DNA from: an uncultured Gemmatimonadales bacterium
GTDB taxonomy: Bacteria; Gemmatimonadota; Gemmatimonadetes; Longimicrobiales; RSA9
Assembly: GCA_963783305.1 (NCBI GenBank)
Contig: CAWAMW010000007.1
Span: forward strand, 128,001 to 192,000
Length of the DNA: 64,000 nt
Direction: 5' to 3'
In this document: one piece after another, positions 1 to 64,000 of the stretch
Position numbering within the stretch: position 1 is the stretch's first letter
Layout: every line of letters begins with the position of its first letter
The notes under the pieces: generated by a model
What the model was told of the DNA's origin: nothing
What the model saw: only the letters and a program-made list of their open reading frames with translations
The model's database searches: none
Program-made: the position numbers and the translations under genes

Positions 1-23
1 AGGGCGTTCCCGCGAGCTGAGGG

Positions 24-518
24 GTGATCCGCCACGAGCGTGCTCCCACGGATACCGGGCGCCCGGCCGGTGCCGGGGACGAGTACTGGATGCGGAGGGC
101 TCTTTCGCAGGCCCGGATCGCGGCCGCCGCCGACGAGGTGCCCGTAGGAGCCGTGGTGGTGGTCGATGACCAGCTCATCGCCGAAGCCCACAACCAGCCT
201 CGGTCCCTCCACGACCCCACCGCTCACGCCGAAGTGCTCGCACTTCGCTCCGCCGCCGCATCCCTCGGCCACTGGTGGCTGAACGGAGCTACGCTCTACG
301 TCACTCTGGAACCGTGCGCCATGTGCGCTGGCGCCACCGTGCTCTCCCGGATCGACCGGCTGGTCTACGCCGCACCCGACCCGAAAGCCGGCATGGCCGG
401 ATCCCTCGCCTGTATCCCGCAGGACCCCCGGCTGAACCACCACGTGGAGATCGTCGGCGGGGTGCTGGAGGATGAGGCCGCGGAGATGTTGAGGGAGTTT
501 TTCAGGGCGCGGCGATAG
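24..518 (+). CDS. tadA: tRNA adenosine(34) deaminase
   Basis: EVPVGAV, HDPTAHAE and LYVTLEPCAMC zinc-deaminase motifs, C-terminal FFRARR. Start codon uncertain. Confidence 0.93.
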   Translation: MIRHERAPTDTGRPAGAGDEYWMRRALSQARIAAAADEVPVGAVVVVDDQLIAEAHNQPRSLHDPTAHAEVLALRSAAASLGHWWLNGATLYVTLEPCAMCAGATVLSRIDRLVYAAPDPKAGMAGSLACIPQDPRLNHHVEIVGGVLEDEAAEMLREFFRARR

Positions 519-522
519 CGGA

Positions 523-610
523 AACACAGAACACAGAACACAGAACACAGGGCACAGGGCACAGGGCACAGGGCACAGGGCACAGGGCACAGGGCACAGG
601 GCACAGGGCA
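523..610. repeat. 7-bp tandem array (AACACAG)x4 then (GGCACAG)x8
   Basis: Read directly; begins 5 nt after the tadA stop. Confidence 0.97.
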
Positions 611-619
611 GGAGGCGCC

Positions 620-984
620 TTAGGGTCGGGTCCGGAGAGTGTGGCGGTAGGCGTGTAATTGGCGGTAAAGGTTTTCGTACTGGTCTCTGGTGGCGGCGAG
701 GAGTTGGGGGGGACCGCGGACGCGTTGTGGTTGATGATGCGGAGGCAGGCGATCACCTCCACCAGGGAGCCGAGGGCGAATTGGATGAAGCGTGCGGCAT
801 CCCGGCCGGTGCGGCGCTCCGTCGACTCCGCGATGTTGAGGACCACGCTGACGCTCGCCCGGCGAAGTTGCTCCGAGAGGTTGAATCGCTCGGCCGATGG
901 AAGCATCGCTGCCGTCTCATACGCGAGCGTCAGACACTCTTCAGCTCGTCTATAAACCCGGAGATCCTCGAACACGAACGCCAT
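620..984 (-). pseudogene. Four-helix-bundle protein (TIGR02436 / 23S rRNA IVS-protein / Avd-like), frameshifted at a C7 run
   Basis: MAFVFEDLRVY...ERFNLSEQLRRASVSVVLNIAES...FIQFALGSLVEV fits the family signature. One extra C in the G7/C7 run at 706-712 gives ...PQLLAATRDQYENLYRQLHAYRHTLRTRP* (121 aa, stop 622-620). Could be an intact gene with a homopolymer sequencing error. Confidence 0.8.
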
Positions 985-1080
985 GCCCCCAAACAAAGCC
1001 CCCCCGAGGGGCAACACCATGGCCAGTGGGGTCAGGACCCCCCCTCGAGCAGATCCGCTCGTCGTACAATTTGCGAACCA

Positions 1081-1150
1081 TGCCCTGTGAACTGGGCGCT
1101 TTAATCTGTAATCTGTGACCTGTAATCTGTGACCCGTAATCTGTGACCTT
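1081..1150. repeat. Degenerate 7-bp tandem array, 10 units (TGCCCTG TGAACTG GGCGCTT TAATCTG TAATCTG TGACCTG TAATCTG TGACCCG TAATCTG TGACCTT)
   Basis: Read directly; consensus TnnnCTG is the reverse complement of the 523-610 units. Confidence 0.9.
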
Positions 1151-1157
1151 ATAAGCC

Positions 1158-2096
1158 GTGACCTACCCGATCCTCGTATCCGCAGAAGTCGACCAGTTCC
1201 TTCGCAACGTGTCCGTCCCCGACGACATCGAGGTCCACATCCTCCAGCCGGGCGAAGAAGTGCCGGGGGGGGAGTACGTGGGGATCCTGCCGGTGCTCAC
1301 GCGGGCCATCGGTCCGGCGCAGCTCGACCGGCTGCCGGCGCTCAGGGTGGTGGCCAACATGGCGGTCGGCTACGACAACGTGGACGTCGCCGCGGCGCGC
1401 GAGCGGGGGGTCGAGGTGACCAATACCCCCGACGTTCTGACCGGCGCCACGGCCGAGCTGACGTGGGCGCTTATCCTCGCCACCGCCCGCAGGGTGGGGG
1501 AGGGGGAGCGTCTCGTCCGGGCCGGCGAATGGGAGGGGTGGGAACCGACGCAGCTCCTCGGGATGGGGTTGGCAGGAAAGACGCTCGGCATCGCGGGTGC
1601 GGGGCGGATCGGCCGCGAAGTGGGGCGGCGAGCCGCTGTCTTCGGCATGGAGGTGGCCTATTGGGGCCGTACAGGCCGGCCCGAATGGGAGCGGGAGACC
1701 GGCGCCCGGCCCACCTCGGACCTCGGGGAGCTCGCCGCCGTCGCCGACATCCTGTCCGTTCATCTCGCCTCCACTCCCCACACCCGCCGCATCATCGACG
1801 GCACCGTGCTGGATCGGATGAAGGAGAACGCGATCCTGGTCAACACCTCCCGCGGCGATGTCGTCGATGAGGGGGCGCTGATCGAGCGACTGGAGTCAGG
1901 ACGGCTGAGGGCGGGGCTGGACGTGTACGCGGCTGAGCCGAAGATCCCGGAGCGGCTGCGTCGGCTCCCGAACGTCGTGCTCCTGCCACACCTCGGCAGT
2001 GCCACGCGCGAGACCCGTCAGGAGATGTTCGACCTGGCCTGGCAGAACCTGCTGCGTTGTGTGCGCGGCGAGCCCCCGCTTACCCCGGTCGGCTGA
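1158..2096 (+). CDS. D-isomer-specific 2-hydroxyacid dehydrogenase (glyoxylate reductase / D-glycerate dehydrogenase type)
   Basis: AVGYDNVD, NTPDVLT, GAGRIG, LVNTSRGDVVDE, AGLDVY, PHLGSAT motifs. Confidence 0.9.
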   Translation: MTYPILVSAEVDQFLRNVSVPDDIEVHILQPGEEVPGGEYVGILPVLTRAIGPAQLDRLPALRVVANMAVGYDNVDVAAARERGVEVTNTPDVLTGATAELTWALILATARRVGEGERLVRAGEWEGWEPTQLLGMGLAGKTLGIAGAGRIGREVGRRAAVFGMEVAYWGRTGRPEWERETGARPTSDLGELAAVADILSVHLASTPHTRRIIDGTVLDRMKENAILVNTSRGDVVDEGALIERLESGRLRAGLDVYAAEPKIPERLRRLPNVVLLPHLGSATRETRQEMFDLAWQNLLRCVRGEPPLTPVG

Positions 2097-2191
2097 CGAG
2101 TATTGGCTCGGTTCCACTCGCACGGAGCTTGCACTGTATCCGGGCGAGAACGAGAGAAACCGGACCCCTCGAACGAGTCCTGGAGGACAAG

Positions 2192-2398
2192 ATGATCAGC
2201 AAGCTCATGAACATGATGGCATACCGTAAGGCCCCGAAGGCGACCTACCTCCTGAAGCACCCCGTGAAGGGTGGAAAGGCGCTGCTGGCCGCAAAGGGCG
2301 GCAAGGCGCTGTTCACCGGCCGGACCGGCCTTCTGCTGGGCGCGCTGGCCGCGGTCCCGGTGGGCCTGTGGGCCGCCAGCCAGGTAGGGAACGGCTGA
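2192..2398 (+). CDS. Small basic hypothetical protein (68 aa) with C-terminal hydrophobic segment
   Basis: GGAGGA SD at 2182-2187 before ATG 2192, GC-rich third positions, followed by a strong hairpin. Confidence 0.65.
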   Translation: MISKLMNMMAYRKAPKATYLLKHPVKGGKALLAAKGGKALFTGRTGLLLGALAAVPVGLWAASQVGNG

Positions 2399-2429
2399 TC
2401 CCCGGCTGGACCTGAACGATCCTGAAGCG

Positions 2430-2461
2430 GAAGAGCCGGCGCCCGAGGGCGCCGGCTCTTC
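2430..2461. terminator. Perfect hairpin between convergent genes (probable bidirectional terminator)
   Basis: GAAGAGCCGGCGCC-CGAG-GGCGCCGGCTCTTC. Confidence 0.7.
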
Positions 2462-2506
2462 TCTCATTCAGGCGTTCGCGGCATGACGCCGCGAGCCCCG
2501 CTCAGC

Positions 2507-3802
2507 CTAATTGCAGAGGCTGTCGGGTGTGTTTGTGTTCCGATCACACTCGGCGACCGGGATCGGCATGAACGTGTACTTCACCGGCTCGTTGAATCGC
2601 CGCAGGTCCGCGAAGCGAACGGCCTGGAGGTAGAGCTCGTAGCCGCGCTCCTCGAGGATGGCGTCGAGCATGGCCCCCGGCGTGGGGACGTCCGTTGTCG
2701 TGAGGGCGGGGAGACAGGCGACCGGCTCGGGCAGCGGGGAATCGCACTGGGTCCGAACCTCGTTCACCAGCGCGAGGGCCTGGGGGAGGTTCAGGTTGCC
2801 GTCACGGGCGTAGACCTCGGCCTGGATCAGCTTCATCTCGTCGGGAAGATAGACCGGGTACGAGTCGGACCGCTGCATGTAGCGGAGCACGTCATCGAGG
2901 GCCAGCTCACCGGCGCTCGGGCTCGTGATCTCCGCTTCCGCCACCCAGTAGGCCCAGCGCTGGTCCTCGGGGTCCGCATCGGCCCAGAAGGCCTCTTCCG
3001 CGCGCAGCGCGTAGGCGTTGCCCGACGCGTACCACATGTTCCAGAGCGGGTTGGCATCGAGCCCCTCGAAGCGGAACTCCGAAAAGACGGTCTGGTCCAC
3101 CCGCTGGGCGGCCGTCAGGGCGTCATCATAGCGCTCGGCCATGAGCGAGAAGCGCGCGATCATGGCGTCGATGCTGTTCTCAAGGTCGAAGCCGTTGGCC
3201 ACCACCTGGCTGTAGAACTCGGTCGGAGCCGGCGTATCCTGGAGGTGCTGTCGCGCCTCGTTCAACAGGTCCAGTGCCTCGTCGATGAGCGCCTCCCGGG
3301 ACACGAACTCCGGATTGGACAGGTTAGGCCCGACCATGATCGGCGCCCGCTCGTATATCTGGTAGAGCTGTCCGAAAGCGAGACCCTTGTAGAACTTGCC
3401 CAGCGCCGTCAGCCCGCTGGTGTAGCCGGCCGGCAGCCCCACATCGTCCGCGGCGTCGATCACCACGTTGGCGACGCGGATCACGTCATACATCCCGAAC
3501 CACGTGCCCGTGGAGGGCCCTTCCGTGCCGTCGATCTCGCGGCCCAGGTCCGCGTCCTGATAGCTCTCGAACGTCTCGGGGATCGCGCCGATCTCGTCCG
3601 TGATGAGCCCGACGGTGTAGACCGGGTCCACCAGGTTGTTGCTGTACACCGCCTGCAGCCCGATGGCGACCTGCCGGAGCCCATCGGCGGTGGTGACCGC
3701 CAGCTCCTCGCTCGGGTTGTTCGGGTCCGTGAGGTCCATGTCGCAGGCCCCGAGCGCGAGCGCGCCGAGCAGCGGCAGGGTCCAGATCGTCATTCTCTTC
3801 AT
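2507..3802 (-). CDS. SusD/RagB-family outer-membrane lipoprotein
   Basis: Lipobox LGAC after ATG 3802 (AGGAG SD); C-terminal ILEERGYELYLQAVRFADLRRF and PIPVAE motifs; directly downstream of a SusC gene. Confidence 0.88.
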   Translation of the reverse strand: MKRMTIWTLPLLGALALGACDMDLTDPNNPSEELAVTTADGLRQVAIGLQAVYSNNLVDPVYTVGLITDEIGAIPETFESYQDADLGREIDGTEGPSTGTWFGMYDVIRVANVVIDAADDVGLPAGYTSGLTALGKFYKGLAFGQLYQIYERAPIMVGPNLSNPEFVSREALIDEALDLLNEARQHLQDTPAPTEFYSQVVANGFDLENSIDAMIARFSLMAERYDDALTAAQRVDQTVFSEFRFEGLDANPLWNMWYASGNAYALRAEEAFWADADPEDQRWAYWVAEAEITSPSAGELALDDVLRYMQRSDSYPVYLPDEMKLIQAEVYARDGNLNLPQALALVNEVRTQCDSPLPEPVACLPALTTTDVPTPGAMLDAILEERGYELYLQAVRFADLRRFNEPVKYTFMPIPVAECDRNTNTPDSLCN

Positions 3803-3833
3803 GCCCTTAGCTCCTGTCGTAGTCATCGGTCGC

Positions 3834-6752
3834 TCAGTAGTCCAGTCGGATTCCGACCGACAGCTCGCGCGAATTCGGGAAGGCCGCGAAGTCGGTACCG
3901 CGCTCCACGGTGCTGAGTCCGAACATGTTGATCTCGGGGTCGTAGCCGCTGTAGTCGGTCCAGGTGATCAGGTTGCGGCCCATGACCTCGAGCTGCATGC
4001 CGCCCGCGCCGATCCGGTCGGAGAGGCTCGCCGGGACCTTCCAGCGGAGGGAGGCCTCGCGCAGCTTCACGAAGCTCGCGTCTTCCAGGTACGACTCCCA
4101 GATCGAGATATCACGCGACAGAGCCGCCGCGGTCATGTCGCCCCGCAGCACGGCGTCGTACTTGGCGCCGGCGTCGAAGATGTCCATGATCCGCTGGCTC
4201 TGGTTCCACAGCTCGTGGCCGAACTGACCGTCGAACAGGAGCCCGAAGGTGATGGCGTCGCCGATCTCGAAGTCGTTGCGCAGCGATGCGGCGAAGTCGG
4301 GCCACGGGTTCCCGACGAACTGGCGATCGCCCTGCACCGGCAGGTTGTCGCCATCGTAGACGATGTTGCCCTGCTCATCGCGCTCGTACCCGATCATGTA
4401 GTGGACACCGAGGGGCTGACCTTCCTCCACCCGGTTCGTGTACCCCACGTTGAACGGGTCGCCTTCAAGCTTCTCCACCACGTTCTCGTTCTTGGAGAAG
4501 ATGAGAGCCGACGACCAGCGGAATCCAGACCGCTCCATGTTGACCGTGTTGAGCTCGGCCTCAATGCCCCAGTTGCTCAGGGCGCCCACGTTGTCGAGGA
4601 TCGAGCCCACGCCCGAGCTCGGCGCGAAAACCCGCGAGAGCAGCAGGTCGTCGGTGTACTGGTCGTAGTACGTGAGGCTCAGGCCGAGCCGGTCGTGGAG
4701 CGCGCCCAGGTCCAGGCCGAACTCGTACTCCCGCTGCCGCTCCGGCCGCAGCTCCGGGTTGCCCGCCCGCGAGAGCGGCACCAGGCCGAGCCGAGCGTTG
4801 TTGATGGCCGTGCCGTAGCGTGAGGACCGCGCGTACGCGTCACCCAGCGACGGCTGGTTACCCGCGTAGCCTAGGGCGCCACGGATGCGGAACTCGCTGA
4901 ACAGGTCGCCCAGCGGCGAGTCCTGGAAGTACGTCTCCTCGGAGACCACATAGCTGGCGCCCACCTTCGGGTAGAGCTGCCAGCGCTCGTCCGGACCGAA
5001 CGTGGAGGACGCGTCCCAGCGGAGCGCGCCCGTCAGGTACAGGGCGTTGCGCCAGTCGATCTGCTGCTGGGCGAAGTAGCCCAGCGTCACCAGCTCGGTC
5101 TGCGACTGCGACGCCGCCTGGACGGCGCCGCGGACGAACCGGGTCAGCGGCGTGATGTCCGTGGCCGACGCGTTCAGCTGGTCCACCACCTGGTACGTGT
5201 GGTTCATCCCCGCCGAGGTGGTCATCTGGAGCGAGCTCGCCGGGTGCCAGACGTAGTTCCCGACCAGGTCGTTGTTGATGAGCATATTGTCGCGGTTCGC
5301 CGAGACGGCGCGGCCGGTGGGCGCGGCCGTGGAGCCGCGGGGAATGGACTGCCGGGTCTCCATGGAGTAGGTGTCGTAGCCCAGCCGGTACTCCATGGTC
5401 AGATCCATCAGCGGGTTGCTGCGCGCCTGGAACGATCCGACGAACCGGTCCACCGTCTGGGGCAGCCGCCAGTCACGCGTGACCACCAGCGGGTTCGGGA
5501 ATACGGTGCTCTGCACCACGTAGTCGCCGGTCTCCGGGTTGACCGCACCCAGGTCGACCGTGGTGGGTGTGAACATGATCGCCGTCAGCAGGCCGCCCTC
5601 GCCCTGCTCACCGTTGATGATCAGGTCCGTGTTGCTCTGGATGTAGTTGGCGCCCACCGAGAGGCTCAGCCAGCGGCCAAAGCTCTGGTCCAGGTTGAGC
5701 CGCGCGTTCAGCTTGTTGTGCGCGGACCCGATCAGAATCCCTTCCTGGTCCGTGTACGACGTCGAGATGTAGTAGCGCGTGTCGCCGGCCCCACCGGAGA
5801 CCGAGACGTTCATGTCCTGGCCCCAGCCGTCGCGGAAGATCAGGTCCTGGTGGTCGAACCGCTTCACCGTGTTGCCGGCCTCGTCCACCGGCGTCATGGC
5901 GAACTGCGTGCGGTGCTCCAGGTCGCTGCGCGTGGCCCGGATCGCCGCCTGCACCCGCGTATCACCCGCCTGACCGCGCTTCGTGAAGATCTGGACCACG
6001 CCGTTGTTGGCGCGCGAGCCATACAGCGCCGCGGCGGCCGCACCCTTCAGCACCTCGACCCGCGCGATGTCGTTCGGCGACAGGTCGGCCAGACGGTTGA
6101 TCGGGTTCGACCGGTTCCCGACGTTGATCTGCTGAGAAGCGTTGTTGTCGATGATCACGCCATCCACGATGTAGAGCGGCTCCGCTCCGCCCGTGATCGA
6201 GCTCGTGCCCCGCAGCCGGACGGAGATCCCGCCGCCGGGCATCCCGGAATTCGACGTGATCACGGCGCCCGCGATCTTACCCTGGAGCGCCTGGTCGATG
6301 GACGTGGCCGGCGAGGTCTCGATCTGGTCGGCCTGAACCGTCGACACCGAGTTGCCCATAGCGCGGCGGGTTGTGGGCCCGGCCGTTCCGGTGACCACGA
6401 TCTCCTCGAGCTCGAGCGCCGACTCCTCCATGCGCACCTCGGGGACCATGACCGTGGCATCGCCGCCCAGCACCACCGTCTCGGCCGCGCTGCGGCGGCC
6501 GATGTAGGAGAACGCCAGGTCGTAGTTCCCCGGCTCCAGGTTGGCCCGGATCATGTACCGGCCATTGGAGTCCGTTATGGCCCCGAGGCTGGTTCCGCGG
6601 ATCGCCACCTGCGCTCCGGCCAGACCCTCACCGGTAGCGTCGGCCACCACCGTGCCCTGGATCGTGTACGGGGTCTGTGCGCTGAGAGGCGCCGCTCCCG
6701 CTCCGACCAGCAGCGCCATCAACAGCGAGAACCGTCGAAAACGACTAGTCAT
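3834..6752 (-). CDS. SusC/RagA-family TonB-dependent receptor
   Basis: Signal peptide, EEIVVTG, ALQGKIAG, VRLRGTSS, EPLYIVDG, VEVLKGAAAAALYGSRANNGVVQIFTKRG plug signature, C-terminal YSGYDPE. Start set at ATG 6752 (AGGAG SD). Confidence 0.93.
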   Translation of the reverse strand: MTSRFRRFSLLMALLVGAGAAPLSAQTPYTIQGTVVADATGEGLAGAQVAIRGTSLGAITDSNGRYMIRANLEPGNYDLAFSYIGRRSAAETVVLGGDATVMVPEVRMEESALELEEIVVTGTAGPTTRRAMGNSVSTVQADQIETSPATSIDQALQGKIAGAVITSNSGMPGGGISVRLRGTSSITGGAEPLYIVDGVIIDNNASQQINVGNRSNPINRLADLSPNDIARVEVLKGAAAAALYGSRANNGVVQIFTKRGQAGDTRVQAAIRATRSDLEHRTQFAMTPVDEAGNTVKRFDHQDLIFRDGWGQDMNVSVSGGAGDTRYYISTSYTDQEGILIGSAHNKLNARLNLDQSFGRWLSLSVGANYIQSNTDLIINGEQGEGGLLTAIMFTPTTVDLGAVNPETGDYVVQSTVFPNPLVVTRDWRLPQTVDRFVGSFQARSNPLMDLTMEYRLGYDTYSMETRQSIPRGSTAAPTGRAVSANRDNMLINNDLVGNYVWHPASSLQMTTSAGMNHTYQVVDQLNASATDITPLTRFVRGAVQAASQSQTELVTLGYFAQQQIDWRNALYLTGALRWDASSTFGPDERWQLYPKVGASYVVSEETYFQDSPLGDLFSEFRIRGALGYAGNQPSLGDAYARSSRYGTAINNARLGLVPLSRAGNPELRPERQREYEFGLDLGALHDRLGLSLTYYDQYTDDLLLSRVFAPSSGVGSILDNVGALSNWGIEAELNTVNMERSGFRWSSALIFSKNENVVEKLEGDPFNVGYTNRVEEGQPLGVHYMIGYERDEQGNIVYDGDNLPVQGDRQFVGNPWPDFAASLRNDFEIGDAITFGLLFDGQFGHELWNQSQRIMDIFDAGAKYDAVLRGDMTAAALSRDISIWESYLEDASFVKLREASLRWKVPASLSDRIGAGGMQLEVMGRNLITWTDYSGYDPEINMFGLSTVERGTDFAAFPNSRELSVGIRLDY

Positions 6753-6964
6753 ACCTGCAACTCCTGCGGATTGGGTCATCATGGGGTTGGAAGCCCGGAT
6801 AGCCGAACGGTATTCTCCGAACGGCCGGAACACAATGTCAGATGTGTGAACGACCGGGATCGTTGTCACGATCCGTCCGTAGTCGGAACCGTGAACGAGG
6901 TGTGCGGCGTCTTCCCGGAAGCTGTTTCGGCCGGAGGAAATCGGCCGCCGGGCGTTTTCGCCCG

Positions 6965-8611
6965 TTACGTGGGACCGGCGTCGGGCGCGTCGCCAACCGG
7001 TTTCCCGAAGAACCGGAGCACGCCGTACAGGATCACGACCCCGGCCAGGAGGGAGATGCCCGGGTTCAATCCATATGCGGTGGGGATGTCACCGACGAGC
7101 ATGGCCACCAATGCCACCGTGATGGCGTACGGCAGCTGGGTGCGCACGTGGTCCACGTGGTCGCAGGCGGAGGCCATGGAGCTGAGGACCGTGGTGTCGG
7201 AGATAGGGGAGCAGTGATCGCCGAAGATGGATCCGGCCATGATGGAGCTCACCACCCCGAGGAGCACGGAGTAGTGTGTGCCCTCATCGAACCCGATGCC
7301 GGCGCCCATGGCGACGGCGAGGGGAATGACCACGGGGAATAGGATGGACATGGTCCCCCAGCTGGTGCCGGTGGCGAAGGAGATGATCGCCGCGGTGAGG
7401 AAGACGAGGACGGGGAGCAGGTGGATGGGCAGCGCGTCGCTCAGGAGGGAAGAGAGGTATTCGCCGGTTCCGAGGGCTTCGGTCGCCCCGCCCAGACCCC
7501 AGGCCAGGACGAGGATGATCATGGCGAGCATCATCGCCTGCATGCCGCCCACCCACGCTTCGACGGTCTGCTGAAGGGTGAGGATCCGCTGCACCGCGAC
7601 CATCACGATGGCCGTCAGGGAGCCGATGAACGACGCCCAGATGAGCGCCTTGAACGGATCGGCCGCGCCGGCGATGTCCCGCAGCGATGCGCCGGCGCCG
7701 GCCGCGATCCGACCGGTGATGTAGATCCCGGTGAGCGCCACCAGGATGGTGATGAGGACCGGCACGGCGGCGTTGTACCAGCGGTGGGGCTTGTCGGCCG
7801 GCGCCTCCATGAGGCCGCTGCCGGTGTCCGCGGCCAGCTGGGCGCCGGGCCGGTGCAGCCCCCCGCCCGTCACCGCCCGCTCCTCGGCCCCGAGCATGGG
7901 GCCGAACTCCCGCCGCATCAGGACGGTCATGAGCACGAAGAGGAGCGCCAGGATCGGGTAGAACAGGTACGGGATCGAGTGGAGGAAGATATTGAACGGG
8001 TTCTGCGCCGCGGCGATCAGGCTGGCGGACTCGCCGGGATCGCTGACGTTGCCGGCGGCGGCGGTGAGGGAGTCGCCGATCAGGGTGATCTCGAATCCGA
8101 CCCACGTGGAGATCAGGGCGATGGCCGCCATGGGCGCAGCGGTGGAATCGACGATATAGGCGAGCTTCTCCCGCGACACCTTCAGCCGATCCGTGATGGG
8201 CCGCATGGTGTTTCCAACGATCAGGGTGTTGGCGTAGTCGTCGAAGAAAATGGCGATGCCCGACAACCAGGTGAAGAACTGGCCGCGGCGCCGGCTGGTG
8301 GCGAGCGGTCGCATCGCCTCGACCATGCCGAGCGTCCCGCCGCTCCGGGACATGACGCCCACCATCCCGCCCAGGAGCAGGCTGAACATGACGATGGCGA
8401 TGTGGTCTGCGTTCCCGGAGAGGGCCTGGAGGGCGAAGCGGTCCACGCTCATGAGGGTGGCCGTGAGCGGATTCCAGTCGGCCAGGAAGAGGGCGCCGAG
8501 CCAGATCCCTGCGAAGAGGGAGACAACGACTTCCCGCGTGATCAGCGCCAGGAGGATGGCGGCGATGGGGGGCAGGAGGCTGAGCCAGCCCGGGTCGACG
8601 ACGGCGTCCAT
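6965..8611 (-). CDS. Na+/H+ antiporter NhaC-family membrane transporter
   Basis: FFDDYANTLIVG, SREKLAYIVDSTAAP, FATGTSWGT, GDHCSPISDTTVLSS, HVRTQLPYA. Confidence 0.88.
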   Translation of the reverse strand: MDAVVDPGWLSLLPPIAAILLALITREVVVSLFAGIWLGALFLADWNPLTATLMSVDRFALQALSGNADHIAIVMFSLLLGGMVGVMSRSGGTLGMVEAMRPLATSRRRGQFFTWLSGIAIFFDDYANTLIVGNTMRPITDRLKVSREKLAYIVDSTAAPMAAIALISTWVGFEITLIGDSLTAAAGNVSDPGESASLIAAAQNPFNIFLHSIPYLFYPILALLFVLMTVLMRREFGPMLGAEERAVTGGGLHRPGAQLAADTGSGLMEAPADKPHRWYNAAVPVLITILVALTGIYITGRIAAGAGASLRDIAGAADPFKALIWASFIGSLTAIVMVAVQRILTLQQTVEAWVGGMQAMMLAMIILVLAWGLGGATEALGTGEYLSSLLSDALPIHLLPVLVFLTAAIISFATGTSWGTMSILFPVVIPLAVAMGAGIGFDEGTHYSVLLGVVSSIMAGSIFGDHCSPISDTTVLSSMASACDHVDHVRTQLPYAITVALVAMLVGDIPTAYGLNPGISLLAGVVILYGVLRFFGKPVGDAPDAGPT

Positions 8612-8790
8612 GGTATCCAGGGTTGCAGGTCGGAGGTCGGTGGAACCGGTCCCAACAATACGGGGGGCCGATGGCCGACCGCAAATGGGACCGGAACAGC
8701 AATGGACGAGGCCCTTTCCGACGTTGACGTTGGGAAGGGTCTCCCGTAGCTTCCGGGGACTTCGTACCTACTCCCACGGGCGACCTCTGA

Positions 8791-9342
8791 ATGGCCTCGC
8801 AACGACAGCAGATCATGGACGAGCGCGCCGTCGAGCGCGCCCTCGCGCGCATGGCCCGCGAGATCACGGAGCGGAGCGCCGGCACGGATTCGCTCTCCCT
8901 CATCGGCATCCACCGCCGGGGCGTGCAGCTGGCGGAGCGGATCGCGGATGAAATCCAGAAGGCGGAGGAGACGCGGCCTCCGGTCGGCTCCCTCGACATC
9001 ACGCTCTACCGGGACGACCTGAAGGCCGTGGGACCCCGGCCGGTGGTGGGCGAGACGCGGCTGCCCGAAGGCGGGATCGACGACCGGGTGATCGTCATCA
9101 TCGACGACGTCTCGTACACCGGCCGAACCGCGCGCGCGGCCATGGATGAGCTGGCGGACTTCGGTCGGCCGCGCCGAATCCTCCTCTGCGTGCTCGTGGA
9201 CCGGGGCGGTCGTGAGCTGCCGATCCAGCCCGACATCGTGGGGCGCCACCTGTCCGTGCCGGACGGAACCCGCGTCGAGGTGCTGGTGCCGGAGCTGGAT
9301 GAGCGCCTGGGCGTGGAGTTCGGACCCATGGGAGAGGGGTGA
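8791..9342 (+). CDS. pyrR: Pyrimidine operon regulator / uracil phosphoribosyltransferase PyrR
   Basis: [10 protein letters not shown], DDVx[19 protein letters not shown]; upstream of pyrB. Confidence 0.93.
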
Positions 9343-10313
9343 TGCCGGCCGCCACCGACCTCGGCAAGGACCTGGTGGGGCTGGAATCGCTGTCCGCGGA
9401 GCAGATCCGGGCGATCCTGGATACTGCCGAGCCGTTCAAGGAGATCAGCGAGCGGCAGATCAAGAAGGTGCCGGTGCTCCGCGGTCAGACGATCGTCAAT
9501 CTCTTCTTCGAGCCATCGACCCGGACGCGCGTCAGCTTCGAGTTCGCCGAGAAGCGGCTGAGCGCCGACACCGTGAACATCTCCAGCAGCGGCTCCAGTG
9601 TGGTGAAGGGCGAGACGCTGGTGGACACGGCCCGGAACCTCGAGGCCATGCGCATCGACATGGTGGTCATGCGACACGGCTCTTCGGGGGCCGCGCAGTT
9701 CCTCGCCGACCGCATCCCGTCGAACGTCATCAACGCCGGGGATGGCCGGCACGAGCACCCCACGCAGGCCCTCCTGGACATGCTGACCATCCGCGACCAC
9801 CGCGGCCGGATCGAGGGGATGAAGGTGTGCATCGTCGGCGACATCCGGCACTCGCGCGTGGCGCGCTCGAACATCTTCGGGCTCCGCACGCTGGGCGCCG
9901 AGGTGGCCGTGTGCGGGCCGCGTACGCTGATCCCCGCCCGGATCGAGGAGCTGGGGGTGACGGTCTTCCACCGGATCGAAGAGGCCGTGGAGTGGGCGGA
10001 CGTGCTCAACATTCTGCGCCTCCAGCTCGAGCGCATGCAGGCGGGCTACGTCCCCAGCCTGCGCGAGTACAACCGCATCTTCGGCGTCACGCGGGAACGG
10101 GTGGAGGCGGCGCCTCGCGATCTGCTGATCCTGCACCCCGGGCCCATGAACCGCGGCGTGGAGATCGACAGCGACGTGGCGGACGGTCCGCAGTCGGTGA
10201 TTCTGAACCAGGTCACCAACGGCGTCGCTATCCGGATGGCGGTGCTCTACCTGCTGGCGGGCGGTGCACCGGAAAAGGCCGAAGCGGCGAAGGGGGCGGG
10301 TGAGAATGGCTGA
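9342..10313 (+). CDS. pyrB: Aspartate carbamoyltransferase catalytic subunit
   Basis: [12 protein letters not shown], [18 protein letters not shown]. Confidence 0.96.
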
Positions 10314-11637
10314 GCGACAGGTACTGCTGAAGGGCGGCCGGGTGATCGATCCGGCCTCGGGAATCGATGACACGATGGACGTGCTGCTGGCGGACGGTCA
10401 GGTCGCTCGTGTGGGGAAGGGAATTGCCGCGGCGGAGCACGCGGACGTACGGGATGTGACCGGGCTGGTGGTGGCGCCGGGTCTGGTAGACGTCCACGTG
10501 CACCTGCGGGAGCCGGGCGGCGAGCACAAGGAAACGATCGCCACGGGCGCATGGTCGGCCGTGGTGGGGGGCTTCACCTCCGTCTGCGCCATGCCGAACA
10601 CCGACCCTGCCATCGACGACCCGGCGGCGGTCGGCTACGTCCTGGCGCAGGGGAAGCGGGCCGGCGCCGCGCGCGTCTACCCGCTGGGCGCCGTGTCCAT
10701 CGGGCAGAAGGGTGAGCGGATCGCCCTGGTGGGCGAAATGGTGGAGGCGGGCGCAGTCGGTATCACCGATGACGGCCACCCCGTGACCGACAGCGGTCTC
10801 ATGCGCCTCGCCCTCGAGTACGCGGGGACGTTCGGGATCCCCGTGGCGAACCACTGCGAGGACCTCACGCTGTCGCGCGGCGGGTCCATGAACGAGGGTC
10901 TCGTCTCCACTCGGCTCGGCATCACGGGTATCCCCGGCGCTGCCGAGACGGTCATGATCGGGCGCGACCTGCTCCTGGCAGAGATGACGGGGGGCCGGCT
11001 GCACCTCCAGCACGTTTCCACCCGCGAGGGCGTGGCGCTGATCCGTGCGGCCAAGGAGCGGGGTGTCCGCGTCACTGCGGAGGCTACACCGCACCACTTC
11101 ACGCTGACCAATGAAGCCGTGGTGGGCTACCGCACGGAGGCCAAGGTCAATCCGCCCCTTCGAGAGGAGGCGGATCGGCAGGCGGTACGGGAGGGGGTCC
11201 GCGATGGCACGCTCGACTGCATCGCCACCGACCACGCACCGCACCATTATGACGAAAAGGAGCAGGCCTTCGAGGATGCTCCCTTCGGGCTCGTGGGGCT
11301 CGAGACGGCGCTCGGGCTGGGCGTCACCGAGCTGGTCGATGGCGGTGTGCTGTCGCTGCCCGAGCTCATCGAGCGGATGAGCCTGGCCCCCGCGCGGGCG
11401 TTCGACCTCCCCGCGGGCTCCCTGGCGGAAGGAAGCCCGGGCGACGTGACGGTATTCGACCCGGAGGAGGAGTGGACCGTGGACGCCGGGCGGTTCGCGT
11501 CCAAGAGCCGGAACACTCCCTTCCACGGCCGCACCCTGAACGGCCGCGTGCGGCTTACGATGGTGGGCGGCCGCGTGATCTGGACGGCGGAGCAGGGTGT
11601 TGAATTCGCGCGGCAGCAGGCGAGGCGGCATGGCTGA
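10306..11637 (+). CDS. pyrC: Dihydroorotase
   Basis: [35 protein letters not shown] 10306 overlaps the pyrB end. Confidence 0.94.
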
Positions 11638-12733
11638 GGGTGGGGCGGGGACCACACTGGCGGGGGCCTCCGGCGGTGTGCCTCTGCGGGAATGGCTGGG
11701 CGGCGCGGAGCTGCCCTGGCCGCCCGCGTCGGACCTGGGGGACGGCGCCCGTATCGTGGCGTGCTACAGCGTGGTCCGGTCGGCCATGGCCACCACGCGG
11801 CAGGACAAGCCGTACCTGCGCCTCGAGCTGACCGACCTCCATGGCAGCATCCAGGCACGGGTCTGGGATCACGCGGAGCGCTACGGCGCGGTGGCGGAGC
11901 CCGGGTCGTACGTGGGCGTTCGGGGTCGGGTGGAGGTATTCCAGGGGCAGCCGCAGGTGAACGTGGACCACCTGGAGCGGGTCCGGGTGGAGCCATCGGA
12001 GCTGGGCTTCTTCATGCCTCGCTGTCCACGAGACCCGATAGAAATGGACGCCGAACTCGCGGACCTCATGGCCTCGGTGAAGGACGCCCCGCTGCGTAAG
12101 CTCCTGCGCGCGCTGCTCGGCCCGCAGACGGAGTCTGGAGCGTGGTACCGAAAAGCGCCCGCCGCCATGCGGAACCATCACGCGTACGTGGGCGGTCTGC
12201 TCGAGCACACGCTGTCCGTGGGCAAGCTGTGCGCGTCCATGGCCGACCACTACGGCACGATCATCGATCGCGACCTGCTCGTGACAGGGGCGCTCCTGCA
12301 CGACGTCGGAAAGATCCGCGAAATCGCCACGCAGGCCGGCTTCCCCTACACCACGCATGGCAAGCTGCTGGGCCACATCCTCCTGGGGATCGAGATGGTG
12401 CACGAGGCCGGGCGCACGCTCAACGTCCCGGACGATCGGCTCCGGCTGGTCGAGCACCTGATCGCGGCGCACCAGGGGCGCTATGAGTGGCAGAGCCCGC
12501 GCCAGCCCCACACGCTGGAAGCGCTGATCCTCCACTACGCCGACGACACCAATGCCAAGCTCCAGCAGGCCATCGACCTCGTCCGCTCAAGCGACGAGGG
12601 CTGGACCGACTACTCCCGGTCCTTTGGCCGCGAGTTCTTTCGACACTCCGGCGGTCGTCCCTCGGATGAGCCGCCGGCGGATCCCACCGGCAGGCCGGAC
12701 CCGGACACCCTGTCGCTCTTCGACCTGGACTGA
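11630..12733 (+). CDS. YhaM-like 3'-5' exoribonuclease (OB-fold + HD domain)
   Basis: OB-fold KPYLRLELTD..GSIQARVW; PAAMRNHHAYVGGLLEH, LLHDVGK, EALILHYAD. Confidence 0.85.
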   Translation: MAEGGAGTTLAGASGGVPLREWLGGAELPWPPASDLGDGARIVACYSVVRSAMATTRQDKPYLRLELTDLHGSIQARVWDHAERYGAVAEPGSYVGVRGRVEVFQGQPQVNVDHLERVRVEPSELGFFMPRCPRDPIEMDAELADLMASVKDAPLRKLLRALLGPQTESGAWYRKAPAAMRNHHAYVGGLLEHTLSVGKLCASMADHYGTIIDRDLLVTGALLHDVGKIREIATQAGFPYTTHGKLLGHILLGIEMVHEAGRTLNVPDDRLRLVEHLIAAHQGRYEWQSPRQPHTLEALILHYADDTNAKLQQAIDLVRSSDEGWTDYSRSFGREFFRHSGGRPSDEPPADPTGRPDPDTLSLFDLD

Positions 12734-12781
12734 CGCGAGCCCGGCGGAGCCCCACCGCCGCCGCATTTCCCTGCCCACACC

Positions 12782-12815
12782 AAAAAGCCGCCCCCGTCCA
12801 GTGGACGGGGGCGGC
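12782..12815 (-). terminator. Intrinsic terminator of rpsT
   Basis: GCCGCCCCCGTCC-AGT-GGACGGGGGCGGC preceded by A5 on + (U-tract on -). Confidence 0.75.
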
Positions 12816-12847
12816 GGAACCGCAGGGGCCGTGCTGGAGCGACGCTC

Positions 12848-13111
12848 CTAGACGGTGCCACCCTTTTCGAGCACGATCCTGGCCAGCTGCGACTTCTTGC
12901 GCGCCGCCTTGTTCCGGTGGAGCAGGTATCTCGTGCTGAAGCGGTCGAGGAGCTGCGACGCGCGCCGGAAAGCGGCCGTGGCCTCTTCCCCGGTTTCCGC
13001 GCTCTGCACGCCCTTGATCGCGCTCTTCAGCCGCGACCGCTGCTGGCGGTTCTGTTCGTGACGACGGACGTTCTGTCGGATCCGCTTTCGTGCGCTCTTG
13101 CTGTTCGCCAA
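12848..13111 (-). CDS. rpsT: 30S ribosomal protein S20
   Basis: TTG start, (M)ANSKSARKRIRQ...HRNKAARKKSQL, 87 aa; the longer tracked ORF is a spurious extension. Confidence 0.93.
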   Translation of the reverse strand: MANSKSARKRIRQNVRRHEQNRQQRSRLKSAIKGVQSAETGEEATAAFRRASQLLDRFSTRYLLHRNKAARKKSQLARIVLEKGGTV

Positions 13112-13153
13112 AGTCCCTAGCTCCCGCTGGTTACCGGTCTCCCAAAGCCCCGA

Positions 13154-13182
13154 AGTATGGAAGTGCTCCGGCGGGTTGTCAA
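13154..13182 (-). promoter_or_regulatory. Sigma70-type promoter of rpsT
   Basis: Minus strand TTGACA-17 nt-CATACT. Confidence 0.7.
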
Positions 13183-13203
13183 GGTGTTCGCCCTTCGGCC
13201 TCA

Positions 13204-13323
13204 CGGAGGGCGGCCTGCGGCCGCGGGGGGGTCGCTTCGCTCCCGGAGGGCGGCCTGCGGCCGCGGGGGGGTCGCTTCGCTCCCGGAGGGCGGCCTGCGG
13301 CCGCGGGGGGGTCGCTTCGCTCC
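13204..13323. repeat. Three perfect tandem copies of a 40-bp unit
   Basis: CGGAGGGCGGCCTGCGGCCGCGGGGGGGTCGCTTCGCTCC at 13204, 13244 and 13284. Confidence 0.95.
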
Positions 13324-13521
13324 GACCACGCACCGGCGGATGCAGTCCCGTGGTGGTTCCGTGCGAGCGAAGCGAGCGCTCTCCGCGAGCGGAGCGAGTC
13401 CGCCCGTCGAAACGTAGTGAGCCACCCCCGCAGGCCGCGAGGCGGCCCGCCCTCCGAGGCGAACCCCGTTCGCCGCCCCCCCGGTAGCGTCCGACCTTTC
13501 GCGCGCGTAGGTTCCGGCGCA

Positions 13522-14187
13522 ATGGAGCGGGTCGAGCAGGTCCTCGTATTTCTGCCTGTGCTGCTGGTGTCCGTGGTCCTTCACGAAGTGGCTCACGGCT
13601 GGATGGCGCTGAGGCAGGGTGATGATACGGCGCAGCGGGCGGGCCGGCTGACGCTGAATCCGATTCCCCATCTGGATGTGATGGGGAGCTTGATCGTGCC
13701 CACACTCCTGGCGCTGATGCCGGGAACGCTCCTGTTCGGCTGGGCGAAGCCGGTGCCGGTGGACCCGCGGAACTTCCGGAACTACCGCCGGGGCGATATC
13801 CTCGTGTCGCTGGCGGGGGTGACGGTGAATCTGCTGCTGGTGGTGGCGTTCACGGCTCTGATGATTGCGGCGGTGTGGTCGGGTCGACTCGTCCCGGCGC
13901 TGGAGCCGGTGGCAGAGCTGGTTCTGAGCGCGGCGCAGCTTGGGGTCGTCCTGAACCTGATCCTGGTGTTCTTCAACCTGATACCGCTCCCGCCCCTGGA
14001 CGGCTCGCATGTGGTCGCGCACGCGCTGCCGCCTTCCCTCAGAAGCGGCTACCGAAGGGTGGGGCGGTACGGTCTCGGGATCCTGATGGTGGCGGTTTTC
14101 CTCGCGCCGGGCGCCGTGGACGTGGTGCTGTGGCCGGCCTTTGCCCTGGTGGACGTCGCTTTCGGAATCGTGCAGTGGGTCGTATGA
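13522..14187 (+). CDS. Site-2 protease family (M50) membrane metalloprotease
   Basis: HEVAH, GRLTLNP, GWAKPVPV, FNLIPLPPLDG. Confidence 0.9.
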   Translation: MERVEQVLVFLPVLLVSVVLHEVAHGWMALRQGDDTAQRAGRLTLNPIPHLDVMGSLIVPTLLALMPGTLLFGWAKPVPVDPRNFRNYRRGDILVSLAGVTVNLLLVVAFTALMIAAVWSGRLVPALEPVAELVLSAAQLGVVLNLILVFFNLIPLPPLDGSHVVAHALPPSLRSGYRRVGRYGLGILMVAVFLAPGAVDVVLWPAFALVDVAFGIVQWVV

Positions 14188-14975
14188 GCAGGCGGGAATC
14201 GGTGGAAGGGCCGGGGGAGCAGCCGATGTTCATGGTCGAGCTGGAGGCGTTCGAGGGGCCTCTCGATCTCCTGCTCCACCTGATCCGTGAGCAGGACATC
14301 GATATTTTTGATATCCCGATCGCACGGATCACGGCGCAGTTCCTGAAGGCCATCGAGGGCGTAGAGACCCTCGGACTGGATCGCGCTGGCGAGTTCCTGG
14401 AGCTTGCGGCCACCCTCGTCCGGATCAAGTCGCGGATGCTCCTCCCGCGACGTCCCGACGAGGACGGCGAGCTGGAGGATCCCAGGGCGGAGCTGGTGCG
14501 CCGGCTCCTGGAGTACGAGCACTTCCGGGACGCCGCCGACCAGCTGGAGGACGCCGAAGCCGAACGGTCGCGCCATTACGGTCGCGGCTACATCCCGCCG
14601 CGTCCGCGCCCGGATCCCGAGGAGCTGGAGATCGAGGTGGACTGGGCGGAGCTGTGGGACTCGCTCCACGACCTCATCGAGCGGATGCGGCCGCCGGAGG
14701 AGCACCACGTTCACGGCCGGATCGTGACGCTGGAGGAGAAGGTCGAGCTCATCCTCGACACGTTGGCGCGGCTGAGCCGGGTCGAGTTCAGGCAGCTGCT
14801 GGTGGGTCACTCCGGTCGGATGCACGGCGTCGCGACGCTGCTGGCGAGCTTGGAGCTGGCCCGTCGTCGCGAGGTGGCCATCCGGCAGAGCAAGCCGTTC
14901 GCGCCGCTCTGGATCTACAGGCGAACGGACGAGGCGGAGCCCCTCGAACCCCAGTCGCCCCAGGAGCCCGAATGA
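14184..14975 (+). CDS. scpA: Segregation and condensation protein A
   Basis: FEGPLDLLLHLI, IKSRMLLP, DPRAELVRRLLEY, LASLEL. Confidence 0.93.
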   Translation: MSRRESVEGPGEQPMFMVELEAFEGPLDLLLHLIREQDIDIFDIPIARITAQFLKAIEGVETLGLDRAGEFLELAATLVRIKSRMLLPRRPDEDGELEDPRAELVRRLLEYEHFRDAADQLEDAEAERSRHYGRGYIPPRPRPDPEELEIEVDWAELWDSLHDLIERMRPPEEHHVHGRIVTLEEKVELILDTLARLSRVEFRQLLVGHSGRMHGVATLLASLELARRREVAIRQSKPFAPLWIYRRTDEAEPLEPQSPQEPE

Positions 14976-15649
14976 AGACGACCCAGATCATCGAAGCGCT
15001 CCTGTTCGCCAGCGATGCCCCGCTCTCCGCCGAGGACCTCGCCCGCGGCGAAGAGGAGGTGGACGCCGAGGCCGTCCGCAACGCCATCCAGGACCTCCGC
15101 CACGACTACGAAGAGCAGGGGCGCGCGTTCCAGGTCTACGAGATCGCCGGCGGATTCCAGCTGCTCACGCGGCCCGAGTACTCGCCGCACCTGGAGCGGT
15201 TCGAGACGATTCCCACCAGCACCCGGCTGTCCGGTGCCGCCCTGGAAGTCCTGGCCATCATCGCGTACCGGCAGCCGCTGGGGCGGTCGGAGGTGGAGGA
15301 CATCCGGGGGGTGGGCTCGTCCCATGTGCTCCGGTCGCTCCAGGACCTGGCGCTGATCGAGGTGGTGGGACGCGGCGAGGGCCTCGGGCGGCCGCTCCTG
15401 TACGGCACGACCGACCGGTTCCTGGACCACTTCGGCTTTGCTTCGCTCGAAGACCTGCCAAAGCCGGATGAGCTGCCCGTCGTCCTCACCGACCGGCACC
15501 GGGCGGGCGGCGAGGATGACATCGAAGAGGACGAGGACGCGGGCAAGGGTGGGCAGATGGAGCTGGAACCGGCAGTGGACGAAGAGGTCGCCGAGGAAGA
15601 GGTCGCCGAGGAAGAGGTCGCCGAGGAAGAGGGCAGCGCGGCCTCATGA
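14972..15649 (+). CDS. scpB: SMC-Scp complex subunit ScpB
   Basis: IEALLFAS, ALEVLAIIAYRQP, IRGV, GRPLLYGTT; acidic tail with EEVAE x3. Confidence 0.93.
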   Translation: MKTTQIIEALLFASDAPLSAEDLARGEEEVDAEAVRNAIQDLRHDYEEQGRAFQVYEIAGGFQLLTRPEYSPHLERFETIPTSTRLSGAALEVLAIIAYRQPLGRSEVEDIRGVGSSHVLRSLQDLALIEVVGRGEGLGRPLLYGTTDRFLDHFGFASLEDLPKPDELPVVLTDRHRAGGEDDIEEDEDAGKGGQMELEPAVDEEVAEEEVAEEEVAEEEGSAAS

Positions 15650-16380
15650 GTATGCGACTTCAGAAGTACCTGGCGCGCGCGGGCACGGCATCCCGTAGAG
15701 GGGCGGAGGACCTGATCCGGGATGGTCGGGTGCGGGTGAACGGGGAGGTCGTTACCGAGATGGGGGTCAAGGTCGAGCCGGACGACCGGGTAGAGGTGGA
15801 CGGCCGCGTGGTGGCGCCGGAGCCGCCGATGTGGGTCATGCTGCACAAGCCGCCGGGCTATGTCACCACGCGGGACGACCCTCAGGGTCGCCCGACGGTC
15901 TACGACCTCCTGCCGAAGCGCTTCGAGGGTCTTTTCCACGTGGGGCGACTGGACCTCGACAGCGAGGGGCTTCTCCTCCTCACGAACGAGGGTGGGGCGG
16001 CGAACCGGCTCATGCACCCCCGGCACCAGGTGGACCGGGTCTATCTCGTGGATGTGGTGGGGGCGGTGAGCAACGACGTTCGCCGTCAGCTGGTGACCGG
16101 CGTCGATCTGGACGACGGCCCGGCGCGGGCGCACAAGGTGGAGATCGTGGCCCGCGAGGCGGCGGGGCCGGGGGTTGGGGCCGCGCCTCACACGCGCGTC
16201 CGGATTGTCATGCGGGAGGGCAGGAAGCGGGAGGTGCGGCGGCTGTTCGACGTGGTGGGGCACCCCGTGCGGCGCCTGGTGCGGGAGCGGCTGGGGCCGG
16301 TGCGGCTGGGGGACCTGCGGCAGGGGAAGTGGCGGGAGCTGTCGCCCCGCGAGGTCGAAGCCGTTCGGCGCGTGGATTAG
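15646..16380 (+). CDS. rluB: rRNA pseudouridine synthase (RluB/RsuA family)
   Basis: S4 domain RLQKYLA..SRR, HKPPGY, VGRLDLDSEGLLLLTN, EGRKREVRR; usual position after scpB. Confidence 0.85.
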   Translation: MSMRLQKYLARAGTASRRGAEDLIRDGRVRVNGEVVTEMGVKVEPDDRVEVDGRVVAPEPPMWVMLHKPPGYVTTRDDPQGRPTVYDLLPKRFEGLFHVGRLDLDSEGLLLLTNEGGAANRLMHPRHQVDRVYLVDVVGAVSNDVRRQLVTGVDLDDGPARAHKVEIVAREAAGPGVGAAPHTRVRIVMREGRKREVRRLFDVVGHPVRRLVRERLGPVRLGDLRQGKWRELSPREVEAVRRVD

Positions 16381-16419
16381 GAATCGACAGAGGGAACCAA
16401 CCGGGATCGAGGTCGGACC

Positions 16420-18072
16420 ATGGACATAGAAAACAGGACGATGCTCCTGCTGGGGGGGTCGGGGCTGGTGGGGCTGGCGGTGGCGCGGGCACTCGTCCCC
16501 CACGGCCCCAGGAAGATCGTGCTCACGGCGCTGACACGGTCGGAGGTGGAACCGGCGGTGGAGGAGCTGCGTGCGGAGGTGGAGGGGGTGGAGATCGTCG
16601 GAGAGTGGGGCGACATGTTCTGGCCGGAGGCGCTCAAGGACCGCGGCCGAGAGGACGTCCTCGCGGACCCGGAGGCGCGGGCCCGCCTCCTGGACGACCT
16701 GTACGGCGAGCTGACCGACGATGTCTTGAAGCGCTCGTCCTTCGCGTCCCTCATCGAGCGCCACCAGCCCCACCTCGTGGTCGACTGCGTCAACACGGCC
16801 ACCGCCTTCGCGTACCAGAACATCTTCGCCAGCGCCACGGAGTTGCGGCAGCGCGCGGAAGTCGGCGACTGCAGCCGCGAGCTGGTCGAGCGCCACCTCG
16901 CCACGCTCTACCTGCCGCAGCTCATCCGCCACGTCCAGATCGCTCTGGAATCCATGAAGCGGGCGGGCACGCGCATGTACCTGAAGATCGGTACCGCGGG
17001 GACCGGCGGAATGGGCCTCAACATCCCGTTCACCCATTCGGAAGAGCGCCCCAGCCGCATGCTGCTGGCCAAGAGCGGTGTTGCGGGGGCCCACACGCTC
17101 CTGCTCTTCCTCATGGCCCGCACTCCCGGGGCGCCCGCCGTGAAGGAGATCAAGCCGACAGCCGCCATCAGCTGGAAGCGCGTGGGCTACGGTGAGGTGA
17201 GGAAGCGCGGGCAGGCGATGCCGCGCTACGACGCCACCGGCCCGGTCCCGCTCGCCGAGGCGTTCGACGAGGGCTCCGAGGCCGCCTACCGCGCCGCTGG
17301 CGGGACGCTGGAGGGCGTGTACCTGGACGCCGGCGAGAACGGCCTGTTCAGCCTCGGCGAGTTCGAGACGCTGACGGCGCTCGGGCTGATGGAGTACATC
17401 ACGCCGGAGGAAATCGCCAACGATGTGGTCCGCGAGGTCCTGGGGCGGCCCACCGGTCACGACGTCGTGGCGGCCCTGGATGCGTCCACCTCCGGGCCCA
17501 CGTATCGAGCCGGTGTGCTGCGGGAGGTGGCGCTCGCCCGGATGGAGGCGCTCGAGCGGGAGCACGGCGTGGAGTCCGTCGCCTATGAGATGCTGGGGCC
17601 GCCGCGGCTCTCCAAGCTGCTGTTCGAGGTAGCGCTGCTGCGACGCCTCCACGAGGGTCTCGAAACCGCCGCGGAGCTCGATCCGGAAGAGACCGCACGG
17701 CGCACGGCACAGCTCATCGACGAGGACGAGGAGCTTCGGGTCCGTATCCTCACGATCGGCCTGCCTATCCTCCTGCCCGACGGAGAGCGAGTGCTTCGGG
17801 GCGAATCGGCCAAGGTGGTCCCTGACCCGGGGCAGTCGCCCCAGGACCCGCGCCTGGCCGAGAACGGCTGGGTGGACCTGCGCCCGTCGAACTGGGCGAA
17901 GTGGCGGGAGCGGCTCAGGTCGATCCGCGACGAACTCGACGGGGGACCGACCGCCAGCGATGGCTCCCGCGCCGACCGCGAGCCCCACGACCGCGGTCGC
18001 GCGCTGCGTCCCGGCCGCCTGGCCGCCTGGGTCTTCCGCTACGAGGACGGCGGGGAGCGGGAGAAGAGGTAG
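16420..18072 (+). CDS. Uncharacterised 550-aa Rossmann-fold (SDR-like) protein
   Basis: N-terminal LLGGSGLVG dinucleotide-binding motif; long ORF with host-like codon use. Confidence 0.7.
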   Translation: MDIENRTMLLLGGSGLVGLAVARALVPHGPRKIVLTALTRSEVEPAVEELRAEVEGVEIVGEWGDMFWPEALKDRGREDVLADPEARARLLDDLYGELTDDVLKRSSFASLIERHQPHLVVDCVNTATAFAYQNIFASATELRQRAEVGDCSRELVERHLATLYLPQLIRHVQIALESMKRAGTRMYLKIGTAGTGGMGLNIPFTHSEERPSRMLLAKSGVAGAHTLLLFLMARTPGAPAVKEIKPTAAISWKRVGYGEVRKRGQAMPRYDATGPVPLAEAFDEGSEAAYRAAGGTLEGVYLDAGENGLFSLGEFETLTALGLMEYITPEEIANDVVREVLGRPTGHDVVAALDASTSGPTYRAGVLREVALARMEALEREHGVESVAYEMLGPPRLSKLLFEVALLRRLHEGLETAAELDPEETARRTAQLIDEDEELRVRILTIGLPILLPDGERVLRGESAKVVPDPGQSPQDPRLAENGWVDLRPSNWAKWRERLRSIRDELDGGPTASDGSRADREPHDRGRALRPGRLAAWVFRYEDGGEREKR

Positions 18073-18086
18073 GGCGGCGCCTGCGG

Positions 18087-18169
18087 CGCCGCGGGGGGCG
18101 GCTTCGCCGCGGGGGGCGGCTTCGCCGCGGGGGGCGGCTTCGCCGCGGGGGGCGGCTTCGCCGCGGGGG
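18087..18169. repeat. 18-bp tandem repeat CGCCGCGGGGGGCGGCTT, about 4.6 copies
   Basis: Read directly downstream of the 18072 stop. Confidence 0.95.
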
Positions 18170-18351
18170 ACGTGAGCGCGGACCTTGCGAGTGGGGGGTG
18201 TGGTAGGTAGGAGGTTGGAACGAGGTCGCGGGCCGCAGGCCCGCTCCCCCGACGCGCGCAGCGCGGCGCCCCCGCGAGCCAGCGGCTCGCTCCCCCGGCG
18301 CGCGTAGCGCGACGCCCCCGCGGCCGAAGGCCGCTTAACGAGGAGGCAGGA

Positions 18352-19350
18352 TTGGAGAGCTCGACCACATCGCAGGGAAGGGCCGTGGCGGGGACGCCGT
18401 CGAACCGGGAGCTTGCGCCGCGGATCAAGCGCGAGCTGCACAAGCGGGTGGTCGGCCAGGACGCCATGATCGATCGGCTCCTGATCGGCATGCTGACAGG
18501 CGGACACGTGCTGCTGGAGGGCGTGCCCGGTCTGGCCAAGACACTGACCGTCTCGTCGCTGGCGGAGAGCATGGACGTGAGCTTCCAGCGCATCCAGTTC
18601 ACGCCGGACCTCCTCCCGGCGGATGTGGTGGGGACGAGCATCTACAATCAGCAGACGGGGGAGTTCACCCCGAAGCGGGGGCCCATCTTCGCGCAGGTGG
18701 TCCTGGCCGACGAGATCAATAGGGCCCCTCCGAAGGTGCAGTCGGCGCTGCTGGAGGCGATGCAGGAGAAGCAGGTCACCATCAGCGGTGAGACTTTCCC
18801 GCTGGAGGAGCCGTTCCTGGTCCTCGCTACGCAGAACCCCATCGAGCAGGAAGGGACCTATCCCCTGCCCGAGGCGCAGGTCGACCGCTTCATGCTCAAG
18901 CTCAACGTCACCTATCCGGACCGGGAGACGGAGAAGGAGATCATGCGCCGGATGGCGGGGAAGGCCCCGGCCCCGGTGGAGCGAGTGGCTACGCCGGCCG
19001 AGATCATGTCGGCGCGGGCGGAGATCGCCGGGCTCTACATGGACGAGAAGCTCACCGACTACATCGTGAATCTGGTCCACGCCAGCCGTGAGCCGGCCGA
19101 GCACGGGATCGGCTCGCTGGCGCCGCTGATCGAGTACGGGGCGTCGCCACGCGCGTCCATCTTCCTGGCCGTGGCCGCACGGGCTCACGCCTTCATCGAT
19201 GGCCGGGGATACGTGCTGCCGGAGGACGTGAAGAGCATTGGCCCCGATGTGCTCCGCCACCGGATCATCACGACCTACGAGGCCGAGGCGGAGGAGGTCA
19301 CCTCCGACGACCTGGTGCGGCGCATCTTCGAGGCGGTGGAGGTGCCTTGA
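18352..19350 (+). CDS. moxR: MoxR-family AAA+ ATPase
   Basis: LEGVPGLAKT, RIQFTPDLLPAD, LADEINRAPPKVQSALLEAM, ATQNPIEQEGTYPLPEAQ; AGGAGG SD before TTG. Confidence 0.93.
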   Translation: MESSTTSQGRAVAGTPSNRELAPRIKRELHKRVVGQDAMIDRLLIGMLTGGHVLLEGVPGLAKTLTVSSLAESMDVSFQRIQFTPDLLPADVVGTSIYNQQTGEFTPKRGPIFAQVVLADEINRAPPKVQSALLEAMQEKQVTISGETFPLEEPFLVLATQNPIEQEGTYPLPEAQVDRFMLKLNVTYPDRETEKEIMRRMAGKAPAPVERVATPAEIMSARAEIAGLYMDEKLTDYIVNLVHASREPAEHGIGSLAPLIEYGASPRASIFLAVAARAHAFIDGRGYVLPEDVKSIGPDVLRHRIITTYEAEAEEVTSDDLVRRIFEAVEVP

Positions 19351-20366
19351 GCGACGGTGGCTGGCTGAGCGCTGCGGGTCGACGCATCCGCGACGCCGGC
19401 CGCTGGCTCTCGGGGGGAAAACGCGGCGCCGCCACCCTCCCGGACCCGTCCGCCCCCGTCGCGCCGGGTGGGGTGCCCCGTGACGTGCTGCGGCAGGTCC
19501 GGCTGATCGAGCTGCGGACTCGCGGCTGGGTGAACACGCTGTTCAGCGGCGAGTACCATTCTGTCTTCAAGGGGCAGGGGATGGAGTTCGCCGAGGTTCG
19601 CGAGTACCAGCACGGCGACGACATTCGCTCCATCGACTGGAACGTCACGGCCCGCATGGGTCACCCCTACATCAAGAAGCACGTGGAGGAGCGTGAGCTC
19701 ACGGTCATGCTCCTGGTGGACCTGTCGGGATCGGAGCGGTTCGGCACCCGCGGGCGGCTCAAGGGGGAGCTGGCGGCCGAGCTCGCGGCGGTCCTCGCCC
19801 TCTCGGCCATCCGGAACAACGACCGCGTGGGCCTCCTGATCTTTACGGATCACGTGGAGCACGTGGTCCCAGCGAAGAAGGGGCGCCGGCACGTGCTGCG
19901 GCTGATCCGCGACCTGTTGGCGTTCCGCCCGAGTGGACGCGGAACCGACATCGCCACAGCCCTGGATTATGCCGGCAGGATGCTCCCCCACCGCTCGATC
20001 CTCTTCCTGCTGAGCGATTTCCAGATGCCGGAAGCCGCCGATTTCCCGGGCTTCAGCCGCACCCTCAAGCTGGTCTCGAACCGGCACGACGTGGTGGCGA
20101 TCCGGATGATCGATGCCGCGGAGGAGTCGCTGCCCAACGCCGGCGTGCTCCTGCTCACCGACCCGGAGACCGGCCGGGAGGTCGCCATCGACACGGGCAG
20201 GGCGTCTCTCCGTGAGTTCTATGACGCCCGTGCGGGAACGGAGGAGCGAGAGCTCCGGGGGCTCTTTCGGCGGCTGGCCGTGGACGAGATCGAGGTGCGC
20301 ACGGATCAGTCCTACGTGAAGCCGCTCATGGCGTTCTTCCGCGCCCGCGAGCGCCGCGGCCGGTGA
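19347..20366 (+). CDS. DUF58 domain protein
   Basis: GEYHSVFKGQGMEFAEVREYQxGDDIRSIDWNVTAR; follows moxR. Confidence 0.92.
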   Translation: MSDGGWLSAAGRRIRDAGRWLSGGKRGAATLPDPSAPVAPGGVPRDVLRQVRLIELRTRGWVNTLFSGEYHSVFKGQGMEFAEVREYQHGDDIRSIDWNVTARMGHPYIKKHVEERELTVMLLVDLSGSERFGTRGRLKGELAAELAAVLALSAIRNNDRVGLLIFTDHVEHVVPAKKGRRHVLRLIRDLLAFRPSGRGTDIATALDYAGRMLPHRSILFLLSDFQMPEAADFPGFSRTLKLVSNRHDVVAIRMIDAAEESLPNAGVLLLTDPETGREVAIDTGRASLREFYDARAGTEERELRGLFRRLAVDEIEVRTDQSYVKPLMAFFRARERRGR

Positions 20367-21319
20367 GCACACGAACGCTGCTCGGACTGGCGACCCTGTT
20401 CGCAGCGGTCGGCACGGTTTCCCCCCGGGCCGCGCCGGCCCAGCAGGCGCACTCGGCCATCGTCGCCGACACCATCCGGGTCGGCGACGTGGTGCCCGTG
20501 GCCGTCCGGGTCACGGTCGAGCGCGGGGAACGCATCCTCTGGCCTGACACCCTCCCTCTGTCCGACGAAGCGCTTGAGAACGTGGCGCGGGTGCGTGAGC
20601 GCGTGGACACCCTGGCGGACGGCCGACTCCAGGTGACGGGGGTGTACTCCGTCACACCCTGGCGCACGGGCGAGCTGGAGATGCCCGACCTGCCGCTCCG
20701 TGTGATGGCGGACCGGGAGGTCGCGCGGACGCTGACGGCCGAGTTGCCGACGCTCGAGGTGATCTCCGTCCTGCCCCCGGACACAGCCGGCGTCGAGCCG
20801 GAGCCGGCCAAGGGCGTGATCGGGCGGAGCTGGTCGCCGTGGCCGTTCCTGCTCGCGCTCCTGGCGCTGGCGGCGCTCATTGCCGCCGTGGTGTGGTGGC
20901 GCCGGAGGCGGGCAGAGGCCGGGGTGGCGCCGCCGATCGCTCCCGCCGTCTCGCCCCGGGAGCGCGTGCTGGCGCGGCTCCAGGAGGCGCGGGAGGCGGA
21001 CCTCATCGAGCAGGGTGCCATGAAGGAGTTCTACAGTCGCGTGTCAGAGGCGCTGCGCGAGTACCTGGAGATCATCGGACCGGGGTGGGGGGAGGACCTC
21101 ACCACTACGGAGCTGCTGGGCCGCTTCCGTGTCCAGGTGGGACCGGAGGTGGCGGCGGTGCTCGGCGAGCTGCTCCGGGCCGCGGACCAGGTGAAGTTCG
21201 CCCGTCGGCGTCCCGATCCGGCCACGGCGGTTCAGGAGTGGGAGTCGGTCCGGCGCTGGGTACTAGGCTTCGACTGGCCCCCCCGCAGGACCAGCGATGA
21301 GCAAGGGGAGGCGGCGTGA
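20363..21319 (+). CDS. Bat-operon membrane-anchored protein
   Basis: Signal peptide, one TM followed by RRRR, LREYLE..LTTTE..ADQVKFAR motif; lies between DUF58 and batA. Confidence 0.75.
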   Translation: MSTRTLLGLATLFAAVGTVSPRAAPAQQAHSAIVADTIRVGDVVPVAVRVTVERGERILWPDTLPLSDEALENVARVRERVDTLADGRLQVTGVYSVTPWRTGELEMPDLPLRVMADREVARTLTAELPTLEVISVLPPDTAGVEPEPAKGVIGRSWSPWPFLLALLALAALIAAVVWWRRRRAEAGVAPPIAPAVSPRERVLARLQEAREADLIEQGAMKEFYSRVSEALREYLEIIGPGWGEDLTTTELLGRFRVQVGPEVAAVLGELLRAADQVKFARRRPDPATAVQEWESVRRWVLGFDWPPRRTSDEQGEAA

Positions 21320-22302
21320 TGCCCGGCTTCGCCCGTCCGTGGGCGCTCCTCCTGCTCCTTCTCGTACCGCTCTGGCACCTGTACCGCCAGCGGAACCGGC
21401 GCACGCTGCTCTTCTCCCGGACGTCCGCCGTCGAGGCCATGGCGTCCCGCTCCACGGGGGCGCTCGCCCGGGCGCCGGAATGGCTCCGCACGCTGGCCGT
21501 CGTCGCCCTCGTTCTCGCCCTGGCGGGGCCCCGGACCGGCGTCTCCACCACGGAGGTCGAGGCGGAGGGGATCGCCATTGCGCTGGTCGTCGACATCTCC
21601 ACGTCCATGCTTGCCGAGGACTTCCACCCCCGGAACCGGCTGACAGTGGCCAAGGAGGAGGTGGCCAAGTTCGTGCGCGGTCGCCAGTACGATCGGATCG
21701 GGATGGTGGCGTTCGCCGGTGAGGCGCTGACGCAGGTGCCGCTCACCATCGATTACGCCGTCCTCTATCGCGCCCTGGACCAGCTCCAGACCGGCATGCT
21801 CGAGGATGGCACCGCCATTGGCACCGCCATCGCTACGGCGGCCAATCGACTCCGGCGCTCGCCGGGCGAGTCGCGCGTGATGATCGTCATGACGGATGGC
21901 GAGAACAACCGGGGCGAGATCGATCCGGTGACCGCGGCGCGGGCGGCGGCGGCGTACGCCATCAAGATCTACACGATCGGAGTGGGGAGCGAAGGGGTCG
22001 CGCCGATCCCCATCGCGCAGGGGATGTTCGGCGGGTACCAGTACGCCAACCTGCCCGTGCACATTGACGAGGACCTGCTGCGGGAGATCGCGGGCATCAC
22101 CGACGGCCAGTATTTCCGGGCGACCAACGAGGCCGCACTCGACTCCATCTACCGCCGGATCGATGCGCTGGAACGCACCTCCGTGGAAGTAAAGACGTAC
22201 ACCGACTATACGCCGCGCCACCTGCCGTTGCTGCTGCTGGCGGTGGTCCTTCTTCTGGCGGAGTGGGGGCTCCTGGCCAGCCGGTGGGGGAGGGCTCCAT
22301 GA
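21319..22302 (+). CDS. batA: BatA-like VWA domain protein
   Basis: ALAGP, DISTSMLAEDF..NRL (MIDAS), DRIGMVAFAG, GTAIG, TDGENN, IYTIGVG. Confidence 0.87.
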   Translation: MPGFARPWALLLLLLVPLWHLYRQRNRRTLLFSRTSAVEAMASRSTGALARAPEWLRTLAVVALVLALAGPRTGVSTTEVEAEGIAIALVVDISTSMLAEDFHPRNRLTVAKEEVAKFVRGRQYDRIGMVAFAGEALTQVPLTIDYAVLYRALDQLQTGMLEDGTAIGTAIATAANRLRRSPGESRVMIVMTDGENNRGEIDPVTAARAAAAYAIKIYTIGVGSEGVAPIPIAQGMFGGYQYANLPVHIDEDLLREIAGITDGQYFRATNEAALDSIYRRIDALERTSVEVKTYTDYTPRHLPLLLLAVVLLLAEWGLLASRWGRAP

Positions 22303-23345
22303 GCTTCGATTCCCAGTCGCTGCTCTGGCTGGTACTCGCCCTTCCCGCCGGCGTGGGCGCAGGGCTCTGGCTGTGGGTGCGCCGCCGCCGCCGCGTCGCC
22401 CGTGCCCTCGGCTCTCCCGAGCTGCTCCGGCGACTGGGGGCCGGGGACCTCTCGGCGTTTCCCACCGCTCGGCTCATCCTCCTGCTGCTCGCGGCGGCCT
22501 CCCTGGGGATGGCCGCCGCCGGTCCCCGGTGGGGGCTGGAGAGCGTGGAGGAGCAGACGGCGGCCGCCGACCTGGTGCTGGCACTCGACGTCTCCAAGTC
22601 GATGCTCGCCCGGGATGTCCCCCCCAACCGCCTGGAGCGGGAAAGGGTGCTGGCGCGGAGGGTGCTCCGGGAGCTGCCCGGCGACCGGATCGGCATGGTC
22701 GCGTTCGCCGGCCGGGCCTACATCCTCTCGCCCATGACGGTCGACCACGGCGCGCTCCAGCTCTACCTGGATGCGCTGGACCCGGAGATCGTGAGCCAGG
22801 GGGGATCGTCGCTGGCGTCGGCGATCCGGCAGGCCACGGACCTGGCGCTGGGCGCCCGCGAGTCACGCCGCGGAGCCGTCCTGCTCGTGAGCGATGGGGA
22901 GGCGCTGGAGGAGGAGGACCAGGTACGACAGTCCGCCAGCCGGGCCGCACGGGCGGGGATCACCATCCACACCGTGGGGGTAGGGACGTTGGAGGGCGCG
23001 CCCATACCGGAGGAGGGATCCGACGGGCAGGTGGAATCGTATAAGCGGGGTCCGGACGGAGAGATCGTCGTCACATCGCTCCACGAGGAGCTGCTACGCG
23101 ATGTGGCCGCCACGACCGGCGGGCGCTACATCCGTCTGGGGGGGGCAGGCGCGACGGATGCGGTGCTCGGGGCGCTGCGCGGGCTCGAGCGTACGGAGGG
23201 CGATTCGCAGCGGCGCGTGCGGCAGAAGGAGCGGTACGCCTGGTTCGTCCTGCTGGCGGTCGTGCTCCTGATGATCGACGGGGCCGTGGCCACCAGGCCG
23301 GAGCCGCGTAGCGCCATGACGACCACGGAGCCACTCGATGCGTAA
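22299..23345 (+). CDS. batB: BatB-like VWA domain protein
   Basis: GPRWG, DVSKSMLARDVPPNRLER, SDGE, VVTSL; second VWA gene of the operon. Confidence 0.85.
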   Translation: MSFDSQSLLWLVLALPAGVGAGLWLWVRRRRRVARALGSPELLRRLGAGDLSAFPTARLILLLLAAASLGMAAAGPRWGLESVEEQTAAADLVLALDVSKSMLARDVPPNRLERERVLARRVLRELPGDRIGMVAFAGRAYILSPMTVDHGALQLYLDALDPEIVSQGGSSLASAIRQATDLALGARESRRGAVLLVSDGEALEEEDQVRQSASRAARAGITIHTVGVGTLEGAPIPEEGSDGQVESYKRGPDGEIVVTSLHEELLRDVAATTGGRYIRLGGAGATDAVLGALRGLERTEGDSQRRVRQKERYAWFVLLAVVLLMIDGAVATRPEPRSAMTTTEPLDA

Positions 23346-24072
23346 GCTGCTGATCCCACTTCTGTTCGCGCTCGTCGCGACGGGCGGCATCCTGGTGAGC
23401 GTGGAGCGCGGCAACCGCCTGTTCAGGGCCGGGAAGTACGTGGAGGCCGTGGAGGCGTATCGTGCCGCTCTCGCGGACGGCGAGGAAAGCCCGATGCTCC
23501 GGTACAACCTCGGCACAGCGCTGCTGAAGCTGGGTCGCTACGGAGAGGCGGAAGAGCACCTGCGGGCGGCGCTCGAGCAGGTCGATCCAGAGACGCGGGA
23601 CCGCGCGTACTACAACCTGGGTCAGCGCTATCTCGAGGACGCCCGCCAGAGCGGCGACCCCCAGGCCAGCGTGGCCCTGTACAATGCCGCGGTGGAGTCC
23701 TACCGCCAGGCCCTGCGCCTGAGCCCCGCTGACCCGGACGCGAAGTGGAACTACGAGCTGTCGCTCCGGGAGCGGGACGAGCAGCAGCAGTCGAGCGGGG
23801 GCGGCGGTGAGGACCAGCAGGACCAGCAGGACCAGGAGGAGCCGCAGGACCCGGAGCGTCAGCCGGGCGATCAGGGACAGGGCGGGTCTTCGCAGGGGCA
23901 GAATCAACCGTCTTCCGGCGCCCCGGACGCCCCGGGCGCGGGGGCGCGGGCCCCGCTGACGCAGGAGCAGGCGGAGCGGATCCTGAGCGCGGTAGAGCAG
24001 GACGAGCGGGAGCTCTTCCGCGACAAGCTGAGGAAGGGTCAGCAGCGGACCCGCACCGACAGGGACTGGTAG
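23338..24072 (+). CDS. batC: BatC-like TPR protein
   Basis: YNLG TPR repeats, YRQALRLSPxDxDAKWNYEL, Q/E-rich linker, C-terminal RDW. Confidence 0.85.
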   Translation: MRKLLIPLLFALVATGGILVSVERGNRLFRAGKYVEAVEAYRAALADGEESPMLRYNLGTALLKLGRYGEAEEHLRAALEQVDPETRDRAYYNLGQRYLEDARQSGDPQASVALYNAAVESYRQALRLSPADPDAKWNYELSLRERDEQQQSSGGGGEDQQDQQDQEEPQDPERQPGDQGQGGSSQGQNQPSSGAPDAPGAGARAPLTQEQAERILSAVEQDERELFRDKLRKGQQRTRTDRDW

Positions 24073-24075
24073 CGG

Positions 24076-26553
24076 ATGACGCCCGCGGTGCTCCTGCTGC
24101 TGGTGGCGCTCCAGGCCCAGGACCCCGTCCAGGTCCGCGCCCGCCTCGTGGACGAAGAGATCCAGGCGGGTCAGACCACGGTCCTCCGTGTGGATGTGGA
24201 GACGGAAGGGGGCCGCGCGCAGATCGACCGGTTCCGGTCCCTCCCACCCGGGCTGGCGCTCGAGGGCACGCGGGACTTCGATCAGCGCCAGTTCAGCCTT
24301 CCCGGGGGCGCTCGCCGCTTCATCTCCCGCGAGTTCGTGCTCCGGGCTCGAGCGCCGGGCCGCTATCGGATCCCGTCGCTGAACGTGATCGTGGCGGGAC
24401 AGACGTACAGCACCCGCTCGCTCTTCCTCGATGTCACGGCATCACCCATCGGGGACCGGAACGCGCCCGGCGCGGAGGCGGAGGACGGTGTCGTCCTGCG
24501 GGCGTGGCTCGACACGGATACGGTCTACACCGGCGAGCAGGTGACCTTCCACGCCGAGGCCATGTTCTCGCAGGACGCGCGATTCCGGCTGCGGCGCGCC
24601 CCTGAGTATGAGCCGCCGACCCCATCGGGGTTCTGGGTTCACGAACTGCCGGACCCCGAGCGGGGCACGACCCGGAGAGAGGGAGGTCAGACGTACGAGG
24701 TGCAGCGGTTCCAGCGCGGCTTCTTCCCCATGAGCCCGGGCCGGTATGAGATCCCCCCGGCGCGGCTCCAGTACGAGGTCCGGCGGGGCCTCCTCTATGC
24801 TCCGCAGACGAAGGAGAAGACGACCGATCCCATCCCGCTCGTCGTCCTGCCAGTCCCGGACAATGCCCCCTCGGGCTTTACGGGCGCGGTGGGTTCGTAC
24901 CGCATTCGCGGTCACGTGCAGCCGGAGCGGGTGCCGGCGGGGGAGGCCGTGGTCCTCAGCGTCGACGTGGAGGGCCTCGGGAATGTGAAGACGCTCCCAC
25001 CACCCGCTCTGCCCGACATGCCAGGGATCGACGTGTATCCCCCCAGCGAAGACGCGGAGCTGGAGCTGACGCACGGGCAGATCGGCGGCGTGAAACGCTT
25101 CAGCTGGGTCCTGATCCCGAGGGAGCCCGGCCAGATCGAGCTGCCGGAGCTCCGATACCCGTATTTCGATCCCGAGCTGGAACGGTTCGAGACCGCCACC
25201 CTGGCGTCCCTGTCGCTGGAGGTGACGCCGGGCACCGGAGAGGGGGGGGTCCGCAGGCCCACGCTCCGGTACATTGCGCCGGAGCCGGATGCGGGCGATC
25301 CGTTGAGCTGGGTCCGGTCCCCCGGTTTCGCGGCTGCGCAGGCCCTGCCGCTGCTGCTGCTGCTGACCATGGCCCTGGGGCTTCCGGGAACCGGGAGGGG
25401 AGAAAAGACCCCATCGCTGCGCGCACTCCGCCGTCGCCGGACGGCGCGGCTGCAAGAGATGGCCGCCAGGGCGGGGGAGGGTGGACCCGCGCTCTTCGCG
25501 GACGCGGAGGAGTTCGCCCGTGGCTGGCTGGCCGATCGGCTCGGAATCCCGCTCCGCCAGGCGGCCCATCCCGACGCGCTCGTCTCTGCCGGCGTATCCC
25601 CCGAAACCGCCAGCTCCGTCCGAACGATCCTGTACCGGATTTCCAGCGCCCGGTACGCTCCGGTGACACCGGGTCCGGAGGCCCGCCGCGATATCCTGAG
25701 GGCCCTCGACCATACGCTCCAGCGGGTGGACCGGGAGGCGGGATCGCGCCGGCGGGAGCGCAGGCCGGAGCGGGGCGCCGCCACCGTTTTGTTGGTGGCA
25801 GCTCTGGCCTTGTCCCTGGCGGCCGGCGCGTCGGCGCAGTCACCGGCGACACCCCACGCGCCCCACGCGCCCCAGGAGCCCCAGGAGCCCGGGGTGGCGG
25901 CAGGGTCCGGCGAGTCCGGCGCCCGCGGGTTCCAGGCCGGGGTTTCCGCGTTCGACGAGGAGCGGTATCTCGCCGCCGCAGAGGCCTTCCGCGAGCACGT
26001 GCGGCAGCGGCCGGGTGACCCCGCGGGCTGGTACAACCTCGGCACCGCCTACTATCACGCCGGCCACCCCGGCTTCGCGGTCTGGGCGTGGCTCAACGTC
26101 CCCAGACTCGATCCCCGGAACGACGACGTCCGCCACAACCTCAGAATCGCCGGTGTGCCACCCGAGCTCGTCCGGCGAGTGTCCCCACCGTTCCCGCTCC
26201 GGGGATCCGAGCTGTTCCTCCTCGCCGCCATCGCGTGGTGGACCGCCGGCATCGCCGGCGCGCTCTGGCTCAGACGTCGGCGCAAGCGGGCGGCCATCAC
26301 CGTCGGCGTCGCTTTGGTCATGGCCCTCGCCCTCGCCGGTACCGCCTGGGCCTCGACGCACGTCCCGGAAACCCTCATCGTGTTGCGGGATTCCACCCTG
26401 CGCACCGGGCCCACGCTGGGCGCGGCCCCCGTGATCGAGGTCGCGGCCGGAGCCGGGCTCGTGCCGATCGAGGTCCGCGGCGACTGGGTACGGGCGCGCA
26501 CCCTCCAGGGCGACGAGGGTTGGCTCGAGACGAACGAGACCGGAGACATCTGA
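24076..26553 (+). CDS. batD: BatD-like protein fused to a BatE-like TPR + SH3-like module
   Basis: BatD-type FTGAVG, GLGNV, YFDP; C-terminal part has TPR (WYNLGTAYY..DVRHNL), two TMs and an SH3b-like GDWVR..GDEGW end. Confidence 0.78.
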   Translation: MTPAVLLLLVALQAQDPVQVRARLVDEEIQAGQTTVLRVDVETEGGRAQIDRFRSLPPGLALEGTRDFDQRQFSLPGGARRFISREFVLRARAPGRYRIPSLNVIVAGQTYSTRSLFLDVTASPIGDRNAPGAEAEDGVVLRAWLDTDTVYTGEQVTFHAEAMFSQDARFRLRRAPEYEPPTPSGFWVHELPDPERGTTRREGGQTYEVQRFQRGFFPMSPGRYEIPPARLQYEVRRGLLYAPQTKEKTTDPIPLVVLPVPDNAPSGFTGAVGSYRIRGHVQPERVPAGEAVVLSVDVEGLGNVKTLPPPALPDMPGIDVYPPSEDAELELTHGQIGGVKRFSWVLIPREPGQIELPELRYPYFDPELERFETATLASLSLEVTPGTGEGGVRRPTLRYIAPEPDAGDPLSWVRSPGFAAAQALPLLLLLTMALGLPGTGRGEKTPSLRALRRRRTARLQEMAARAGEGGPALFADAEEFARGWLADRLGIPLRQAAHPDALVSAGVSPETASSVRTILYRISSARYAPVTPGPEARRDILRALDHTLQRVDREAGSRRRERRPERGAATVLLVAALALSLAAGASAQSPATPHAPHAPQEPQEPGVAAGSGESGARGFQAGVSAFDEERYLAAAEAFREHVRQRPGDPAGWYNLGTAYYHAGHPGFAVWAWLNVPRLDPRNDDVRHNLRIAGVPPELVRRVSPPFPLRGSELFLLAAIAWWTAGIAGALWLRRRRKRAAITVGVALVMALALAGTAWASTHVPETLIVLRDSTLRTGPTLGAAPVIEVAAGAGLVPIEVRGDWVRARTLQGDEGWLETNETGDI

Positions 26554-26557
26554 AGCC

Positions 26558-27205
26558 ATGCCGAACCATCCGGAGCACCCGAACCTGCGACTGGTCGAGC
26601 ACCCGCTGGTCCAGCACAAAATGTCGCTGCTGCGCGACGAGTCCACGTCCAAGAAGGGGTTCCGCGAGCTGGTGGACGAGCTCAGCATGCTCCTCGCCTA
26701 CGAGGCCACCAGCGAGCTGCCCCTCGCCTCCGTGACGGTGCGGACCCCGCTCGAGACCATGGACGCGCGCCGCGTAGCAGGGAAGAAGGTGACGCTGCTC
26801 CCGGTGCTGCGGGCGGGGCTCGGGATGGTGGACGGCGTGCTCCGACTCGTCCCGTCGGCGCGCGTGGGTCACATCGGACTCTACCGGGACCACGACACCC
26901 TCGAGCCGGTCCACTACTACTTCAAGATCCCCGGCGAGGCTGAGGCCCGGCAGTTCATCATCCTCGATCCCATGCTCGCCACGGGGGGATCGGCGTCCGC
27001 CGCCGTGGACGCGCTCAAGGAGAGCGGCGTGGCCTCCATCCGGCTGGTCTGCCTCGTGGCGGCGCCCGAGGGCGTCCGCCGCATGGAGAAGGACCACCCC
27101 GACGTTCTCGTCATCACTGCGGCGCTCGACCGCGAGCTCGACGAGAACGGCTATATCCTGCCGGGACTCGGTGACGCCGGCGACCGGCTCTTCGGCACCC
27201 TCTGA
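26558..27205 (+). CDS. upp: Uracil phosphoribosyltransferase
   Basis: HPLVQHK, PVLRAGLGM, DPMLATGGS, GYILPGLGDAGDRLFGT. Confidence 0.96.
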   Translation: MPNHPEHPNLRLVEHPLVQHKMSLLRDESTSKKGFRELVDELSMLLAYEATSELPLASVTVRTPLETMDARRVAGKKVTLLPVLRAGLGMVDGVLRLVPSARVGHIGLYRDHDTLEPVHYYFKIPGEAEARQFIILDPMLATGGSASAAVDALKESGVASIRLVCLVAAPEGVRRMEKDHPDVLVITAALDRELDENGYILPGLGDAGDRLFGTL

Positions 27206-27365
27206 TCCCTCTCCGCCGATCTCCTGGCCGGTGACCTCCAGCTGTTCGTGCTCCAGGCACCCGCGGCCGGACGCCGTCCGATCGCGGGATCTCGAGCCCC
27301 TCGCTCCCGATCGCAGCGGGACCGATCCCAAGACACTCCACCCCCGCCGGGCGGCCGCCGGGTCA

Positions 27366-27394
27366 TTGATCGGGCGGTCGTTCCCGCCTACCTT
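27366..27394 (+). promoter_or_regulatory. Probable sigma70-type promoter of the tRNA gene
   Basis: TTGATC-17 nt-TACCTT, 14 nt before the tRNA. Confidence 0.55.
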
Positions 27395-27408
27395 CGGATG
27401 GCTGTTCC

Positions 27409-27482
27409 GGGCCCGTAGCTCAGTTGGTTAGAGCACCCGACTCATAATCGGAGGGTCGCAGGTTCGAGTCCTGCCGGGCCCA
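27409..27482 (+). tRNA. tRNA with CAT anticodon, most likely tRNA-Ile2 (lysidine) rather than Met; CCA not encoded
   Basis: Acceptor stem GGGCCCG/CGGGCCC, D-arm TAGCTCAGTTGGTTAGAGC, loop CTCATAA, T-loop GTTCGAGTC. C4-G69 and C5-G68 pairs favour Ile2. Confidence 0.93.
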
Positions 27483-27567
27483 CTACCGCACCACCGGACC
27501 GTCGTCCTGGCCCTGGCCGGCCGGCGGTCCCATCCCTGCCCCGTCCCTCCCCAGGACGTGGCAGCCC

Positions 27568-27596
27568 TTGACATCTACTAAATAACCAAGTAGTAG
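27568..27596 (+). promoter_or_regulatory. Promoter with overlapping palindrome upstream of the efflux operon
   Basis: TTGACA at 27568; CTACT-N9-AGTAG at 27575-27593; AT-rich patch in a GC-rich background. Confidence 0.6.
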
Positions 27597-27628
27597 TACG
27601 GGCTGCAGGATCGTTGGCCCCCAAACCC

Positions 27629-29083
27629 ATGGATCGGATGCGACGACGACGATATGGAGACCCTGGACCATCGCGGACAGCCTTAACCCTCGCTCGCGCC
27701 GCGATGCTGGCGCTGGTGAGCGCGGCTGGACTGAACTCCGGGGCGGCGGCACAGGCCGCGCTGACGCTGGATGAGGCGCTGGCCACGGCGCGCGGCGGCG
27801 CATACTCCGTCCGGATGGCGGAGGGAGAGGCGCGTGAGCGCTCAGCCGATCGGCTGGGCGCCTTGCAGGGCATTCTACCCACGGTGCGGCTGGAGAGCGG
27901 GTTCATGCGTACGACCGACCCCGTGGCGGCGTTCGGCGTAACTCTCCGGCAGCGGACGATCTCGCAGGCGGACTTCGCTCCGGAGCGGTTGAACTATCCA
28001 CCCGTGGCGGAGAACTGGACGGGATCGGTGGTGCTCGAGGTGCCGCTCGTGAACCCGGACGCCTGGCTGGGCTTGGGCGCGGCGGGCCGGGCGACCGAGG
28101 CTGCCGAGGCGGCGGCCGAGTGGCGGATCTACGAGACGAGCGGCGACGTGGTGCGGGCGTATTTCGGCGGGATCCTGGCGGCTGAGAAGGTGGAGACGCT
28201 GGAGGCTGCGGTGGAAGCGGCGCGGGCGCATGTGCGCCAGGCGGAGCTGATGGTGGAGCAGGGATTGGTGACGAAGTCGGACGCGCTGCTGGCGCGTGTG
28301 AAGGCGGGCGAGGTGGAAGCGCAGCTGGCGAGTGCCCGGGGGGAAGCGCGGAGCGCGGTCCGGCAGCTGGCGACGCTGCTGGGGACGCCCGACCGGCTCC
28401 CGGTCCTGCCGGAAAGGCTGCCACCCGCGGACGCGGTTCGCGAGGTGGTGGAGTGGGCGCCCGTGGAGCTTACCGCGGACAGCGTGAGCGAGCGTCTGGT
28501 GAGCCGGGAAGATGTTCGGGCGGCGCGTCTGGGGCGATCAGCGGCGCGTCGTGACGTGCTGCGCGCGCGGTCGACCTGGCTGCCGCGGATCAACGCCTTC
28601 GGACGTTATGACTGGCACTCGCCGGACGCGCTGTTCGAGGGCGATGAGAACTGGACCGTAGGGGTGATGGCACAGTGGACCCCGATCGCGGGGGCGGCAC
28701 ACCTGGCGGAGTCCAGGGCGGCCGCCGGCCGGCGGGCGGTTGCGGAAGCCCGGGCGGATGCGGCGCTGGCCAACGCGCGGCTCGAGGCGGCAACGGCGGC
28801 CGACCGCCTGGATGTGGCGTTGGAACGGCTCCGGATCGCCGAGCGAGCGGTGGAGCACGCGGGGGAGGCGCACCGGATCGTCGGTCACAAGTACGAGGGT
28901 GGCCTGGCCACGGTGGTGGAGCTGCTGGATGCGTCCGCCACGGAGACGCGAACCCGTCTGGAGCGCGCGCACGCGGTATTCACGGTGATCGATGAGGCCG
29001 CGGCGCGGGCTCTGGCGCTGGGCGAGGATCCGGCGCTGTTCGCCGTTCTGGATGACTACGCACACAGGAACCGGAGCGAGTGA
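27629..29083 (+). CDS. TolC-family outer-membrane efflux protein
   Basis: Signal peptide, LTLDEAL, two helical repeats, YEGGLATVVELLDA. Start uncertain (27629/27638/27704). Confidence 0.87.
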   Translation: MDRMRRRRYGDPGPSRTALTLARAAMLALVSAAGLNSGAAAQAALTLDEALATARGGAYSVRMAEGEARERSADRLGALQGILPTVRLESGFMRTTDPVAAFGVTLRQRTISQADFAPERLNYPPVAENWTGSVVLEVPLVNPDAWLGLGAAGRATEAAEAAAEWRIYETSGDVVRAYFGGILAAEKVETLEAAVEAARAHVRQAELMVEQGLVTKSDALLARVKAGEVEAQLASARGEARSAVRQLATLLGTPDRLPVLPERLPPADAVREVVEWAPVELTADSVSERLVSREDVRAARLGRSAARRDVLRARSTWLPRINAFGRYDWHSPDALFEGDENWTVGVMAQWTPIAGAAHLAESRAAAGRRAVAEARADAALANARLEAATAADRLDVALERLRIAERAVEHAGEAHRIVGHKYEGGLATVVELLDASATETRTRLERAHAVFTVIDEAAARALALGEDPALFAVLDDYAHRNRSE

Positions 29084-30144
29084 TGATGTGGAACAGAGGC
29101 ATACTGCCGGTCCTGATCGTGGCCGGTGTCATGGGAGCGTGCGGAGGCGAGCCGGAGCACGCGCCGGATACAGCCACCGAGTCTGTCGCGGCAGCGGGAG
29201 TCGATTGGACGGTCCGTGACACGTTGATCGCCTCGGCCTTCGAGGCGTCCGGCGTGGCGCGACCCGTTGCGCACGCAACCCTCTCGACCAAGCTCATGGG
29301 GCAGGTGGTGGAGGTTTCGGTCCACGAGGGCGACCGCGTGGCCCGCGGAGCGCCGTTGATCCGGATCGATGCGTCGGACCTCGCGGCCCGACGCGCGCAG
29401 GTGGAAGCGTCGATCCGGGAGGCCGCGGCCGTGGTCGCCGAGGCGGAGACCCAGGCGGGCCGCATGCGCGCCCTCTATGACCAGGACGCGGCGCCGAAAG
29501 TTCAGCTGGACGCGGCGGAGACCGGCCTCGAGCGCGCCCGCGCCCGAATGGCCACGGCACGGGCGGCGGCCGCGGAGGTGGACGCCACCGCCCGCTATGC
29601 CGTTATACGGGCGCCGTTCCCGGGACTTGTTGCGTCCCGGATGGTGGATCCGGGCGACTTCGCGGCGCCGGGAGCCCCCATGGTGACCGTGCTGGACGCG
29701 CGCCGGCTGCGCGTCACGGTCACGGCTGCGCCTGATGCGGTCGCCGGCATCAGGCGCGGGGACACCGTCCAGGCCCGGATCGAGGGCCGCGCCGCGGTGG
29801 CGGTGGTGGAGGGCGTGGCGCCGAGCGCCGCGGGGAACCTGTACACCGTGAACGCTATCGTGGAGAACGATGGCGAACGATTCCTGCCCGGGTCGGCCGC
29901 GACCCTCGAGCTCCCGCAGGGGAGCCGTCAGGCGATCCTCATCCCGGAGGGCGCGCTCGTTCGACAGGGCGATCTGACCGGCGTCCGCGTGCGCACCGCC
30001 GAGGGCTCCACGCTCCGCTGGGTGCGCCTGGGCGGGGCCGCCCGCGACGGCATGGTCGAGGTCGCGGCGGGACTCCAGGCCGGTGACGTGATCCTGGTAC
30101 CCGATAGCGCCGACGTGGTCGCGCGCAACGGCGAGGGGGCTTGA
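29083..30144 (+). CDS. RND efflux periplasmic adaptor (MFP), lipoprotein
   Basis: Lipobox MGAC, VHEGDRV, IRAPFPG, IPEGALV, GLQAGD. Confidence 0.9.
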   Translation: MMWNRGILPVLIVAGVMGACGGEPEHAPDTATESVAAAGVDWTVRDTLIASAFEASGVARPVAHATLSTKLMGQVVEVSVHEGDRVARGAPLIRIDASDLAARRAQVEASIREAAAVVAEAETQAGRMRALYDQDAAPKVQLDAAETGLERARARMATARAAAAEVDATARYAVIRAPFPGLVASRMVDPGDFAAPGAPMVTVLDARRLRVTVTAAPDAVAGIRRGDTVQARIEGRAAVAVVEGVAPSAAGNLYTVNAIVENDGERFLPGSAATLELPQGSRQAILIPEGALVRQGDLTGVRVRTAEGSTLRWVRLGGAARDGMVEVAAGLQAGDVILVPDSADVVARNGEGA

Positions 30145-33100
30145 TGGGCATATCCGGCCGCATCGCCCGGGCCTTCCTCCAGTCGAAGCTGACGCCACTG
30201 GTGACCGTGGCGGCGCTGGTGCTGGGGGCCATCGGCATGATCGCCACACCCCGCGAGGAGGAGCCGCAGATCTCGGTGCCCATGATCGACGTGATCGTCG
30301 GGATGCCGGGGGCCGCGCCTGCCGAGACCGAGAATCTGCTGGTACGTCCGCTCGAGAAGCGGATGTACGAGATCCCGGGCGTCGACCATGTGTACAGTGT
30401 CGCCGGCGACGGCTATGGCATGGTCACCGTCCGGTTCGACGTGGGCGAGGACCAGGAGGAGAGCATCACGAAGGTCCATGGCAAGCTGTTCAGCGTCATG
30501 GACGATGCGCCCCGTGGGGCCACGCAGCCGCTGGTGAAGCCGCACTCGATCGACGACGTCCCGATCGTCACCCTCACGCTCCACTCGGCCGCGTATGACT
30601 CCGATGCGCTGCGCCAGATCGCGTTGCACCTGGAGGACGAGGTACGCGCCCTGGAGGACGTCGCCCAGACGTTCATCGTGGGCGGCGAGCCGAAGCAGAT
30701 CACCGTGACCCTGGACCCCGCGCGGCTGGCCGCCCGCGGCGTCACCCCCGGAGAGGTCTCCATGGCGCTGGATGGCGCCAACGCACGGCTCCAGGCCGGC
30801 GACTTCGCCGCCGCGAACCAGGTGTACCGCGTCGACATCGGAGCGCCGCTCGCTACGCCGGGCGAGGTGGGGGCGGTGGTCGTCACGAGCCGGGGAGGCG
30901 GTCCCGTGTACGTGCGGGATGTGGCCGATATCCGTTCCGGCTACGGCGAGCGCGAAAGCTACGTCTTCCACGCCGAGAGTGGGGGCGACCCGGAGAACGC
31001 GGTCACGCTGGCAGTGGCCAAGCGCGCGGGCGCCAACGCTACGGTGCTCTCGGACGAGATCCTGGAGCGAGTCGCGCAGGCGCGTGATCGGATCATCCCG
31101 GCGGCAGTGGACGTGGAGGTGACGCGCAACTACGGCGAGACCGCCGGTGAGAAGGCGGGGGAACTCATCTTCCACCTGCTCGTGGCCACCCTCTCCGTCA
31201 CGCTCCTCATCGGGATCTTCCTGGGGTGGCGGGAGGCGCTCGTGGTGCTGGTGGCGGTCCCGGTAACCCTGGCGCTCACACTCTTCGTTTACTACGCGTT
31301 CGGCTACACGCTGAATCGGATCACGCTGTTCGCCCTGATTTTCTCCATCGGGATCCTGGTGGATGACGCCATCGTGGTGGTGGAGAACATCTATCGTCAC
31401 CTCAAGATGGGCGACCGCGCCCCGGATGTGGCGGCGGTAGAGGGAGTGGATGAAGTCGGGAATCCCACCATCCTCGCCACGTTCACGGTGATCGCGGCCA
31501 TCCTGCCGATGGCCGTGGTCTCCGGGATGATGGGGCCGTATATGCGCCCGATCCCGGTGGGCGCGTCCGTGGCCATGCTGGCGTCCCTGGCGGTGGCGTT
31601 CGTCGTCACGCCGTGGCTCGCCTTCAAGCTCCTGCGGGGGCATGTGGGTCAGCACACGGAGCGGCCCGATCGTGCGCACGAGCCGGAGGAGGAGGGTCGC
31701 TTCTCCCACCTCTACGGCCGGATCATGAACCCGCTCATCGAGCGGAAGCGGCTCCGCTGGGCCACCTACGCGGGGGTCCTGCTGCTCCTGGCAGCCTCGA
31801 TCTCGCTGGTGTTCGTTCGGGCCGTCCAGGTGAAGATGCTCCCCTTCGACAACAAGTCCGAGTTCCAGGTGATCCTGGACCTGCCCGAGGGGAGCACGCT
31901 GGAGACGAGTCAGGCGGTCGCGCACGACATCGCCGGCTACCTGCGCTCGGTGCCGGAGGTCGAGACGACGCAGGTGTACGCCGGTACCGCGTCGCCGTTC
32001 AACTTCAACGGACTCGTCCGGCACTACTTCATGCGCAGCGGCCCCAACGTGGCCGACATCCAGGTCAACCTGGCCCCCAAGCATCACCGGGACCGCCAGA
32101 GCCACGACATCGCCGTGGCCGTGCGGCCCGGCGTCGATTCCATCGCCCGGCTCTATGACGCGCGCGCAAAGGTGGCGGAGATCCCTCCGGGGCCGCCGGT
32201 CCTTTCCACGCTCGTAGCCGAGGTGTACGGTCCGGACGAGGCGACTCGCCTGGCCAGCGCCACGCGCGTCATGGAGATTTTCGAGACCACCGAGGGCGTG
32301 GTCGACGTGGACTGGACGGTGGAGGCGGGCGAGGCCAAGCACACGTTCCGGGTGGACCGGGCGCGCGCTGCCGCGGCCGGTGCATCGGTGGAGCAGATCA
32401 CCCGTACCGTCTATCTCGCGCTATCCGGCAGCTCCGCCGGCGTGGCTTCATCCGCGAATGCCCGTGAGGGGGTCCAGATCGTGCCGCGCCTGGCCCTGGC
32501 CGATCGCTCGTCGCTCGAGAGCCTCCTGGCGATCCCCGTCGCCACGGCCACCGGACCTCAGCCGCTGGGCCGGTTCGCCTCCATCCGGACCGCGCCGCGG
32601 GAGGGGAGTCGGCACCGCCGCGACCTGAGGTCCGTGGTCTATGTCACCGCGGATGTGGCGGGCACGGTCGAGTCCCCGGTGTACGCGATCCTCGCCATGA
32701 ACGACCGACTGGAGGAGGCCGGGATCGCCGTCTACAACGCCCGGCAGCCGGACCGGCTGGACGAGGTGGCGATCAAGTGGGATGGCGAGTGGCAGGTGAC
32801 CATCGAGGTCTTCCGGGATCTCGGCCTCGCGTTCGCCGTGGTCCTCCTCCTGATCTACGTGCTGGTGGTGGGCTGGTTCCAGTCCTTCACGATCCCACTG
32901 GTCATCATGGCGCCGATCCCGCTCACGCTGGTCGGGATCCTGCCAGGACACGCCCTGAGCGGCGCCTTCTTCACCGCGACCTCCATGATCGGGATGATCG
33001 CCCTCGCCGGGATCATTGTCCGCAACTCGATCCTCCTCGTGGACTTCATTCAGCTGGCGCAGGCGCGCGGACGCACGTTGCGCGAGGCGGTGCTCGAAGC

Positions 33101-33368
33101 GGGCGCCGTGCGGTTCCGGCCCATCGCCCTGACCGCCGCGGCCGTCATGGTGGGCGGCATGGTCATGGTCCTCGACCCCATCTTCGAGGGCCTCGCTGTC
33201 GCGATGATCAGCGGCGCGCTGGCGGCCACAGTCCTCACCATGGTGGTGGTCCCGCTCCTGTACTGGGAGCTCCTCAACCGACAGAACCCTGAAACCGAAC
33301 ACGACCATGAAACTCCTGATGATCATCTACAGCGGCATGAGCCCCAGCCGGATCTCGTCCCTCTTTGA
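30144..33368 (+). CDS. RND efflux transporter permease (AcrB/CusA superfamily)
   Basis: TPREEEPQISVP, GILVDDAIVVVENIYRH, IIVRNSILLVDF, RFRPIALT. Confidence 0.93.
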   Translation: MGISGRIARAFLQSKLTPLVTVAALVLGAIGMIATPREEEPQISVPMIDVIVGMPGAAPAETENLLVRPLEKRMYEIPGVDHVYSVAGDGYGMVTVRFDVGEDQEESITKVHGKLFSVMDDAPRGATQPLVKPHSIDDVPIVTLTLHSAAYDSDALRQIALHLEDEVRALEDVAQTFIVGGEPKQITVTLDPARLAARGVTPGEVSMALDGANARLQAGDFAAANQVYRVDIGAPLATPGEVGAVVVTSRGGGPVYVRDVADIRSGYGERESYVFHAESGGDPENAVTLAVAKRAGANATVLSDEILERVAQARDRIIPAAVDVEVTRNYGETAGEKAGELIFHLLVATLSVTLLIGIFLGWREALVVLVAVPVTLALTLFVYYAFGYTLNRITLFALIFSIGILVDDAIVVVENIYRHLKMGDRAPDVAAVEGVDEVGNPTILATFTVIAAILPMAVVSGMMGPYMRPIPVGASVAMLASLAVAFVVTPWLAFKLLRGHVGQHTERPDRAHEPEEEGRFSHLYGRIMNPLIERKRLRWATYAGVLLLLAASISLVFVRAVQVKMLPFDNKSEFQVILDLPEGSTLETSQAVAHDIAGYLRSVPEVETTQVYAGTASPFNFNGLVRHYFMRSGPNVADIQVNLAPKHHRDRQSHDIAVAVRPGVDSIARLYDARAKVAEIPPGPPVLSTLVAEVYGPDEATRLASATRVMEIFETTEGVVDVDWTVEAGEAKHTFRVDRARAAAAGASVEQITRTVYLALSGSSAGVASSANAREGVQIVPRLALADRSSLESLLAIPVATATGPQPLGRFASIRTAPREGSRHRRDLRSVVYVTADVAGTVESPVYAILAMNDRLEEAGIAVYNARQPDRLDEVAIKWDGEWQVTIEVFRDLGLAFAVVLLLIYVLVVGWFQSFTIPLVIMAPIPLTLVGILPGHALSGAFFTATSMIGMIALAGIIVRNSILLVDFIQLAQARGRTLREAVLEAGAVRFRPIALTAAAVMVGGMVMVLDPIFEGLAVAMISGALAATVLTMVVVPLLYWELLNRQNPETEHDHETPDDHLQRHEPQPDLVPL

Positions 33369-33597
33369 GTCCCATCATGTGGCGGGATGGACGGAGCTCG
33401 ATCACGCCCACGGCGCCGGTGCCACGGGACGACGGGAGGGCACGCGCGCGTGGCCGGGTGAGTCGTCGCTCTTCTTCACCGCCACCGATGACGACCGGAT
33501 CGCCGATCTGACCCACGCCCTCCGCGAAGAAAAGGAGCGGCTCGAGGAAGGGGAGCGGCTGCACGTGATGACGCTCCCCGTGGACAACTTCTTCTAG
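33307..33597 (+). CDS. Small P-II-like transporter-associated protein
   Basis: 96 aa, MKLLMIIY start, GxGxTG..GTRAWPG motif, ends xLPV; follows the RND gene. Confidence 0.65.
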   Translation: MKLLMIIYSGMSPSRISSLFESHHVAGWTELDHAHGAGATGRREGTRAWPGESSLFFTATDDDRIADLTHALREEKERLEEGERLHVMTLPVDNFF

Positions 33598-33609
33598 AAA
33601 GGATCCTGA

Positions 33610-33843
33610 ATGTCAATTCACTACAAGATCCGGCTCATCGCCGGTACGTTCATCCTTGTGAGCCTGGCCCTCGGGTGGCTGGTTCACCCCGCCTGGTTCC
33701 TGTTCACCGCCTTCGTTGGGGTGAACCTCGTCCAGTCGGCCTTCACCCGCTGGTGTCTCATGGAGACGATCCTTGTTCGCACCGGCATCCACCGACCCGA
33801 GCAGATGCCCGCCGCCGCACCGGTGGTGCGCGCGGAGCCGTAG
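33610..33843 (+). CDS. DUF2892 (YgaP-like) two-TM membrane protein
   Basis: IRLIAGTFIL...FTAFVGVNLVQSAFTRWC. Confidence 0.85.
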   Translation: MSIHYKIRLIAGTFILVSLALGWLVHPAWFLFTAFVGVNLVQSAFTRWCLMETILVRTGIHRPEQMPAAAPVVRAEP

Positions 33844-33960
33844 CGCACGCGGGAGATCCGGCGCTTGCACGCGCCGGGGGTTCGGATCATACTCCCCTTC
33901 CGGGGCGTTCGGTTTCCGTCCGCCGCGGCCTTTCAATCTGCCGACGGAGGCTCGAGACGC

Positions 33961-34902
33961 GTGGGCCGAACTCCCATTCTAGGGCATCCGGGGCCGGCCC
34001 GGCGATCGGGCGTGAGCGCGGCCGCCGGCGCGCTCGGCCTGGCCGTGCTGTCTCTGAGCGCGTGCTTCACGGCCCCGCCCGAGCCGCCCCCTTCGCCCGA
34101 TGGGGTGTTCTTCACCGGCGCCGGCGACATCGCGCAATGCGACACGGGTGGAGCGGAGGTCACAGCCCGGCTACTGGACCGCATCCCCGGCCTGGTCTGG
34201 ACGACCGGTGACAACGCCTATCCTTCCGGGAGCGCTGCGGACTTCGATCTCTGCTACGATCCCACGTGGGGCCGGCACCGCGATCGGACCCGGCCCACCC
34301 CTGGCAACCACGAGTACTGGACGCCGGGCGCGCTCCCTTACTTCCGCTACTTCGGGGATGCCGCGGGCACGGCGGGCGAGGGGTGGTACAGCTACACCTA
34401 CGGCGGATGGCGGATCATCGCGCTGAACAGCAACGTGGAAACCGGTTGGGAATCGCCCCAGCTCCGCTGGCTCCGGCAGGAGCTGAGCGAGGACCCCCGT
34501 CGCTGCACGCTCGCCTACTTCCACCATCCCCTCGTCAGCTCCGGCGCTCACGGCGACCAGCGCGACGCGGCGGAGTACGGCGATGTCCGGCCCTTCTGGA
34601 TCCTGCTCTACGCGGCGGGCGCGGACGTGGTTCTGAATGGTCACGACCACCACTACGAGCGCTTCGCGCCCCTCACTCCTGAGGGCACCATCGACCGTGT
34701 TCGGGGTGCGCGCCAGTTCATCGTGGGGACCGGCGGCGGAGCCCTGAGGCGTCGCGGACCGACGCTTCACCCGGCCAGCGAGCAGGTGCGCGACGGCACT
34801 TACGGGGTCCTGAAACTGGAGCTGGGGAACGGCCGCTACGGCTGGGAGTTCATGGACGCAAAAGGCAGGGTGGTCGACAGCGGAGACGATGTCTGCCACT
34901 GA
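33961..34902 (+). CDS. Secreted calcineurin-like metallophosphoesterase (probable lipoprotein)
   Basis: GAGDIA, GDNAY, GNHEY, HHP, GHDHHYER; lipobox LSAC. Start uncertain. Confidence 0.85.
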   Translation: MGRTPILGHPGPARRSGVSAAAGALGLAVLSLSACFTAPPEPPPSPDGVFFTGAGDIAQCDTGGAEVTARLLDRIPGLVWTTGDNAYPSGSAADFDLCYDPTWGRHRDRTRPTPGNHEYWTPGALPYFRYFGDAAGTAGEGWYSYTYGGWRIIALNSNVETGWESPQLRWLRQELSEDPRRCTLAYFHHPLVSSGAHGDQRDAAEYGDVRPFWILLYAAGADVVLNGHDHHYERFAPLTPEGTIDRVRGARQFIVGTGGGALRRRGPTLHPASEQVRDGTYGVLKLELGNGRYGWEFMDAKGRVVDSGDDVCH

Positions 34903-34926
34903 GGCGGCTTCGGGCCTCCGCTGAGG

Positions 34927-36135
34927 TCAGGAGGACGCCGCACGCCTGTCCGCGAAATCCACTCCTGTCTCGCCCTCGCTATCCTTCGTGCCCGCCTGGG
35001 ACCGGCCCTCCGCTTCGGCCGCGCGGGCCCGTAGCTCGGGCAGGTCGTCGCCGTTGTCCTCCCTGAAGATATGCGCGATCGGGGGTGGCGCGCCGTCGAC
35101 CTGGAGCTTCCCGGCGGCGTGCACAGCCAACAGGCCTTCCACCACTTCCGGGTTGAAGAACCGACCGTCCAGGGTTTGGATCTCCTGTATGGCCTCCTCC
35201 ACGGTCCAGGCGCGTTTGTACGGACGCTCATGCGTGAGCGCATCGAACACGTCCGCGGCGTGGACGATCTGCGCCGCTCGAGGGATCAGCTCCCCCTCCA
35301 TTCTCATGTAGCCCGAGCCGTCCCAGTTCTCGTGATGGTACAGGGCAATCTCCTCCGAGAGCTGGAGGACGGGGAACTTGCTCCCGGCAAGGATCCCGGC
35401 CCCGATCGACGCGTGCTTCTTCATTTCGTCGAACTCCTCAGCCGTCAGCTTGCCCGGCTTCAGGAGGATGCCATTGGGGATGCCGATCTTGCCCACGTCG
35501 TGGAGCGGGGCCGCACGGCGCAGGAGCACCACCTCCGTGTCCGCCAGTCCCATCTCACGGGCGATGATGGCCGACATGTGGCCGACGCGCTGGGCGTGGT
35601 GGCCCGTCTCGTCATCGCGATACTCCGCCGCGCGCGCGAGCCGCTCGAGGATCTCTATCTGTGCGCGCTCCAGCTCCCGCGTCCGCTCCGAGACCTTGCC
35701 CTCGAGCGTCATGTTCTGGTCCTGCAGCTGACGGTAATAGTGCCGCGTCTGAAGCAGGTTCTTGATGCGCAGCACTACCTCGGCCGGGTCCACCGGCTTC
35801 GTCAGGAAGTCCTTCGCACCCGCCGAGAGCGCCCGCTGGCGTGCCTGCGGCGTGATGTCGGCCGTCAGGACCAGGATCGGGACGAAGTCGTTGGTGGAAA
35901 TCCGGCCCTCGATCTGCTCCATGACCGCGAACCCGTCCAGACCGGGCATGTGCAGGTCGAGGAGCAGGATATCGGGCTGCCGGCCCGTGTAGCGGGCGAG
36001 GACCTGCCGGGGGTCGGTCGTGCTCTCGATGTCACAAAAACCCTCGCGCTGAAGGATCCTCTCGAGGAGACGGACATTCGCTGGCTCGTCGTCGACGATC
36101 AGGATCCGGGCGTCGAGATATTCGTCTTCGAACAT
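34927..36135 (-). CDS. Response regulator with HD-GYP c-di-GMP phosphodiesterase domain (RpfG-like)
   Basis: REC (IVDDE, LDLHMP, TKP), ETGHH, LHDVGKIGIP, HHENWDGSGY, ADVFDAL..RPYK. Confidence 0.92.
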   Translation of the reverse strand: MFEDEYLDARILIVDDEPANVRLLERILQREGFCDIESTTDPRQVLARYTGRQPDILLLDLHMPGLDGFAVMEQIEGRISTNDFVPILVLTADITPQARQRALSAGAKDFLTKPVDPAEVVLRIKNLLQTRHYYRQLQDQNMTLEGKVSERTRELERAQIEILERLARAAEYRDDETGHHAQRVGHMSAIIAREMGLADTEVVLLRRAAPLHDVGKIGIPNGILLKPGKLTAEEFDEMKKHASIGAGILAGSKFPVLQLSEEIALYHHENWDGSGYMRMEGELIPRAAQIVHAADVFDALTHERPYKRAWTVEEAIQEIQTLDGRFFNPEVVEGLLAVHAAGKLQVDGAPPPIAHIFREDNGDDLPELRARAAEAEGRSQAGTKDSEGETGVDFADRRAASS

Positions 36136-36141
36136 GGATTC

Positions 36142-38100
36142 TCAGTTCTCGAGGACGTCGTCCACGATCCGTAGGAACTCCTGCACGTCCAGCGGCTTCG
36201 GAAGGTATGCCTGCGCCCCCGCATCCAGAAGGCGCTCAACCTGGTTGCTGGTCACATCCGCGCTGATGATAACCACGGGAGTGCGGGAGATGACAGCGTC
36301 CTCCCGGATCCGGCGCAGCACTTCGGAGCCGTGGATGTCGGGAAGGTGCAGGTCGAGCAGGATCAGATCCGGCTGCCTGTCCCGCGCGATATCCAGGCCG
36401 ATCCCTCCCTGGATGGCAGTCAGAAGTTCCACGTTGGGGCGCCGCGCCAGGACGCGTTCCACGAGCTTGAAGTTGGACGGGTTGTCCTCAATGTACAGAA
36501 TGGTGCACTCCCGTCTCGAGCCCTCCGAGCCGGTCTCCTGCGGCAGCTGGGCCACGGCAGGCGAAGTCGGGAACGACCGTGACTCGTCGACGGGGAGCTC
36601 GAACCAGAACGTGCTCCCGGCGCCTTCCGTGCTCTCCGCCCCGATCTCGCCATCCATGGCCTCTACGAGTCCCCGCGAGACCGCGAGCCCTATCCCCGTC
36701 CCCTCGATGGCGGTTCGCTCGGCGCCCAACCGCTCGAACGGTGTGAACAGTCGACCCAGAGCCTCCGCGGGGATCCCGTGCCCCGTGTCCCGGACAGCGA
36801 TCCGCAGGCGATTGCTCCCCGTCACCCCGCTCCCGCACGTGACCTCGATCGTGCCCTCGTCCGAGTTGTACTTCACCGCGTTCGAGAGCAGATTCAGCAA
36901 TACCTGCTTGAGCCGTTGACGGTCCGCGGTCACCATCGCTTTGCACGTGGATGGCCCCCCGTTCACCAGCTTGACGCCGGACCGCTCGGCGCGGTGCCGT
37001 ACCAGCTCCCACGCTTCCGCCGCGACTTCGCTCACCTCGATCGGCTCGAGGGAGAGGGTCATCCGTCCCGCCTCGATTCGCGCGATGTCCAGCACCTCGT
37101 CCACCAGCGCCAGCAGGTGGCGACCGGCCTTGAGTATCTGCTCCACACTCTCGCGCTGGTCGGGGTCCAGAGCGTCCATCTCCAGCAGCTGCGCGAAGCC
37201 CAGGATGGCGTTCAGCGGCGTACGCAGCTCATGGCTCATGCGGCTCAGGAAATCGCTCTTGGCTCGGTTCGCCCGCTCCGCGTCCTCCTTTGCACGCTTC
37301 AGGACGTGCTCGAGCTGCTTCCGCTCCGTCACGTCCCGCACCACGCCGGTGAAGATGTGCTGATGGTTCTTGACATACTCGCCGAACGAGATCTCCAGCG
37401 CGATCTCCCGATGCCCCTTGGTCAACCCCGCGATCTGGAGCGCGTACTCGGGATTGCTCGTCACCACCGTGTCCAGGTACTGCTGCAGCGCCGCGTCGTG
37501 GTCCGCCCTCACGCGCTCGGGGATCAGCATTTCGAACGGCTGTCCAACCATGTCCGTTATGGTCAGTCCGAAGATCTTCTCCGCCGCCCGGTTCGCGAAG
37601 AGGATATTTCGGTTCTGGTCGATGGTGATGATCCCGTCGGACGCGCTCTCGGCCACGAACCGGTAGCGCTCCTCGCTCTCCCGCCGCGCCTCCTCGACTT
37701 CGGTCCGGGCCAGGAACTCTCGTCGCATCTGGTCCGCGATGTCGCGGAGCCCGCCCAGCACCGCACCCAGCACCACCAGCAGGATCGACGGCAGCAGCTC
37801 GTCGTCCTGCATCTGGCTCATGACCGTCCCGAACGTCTCCTGGGTCACCAGCGCGAAGAGGAACGCGTTGAACGGGATGATGACCACCGCCGCGGCAACC
37901 CCGCCCCAGAAGCCGAACAGCCACGCAAACACCACGATCGGCGCGGCCGCCAGCTCCGCGATCCGGTAATCCTCCGGCGTGAACGGCGGGATGAACGCCA
38001 GGATGTAGGCGGCCATGGCGGCCACCGCCAGCCCGAGCTTGATCCAGTTGGTGTCCTCGTTTCCCTGGAAGGAATTGAAGAACCGTCGGGAGAATTTCAT
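36142..38100 (-). CDS. Membrane hybrid sensor kinase (TM-PAS-HisKA-HATPase-REC)
   Basis: FLSRMSHELRTPLNAI H-box, NLLSNAVKYN, DTGHGI, GTGIGL, C-terminal REC. Start uncertain. Confidence 0.92.
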   Translation of the reverse strand: MKFSRRFFNSFQGNEDTNWIKLGLAVAAMAAYILAFIPPFTPEDYRIAELAAAPIVVFAWLFGFWGGVAAAVVIIPFNAFLFALVTQETFGTVMSQMQDDELLPSILLVVLGAVLGGLRDIADQMRREFLARTEVEEARRESEERYRFVAESASDGIITIDQNRNILFANRAAEKIFGLTITDMVGQPFEMLIPERVRADHDAALQQYLDTVVTSNPEYALQIAGLTKGHREIALEISFGEYVKNHQHIFTGVVRDVTERKQLEHVLKRAKEDAERANRAKSDFLSRMSHELRTPLNAILGFAQLLEMDALDPDQRESVEQILKAGRHLLALVDEVLDIARIEAGRMTLSLEPIEVSEVAAEAWELVRHRAERSGVKLVNGGPSTCKAMVTADRQRLKQVLLNLLSNAVKYNSDEGTIEVTCGSGVTGSNRLRIAVRDTGHGIPAEALGRLFTPFERLGAERTAIEGTGIGLAVSRGLVEAMDGEIGAESTEGAGSTFWFELPVDESRSFPTSPAVAQLPQETGSEGSRRECTILYIEDNPSNFKLVERVLARRPNVELLTAIQGGIGLDIARDRQPDLILLDLHLPDIHGSEVLRRIREDAVISRTPVVIISADVTSNQVERLLDAGAQAYLPKPLDVQEFLRIVDDVLEN

Positions 38101-38661
38101 CGTACGCATGACTCCGGGAACCGGGGACATTCGGCTGCAGGAGAGGAGGGTGTGGGCAGCGCTCGCGCGGGGGTGACAGCGCGGTCGCCCCTGACCCACT
38201 GGATCCCGTCCTGGGGCTTCATCATATCCATGGCTGTGAACTTCCCGAGCCGAGGAAAGATCGGCTCGCGGGACGCCGGGGAGACCTGCTGGCGAGGCAA
38301 GAAGATAGAAACGGTACGATTTCGAAGCAAGGCGTACGGGCCGCCGTGCTGCCGCGCCGTCCGCAAGCGAACCGGGGGGAGTCCGGTGCGGCAGTCACCA
38401 CGCATCGCCCGCGTGCGCAGAACAGACCTGGCGTCCGGTCGTCGCTCCCGCGTCCGTACGACGCGTGTGCCCGGCAGCGGTCCGGCGTCTGGCAGACGGG
38501 GATCTCGCGCCGCGGAGAGCGGGCTCCCGGACCCGGCCCGGGGTGCAGTGCCGGCCGGCTCGCCGTTGACAACCGCGCGGCGCGCCGTCACCTTTTCCCG
38601 TCTTTGGCAGGATCGCGGGTTCCACGCCCGTACCAAGCAATCACGGAGAGAACAGCGACCA

Positions 38662-40368
38662 ATGTTCGGTAGCCTGAAAGGCCGGATCTTCATCATCCTC
38701 CTGGCCGTCGTCGCCAGTGGCTGGTTCCTCTACGACAACTACGAGTCGTGCGCGGAGCACCGAACGGAGGGGGACCTGAGCACGGCCTGCTCGCCGATCA
38801 AGCTCGGGCTCGATTTGCAGGGCGGCATGCACCTGGTCCTCGAGGTCGAGGACCGCGAGGGCACCATGACGCCGGAAAGTCGCGCGGATGCCACGGATCG
38901 CGCCCTGAAGATCATCCGCACCCGGATCGATCAGTTCGGTGTGGAGGAGCCGCTCATCCAGAAGTCCGGGACTGATCGGATCATCGTGGAGCTCGCCGGG
39001 ATCAGCGACGAGGGTCGGGCGAAGGACATCCTCCAGCAGACCGCTTTCCTCCAGTTCTTCCTCGTGGAATCCGGACAGGAGTACCAGACCTTCCGGAACT
39101 CCCTCGACCGCATCGATCGCGCGGTCCTGGCGGCGTTCCCGGACGCGGGCACCCGCACGGCGCGGCAGGCCCCGCAGGGTGAGACCGTGGAGGACCTTTT
39201 GTTCGGTGGGGACACCACCGCCGCAGCGTCCACCGACAGCCCGTCGGTCGCCGATTCCGCGGCCGCTGGGGAAGCGACCGCTGGGGAAGCGGTGGCTGGG
39301 GAAGCGGAGGCGCCCAGCCGGCGTCCGTTTAGCGAGCTGCTCCTCCAGGGCTCGCAGGAGGGACAGCTGCTGGTGGATGAGCGCGACGCCGCGACCATCG
39401 CCGAGTGGCTGGCGTCGGACCAGGTGCAGCGCGCGGTCCCGCGGGGGATGACGCTCCGACTCGGCCAGGAGCCGCAGGGCGAGGGGGCGGAGCTCTATCG
39501 TCCGCTGTGGGTGCTGGAGGATCGGCCGTTCCTGCGGGGCGAGGAACTCGAGAACGCGGTGGCGGGGAAGGAGAGCCAGTTCAACGAGACCATCGTCTCC
39601 TTCGATCTCTCCCGGCGCGGAGGCCGCATCTTCGAGCGGGTCACGAGCGAGAACATCGGGGAGCTGATCGCCATCGTTCTGGACGAGCAGGTGGTGAGTG
39701 CGCCGGTGATCCGCGGTCGGATCGGCGCGTCGGGCCAGATCCAGATGGGCCAGGCGCCGCTGTCGGAGGCGCAGGACCTGGCGCTGGTGCTCCGCGCCGG
39801 CGCGCTCCCGGCGCCGCTCCGCATTATGGAAGAGCGGACGGTGGGCCCGTCGTTGGGCGCCGATTCGGTGGAGAAGGGTGAGCTCGCGGGCATCGTCGGA
39901 CTCATGCTGGTCGTGCTGATCATGGTCGGCTACTACCGCACATCTGGCGCGTTGGCCGTGGGCGCCCTGGTGGTGTACGTGATCCTGGTCATGGGCGGGC
40001 TCGCCGCCTTCAACGCCACGCTTACCCTTCCGGGGATCGCGGGTCTCATCCTGTCGGTCGGTATGGCCGTGGACGCCAATGTGCTCATTTTCGAGCGCAT
40101 TCGTGAGGAGCTGGCCGCCGGCCGGGTCCCGCGGACCGCCTCGGACGAGGGGTTCAAGCACGCCATGTCCGCCATCGTCGACTCCAATCTCACGACGCTG
40201 CTGACGGCGCTCATCCTCTTCCAGTTCGGGACCGGACCGGTGCGCGGCTTCGCCGTTACACTCTCCGTGGGGATCGTGGCGTCGTTCTTCTCTGCGGTTT
40301 ATGTCACCCGGACCTTCTTCCTGCTCTACCTCGAGGGGAAGAAGCCCACCGAGCCCATCAGCATCTGA
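38662..40368 (+). CDS. secD: Protein translocase subunit SecD
   Basis: LGLDLQGGMHLVL, RIDQFGVEEP, LRAGALPAP, VGPSLG, AVDANVLIFERIREE; GGAG SD before ATG 38662. Confidence 0.95.
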   Translation: MFGSLKGRIFIILLAVVASGWFLYDNYESCAEHRTEGDLSTACSPIKLGLDLQGGMHLVLEVEDREGTMTPESRADATDRALKIIRTRIDQFGVEEPLIQKSGTDRIIVELAGISDEGRAKDILQQTAFLQFFLVESGQEYQTFRNSLDRIDRAVLAAFPDAGTRTARQAPQGETVEDLLFGGDTTAAASTDSPSVADSAAAGEATAGEAVAGEAEAPSRRPFSELLLQGSQEGQLLVDERDAATIAEWLASDQVQRAVPRGMTLRLGQEPQGEGAELYRPLWVLEDRPFLRGEELENAVAGKESQFNETIVSFDLSRRGGRIFERVTSENIGELIAIVLDEQVVSAPVIRGRIGASGQIQMGQAPLSEAQDLALVLRAGALPAPLRIMEERTVGPSLGADSVEKGELAGIVGLMLVVLIMVGYYRTSGALAVGALVVYVILVMGGLAAFNATLTLPGIAGLILSVGMAVDANVLIFERIREELAAGRVPRTASDEGFKHAMSAIVDSNLTTLLTALILFQFGTGPVRGFAVTLSVGIVASFFSAVYVTRTFFLLYLEGKKPTEPISI

Positions 40369-40391
40369 CGACGAACGGATACGAGGAATAG

Positions 40392-41336
40392 ATGCGGTTT
40401 TTCCAGGACGCGAACTACAACTTCATCGAACGGCGCCGCCCCGCTTACCTGATCAGCGTGGTCGTGATCGCCATCGGGATCATCGGCATGGCCGCCTTCG
40501 GAATCGGCGGCCAGGGCTGGGTGAACTACGGCGTGGACTTCACCGGCGGCACCATCGTCCAGGTGCGGTTCGATGCGCCTACCACCGTGGCGGATGTGCG
40601 CGGCGCACTGGGCACCATGCAGCGCGCGGAGGTGACCCAGTTCGGGACGGCTTCCGAGTACCTGATCCGGGTGCCGGAGTTCGTGGAAGAGGGCACCAAC
40701 ACGTCGGAGATCATCACCGGCACGCTGGCGGACTCGTACGGCGCGGGCACGTTCGAGATGGAGCGTACCGAAGCGGTGGGACCGAAGATCGGGAGTGAGC
40801 TCCAGCAGAAGGCGCTGCTGGCCATTCTCATGTCCTTCGCCCTGACGCTGATCTACCTGGCGTTCCGCTTCGAGTGGCGCTTCGGCGTGGCAGCGGTCAT
40901 TGCGACCGTCCACGACATCCTCATCACGCTGGGCTTCATTTCCATCCTGCGGATCGAGGTTTCCCTGCCCACTGTGGCGGCCGTCCTAACGATCATCGGC
41001 TACTCCCTGAACGACACGATCATCGTGTTCGATCGGATTCGCGAGAATCTCCAGGGTCCGCGCCGCCGGGATCCGTACATCGGGATCATCGACCGCTCGA
41101 TCAACGAGGTGCTCCCCCGGACCATCATGACCTCCGGGACCACCTTCGCCGTGCTCCTCGCCCTGTTCCTGCTGGGCGGGACCATCATCCGCGATTTCGC
41201 CCTGATCCTCATGCTGGGGATCGTGGTCGGAACCTACTCCTCCATCTTCGTGGCCTCACCCGCGCTGCTGGAGATCGAAGAGCGGACGGGCGAGCAACAC
41301 GGCGGCGCTCGGAGCAAGGCCAGAGCCGGCACGTAG
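40392..41336 (+). CDS. secF: Protein translocase subunit SecF
   Basis: GVDFTGG, VGPKIGSEL, GYSLNDTIIVFDRIREN, GTYSSIFVA. Confidence 0.95.
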   Translation: MRFFQDANYNFIERRRPAYLISVVVIAIGIIGMAAFGIGGQGWVNYGVDFTGGTIVQVRFDAPTTVADVRGALGTMQRAEVTQFGTASEYLIRVPEFVEEGTNTSEIITGTLADSYGAGTFEMERTEAVGPKIGSELQQKALLAILMSFALTLIYLAFRFEWRFGVAAVIATVHDILITLGFISILRIEVSLPTVAAVLTIIGYSLNDTIIVFDRIRENLQGPRRRDPYIGIIDRSINEVLPRTIMTSGTTFAVLLALFLLGGTIIRDFALILMLGIVVGTYSSIFVASPALLEIEERTGEQHGGARSKARAGT

Positions 41337-41406
41337 ACCGGCCGGATGCACACCTTCGACCGAGGAAGGCCGCCGGCAGCGCCGTGCGGCCTTCCTCACT
41401 TGTGAG

Positions 41407-42168
41407 ATGTACTTCGATTCCCACTGCCACCTGACCGACGACCGCTTCGCCGGAGACGCTGACGCCGCGGCGGAGCGGGCCCGGGAGGCCGGTGTCACCC
41501 GCTTCGTGCTGATCGCCTCCGACGATGAGGACGCTGAACGGGCCCTCACCCTCGCCGAGCGCCTCCACGTGTGGGCCACCGCCGGCATCCACCCCCACGC
41601 CGCCGCGCGCGCAGAGCAGGGATTCCATTGCGTGCGCAGGCTGGTGGGGGAGGAGGACCGGGTGGTGGCCGTAGGCGAGACGGGTCTCGACTACTACTAC
41701 GACAACTCGCCCCGCAGCACTCAGCGCGCCAGCTTCGAACAGCATCTCGAGCTCGCGGCCTCCAGCGGGAAGCCCATCGTGGTCCACTCCCGAGACGCCG
41801 ATGACGACACCATCGCCATGATCCGATCGACGGGCCCCGCAGTCACCGGGGTGCTCCACTGTTTCGCGGGCGGCCGCGCCCTCTTCGATGCGGGGGTAGA
41901 GGCCGGGTGGTACATCTCGTTCTCCGGGCTGATCACGTTCAAGAGCTATCGGACGAAGGAGCTCGTGGCCGAGACACCGCCGGACCGCCTCCTGGTGGAG
42001 ACCGATTCCCCGTACCTCGCCCCTGTCCCGCACCGGGGGCAGCGGAACGAGCCGGCGCGGGTTGTGGACGTGGCCCGCGCCGCGGCGGAACTGCGCGGGG
42101 AGTCGCTGGAGAGCTTGGCGCGGATGACCACCCGCAACGCCCTCACCTTCTACCAGATCGCCGGATGA
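41407..42168 (+). CDS. TatD-family hydrolase
   Basis: DSHCHL, GIHPH, GETGLDY, HSRDA, ETDSPYLAP, RNEP. Confidence 0.92.
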   Translation: MYFDSHCHLTDDRFAGDADAAAERAREAGVTRFVLIASDDEDAERALTLAERLHVWATAGIHPHAAARAEQGFHCVRRLVGEEDRVVAVGETGLDYYYDNSPRSTQRASFEQHLELAASSGKPIVVHSRDADDDTIAMIRSTGPAVTGVLHCFAGGRALFDAGVEAGWYISFSGLITFKSYRTKELVAETPPDRLLVETDSPYLAPVPHRGQRNEPARVVDVARAAAELRGESLESLARMTTRNALTFYQIAG

Positions 42169-43949
42169 CCCGACGCGTCCAGATCCTGCCCGACACCCTG
42201 GCCAACCAGATCGCCGCGGGAGAGGTGGTCGAGCGGCCGGCGTCGGTGGTGAAGGAGCTGGTGGAGAACGCACTGGACGCTGCAGCCCGGCGCGTCGATG
42301 TGGTGATCCGGAACGGGGGGAAGACGGAGATCCGGGTCTCCGACGATGGCCACGGGATGGGCCGCGAGGACGCGCTCCTGGCGCTCGACCGTCACGCCAC
42401 CAGCAAGATCGCGAGCGAGGAAGATCTCCGGGGTGTGCGCACGTTCGGCTTCCGGGGTGAGGCGCTCCCATCCATCGCGAGCGTGGCGCGCCTCACGCTG
42501 GAGACGGCCGAAGCCGGGGGCGTGGGGACGCGCGTCCGGGTTTCGGGTGGGCGCATCATGGGGGCGGAGGACTGTGCACGCCAGCGTGGCACCACCGTCA
42601 CCATCCGGAACCTCTTCTTCAACGTGCCCGCCCGCGCGAAGTTCCTGAAGAGCGCGGCTGTGGAGACCCGGGCCATCGCCGACGACCTGACCGCGCTCGC
42701 ACTCGCCAACCTGTCGGCGGCGTTCCGGCTCGAGTCCAACGGCCGCACCCTGATGGATCTCCCCAGGGCCCGCGACCTGGCCAGTCGCGCCGCGGCCCTC
42801 TGGGGAGAGGGGTTCGGCAGGGCGCTCATCCCGGTTTCCTACAGCATGGACGCGATCGAGGTGGTCGGGCTCGTGGAGCGGCCGGACGCCGCAGTCAGCG
42901 GACCGCGCCGCGTCCACCTCTTCGTGGCGGGCCGACCGTTCCGCGACCGCGGGCTGGTCGCGGCCGCCGAGCGGGGCTACCGCACCACTGTGCCCCAGGG
43001 CGCGAAGCCGTCCATGCTCCTCTACCTGGACGTCCCGGCGGGTGGCGTGGATGTCAACGTCCATCCCTCGAAAGCGGAAGTCCGGTTCGGGAAGCCGGCC
43101 GCCGTCGAGTCTGCCGTGGAGGTGGCCGTGCGCGACGCCATGACCACCGTGGACAGCGCGGCGACCCTGGACCAGCGGGCATCGCCGCCCCAGATCCGCC
43201 GTCCACCGGGGCAGGGGCCGGGCCGTGGAACCGCCGGCAGGAGCGACGCCGGGCCGTCGGCGGGCGACGAGGGGCAGCTGGCCTTCTTCGTGGCCGCCGC
43301 CCCGCGCGGCTCCGCGGAAGCGGCGGGGACCACGGGGGACGCGGCCGAGGCGGCCGGCGTCGATGAGGAGCGCCGGCATGCGCTCTGGCAGATCCACGAC
43401 ACCTACATCGTGGCCGAGACCCGGAGCGGGATCCTCATCATCGACCAGCATTCCGCGCACGAGCGCATCCTCTTCGAGGCGCTGATGCGCGACTTCGACG
43501 CTGGTGGTCGCCCCAGTCAGCGGCTCCTGTTCCCCATCACGCTCCAGCTCTCCCCGGCGGAGTACACGGTGGTGGAGGATACCCAGGCGCTGCTGGAGCA
43601 GACCGGGTTCGAGGCCGAGCCATTTGGTGGCCGCACGGTCATCGTCCATGCCGCTCCGAACCCGCATCCGTGGTTCGACGCCGAGCGCTGCCTGCGGGAG
43701 ATGCTGGCCGAGCTCGCGGAGGGGAGCGAGCTGACGCGCGCGGCGCGGAACCAGTACGAGCGCCTGGCCATGACATTCGCCTGCAAGGGCGCGATCAAGG
43801 CCGGGCAGCGCCTTTCCCGGGACGAGATGCGAGAGCTGTTCGACGACCTCTTCTCGACCGAGCTCCCGTACCACGACGTCCACGGCCGTCCGACCATCGT
43901 CCGGCTCTCGGTGGAGGAGCTGGAGCGGCGTTTCGGACGCCATGGCTGA
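42165..43949 (+). CDS. mutL: DNA mismatch repair endonuclease MutL
   Basis: NQIAAGEVVERPASVVKELVEN, HATSKI, GFRGEALPSI, DQHSAHERI, ACKGAIK, HGRPT. Confidence 0.96.
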   Translation: MTRRVQILPDTLANQIAAGEVVERPASVVKELVENALDAAARRVDVVIRNGGKTEIRVSDDGHGMGREDALLALDRHATSKIASEEDLRGVRTFGFRGEALPSIASVARLTLETAEAGGVGTRVRVSGGRIMGAEDCARQRGTTVTIRNLFFNVPARAKFLKSAAVETRAIADDLTALALANLSAAFRLESNGRTLMDLPRARDLASRAAALWGEGFGRALIPVSYSMDAIEVVGLVERPDAAVSGPRRVHLFVAGRPFRDRGLVAAAERGYRTTVPQGAKPSMLLYLDVPAGGVDVNVHPSKAEVRFGKPAAVESAVEVAVRDAMTTVDSAATLDQRASPPQIRRPPGQGPGRGTAGRSDAGPSAGDEGQLAFFVAAAPRGSAEAAGTTGDAAEAAGVDEERRHALWQIHDTYIVAETRSGILIIDQHSAHERILFEALMRDFDAGGRPSQRLLFPITLQLSPAEYTVVEDTQALLEQTGFEAEPFGGRTVIVHAAPNPHPWFDAERCLREMLAELAEGSELTRAARNQYERLAMTFACKGAIKAGQRLSRDEMRELFDDLFSTELPYHDVHGRPTIVRLSVEELERRFGRHG

Positions 43950-44892
43950 CCGGCCGGCTCCGCCCTACCCGGCTCTGGTTCTCACCGGGCCGACCGGCGT
44001 CGGGAAGTCCGCTCTCGGGATCGCCCTCGCCGAGCACATCGGGGGCGAGATCATCTCCGCCGACTCCCGGCAGGTTTACCGCCGCATGGACATCGGCACC
44101 GCCAAGGTCACCCCCGTGGAGCGAGCCCGAGTGCCCCACCACGGACTCGATATTGTGAACCCCGGCGAGCGGTATTCCGCTGGTCGCTTCGCCCGCGACG
44201 CCCGTGGCTGGATCCGCGAGATCCGCGAGCGGGGCAGCACTCCGATCATCGTGGGCGGCACGGGCTTCTTCATCCGAGCACTCACACACCCGTTGTTCGA
44301 GGAGCCGGAAATGGATGACGAGCGCCGGGAGGCGCTCCGGGGCCATCTCTCCGGAGCCGACCCCGAGGTCCTCCGGGCGTGGCTCGGACGCCTGGACCCC
44401 GAGAGCGCCGAGGCGCTGAAGGAGCGGGGCGGAACGCAGCGGATCATGCGGGCGCTGGAGGTCGTGCTCCTCACGGGTCATGCGTTGCCGTGGTGGCAGC
44501 GGAAGCGACCCGCGTCCGCAGCGCCGCTGTCCGCGGATATCTTCGTCCTCGACGTCGCGAGGGAGGGGCTGTACGATCGGATCGACCGCCGTGTGGACGC
44601 CATGATCGAGGCAGGGCTGGTGGACGAGGTGGCGGAACTGCTGGAGGATGGCTACGCTCCCGGCGATCCCGGCATGAACGCCACTGGATACCCTGAGATC
44701 GCGGCTGACCTTCGCGGCGAGCTGTCGCTCGACGAGGCCGTCCGCCGCATCAGGCGCCGAACCCGGGGCTACGCCCGACGGCAGCTGACGTGGTTCAGGA
44801 AACAGCTGCCGGAGGGGGCGGTCTGGCTGGACGGCCGCCTGCCGATCCCGGAACTGGTGGACCAGGTCCTGGAGCAATGGAGCGCCCCTTGA
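43942..44892 (+). CDS. miaA: tRNA dimethylallyltransferase
   Basis: GPTGVGKS, DSRQVYRRMDIGTAK, GGTGFF, YARRQLTWFR. Confidence 0.95.
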   Translation: MADRPAPPYPALVLTGPTGVGKSALGIALAEHIGGEIISADSRQVYRRMDIGTAKVTPVERARVPHHGLDIVNPGERYSAGRFARDARGWIREIRERGSTPIIVGGTGFFIRALTHPLFEEPEMDDERREALRGHLSGADPEVLRAWLGRLDPESAEALKERGGTQRIMRALEVVLLTGHALPWWQRKRPASAAPLSADIFVLDVAREGLYDRIDRRVDAMIEAGLVDEVAELLEDGYAPGDPGMNATGYPEIAADLRGELSLDEAVRRIRRRTRGYARRQLTWFRKQLPEGAVWLDGRLPIPELVDQVLEQWSAP

Positions 44893-46004
44893 GAATCGGA
44901 ATTACCTGTTATCCCGTCTATGGCGGGTCTGGCGTGGTCGCGACGGAGCTGGGCCTCGAACTGGCTCACCGCGGCCACGAGGTCCACTTCATCACCTACG
45001 CGCAGCCCTTCCGGCTCTCGCGCTTCGTGGAGAACGTCTACTACCACGAGGTGGAGGTGCCCATCTACCCCCTCTTCGAGTACCCGCCCTACTCGCTTGC
45101 ACTGGCGGTGGCCATGCAGAACGCCGCCGAGCGGCGAAGCCTCGATCTCCTGCACGTCCACTATGCCGTCCCCCACGCCACCTCCGCCTGGCTCGCCAAG
45201 GAGCTGCTGGAGGGTCGCGGCCCCCGCGTGGTGACCACGCTCCACGGCACCGACATCACCCTCGTGGGGCGCGATCCGTCCTACCACGCCATAACGCGCT
45301 TCTCCCTCCGGAAGTCCGACGGCATCACGGCGGTCTCGGATTACCTCAAGAAGGAGACGGTGGAGCGCTTCAATGTTCCCGCCGACAGCATCGAGGTGAT
45401 CCCGAACTTCGTGGACCTGAACATCTATCGGCGCGACCTGGAGCCGTGCCATCGCAATCAGTTCGCGCGAGACGATGAGAAGGTCATCATGCACATTTCC
45501 AATTTTCGCTCCGTGAAGCGGGTGACGGATGTGGTGCGGATCTTCAGCCGCGTCAATCGCGAGATGCCGTCACGGCTCGTCTTCATCGGCGACGGCCCTG
45601 AGCGCGGCCACACCCTCCAGGTGGCGGAGGACGAAGGCGTAGGGGACCGGGTGCTCTACCTGGGTAAGCAGGAGTCGGTGGCGGAGATCCTCGCCTGCGC
45701 CGATCTCTTCCTCCTGCCCAGCGACAACGAGGCGTTCGGCCTCGTCGCTCTGGAGGCGATGGCCTGCGGTGTGCCTGTAGTGGGGAGCCACGTGGGCGGC
45801 ATACCGGAGGTCGTGACGCCGCCCGCCGGCATACTGAAGCCCGTGGGAGACGTGGATGCAATGGCCGAGGCAAGTCTCGAGCTGCTGCACCCCGACCGGT
45901 GGGTCGAAGCGTCGACCGCCGCTCGGGCGCGCGCCGCCGTCTTCGCCTCCGAGCACGTGGTCCCGCGCTACGAAGCCTATTACGAGAGGATCCTGAACGC
46001 GTGA
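44889..46004 (+). CDS. bshA: N-acetyl-alpha-D-glucosaminyl L-malate synthase
   Basis: [43 protein letters not shown]. Start TTG 44889 or ATG 44877. Confidence 0.9.
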
Positions 46005-46777
46005 GTTATTTCGACGCCATCATTCTCGGGTTGGTGCAGGGAGTGACCGAGTTCCTGCCTGTCTCGAGCTCCGGCCACCTGGTCATGGCCCAGACCTTCC
46101 TGGGGGTGCCGTCCACCGGAGTCTTCATAGAGGTGGCGCTGCACGTGGCGACGCTGCTCTCCGTCATGATCGTGTACCGGTCCAAGCTCTGGGAGCTGCT
46201 GGTCGGTACCGCGCGCCGCGATCGCAGTGCCCTGCGGTATGTGGGCATGCTCATCATCGCTACCCTCCCCGTTGCGGTCATCGGGCTCCTTTTCCGGGAC
46301 CGCTTCGAGGCGGCATTCGATACCCCCTACGTCACCGGTTTCATGCTCCTGCTCACCGGCGCGATCCTCTACTCCACCACGTGGGCGCTGCGGGAGCAGC
46401 CGGACGATGAGCCTCGTACGAGACACGCGCTCACCATGGGGCTCGCACAGTGTCTGGCGCTGTTCCCCGGCGTGTCCCGCTCCGGGAGCACCATCGCGGC
46501 CGGCCTCTGGATCGGCCTGAATGGCGAGCGCGCTGCGGAGTTCTCGTTCCTCATGTCGCTCCCCGCCATTGCGGGTGCCGCGATTCTGCAGATCCCCGAC
46601 GTGGGGAGCGCCCCCCTTGATGGACCGCTCCTCGCCGGCTTCGCTGCCGCGCTGATCTCCGGTGTGGCCGCCATCAAGTCGCTGGTCTGGCTCGTGAAGA
46701 AGCAGGGCTTCCACTACTTCGCCTGGTACGTCTGGGCCGTCGGGCTGTTCTTCCTCGGCTATCTCTACCTCGGCTGA
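46001..46777 (+). CDS. uppP: Undecaprenyl-diphosphatase
   Basis: GLVQGVTEFLPVSSSGHL, PGVSRSGSTI, AAEFSFLM. Confidence 0.94.
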   Translation: MSYFDAIILGLVQGVTEFLPVSSSGHLVMAQTFLGVPSTGVFIEVALHVATLLSVMIVYRSKLWELLVGTARRDRSALRYVGMLIIATLPVAVIGLLFRDRFEAAFDTPYVTGFMLLLTGAILYSTTWALREQPDDEPRTRHALTMGLAQCLALFPGVSRSGSTIAAGLWIGLNGERAAEFSFLMSLPAIAGAAILQIPDVGSAPLDGPLLAGFAAALISGVAAIKSLVWLVKKQGFHYFAWYVWAVGLFFLGYLYLG

Positions 46778-46781
46778 CGCC

Positions 46782-47618
46782 GTGGAGCGCGAGGAGATGG
46801 AGCGCTGGCAGGGCCGCCCCGTACCTGATTGGGCGCGAGAGTGGCGCGTGCCGGAGCTGCGCGTCTTCCGTTCCGTGGGGTCCACCAACGACGTGGCCGC
46901 CGAGATGGCTGTCGCCGGCGCAGCCCAGGGGACGCTCGTCCTCGCCGAAGAGCAGACGAAGGGGCGAGGCCGCCGGGGCAGGGCCTGGACGGCCCGGCAC
47001 GGAGCCAGCCTCTCCATGTCCATGGTGCTCCGCCCGCTCACCCCGGCCGCGAGCCGCATCCTCACGCTCCGCCTCGGCCTGGCCGCCGCCGCGGCCATCG
47101 AGGAGACCCTCCCGCTGAACGTCGCGCTGAAATGGCCGAACGACCTGGTCGTGGACGGACGCAAGCTGGGCGGGATCCTCTGCGAAGCGAGCCTGGCGGA
47201 GGACCGCGTCCACCACGTCGTCGCGGGGATCGGCCTCAATCTCCGGCGCCCCGATGGCGGCTGGTCCCCGGAGCTCGCCGGACGAGCCATCTCCATGGAG
47301 GAAGCGATCGCCGACTCGGCGCCGACCGCTTCCACTCCGCCCCGGCTGGAGCCGGCCCCACTGGTCGCGCGGATCGCAGCGCACTGGCAGGCCGTCACGG
47401 CGGACCCGCGCGACGTCCTTTCCGAAAGCGAGCGCGACCGCTTCCGGGCGCGAGATGCACTGCGGGGAAGGCGAGTCGCCGTGAACGGTCGCGCCGCCGG
47501 CACGGCTGAAGGTCTTACCCCCGCCGGGGCGCTCCGTCTCCGCGGAGATGACGGCTGGGCCGAGATCACCGCCGGCTCGGTGAGGGCTACGGAAACCATG
47601 ACGGGAGAGAGCGCATGA
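46782..47618 (+). CDS. birA: Biotin--[acetyl-CoA carboxylase] ligase (no HTH)
   Basis: STND, AEEQTKGRGRRGRAW, KWPNDL, KLGGILCE. Confidence 0.92.
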   Translation: MEREEMERWQGRPVPDWAREWRVPELRVFRSVGSTNDVAAEMAVAGAAQGTLVLAEEQTKGRGRRGRAWTARHGASLSMSMVLRPLTPAASRILTLRLGLAAAAAIEETLPLNVALKWPNDLVVDGRKLGGILCEASLAEDRVHHVVAGIGLNLRRPDGGWSPELAGRAISMEEAIADSAPTASTPPRLEPAPLVARIAAHWQAVTADPRDVLSESERDRFRARDALRGRRVAVNGRAAGTAEGLTPAGALRLRGDDGWAEITAGSVRATETMTGESA

Positions 47619-48388
47619 TCCTGACTTTCGACATCGGCAACACCGAGACGGTCCTCGGCATTTTCGACGGCGAAGAGCTGGTCGGCCACTGGCGCCTGTC
47701 CACGCACCCGGAACGGACCGTCGACGAGTACGGACTCCTCCTCCGATCCATCCTCAGGGAAAGCGAGCTGCCCCCCGCCGCTATCCAGGGCGCTGTCCTC
47801 GCCTCCGTCGTGCCGCCCCTCACGCACGCGCTCTCCAGCGCCTGCTCCCGGCACCTCGGGCAGCACCCCGTCCTCGTAGAAGCCGGCTCCGACCTGCCCG
47901 TCCACCTCGACGTCGATGAACCGCTCTCTGTCGGCGCCGATCGCATCGCCAACACCCTCGCCGCCGCTCGACTCTACCACACCGATACCATTGTGGTGGA
48001 CCTCGGCACCGCCACCACCTTCGATTGCATCAGCGCCGACGCCACGTTTCTCGGCGGCATCATTGCGCCCGGCATTCGAACCGGCGCCGAGACCCTTACC
48101 CGCAGGACCGCCAAGCTCCCCCGCGTCGACCTCGACCCCCCGGCTCGCGTCATCGGCCGCCGCACCGACACCGCTCTCCAAAGCGGCATCTTCTTCGGCG
48201 CCGTCGAATCCATCGACGGGATCGTTCGCAGGATAAAGGAGGAGTGGGAAAGCGATCCCCTCGTCGTCGCCACCGGCGGCCTCGCCCGTTTCCTGGCGCC
48301 CCACTGCGCGTCCATCGATCGCGTCGAACCGTTCCTCACGCTCCACGGCCTCCGCTTCGTCTGGCAGGAACGACGCACAGGGCCCTGA
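47615..48388 (+). CDS. coaX: Type III pantothenate kinase
   Basis: DIGNT, SVVP, VGADR, VDLGTATTFD, GGIIAPG, ATGG. Confidence 0.94.
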   Translation: MILTFDIGNTETVLGIFDGEELVGHWRLSTHPERTVDEYGLLLRSILRESELPPAAIQGAVLASVVPPLTHALSSACSRHLGQHPVLVEAGSDLPVHLDVDEPLSVGADRIANTLAAARLYHTDTIVVDLGTATTFDCISADATFLGGIIAPGIRTGAETLTRRTAKLPRVDLDPPARVIGRRTDTALQSGIFFGAVESIDGIVRRIKEEWESDPLVVATGGLARFLAPHCASIDRVEPFLTLHGLRFVWQERRTGP

Positions 48389-48592
48389 GACCCCTACGGC
48401 CCTGAACCCCCCAGTCTCTGAGACGCACCGGCGAGGCACGGGCAGCGGCCCGCCGCCCCCGCCGCCATGCGCCCGGACATCGACCCCCGCAGTGGCGACC
48501 ATGGCCCTGCCGGATCGGCGCGCTTCGTTCTGCCGTTCTGACAACGGGGTGGGGCATGAGGCCTGCACCATCTGAGCTCTGGATGGCGGGCC

Positions 48593-48621
48593 TTGACACC
48601 GGTCGAGCGCCGCCCTACCGT
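48593..48621 (+). promoter_or_regulatory. Sigma70-type promoter of groESL
   Basis: TTGACA-17 nt-TACCGT immediately before CIRCE. Confidence 0.7.
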
Positions 48622-48631
48622 TGGGGTCTGA

Positions 48632-48658
48632 TTAGCACTCGATTACATTGAGTGCTAA
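48632..48658. promoter_or_regulatory. CIRCE operator (HrcA binding site)
   Basis: Exact consensus TTAGCACTC-N9-GAGTGCTAA upstream of groES. Confidence 0.97.
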
Positions 48659-48711
48659 CAACGACCGACCGTTGGACACACACTGAACCCTACAACACTG
48701 GAGGACATCCT

Positions 48712-49017
48712 ATGGCCACTGCTTCCGCGGTGAACATCAAGCCGTTGGCGGATCGCGTGGTGGTGAAGCCGCTCGATGACGCGCAGGAGACGAAGGGCGG
48801 TCTCTACATCCCCGACACGGCGAAAGAGAAGCCTCAGCAGGGCGAGATCATGGCGGTGGGCCCGGGTCGTGTGAGCGACAATGGCGCCCGGATCGACATG
48901 GAGCTGAGCAAGGGCGACAAGGTTCTGTACGGGAAGTACAGCGGGACCGAGGTCACCGTGGGCGGTGAGGAGTACCTGATCCTGCGGGAGACGGACGTCC
49001 TGGCGGTGATCGGCTGA
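48712..49017 (+). CDS. groES: Co-chaperonin GroES
   Basis: [41 protein letters not shown]. Confidence 0.97.
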
Positions 49018-49042
49018 GCCGACGTCGAGACTGATCGACTGA

Positions 49043-50716
<1,674 letters not shown>

Positions 50717-50745
50717 TCCAGAGCCGATTCGCCCGTGAGGGTGCG

Positions 50746-50778
50746 AGCCCCTGTCGTCCGCTGGACGGCGGGGGCTTT
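50746..50778 (+). terminator. Probable terminator after groEL
   Basis: AGCCCCTGTCGTCC-GCT-GGACGGCGGGGGCT hairpin followed by a short T run. Confidence 0.6.
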
Positions 50779-50830
50779 CGGCATCCAGCCGGCCCGGCAG
50801 GTCGAGGGTCTACCCCTGCGGCCGGTCCAC

Positions 50831-50936
50831 AGATCGATAGCGAGGCCGAAGGCCAAAGCGTTCTATAGCGAGCGCAGCGAAGCGTTCGACAGGGAGCGCA
50901 GCGACCGTTCGACAGGGAGCGCAGCGACCGTTCGCC
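50831..50936. repeat. Dispersed ~105-bp intergenic repeat, copy A
   Basis: Aligns end to end with 58044-58148 by eye; internal ~23-24-bp subunits. Confidence 0.9.
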
Positions 50937-51033
50937 GGCGCGCTCCCTGATTTCGCCAACCTCTAAAGCTCCCGTCGCCCCCGGCCGATACTGTCCTCGA
51001 AGCTGGATGACGAAGACCCACGTGAGGAATGGC

Positions 51034-52095
51034 ATGGAGCAGAAGAGGCGGATCCTGGTGGTCGAGGACGAGGCGCCGGTACGGGAGCTCATCGCCCGCC
51101 ACCTGGAGGGACGAGGCTACGAGGTGGCGCAGGCCTCCGATGCGGAGCAGGTCCTGCTCCGCATGTCCCGGGACCGTGAGCCCTTCGACCTGGTCCTGAC
51201 CGACATCCACCTTCCCGGCCTGTCGGGGGTGGAGCTGCTGCGACTGCTGTTGACGCACTCGCCCCTCCGTCCCGTCATCATGATCACCGGCGATTCCGAC
51301 GAAAAGCTGGCTCGCAAGGCGCTCAACTACGGCGCGGCCGGGTACCTGCTCAAGCCGTTCCAGCTCTTCGAGCTCGAGGCGGCCGTCCAGCAGGCGGTTT
51401 CGCGCCTCCAGCTGGTGGAAGCCGCGGAGTCTCTGGCCCGTTCCGATGCACGCGACCTCCCGGAGGCCGGCAGCCATGGGGGCGTGATTCCCACGGCCTG
51501 GCTCGAGCTGGCGGACCGGCGCTCCTCGGCGGGGCCCGGGCATGGCTACCGCGTGGCGCGGATAGTCGGATCCCTTGCCTCGGCGGTGGACGCCGAGATC
51601 GACCCGGCGGAGCGCAGCGCGCTCGACATGGCCGCCCGATCCCACGAGCTCGGCCGTTTGCTCGGTCCTGCCGCGAGTGCCGCGGAGCTCGCCAGCCGCA
51701 CGGCGCAGCTGCTCTACGACCTGGGCGTCGAGTCGCGCGTGCTGCGGGTGATCAATCACATGCGGGAGCGGTGGAACGGCAGCGGGGGGCCTCACGGCAT
51801 TGACGGGGAAGATATCCCCCTTGCCTCACGGCTCGTCGCTCTGGCGGACGCGGTGGACCACGCGGCGGTCGTCCACCTGGACTCGGGGCTCGACCCGGCG
51901 GCCGCCGTGGAGGCCGCCGTGACCGAGGTCCAGTCGAACGCCGAGCTCGCCTACGGCCCGCAGGTGGCCAATGCGCTGGTGACCGCGAGCAGTGTCGTGG
52001 AGGCGATCTGGGTGCTGGCGCGAGGGCCGGCGGAAGACAGCTTCGGGGCCGCCGAAAGCAGGGCTCTGGTGAGCCCGGAGGGGTTCCCCGCCTGA
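51034..52095 (+). CDS. Response regulator with degenerate HD-GYP-like domain
   Basis: REC (VVEDE, TDIHLP, LKP); output domain has SHELG and HMRERWNGSGGP in place of HD and HHExWDGxGYP. Confidence 0.8.
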   Translation: MEQKRRILVVEDEAPVRELIARHLEGRGYEVAQASDAEQVLLRMSRDREPFDLVLTDIHLPGLSGVELLRLLLTHSPLRPVIMITGDSDEKLARKALNYGAAGYLLKPFQLFELEAAVQQAVSRLQLVEAAESLARSDARDLPEAGSHGGVIPTAWLELADRRSSAGPGHGYRVARIVGSLASAVDAEIDPAERSALDMAARSHELGRLLGPAASAAELASRTAQLLYDLGVESRVLRVINHMRERWNGSGGPHGIDGEDIPLASRLVALADAVDHAAVVHLDSGLDPAAAVEAAVTEVQSNAELAYGPQVANALVTASSVVEAIWVLARGPAEDSFGAAESRALVSPEGFPA

Positions 52096-52126
52096 GCACC
52101 CGCCGACGGCCGGACCGGGTTTGCGC

Positions 52127-54178
52127 CTACCGCGCGGACCCGCTCCCGGCCGGTGCGGCGGCCTGCCGGTACCGTTCCACGTAATCGATCACCATCCGCT
52201 GTGTGCTGAAGACGGGCCCCAGCTGCCGGATGCTCTGGCACATACGGGCGACCCATCCCTGGGGAACATGCCCCTCGTCCCGATCGTAGAAGAGCGGCAC
52301 CACTTCGTTCTCGAGTATCCGAAAGAGCGCTTCCGCGTCCTTCCGGTCGCCGTCGCTGTCGGCGGCATCTGTACCCTCACCGATGGCCCAGCCGGGGTCG
52401 GGTGCACCGGCGTCGCGATCCCGCCACGCCTCCTGCCACCAGCCGTCGAGAATGCTCACGTTGAGCACACCGTTCATCGCCGCCTTCATTCCGCTCGTCC
52501 CGCTCGCCTCCATGGGCCGGCGCGGGTTGTTGAGCCACACGTCGGCGCCCTGGACCAGATGGCGGGCCACGTCGATCCCGTACCCGGGGAGGAACACGAT
52601 CCGGTTCCGGAACCGCTCTTCGCGGGACACCTGGCCGATCCTGTGGATCAGCGCCTTTCCTCCCTCGTCCCTGGGGTGCGCCTTGCCGGAGAAGATCAGC
52701 TGGACGGGCCGCTGACTGTCGCCGAGCAGGCGCGCGAGCCGATCCAGGTCGCTCAGCAGCAGCGTCGCCCTCTTGTAGGTGGCGAAGCGCCGGGCGAACG
52801 CGATGGTGAGCGCTTTCGGGCTCAGTGTGGCACCCACGGTCCGGGCCACATACTCGACCAGCGAGGCGCGCCGCGCTTCGTGAATGCGCCAGAGCTTCGC
52901 CCCGTCGGGCGCCGGAGGGGCGGCATCCACACCGATCCGGTCCAGCGGCACGCCGAACGTGGCGGCCACCGCCGGGTGGACCCACGAGGGAGGGTGGATG
53001 CCATTGGTGATATGGTCGATAGGCACGTCGTCCACGGACCGGTCGGGCCAAAGGTGCTGCCACATCTCCCGCGAGACCGCACCGTGGAGGGCGCTCACGC
53101 CGTTCGTGCGAACCGCCAGGCGCAGCGCGAGCACGGTCATGGTGAACGGGTCGTCGGAGCCGGGCTCCTCACGGCCCAACTCCATCAGCTGGTCGATATC
53201 GAGTCCCAGCGCGTGCGCCATCGGGGTCAGCGTCTCGGCGATGAGGGCGCGTGAGAACCGGTCGTGGCCCGCTGGCACCGGTGTGTGCGTGGTGAAGACG
53301 CAGCGCGACCGGGCGGCCTCCCTGGCCTCCTCGAACGACAGCGCCTCGCCCTGCATGAGATCGCGGATCAGCTCCAGCCCGAGAAACGCGGAGTGCCCCT
53401 CGTTCATGTGGAATGCACGCGGGCTCAGCCCGAGCTCCGCCAGTGCGCGATACCCACCGATCCCCAGGAGCAGCTCCTGCGCGATCCGCATCTCCGGGCC
53501 GCCGCCGTACAGACGGGACGTGATGCCGCGATCATCGTGGGAGTTCTCAGGCACGTCCGTGTCCAGCAGGTAGAGCGCGATGCGCCCCACGTCCACGCGC
53601 CACACGCGCGCCTGCAGCTGCCGTCCGGGGAAGGGGACCGACACCCGCAGGGGCGACCCATCGGAGCGCGTCACCGGGCGGGCCGGAACGTCATCGAAAT
53701 CCGCGGCCGGGAAGCCCTCCACCTGTCGTCCCTGGCTGTCCACCGTCTGCTGGAAGTACCCCTCCCGGTACAGCAGGCCCACGCCCACCAGCGGGACACC
53801 CAGGTCGCTGGCTGACTTCAGGTGGTCGCCCGCGAGCACGCCCAGGCCCCCGGAGTAGATCCGGAGCGACTCGGTGATACCGAATTCGGCGGAGAAGTAG
53901 GCAACCAGCGGGCGCCCGCCGTCGGCGTCCCCGTCGTACCAGGTATCGGTGCTCTGCCGGTACCGCTCCAGGTCTGCGTGGATCGATTCGATCGTCTCCG
54001 CCAGTTCGTCGCGCCCGTTCACCGCACCCGGGTCGAGCCGCCGCAGCAGCGCCACGGGGTTATGGCCCACCCGCTCCCAGAGATCGGGGTCCAGGGCACG
54101 GAAGAGCTTGCGGCTCGGGCTGTGCCACGCCCAACGGAGGTTGTAGGCGATATCCTGCAGTCGCGCGTACGGCGTCAT
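52127..54178 (-). CDS. glgP: Alpha-glucan (glycogen) phosphorylase
   Basis: AYFSAEFG, YSGGLGVLAGDH, HMNEGH, FARRFATYKRA, EASGTSGMKA (PLP lysine). Confidence 0.95.
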   Translation of the reverse strand: MTPYARLQDIAYNLRWAWHSPSRKLFRALDPDLWERVGHNPVALLRRLDPGAVNGRDELAETIESIHADLERYRQSTDTWYDGDADGGRPLVAYFSAEFGITESLRIYSGGLGVLAGDHLKSASDLGVPLVGVGLLYREGYFQQTVDSQGRQVEGFPAADFDDVPARPVTRSDGSPLRVSVPFPGRQLQARVWRVDVGRIALYLLDTDVPENSHDDRGITSRLYGGGPEMRIAQELLLGIGGYRALAELGLSPRAFHMNEGHSAFLGLELIRDLMQGEALSFEEAREAARSRCVFTTHTPVPAGHDRFSRALIAETLTPMAHALGLDIDQLMELGREEPGSDDPFTMTVLALRLAVRTNGVSALHGAVSREMWQHLWPDRSVDDVPIDHITNGIHPPSWVHPAVAATFGVPLDRIGVDAAPPAPDGAKLWRIHEARRASLVEYVARTVGATLSPKALTIAFARRFATYKRATLLLSDLDRLARLLGDSQRPVQLIFSGKAHPRDEGGKALIHRIGQVSREERFRNRIVFLPGYGIDVARHLVQGADVWLNNPRRPMEASGTSGMKAAMNGVLNVSILDGWWQEAWRDRDAGAPDPGWAIGEGTDAADSDGDRKDAEALFRILENEVVPLFYDRDEGHVPQGWVARMCQSIRQLGPVFSTQRMVIDYVERYRQAAAPAGSGSAR

Positions 54179-54299
54179 GGTAAGGGACGTCCCTTTCTTG
54201 CATCCATTTCTTGGCTCCGGAAGGGCCGGAAGTTAGAACGCCGGGTGGGGCCTGCAAAGCCCCCCCCGCCGAGGGTCACGGTTTACCACACGCTCAGTC

Positions 54300-55697
54300 A
54301 TGATCTTCCATCGATTCGAGGACGACGGTCTCGCCCACTTCTCCTATGTCGTCGGCTGCGAGCGCAGGGGGGAGGTGGTGATCGTGGACCCGCGCCGCGA
54401 CATCGATCCCTATCTGACCTTCGCCGCCGAGCACGGGCTGCGGATCGCCCTCGTCACCGAGACCCACATCCACGCCGACTACGCTTCCGGCGCCGCCGAG
54501 CTGGCCCGCCGAGCGGGAGCGGAGCTGCACCTCTCGGCCTACGACTCGGGCGAGCGCTACGAGGTCGCCTACCCCCACCGAAAGCTCCACGACGGCGATG
54601 AGCTCCGGCTCGGAGCCGTACGCCTCCGGGCGGTTCACACGCCGGGGCACACCCCCGAGCACATCGCGTTCCTCATCTACGACGACGATGGCGGCGCTAC
54701 CCGGCCCGTCCGCTTCCTCACCGGAGATTTCCTCTTCATCGGCTCCGTCGGCCGGCCCGACCTGCTCGGTGAGGAGGCCAAGCGGGAGCTGGCGCACGCG
54801 CTCCACGACTCGATCCGACGGGTGGTCCCGCCGCTTCCCGACAACGTGCTGATCCACCCGGCGCACGGCTCCGGGTCCATGTGCGGCGGTGGCATGAGCC
54901 GCACGCCGGAGCGGCGCCTGGGACAGGAGCGGGAGGAGAACCCTTTCCTGGACCCGCGCCTCGGTCGGCAGGAGTTCGTGGAGCGGCTGCTGGAGACGCT
55001 GCCGCCGTATCCCGATTATTACCTGCGGATGAAGGACCGCAACGCGGGCGGCCCGGGGTTCGAACGCCCCTGGCCGCAGCCCGTGGCCCTCGATCCCGAG
55101 CCGTTCGCGGACCGCGTCGAGGCCGGTGCGCTGGTGGTGGACACGCGCCACCAGCTGGCCTTCGGCGGCGGGCATGTCCCGGACGCCTTCGGCATCGGTC
55201 TCGATCCGGACCTCAGCACATGGGCGGGGTGGGTGGTCCCGTACGATCGGCCGCTCCTGCTGGTGATCGAGTCCGAGGAGGACGTTCCGGATGCGGTCAC
55301 CCGTCTGGCCCGGGTGGGGCTGGACCGCGTGGAGGGGTACCTCGCCGGAGGCATGGAGCGGTGGATCGCCGCTGCCGGAAGCCTCGAGAGTGTGACGCAG
55401 TGGACGCCCCGCGCGCTCCGCGCCCGCCTGGACGACGGGGTGACGGTCCTGGATGTGCGCACGAAGGAGGAGTGGGAGGAAGGCCACATCCCGGGCGCGA
55501 TCCATATCATGGGCGGTCGGCTCCAGGACGAGCTGGGCCGGCTGCCGGAGACCGATGGGGAGATCGCCGTGATCTGCGGGACCGGGTACCGTTCCACGGT
55601 GGCCGTGAGCGTTCTGGAGCGGAACGGCTTCACCCGCATTCGGAACGTACCCGGAGGCATGACGGCGTGGGAGGCGGCGGGTCTGCCCACCGATTGA
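54300..55697 (+). CDS. MBL-fold persulfide dioxygenase-like domain fused to two rhodanese domains (CstB-like)
   Basis: ETHIHADY, HTPGHTPEH, TGDFLFIGSVGRPDL, PAHGSGSMCG; C-terminal GHIPGA..CGTGYRS. Confidence 0.87.
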   Translation: MIFHRFEDDGLAHFSYVVGCERRGEVVIVDPRRDIDPYLTFAAEHGLRIALVTETHIHADYASGAAELARRAGAELHLSAYDSGERYEVAYPHRKLHDGDELRLGAVRLRAVHTPGHTPEHIAFLIYDDDGGATRPVRFLTGDFLFIGSVGRPDLLGEEAKRELAHALHDSIRRVVPPLPDNVLIHPAHGSGSMCGGGMSRTPERRLGQEREENPFLDPRLGRQEFVERLLETLPPYPDYYLRMKDRNAGGPGFERPWPQPVALDPEPFADRVEAGALVVDTRHQLAFGGGHVPDAFGIGLDPDLSTWAGWVVPYDRPLLLVIESEEDVPDAVTRLARVGLDRVEGYLAGGMERWIAAAGSLESVTQWTPRALRARLDDGVTVLDVRTKEEWEEGHIPGAIHIMGGRLQDELGRLPETDGEIAVICGTGYRSTVAVSVLERNGFTRIRNVPGGMTAWEAAGLPTD

Positions 55698-55722
55698 CGG
55701 GGCAGGCGCTGCCGTGTATGGT
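55694..55722 (+). promoter_or_regulatory. Sigma70-type promoter of the thrS leader
   Basis: TTGACG-17 nt-TATGGT; predicted start site falls on or beside ATG 55728. Confidence 0.65.
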
Positions 55723-55727
55723 TGGGC

Positions 55728-55808
55728 ATGCGTCAGCGAACGACCATCCGGGCCTCGACCACGACCTCCCGCGCCGCGAGAGGACGGCCCGCCGGAGTCC
55801 GGGCGTAA
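55728..55808 (+). CDS. Putative Thr-rich leader peptide MRQRTTIRASTTTSRAARGRPAGVRA (26 aa)
   Basis: ATG 55728 to TAA 55806-55808; 5 Thr codons within codons 5-13; upstream of a terminator hairpin and thrS. Confidence 0.7.
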   Translation: MRQRTTIRASTTTSRAARGRPAGVRA

Positions 55809-55831
55809 GCAGCCACCGGACCCATGGCACG

Positions 55832-55870
55832 GACGGCCTCTCCGGATTCGGAGGGGCCGTCGTCTTTATT
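55832..55870 (+). terminator. Leader terminator (attenuator) upstream of thrS
   Basis: 13-bp stem GACGGCCTCTCCG-GATT-CGGAGGGGCCGTC (one G-U), then GTCTTTATT. Confidence 0.72.
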
Positions 55871-55888
55871 ACCGAGAGCGGAACGGAC

Positions 55889-57850
55889 ATGGCAGGATCG
55901 AACGGGACCGACATGATCGAGGTGACACTCCCCGATGGGAGCGTGAAAGAGCTGCCGCGGGGCGCCACGCCGCTGGACGTGGCCCGGGAGATCGGACCGG
56001 GGCTGGCCAAGGCGGCGCTGGCGGCCAGGATCGATGGGGAGGTGGTGGACATCCACCGGCCCATCGAGCACGATGCGTCGCTCGAGATCATCACCCGCAA
56101 GAGCCCGGAGGCCGTCGACGTCCTCCGGCACTCGGCCGCTCACGTCCTCGCCACAGCCGTTCGGAAGGTGCGGCCGGGAGCCGGGATCGGCTTTGGCCCC
56201 GCCATCGAGCACGGCTTCTACTACGACTTCGAGGTGGATGAGCCGTTCACTCCGGATGAGCTGGAGCGCATCGAGGACGAGATGCGGAAGGTGGCGGCGG
56301 CGGAAGACGAGTTCGAGCGCCGGGTCGTCTCACGGGAGGAGGCGCGCGAGCTCTTCGCCGACGATCCCCTGAAGCTGGAGCGACTCGAGGAGTTCGCCGA
56401 GGACGAGGTCATCAGCGTCTACCGGAACGGTTCCTTCGTGGACCTCTGCCGTGGGCCGCACGTGCCGAGCACCGCGCTCGTCCAGCACTTCAAGCTGCTG
56501 AACACCGCCGGCGCGTACTGGCGCGGGGATGAGAACCGGCAGATGCTCCAGCGCATCTACGGCACCGCCTGGCTCTCCGAGAAGGAGCTGGAGGAGCACC
56601 TCCACCGGCTCGAGGAGGCTCGCAAGCGGGATCACCGGAAGCTCGGTAAGCAACTCGACCTGTTTCTCTTCCACCCCTGGTCCCCCGGGTCGCCGTTCTG
56701 GACCGATCGGGGCACCACGATCTACCAGGAGCTGGTCGACTGGATGCGCGGCGTTCTCCAGAAGAACGACTACCAGCTCGTGAAGACGCCGCTCCTCTAC
56801 AACAAGTCGCTCTGGGAGCTCTCGGGCCACTGGGGGAAGTACCAGGACAACATGTTCCTCGTGCTCGACAGCGAGTCGGGCGAGCACGACTTCGGGCTCA
56901 AGCCCATGAACTGCCCGTCGCACCACCTGCTCTACGACTCGTCGCACCACAGCTACCGCGACCTGCCGCTCCGCTTCGCCACCCAGGACGTCCTGCACCG
57001 GAACGAGGTCTCCGGGGCGCTCGGCGGCCTCACGCGGGTCCGGCAGTTCCAGCAGGATGACGCCCACGTGTACCTCGCCGAGGACCAGGTGCCGGCCGAG
57101 GTGCAGCGCATGGTCGATCTGGTGGACTACTTCTACGGCGCCCTCGGACTCGAGTACACCGCCAAGTTCGCCACCCGCCCCGAACAGCGCATCGGCTCCG
57201 ACGAGATGTGGGACCGCGCCGAGTCATCGCTCCGTGAGGCGCTGGAAGCCACCGGCATGGAGTACGAGCTGAAGGAAGGCGATGGCGCCTTCTACGGCCC
57301 CAAGATCGATTTCGACGTCGTGGACGCCCTCGGCCGCGAGTGGCAGCTGGGGACCATCCAGCTCGATTACGCCGCGCCCGAGCGATTCGACCTGAAGTAC
57401 ACGGGCGAGGACAACTCAGAGCACCGGCCGGTGGTGATCCACCGTGCCATTTTCGGCTCGTTCGAGCGCTTCATCGCCATCCTCATCGAGCACTTCGCGG
57501 GCGCGTTCCCGCTCTGGCTGGCTCCGGAGCAGGTGCGCGTGCTGCCCATCACCGACGACCAGGCGGAGGATGCCGCCCGGCTCGTCGACCGGCTCCGGGA
57601 TCGCGGCATCCGTGCGTCGCTGGACGACCGCTCGGAGACGCTCGGCTACCGCATCCGGGACGGTGAGACCATGAAGGTGCCGTACATGGCCGTGGTGGGT
57701 GAGCGCGAGGTCGAGGGCGGGACCGTCGCCGTGCGGAAGCAGGGCGGCGGTCGGAAGCAGGAGGTGATCGGCCGGGACGAGTTCGTCGACCGGTTGGCGG
57801 CGGAGATCGAGGAGCGGCGGCTGGCGGCGGGGGGAGCGGGCGGGGGGTGA
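55889..57850 (+). CDS. thrS: Threonine--tRNA ligase
   Basis: TGS domain, RHSAAHVLA, DLCRGPH, RDHRKLG, KPMNCPSH, RVRQFQQDDAH, GAFYGPKID, HRAIFGSFERF. Confidence 0.97.
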   Translation: MAGSNGTDMIEVTLPDGSVKELPRGATPLDVAREIGPGLAKAALAARIDGEVVDIHRPIEHDASLEIITRKSPEAVDVLRHSAAHVLATAVRKVRPGAGIGFGPAIEHGFYYDFEVDEPFTPDELERIEDEMRKVAAAEDEFERRVVSREEARELFADDPLKLERLEEFAEDEVISVYRNGSFVDLCRGPHVPSTALVQHFKLLNTAGAYWRGDENRQMLQRIYGTAWLSEKELEEHLHRLEEARKRDHRKLGKQLDLFLFHPWSPGSPFWTDRGTTIYQELVDWMRGVLQKNDYQLVKTPLLYNKSLWELSGHWGKYQDNMFLVLDSESGEHDFGLKPMNCPSHHLLYDSSHHSYRDLPLRFATQDVLHRNEVSGALGGLTRVRQFQQDDAHVYLAEDQVPAEVQRMVDLVDYFYGALGLEYTAKFATRPEQRIGSDEMWDRAESSLREALEATGMEYELKEGDGAFYGPKIDFDVVDALGREWQLGTIQLDYAAPERFDLKYTGEDNSEHRPVVIHRAIFGSFERFIAILIEHFAGAFPLWLAPEQVRVLPITDDQAEDAARLVDRLRDRGIRASLDDRSETLGYRIRDGETMKVPYMAVVGEREVEGGTVAVRKQGGGRKQEVIGRDEFVDRLAAEIEERRLAAGGAGGG

Positions 57851-58043
57851 CGTCGGCGGGGTCGAGGGTCGATCCCTGCGGTCGCTGCCGCTCCCTGCGG
57901 AACCCGCTGGCGCGGGGGGTCGATCGCCGCGCAGCGCGCGGCGATCGCGCAAAGCGCGGCGTCGAAGAGACGTGACGGGGCAGGCGCGTGGGTATCGCCG
58001 CTGCGGCTGTCGGCACAATGCCGCAAGAGACGGAGCCGAGCGG

Positions 58044-58148
58044 AGATCGATAGCGAGGCCGAAGGCCGAGCGTTCGATAGCGAGCGAAGCGACGCGTTCC
58101 ATAGGGAGCGCAGCGACCGTTCGATAGCGAGCGCAGCGAGCGGTCGCC
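58044..58148. repeat. Dispersed ~105-bp intergenic repeat, copy B
   Basis: Near-identical to 50831-50936, same orientation. Confidence 0.9.
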
Positions 58149-58168
58149 CTCCCGGCGCCCCCTCGGTG

Positions 58169-58197
58169 TTGACCGCCGGCCCGCCCGCCCTTACATT
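58169..58197 (+). promoter_or_regulatory. Sigma70-type promoter of infC-rpmI-rplT
   Basis: TTGACC-17 nt-TACATT. Confidence 0.65.
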
Positions 58198-58317
58198 CCC
58201 GGTCGACAATGTGGCAAGTGAGGGCCGATTGCCGGCGCCTCCACCTTCTGGTCCGCTCAGCGGTACCGCCGGGTTTCCATGGCAATGCACCGCCCGAAGG
58301 GGGCCGGGGCATGCGTT

Positions 58318-58344
58318 GGGCCCGCGATAAGCGGGTCCTTTTTT
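58318..58344 (+). terminator. Leader terminator upstream of infC
   Basis: GGGCCCGC-GATAA-GCGGGTCC followed by T6, between the promoter and the infC SD. Confidence 0.7.
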
Positions 58345-58369
58345 CTGGCCGTAAAACGGAGAACGAGCG

Positions 58370-58894
58370 ATCGCCACAGAAAAGCGAGTCCGTGTGAACC
58401 GTCAGATCCGGATCAGCCCGGTGCGGGTGATCGGAGACGACGGGGAACAGCTGGGCATCATGCCGGTGGAAGAGGCCATTGAGGCCGCGGAAGAGAAGGG
58501 TCTGGATCTGGTGGAAGTGGCACCGGACTCTCGCCCGCCGGTCGTCCGGATCATGGATCACGGGAAGTACAAGTACGAGCAGGCGCGGAAGGCGCGTCAC
58601 GCCAAGAAGAAGCAGCACAACGTGCACCTCAAGGAGGTGAAGTTCCGCCCGGGGATCGAGGCGCACGACATGGAGTTCAAGCTGCGACACGCCCGCCGGT
58701 TCCTCGAGGAGGGGAACAAGGTGAAGGCCACCATGATGTTCCGTGGCCGGCAGATGGCGCATCCGGAGCTGGGCCGTGAAGTGCTGCAGCAGGTGGCGAC
58801 GGAACTGGAGGACGTGAGCAAGGTCGAGAGCCGGCCTACGCTCGAGGGCCGGAACATGATCATGGTCCTGGTGCCGACGAAGAAGCAGGTATAG
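58370..58894 (+). CDS. infC: Translation initiation factor IF-3, probable ATC start
   Basis: [46 protein letters not shown] at 58358-58361 precedes in-frame ATC 58370. Confidence 0.95.
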
Positions 58895-58905
58895 AGGGGG
58901 ATCGA

Positions 58906-59100
58906 ATGCCGAAAATGAAGACGAACAAGGGCGCGGCGAAGCGCCTGAAGAAGACGGGGTCGGGGAAGCTGAAGCGGGGGAAGCAGAACCGCCGGCACAT
59001 CCTGACGAAGAAGACGCCGAAGCGGAAGCGCCAGCTGCGCAAGGACGGGCTGGTGTCGAAGGCGGACGAGAAGCGCATGAATCGCCTGCTGAACGGGTAG
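58906..59100 (+). CDS. rpmI: 50S ribosomal protein L35
   Basis: [20 protein letters not shown]. Confidence 0.97.
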
Positions 59101-59106
59101 AATACG

Positions 59107-59463
59107 ATGCCGAGAGCAACGAGTGCGGTGGCGCGGCACCGCAAGAAGAAGAAGTACTTCCGTGCGGCCCGCGGCTATTTCGGGGGCCGGTCGAAGCTGT
59201 GGCGGATCGCGAAGAACGCGGTCGAGCGTGGCTGGCAGTATTCCTACCGGGACCGCAAGAACAAGAAGCGGACGTTCCGGCGGCTGTGGATTGCGCGGAT
59301 CAACGCGGCGGCCCGGCAGCACGACATGAGCTACAGCCGGATGATCCACGGTCTCAAGCTGGCCGGTGTGGAGGTCAACCGTAAGGTGCTGGCGGATCTG
59401 GCCGTGCGTGAGCCGGAGGCGTTTGGAGCCCTCGTCGAGCAGGCCAAGGGGCAGCTGGACTAG
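59107..59463 (+). CDS. rplT: 50S ribosomal protein L20
   Basis: [38 protein letters not shown]. Confidence 0.97.
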
Positions 59464-59546
59464 TTGCGAACGTCGGTCAAGCGCGGCACCTTCGCCCCTC
59501 GGCCCGAGCATCGGACCGGGGGGCGATCCATTTCAGGGAACGAGGC

Positions 59547-60569
59547 ATGGCGAGCGATCTGATCCAGGAGCTGGAAGAGCTCGAGGCACACGCACGTGAG
59601 CGCGTGAGGCAGGTGGAGACGCCGGACCAGCTGGAGGCGCTGCGGGTCGAGCTTCTCGGCCGCAAGGACGGGCGGCTCACGGCCGTCCTGCGCGGACTGG
59701 GCGGCCTCACGCCCGAGGAGCGCCCCGCGGTGGGGAAGAAGAGCAATGAGGTAAAGGGCGCGGTGACGACGCTGCTCGAGGAGCGGGAGCGGGAGCTCTC
59801 CACCGGGCCGGCCGGCGCCGATGTCGACCTCACGCTGCCCGGCCGCAGGCAGTGGCAGGGGGGGCTCCACCCGGTCACGCAGGTGATCGACGAGATCCAC
59901 GGGATCTTCCGTGATCTGGGCTTCGTGCGGGCGCGGGGCCCTGAAGCGGAAACCGACTGGCACAACTTCGAGGCGCTCAACACGCCACTCGACCACCCGG
60001 CCGCGGCGCCCGGTGACACGTTCTACCTGGACGACGGGATCCTCCTGCGCAGCCACACTTCGCCCGTGCAGGTGCGGACCATGATGGCGCACGAGCCGCC
60101 CATCCGTATCCTCGCCCCGGGGCTCGTGTACCGGCGCGACCCGTGGGACCCGTCCCATGCCCCGGCGTTCGAGCAGATCGAGGGGCTGGTGGTGGACGAG
60201 GGCATCACCATGGTGGATCTCAAGGCGACTCTCGCCGAGTTTGCGCGCCGGCTTTTCGGCAGCGACACGCGGACCCGCTTCCGGCCGTCCTTCTTCCCCT
60301 TCACCGAGCCGAGCGCGGAAGTGGACGTCACGTGTGCTATCTGTCATGGCGCGGGCTGCAGCACGTGCAAGGGGACGGGCTGGCTGGAGATCATGGGCGC
60401 CGGCATGGTGGATCCGGCCGTGTTCGAAGCCGTGGGATACGACCCGGAGCGCTACACCGGGTTCGCGTTCGGCATGGGCCCCGGCCGGATCGCCATGCTC
60501 GCGTTCGGCGTGCCCGACATCCGCATGTGGTATGAGGGCGACACCCGTTTCCTGGAGCAGTTCGCATGA
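59547..60569 (+). CDS. pheS: Phenylalanine--tRNA ligase alpha subunit
   Basis: GGLHP, NFEALN, LRSHTSPVQ, FRPSFFPFTEPSAE, GFAFGMG. Confidence 0.96.
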   Translation: MASDLIQELEELEAHARERVRQVETPDQLEALRVELLGRKDGRLTAVLRGLGGLTPEERPAVGKKSNEVKGAVTTLLEERERELSTGPAGADVDLTLPGRRQWQGGLHPVTQVIDEIHGIFRDLGFVRARGPEAETDWHNFEALNTPLDHPAAAPGDTFYLDDGILLRSHTSPVQVRTMMAHEPPIRILAPGLVYRRDPWDPSHAPAFEQIEGLVVDEGITMVDLKATLAEFARRLFGSDTRTRFRPSFFPFTEPSAEVDVTCAICHGAGCSTCKGTGWLEIMGAGMVDPAVFEAVGYDPERYTGFAFGMGPGRIAMLAFGVPDIRMWYEGDTRFLEQFA

Positions 60570-63010
60570 ACGTCAGCTATCGCTGGCTGAAGGAGATCGC
60601 GCCGTCGATCGACGAGGACCCCGAATCGCTGGCCGAGTCTCTCGGCATGCTGGGCGCTCCCGTGGAGGAGCTGGTGCGCCCCGGGGCCGGACTCGGCGAT
60701 ATCGTCATCGCGCAAGTCCTGAAGCGTATCGACCACCCCAATGCCGACCGGCTGTCCCTTTGTGAGGTGGACGCGGGTGGTGAGACGCTGCAGGTGGTGT
60801 GCGGCGCTCCCGTCATCGTGGAAGGCGGGCTTTACCCGTTCGCCCCCGTGGGGGCGACGCTCCCGGGTGGAATGCAGATCCGGAAAGCCAAGATCCGGGG
60901 CGAGTACAGCCAGGGGATGCTCTGTAGCGAGCAGGAGCTCGGGCTCGGTCGCGACTCCGGTGGCATCATGCGTCTGGCCGATGGCTACGAGGTGGGTGCG
61001 GGGTTCGTGGGAGCGCTCGCGCTCGATGACGCGCGGCTCACACTGGAGATCACGCCCAATCGGCCGGACCTTCTCTCGCACCTCGGCGTGGCCCGCGAGC
61101 TTGCGCCCGACGGGAACGCCGGGCTCCATCTCCCGCCCTTCCCGGCTCGGGGCTCGGAGGAGCGAACCGACGCCACGCTCCCGCACCTGGCGCTTCGTCG
61201 GGAGGCGCGGGAGGGCGTGCTGCAGGAGATCCGCGTGGCCATCGAGGACGCGGAGGGCTGTCCCCGCTACATCGCCGCGGTCGTCGACGGAGTCGAGATT
61301 GGCCCCTCGCCGGCCTGGTTGGCCGCACGCCTGCGGGCCATCGGGCAGCGGCCCATCAACAACGTGGTGGACGCGACGAACTACATCCTCCACGAGCTGG
61401 GACAGCCGCTCCACGCGTTCGATCTGGACACGCTCCGGGGCGGCGGCCTGATCGTCCGAAGAGCCGAAGCCGGGGAGACCATGACTACGCTGGACGACGT
61501 CGAGCGCAAGCTGACGTCGGAGATGCTCGTCATCGCCAATGGAGAGGGGGCCGTGGCCGTGGCCGGGGTCATGGGTGGTGCGGACAGTGAGGTGTCCGAA
61601 TCCACGACCCGGGTGCTGCTGGAGTGCGCCTACTTCGACCCGCGGTCCGTACGGGCGACCGCGCGCGCGCTGGGCCTGTCCACGGAGGCCAGCTACCGGT
61701 TCGAGCGCGGCACCGATCTCGAAGGTATGGAGCGCGCCGCCCACCGGGCCGTGGAGCTCATTCTGGCGGTGGCGGGAGGCCGCGTCGAAGAGGAAGCGGT
61801 GGATCTGTACCCGTCGCCGGAGGACGCACAGCACGTGGCCGTTCGCCCGAGCCGCGTGCGGCAGGTTTTGGGGGAGCCGGTGGATGCCGACGACATCGAG
61901 GCGCTCCTCCAGCAGCTGGGGTTCGAGTTGCACGAGCGCACCGAAGAGGCGCTGACCTTCCGTGTGCCCGGCTATCGTCGGCACGACGTGAGCCGCGAGA
62001 TCGACCTCATCGAGGAAGTGGCCCGTCGCTACGGCTACGACCGTCTGGATGACCGACTGCGTCCTTACCGCCCCACCCGCGTTCAGGACGCGCCCCTCTC
62101 GGCGCTCGAGGACCGACTGCGCGGGTTCTTCGCTGCACAGGGGCTCCTCGAGAATCGCAGCATTTCCATGGCTCCCGAGGGCGCGGGAGAAGTCCCGCTC
62201 CTCCGCCCTCTCTCCGCCGACGAGGGCTTCCTCCGCTCCACCCTGGCCCACGGACTGCTGCGGTCGATGGAGCTGAACATGGCGCGCGGGGTCCGCGACG
62301 TTCGCCTGTTCGAGATCGGCACCATCTTCCAGGCCGGCGAACCGGGGGAGCGGCCTCTGGAGCAGAGCCGGGCCGCCGCCGTGCTCACCGGCGCCTCCCG
62401 TCCTCCGCACTGGATGGGTGAGGCCGCGGACTGGGAGCTGTGGGACGTGCGCGGCCTGGCCGAAGCACTTGCGCGGATGCTGGACCGGCAGGACGGCGAG
62501 GTCCGCCCCCTGGAGGGGGATTCCGGGGACCTGGCTCTCCCCGACCTCTACCGGGCCGGTACCGCACTGGAGATCCGCGCCTGTGGCGAGCGCGTCGGGA
62601 TCGCCGGGGAAGTGGCGACGGCGGCGGTGGACGCACCGGCCTGGGCCGGGCCGGCGTTCGCCCTCGAAGTCAGGCTGACGGAAGCGATGGCGGAGCGGCG
62701 GCGACCCACACTGATGCCGGTCCCGACGCAGCCGGCGAGTGACCGGGACCTGGCGCTGATCGTGCCGGAGACCCTGCCCGCGGCGGAGCTGGCGGAGACC
62801 ATCCACGCGTCAGCGGGGGAGCTGCTGGAGGCGCTGGAGATCTTCGACGTCTATGCCGGCACGGGCGTGCCCGCGGGGCACCGGAGCATCGCCTACCGAC
62901 TGGTCTTCCGTCACCCGGAGCGTACCTTGAAGGACGCGGAGGTCGACCGCGCGGTCGAGCGGGTCCTGGAGAAGGTGAGGGACGTCCACGGTGTCGAGCG
63001 TAGAGGCTGA
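60566..63010 (+). CDS. pheT: Phenylalanine--tRNA ligase beta subunit
   Basis: HPNADRL, VVCGAP, ITPNRPDLLS, RPINNVVDATNY, YRFERG, DLIEEVAR, RDLAL. Confidence 0.96.
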   Translation: MNVSYRWLKEIAPSIDEDPESLAESLGMLGAPVEELVRPGAGLGDIVIAQVLKRIDHPNADRLSLCEVDAGGETLQVVCGAPVIVEGGLYPFAPVGATLPGGMQIRKAKIRGEYSQGMLCSEQELGLGRDSGGIMRLADGYEVGAGFVGALALDDARLTLEITPNRPDLLSHLGVARELAPDGNAGLHLPPFPARGSEERTDATLPHLALRREAREGVLQEIRVAIEDAEGCPRYIAAVVDGVEIGPSPAWLAARLRAIGQRPINNVVDATNYILHELGQPLHAFDLDTLRGGGLIVRRAEAGETMTTLDDVERKLTSEMLVIANGEGAVAVAGVMGGADSEVSESTTRVLLECAYFDPRSVRATARALGLSTEASYRFERGTDLEGMERAAHRAVELILAVAGGRVEEEAVDLYPSPEDAQHVAVRPSRVRQVLGEPVDADDIEALLQQLGFELHERTEEALTFRVPGYRRHDVSREIDLIEEVARRYGYDRLDDRLRPYRPTRVQDAPLSALEDRLRGFFAAQGLLENRSISMAPEGAGEVPLLRPLSADEGFLRSTLAHGLLRSMELNMARGVRDVRLFEIGTIFQAGEPGERPLEQSRAAAVLTGASRPPHWMGEAADWELWDVRGLAEALARMLDRQDGEVRPLEGDSGDLALPDLYRAGTALEIRACGERVGIAGEVATAAVDAPAWAGPAFALEVRLTEAMAERRRPTLMPVPTQPASDRDLALIVPETLPAAELAETIHASAGELLEALEIFDVYAGTGVPAGHRSIAYRLVFRHPERTLKDAEVDRAVERVLEKVRDVHGVERRG

Positions 63011-63317
63011 TACGGAGCGGGCGAGTGAGGGCCGCTCGCTGCCGGAGGAGTATGGGCGGCTGGAGCGTGCGGTTCGTCGCCTGCTCGACGAGGCAGCCGG
63101 GTACAGGGCGCGGGCGCAGGTGGCGGAAGAGCGCGCGACGCAGCTGGAGCACACGTTGCGGGATCTCTCCAGCGGTGTGCTCGACCCGGTGAAGCTGAAG
63201 GACGCACTCCGGCAGATGGAGGAGGAGAACCAGGAGCTTCGGCGCCGGCTCGTCGGCGCCCAGGATCGGATCCGGCGCCTGATCGCGCGCTTCGACTTCC
63301 TGCGTGAGGAGATGTGA
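62991..63317 (+). CDS. Coiled-coil protein, ZapB-like by position
   Basis: Short heptad-rich ORF between pheT and zapA. Confidence 0.6.
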   Translation: MSSVEADTERASEGRSLPEEYGRLERAVRRLLDEAAGYRARAQVAEERATQLEHTLRDLSSGVLDPVKLKDALRQMEEENQELRRRLVGAQDRIRRLIARFDFLREEM

Positions 63318-63631
63318 TGGCGGACGAACGGACGATCACGACCGTGACGATCGCGGGCGAGGAGTACGCGATCCGGTCGGAGGCCTCGGAGGACTACACG
63401 CGCGAGTGCGCCCGGCACGTGAACCGCACCATCGACCAGATCATGTCGCGGGGAAGGCTCGTCGAGGCCCACAAAGCCGCCATCCTGGCCGCCCTCGCGC
63501 TTGCCGACCAGCTGTTCCAGGCGCGGAAGGAAACCGAGGCAGTCCGCCACGCGGTGACGGAGCGATCCTCGCGGCTGCTCTCAGAAATCGACGAGAAGCT
63601 GCCCGCGTCCGGCCTTGCATCGGCCGACTGA
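63317..63631 (+). CDS. zapA: Cell division protein ZapA
   Basis: VTIAGEEYAI, AAILAALALADQLF; pheT-zapA-rny context. Confidence 0.85.
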   Translation: MADERTITTVTIAGEEYAIRSEASEDYTRECARHVNRTIDQIMSRGRLVEAHKAAILAALALADQLFQARKETEAVRHAVTERSSRLLSEIDEKLPASGLASAD

Positions 63632-63741
63632 CCTGACCTAGCTTTCCGGACTGGCAGTGGGTCTGCCGGTCCCCGGCGTTCGCCGGCGAATGCTATGCTT
63701 TGCCTTCCAAGGCGCCCCGCGTCTTTGCTGGAGTCATCCAT

Positions 63742-64000
63742 ATGAACAACCTCATCGTGGTGGCGATCCTCGCTGCCGCTGGCGGCCTCGTGCTCGGCTG
63801 GCTGGGGGAGCGCATGCGATTGCGCGCCGCCCGCGCCGGCGCCGAGGACGAGGCGCAGCGAATCCGGCGGGCGGCCGAGGAGGATGCCGAGCGCGCCCGG
63901 AAGGCCGCGGAGCTGGAAGGCCGTGAGGCCGCCGTACACAATCGCGAGGAGTGGGAGCGCGAGGAGGGCCGGCGCCGAGAGGAGATGGAGCGATCTGAGG
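63742..64000 (+). CDS. rny: Probable ribonuclease Y, N-terminal part (runs off the window)
   Basis: ATG 63742, N-terminal TM (LIVVAILAAAGGLVLGWL) then E/R-rich coiled coil; follows zapA. KH/HD domains are outside the window. Confidence 0.7.
   Translation, partial: MNNLIVVAILAAAGGLVLGWLGERMRLRAARAGAEDEAQRIRRAAEEDAERARKAAELEGREAAVHNREEWEREEGRRREEMERSE

Follow-up and report, generated by a model that had tools for sequence, protein, structure and literature searches.

The junction between tadA and a D-2-hydroxyacid dehydrogenase gene in the 64,000-nt stretch of DNA analysed here (the window) holds a cassette of ~630 bases, made up of two complementary arms of heptamer repeats, a four-helix-bundle gene and that gene's predicted promoter (Table 1). 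We give a probability of about 40% to the reading that this cassette is a selfish passenger of natural transformation, which would spread by means of host recombination instead of a transposase. The observed basis of this reading is the insertion itself, the inverted arms that pair with each other, a design that recurs across phyla, a shared promoter motif, and searches in which neither RNase III nor reverse transcriptase was found.

Table 1 Features of the cassette and of the genes on its two sides, in window coordinates.
Feature	Position	Strand	Details
tadA	24..518	+	host gene, left flank; stop TAG 516-518; NCBIfam NF008113 187.6 bits, cut-off 150
Left arm (3' arm of the cargo gene)	523..610	+	12 heptamers at 523-606, partial unit to 610
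Four-helix-bundle gene (PF05635/TIGR02436)	620..984	-	start ATG 984; stop TAA 620-622; frame change in G7 run 706-712
Predicted -10 (TTGTTT)	991..996	-	ATG at leaderless spacing; position inferred from motif geometry
Predicted promoter motif GACCC-N5-GCCATG-N5-GCCCC	1007..1033	-	49 nt upstream of ATG, as at comM
Right arm (5' arm of the cargo gene)	1081..1150	+	10 heptamers in register; core TAATCTG/TGACCTG
D-2-hydroxyacid dehydrogenase	1158..2096	+	host gene, right flank; PF02826/PF00389

The initial annotation of the window described a self-contained element, with an antisense gene in the gap between co-oriented tadA and dehydrogenase genes. Pfam and NCBIfam profile matches agree with both neighbours, and the gene runs from 984 to 620 on the minus strand. 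Empty tadA-dehydrogenase sites, which the annotation proposed to look for in relatives, do exist; the junction contains neither the gene nor the arrays in 5/5 same-genus genomes with a tadA orthologue, and the tadA stop and the dehydrogenase start overlap directly at all five of these loci. Among the relatives' loci, the dehydrogenase is near tadA in 11/29 and the four-helix gene in 0/29, and the closest homologues in relatives (69% and 71% identical) are located on contigs other than that of tadA. These comparisons support a self-contained element with pairing arms that was recently inserted where the two host genes used to overlap. In place of the ancestral ATGA overlap, the cassette ends have ATAG and GTGA with only a degenerate short duplication, and comparison with the empty junctions of relatives revealed no clear target-site duplication at the cassette ends. 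The statement that no transposase, integrase or reverse transcriptase lies nearby holds for the transposase by eye in the open reading frames of positions 1-8000, and for the reverse transcriptase throughout the source genome (PF00078, 0 matches at 96% completeness). The cassette itself does not encode a transposase as IS or REP-RAYT elements do; the PF05635 gene is its sole cargo ORF.

Several features were noted around the locus. A lexA gene is located directly upstream of tadA, outside the window (source genome C7:127349-128020), behind a tRNA-like gene seen by eye; the lexA-tadA adjacency occurs in 24/29 relatives' loci, and a second lexA is present at C12:78755-79378. On the other side, a small membrane-protein-like ORF without Pfam or NCBIfam match follows the dehydrogenase on its 3' side (window 2192-2398), and a gene with a similar N-terminus is also found 3' of tadA in locus L019.

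Profile searches with the encoded protein, suggested as a check in the annotation, place it in the four-helix family (PF05635, 73.3 bits with a cut-off of 33.8; TIGR02436, 65.6 with a cut-off of 24). Homologues align in two frames on account of the frame change in the G7 run, while the ENA protein P0002, which comes from another assembly, matches both gene parts in one frame. An intact allele thus exists, and the frame change here may be an assembly error or a strain variant; a metagenome scan with P0002 gave no match. For the intact protein, the predicted structure (pLDDT 92) matches 2GSC (Xcc0516) with a TM-score of 0.83 and Avd (4DWL) with a TM-score of 0.72 (E 3.9e-3).

The left arm begins 5 nt past the tadA stop and is built of 4 AACACAG and 8 GGCACAG units, and the right arm ends 7 nt before the dehydrogenase start. 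The numbers of heptamers given in the annotation, 12 on the left and 10 on the right, are correct, with one right unit (GGCGCTT, 1095-1101) being off-consensus and the tight core comprising 7 units (1102-1150). The two arrays are mutually inverted, with 71% complementarity over 65 nt, and their inner ends are exact complements as claimed (CACAGGGCA at 602-610 and TGCCCTGTG at 1081-1089). Folding of the whole region gave z = -2.86 for the + strand and -2.17 for the - strand (0/20 shuffles as good). The arm duplexes reach -75.8 and -73.9 kcal/mol, compared with -52 +/- 5 kcal/mol for shuffled arms, and 0/300 shuffles per strand were as good. Hence the arms pair better than shuffled controls on both strands, the comparison that the annotation had set for its claim, and they pair equally well on either strand.

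The repeats themselves are widespread in the host. The source genome contains 38 period-7 arrays, of which 28 belong to the TnnnCTG family and nearly all are without a four-helix gene; in a Markov control of contig C2 we found 0 arrays versus 10 in the actual sequence. The description of the arrays as bounding a cassette stands with respect to the inverted arms, but repeats of this kind are found elsewhere in the genome as well. Gene-less arrays show a weak trend toward outward orientation (18 versus 8). Gene-less inverted doublets of TnnnCTG heptamers with short loops are present at C2:310611-310783 and C17:293174-293387, and a similar doublet lies directly after tadA at locus L028 of genome G040. 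In the window, REP-like GC-rich tandem repeats with periods of 18-40 nt occur at 13200-13323, 18087-18324, 50859-50934 and 58070-58146; by eye, they resemble the flanks of some four-helix paralogues.

When the flanks of homologues were examined for 7-bp periodicity and inversion, as the annotation had proposed, both were enriched. Period-7 arrays are present on both flanks in 11/24 loci at the family level, 21/28 at the phylum level, 44/76 from GTDB (many phyla) and 19/39 from viral contigs, where the samples are best-scoring matches instead of random draws, kin are not independent, and short-flank loci (5 family, 2 phylum, 4 GTDB, 1 viral) are left out. Single control flanks, taken from other genes at these loci, have this period in 34/337 cases, and periods other than 7 around four-helix homologues reach at most 3. 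Out of 116 arm pairs, 110 are inverted. The 5' arm pairs first or second best of 41 with its own 3' arm in 97/113 cases, three duplicate arm pairs having been excluded from this test. These results bear on the explanation that the arrays are neutral slippage products at gene junctions and that only chance placed the gene between two of them. Such an origin would agree with the 28 TnnnCTG arrays in the genome, nearly all gene-less, and with the heptamer repeats near stops and starts, often in inverted pairs, that are known in Xanthomonas and Nostoc (PMC4692102). However, it does not account for the strong enrichment, inversion and cognate pairing around the family across phyla or for the relatives in which both the gene and the arrays are missing from the junction. 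We regard it as highly improbable and as largely refuted by the flank enrichment and cognate pairing tests.

From one genome to another, the arms differ freely in sequence. In relative G005, the 69%-identical homologue has arms of CAGCCVT, a unit that matches 168 times there and 0 times in the source genome; the heptamer unit of the source genome matches G005 at 8 places and four other relatives at none. The arms in these two genomes thus belong to the heptamer family that dominates in the host. At the same time, similar proteins tend toward similar arm units (Mantel r = 0.22, 94 loci, 0/2000 permutations). Co-transfer of the arms with the gene and exchange with resident arrays both seem to occur.

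The annotation suggested that the periodic stem could loop the gene out of the host transcript, and this leads to a reading in which the arms act mainly in RNA, looping or cutting the cassette out of the operon transcript, which would render the insertion harmless and keep the coupling between tadA and the dehydrogenase. In the predicted + strand fold, the arms are paired and the tadA stop is brought near the dehydrogenase start; moreover, the ancestral genes overlapped, and the outer arm ends are ≤25 nt from a host stop codon in 68/86 cases. A further parallel is the Coxiella intervening sequence (IVS), which encodes a protein of the same family, carries GACAGAT heptamers upstream of its ORF and is cut by RNase III, as described in PMC4990558. 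Against this, an RNase III gene (PF14622) was found in 0/61 genomes of the order, the source genome and complete genomes included, and was not found in 27/28 further genomes of the phylum that carry the four-helix family, in a search whose controls matched in 8/14. Excision in the manner of 23S rRNA intervening sequences therefore appears to be unavailable in this order. No Rfam match was found in window positions 1-2500. As a side observation, the failure to find RNase III suggests that rRNAs of this lineage may mature by a different pathway.

The pairing data likewise do not point to one RNA strand. Pairing is better on one strand in 47 loci and on the other in 51 (51 versus 42 with DNA parameters), G-U pairs number 127/3051 and 129/3050 on the two strands, and an RNA-strand asymmetry is rejected with either parameter set. 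With rough ORF picking, 35 of 72 loci are co-oriented with their host context, 11 are antisense as at the window locus, and 26 lie between convergent or divergent genes, where no shared transcript would need repair; viral loci were excluded from these orientation counts and from the distances to stop codons. In the 35 co-oriented and 11 antisense loci, neither energy nor G-U content is biased toward the host strand. Stop codons as a rule for the arm units were also considered and rejected, with 0.32-0.38 per unit on all four strands. Looping-out of the gene as the main function of the stem is not supported by these results, and we consider the RNA reading rather unlikely, though it ranks ahead of the other alternatives. 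A hairpin that forms in DNA and can be used on both strands would produce such strand symmetry; it is also expected from gene conversion between the arms or from recent slippage.

The annotation described the element as self-contained, which holds, but it missed a predicted internal promoter that links the gene to a DNA-uptake regulon. The motif was first seen upstream of family-level four-helix homologues and then scanned genome-wide, where it reads GTCCC-N5-GCYATK-N5-GCCCC followed by A-N3-T at the -10 position, with the start codon often 48-50 nt from the first G. It may be described as three half-sites at ~11-bp spacing plus a -10, often leaderless, in a regulon of ~35-40 sites. The window site scores 13.4 bits when the matrix is trained on 28 other sites of the genome, and 18.5 bits when it is trained solely on the comM promoters of 26 relatives. 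The -10 here is weak, as TTGTTT does not have the A that is present in 23/28 regulon sites. In the window, 998-1012 (-) also resembles a terminator hairpin with a T-rich tail, which overlaps the spacer and the -10 of the predicted promoter. The start chosen by the gene caller, an ATG at 1020, lies within the motif, and the same 12-residue N-terminal extension in P0003 and P0018 suggests the same promoter site in those sequences.

In the source genome, 35 sites score at least 20 bits (28 of them matrix training sites), compared with 0-2 for shuffled matrices; examples are C16:644064, C6:170286, C2:738962 and C7:199447. The genes downstream, identified from two partly overlapping sets of 20 and 18 proteins, comprise comM, yraN, comF, pilB/gspE, two ssb, two recQ, recN and recX, as well as genes for DUF559/AbiEi and GxxExxY proteins, two RAYT-like and two IS1595-like proteins and an integron-like integrase; a pilin-like gene with the motif was recognised by eye only. 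The strongest copies are at genes for two small predicted secreted cysteine-rich peptides of ~70 aa (L309/L310; C2:257569, 254923). The GxxExxY gene (L328, C12:141200-142300) carries the same motif together with inverted repeats of ~9-nt period, a design like that of the four-helix cassette. Among family relatives, the motif lies upstream of comM in 26/28 and upstream of tadA in 0/15, after exclusion of matches without an N-terminus or upstream DNA. The comM-derived matrix detects 20/55 family four-helix genes, versus 1/55 on the opposite strand and a background of 25/2085 in the source genome. The cassette gene is thus predicted to have its own leaderless promoter in common with DNA-uptake and recombination genes.

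The motif is limited in its lineage and in its genes. It was found at 0/150 four-helix loci outside the family; a motif trained on the four-helix upstream regions of other families recovered only the arms. A related comM motif is present at the same distance in other families of the class with modest enrichment (p = 0.002), while the reverse comparison is not significant; the motif is present in families f1 and f2 and weak in f3. No site was found at dprA or recA (best scores 2.1 and 6.4) or at either lexA, and a site of 11.0 bits located 2.2 kb upstream of comEC is at another gene's start. The motif defines an apparently undescribed DNA-uptake regulon in this order; with no site found at dprA, recA or lexA and the comEC site lying at another gene's start, the regulon could be a wider one that responds to DNA stress or foreign DNA.

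As for its regulator, LexA is rejected, with no motif at either lexA or at recA; a TTCGG-N6-TTCGG repeat seen by eye upstream of recA (C16) and of the second lexA (C12) is a candidate direct-repeat LexA box. PafBC, which has a similar -26/-10 geometry (PMC8635444), was attractive through a tandem WYL pair resembling pafB-pafC at C12:142047-144475, between two motif sites and adjoining the GxxExxY gene. This candidate is rejected by genome co-occurrence: the motif matches 35-61 times in near-complete f2 genomes without a PafB match, and 1-2 times in five f3 genomes that do have PafB. The tandem WYL pair is patchy in the order (30/91). By eye, the upstream motif at first resembled the sigma-54 consensus, and this reading was dropped in view of the downstream -10 and the leaderless geometry on the gene strand. 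A sigma-70 scan gave 0 sites.

Since two RAYT-like, two IS1595-like and an integron-like integrase gene carry the same promoter motif, the cassette could instead be a non-autonomous element moved in trans by such a co-regulated single-strand enzyme (RAYT or integron-like integrase), which would recognise the folded arms. REP-associated and integron-type enzymes usually act on folded single-stranded DNA, and the gene-less inverted doublets resemble REPINs. However, the RAYT-like genes are below the family cut-off (67.6 and 68.8 versus 80) and by eye have an end sequence of their own that is not heptameric, and freely varying arms are unlike a fixed cleavage motif. We consider mobilisation in trans unlikely.

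The distribution of the family bears on a further alternative, in which the protein is an accessory factor of DNA uptake or stress that is useful to the host, the arrays are its genome-wide binding sites and its own arms are autoregulatory. The four-helix family is present in 98/151 genomes of the phylum, its fold matches Avd, a nucleic-acid-binding cofactor, and the source genome has six paralogues and a degenerate seventh, with the regulon motif at 4/6 and at the seventh. On the other hand, position and copy number are sporadic, with 1-13 copies where the family is present and carriers numbering 0/16 among f2 genomes, which do have the motif; the gene is inserted into a previously overlapping junction; and the other paralogues in the source genome have repeats of other periods. 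A host function of this kind is improbable, to about the same degree as mobilisation in trans. Among these paralogues, L002-L006 show flanking repeats with periods of 6-7, about 18, 20 and 23 nt by eye, mostly inverted, and the degenerate seventh gene lies in pieces at C11:35669-35886 with a 23-bit promoter motif upstream.

In our preferred reading, passage by natural transformation, the gene would be switched on together with DNA uptake. Transformation imports single strands, and ComM and YraN act at the D-loop (PMC13663708). The arms may fold the cargo into a hairpin in the single-stranded donor DNA, whichever strand is taken up; such a hairpin would hide the heterology, bring the homologous flanks together and ease integration into an empty allele. 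The arms could also provide homology to resident gene-less heptamer arrays; this would open up new landing sites, and loss of a cassette would leave arrays in place. The Avd-like protein might bind the arms or single-stranded DNA and thereby aid the integration step.

Several observations stand against this reading. The promoter motif is lineage-limited, the -10 is weak and there is no clear target-site duplication. Among family loci, the motif and both arms are negatively associated, the motif being present in 2/16 loci with both arms versus 18/39 without both arms (p = 0.03); the two occur together at the window locus, at its closest homologue (L038) and at metagenome loci L097 and L098. The arms also travel with the gene, as the Mantel correlation indicates, and the match between arms and host rests on two genomes.

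A wider proposal is tentative, and we hold it with less confidence than the reading of this cassette. Heptamer-armed four-helix cassettes may form an undescribed, cross-phylum class of selfish elements without a recombinase, which would take over the competence promoter of the host and spread by natural transformation, with the single-stranded donor DNA folded into a hairpin to which an Avd-like protein binds. On this view, the long-unexplained heptamer repeats of bacterial genomes would be remnants of such elements, and the 23S rRNA IVS would be an example of their insertion. In a search of mostly open-access literature without supplements, no paper on the general cassette or on a competence link was found, and only the Coxiella IVS paper was relevant. 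What is new here is the predicted promoter shared with comM, yraN, comF, pilB, ssb, recQ and recN, the failure to find RNase III in the order and the strand-symmetric pairing of the arms. The proposal ties together the function of PF05635, the origin of intergenic heptamer repeats and the mobility of ORF-bearing rRNA intervening sequences. The promoter in common with comM, comF and yraN points to the probable time of expression, and, with no RNase III found, the obvious explanation at the RNA level falls away for this lineage. Transformation is usually seen as purging mobile DNA; if the proposal is true, hairpin arms would let elements without an enzyme benefit from it.

Comparison with known systems places the cassette near several of them. 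As in competence regulons, one motif precedes uptake and recombination genes (comM in 26/28 relatives, yraN, comF, pilB, the pilin-like gene, ssb, recQ and recN). Unlike in those regulons, dprA and recA do not have a site, the nearest candidate for comEC is the 2.2-kb distant site described above, many nuclease and mobile genes carry the motif, and no match to a known motif or regulator was found. With REP/REPIN-RAYT systems and MITEs, the cassette shares the arrangement of a gene between inverted repeats and the presence of gene-less doublets across the genome; it differs in that its cargo is not an HUH or DDE enzyme, its tandem heptamer arms differ between genomes and it shows no clear target duplication. 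The model predicts the same four-helix fold as that of Avd of diversity-generating retroelements (TM 0.72 to 4DWL), and homology to Avd has been noted (PMC10053308). A template/variable repeat pair was not seen at the locus, and the cassette is not a diversity-generating retroelement, an IS or a RAYT element.

The closest architecture is that of the ORF-bearing 23S rRNA intervening sequences (S23p; Coxiella burnetii, Leptospira), with which the cassette shares the protein family, terminal inverted repeats that form a stem, seen here in the complementarity, folding and shuffle results, and a sporadic distribution. The GACAGAT heptamers of the Coxiella IVS (PMC4990558) compare with CACAGAT/TACAGAT on the gene strand of the window. 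In contrast to these sequences, the cassette is located between tadA and the dehydrogenase, in a lexA-tadA-dehydrogenase protein operon instead of an rRNA gene, has its own predicted promoter, and occurs in a lineage in which RNase III was found neither in the source genome nor in 60 further genomes of this order. It is IVS-like in architecture but without the defining rRNA location and RNase III excision. Intergenic heptamer repeats have been described as GGGAATC in Xanthomonas, GGGGA(C/T)T in Nostoc and TAACTGA in Beggiatoaceae (PMC4692102, PMC4679880), and a term search of the main texts of these two papers showed no link of the heptamers to the four-helix/S23 family. The window arrays resemble them in their period of 7, intergenic location, proximity to stop and start codons and, in some cases, arrangement in inverted pairs (PMC4692102, PMC4679880), whereas those in the window form the two arms of a gene cassette.
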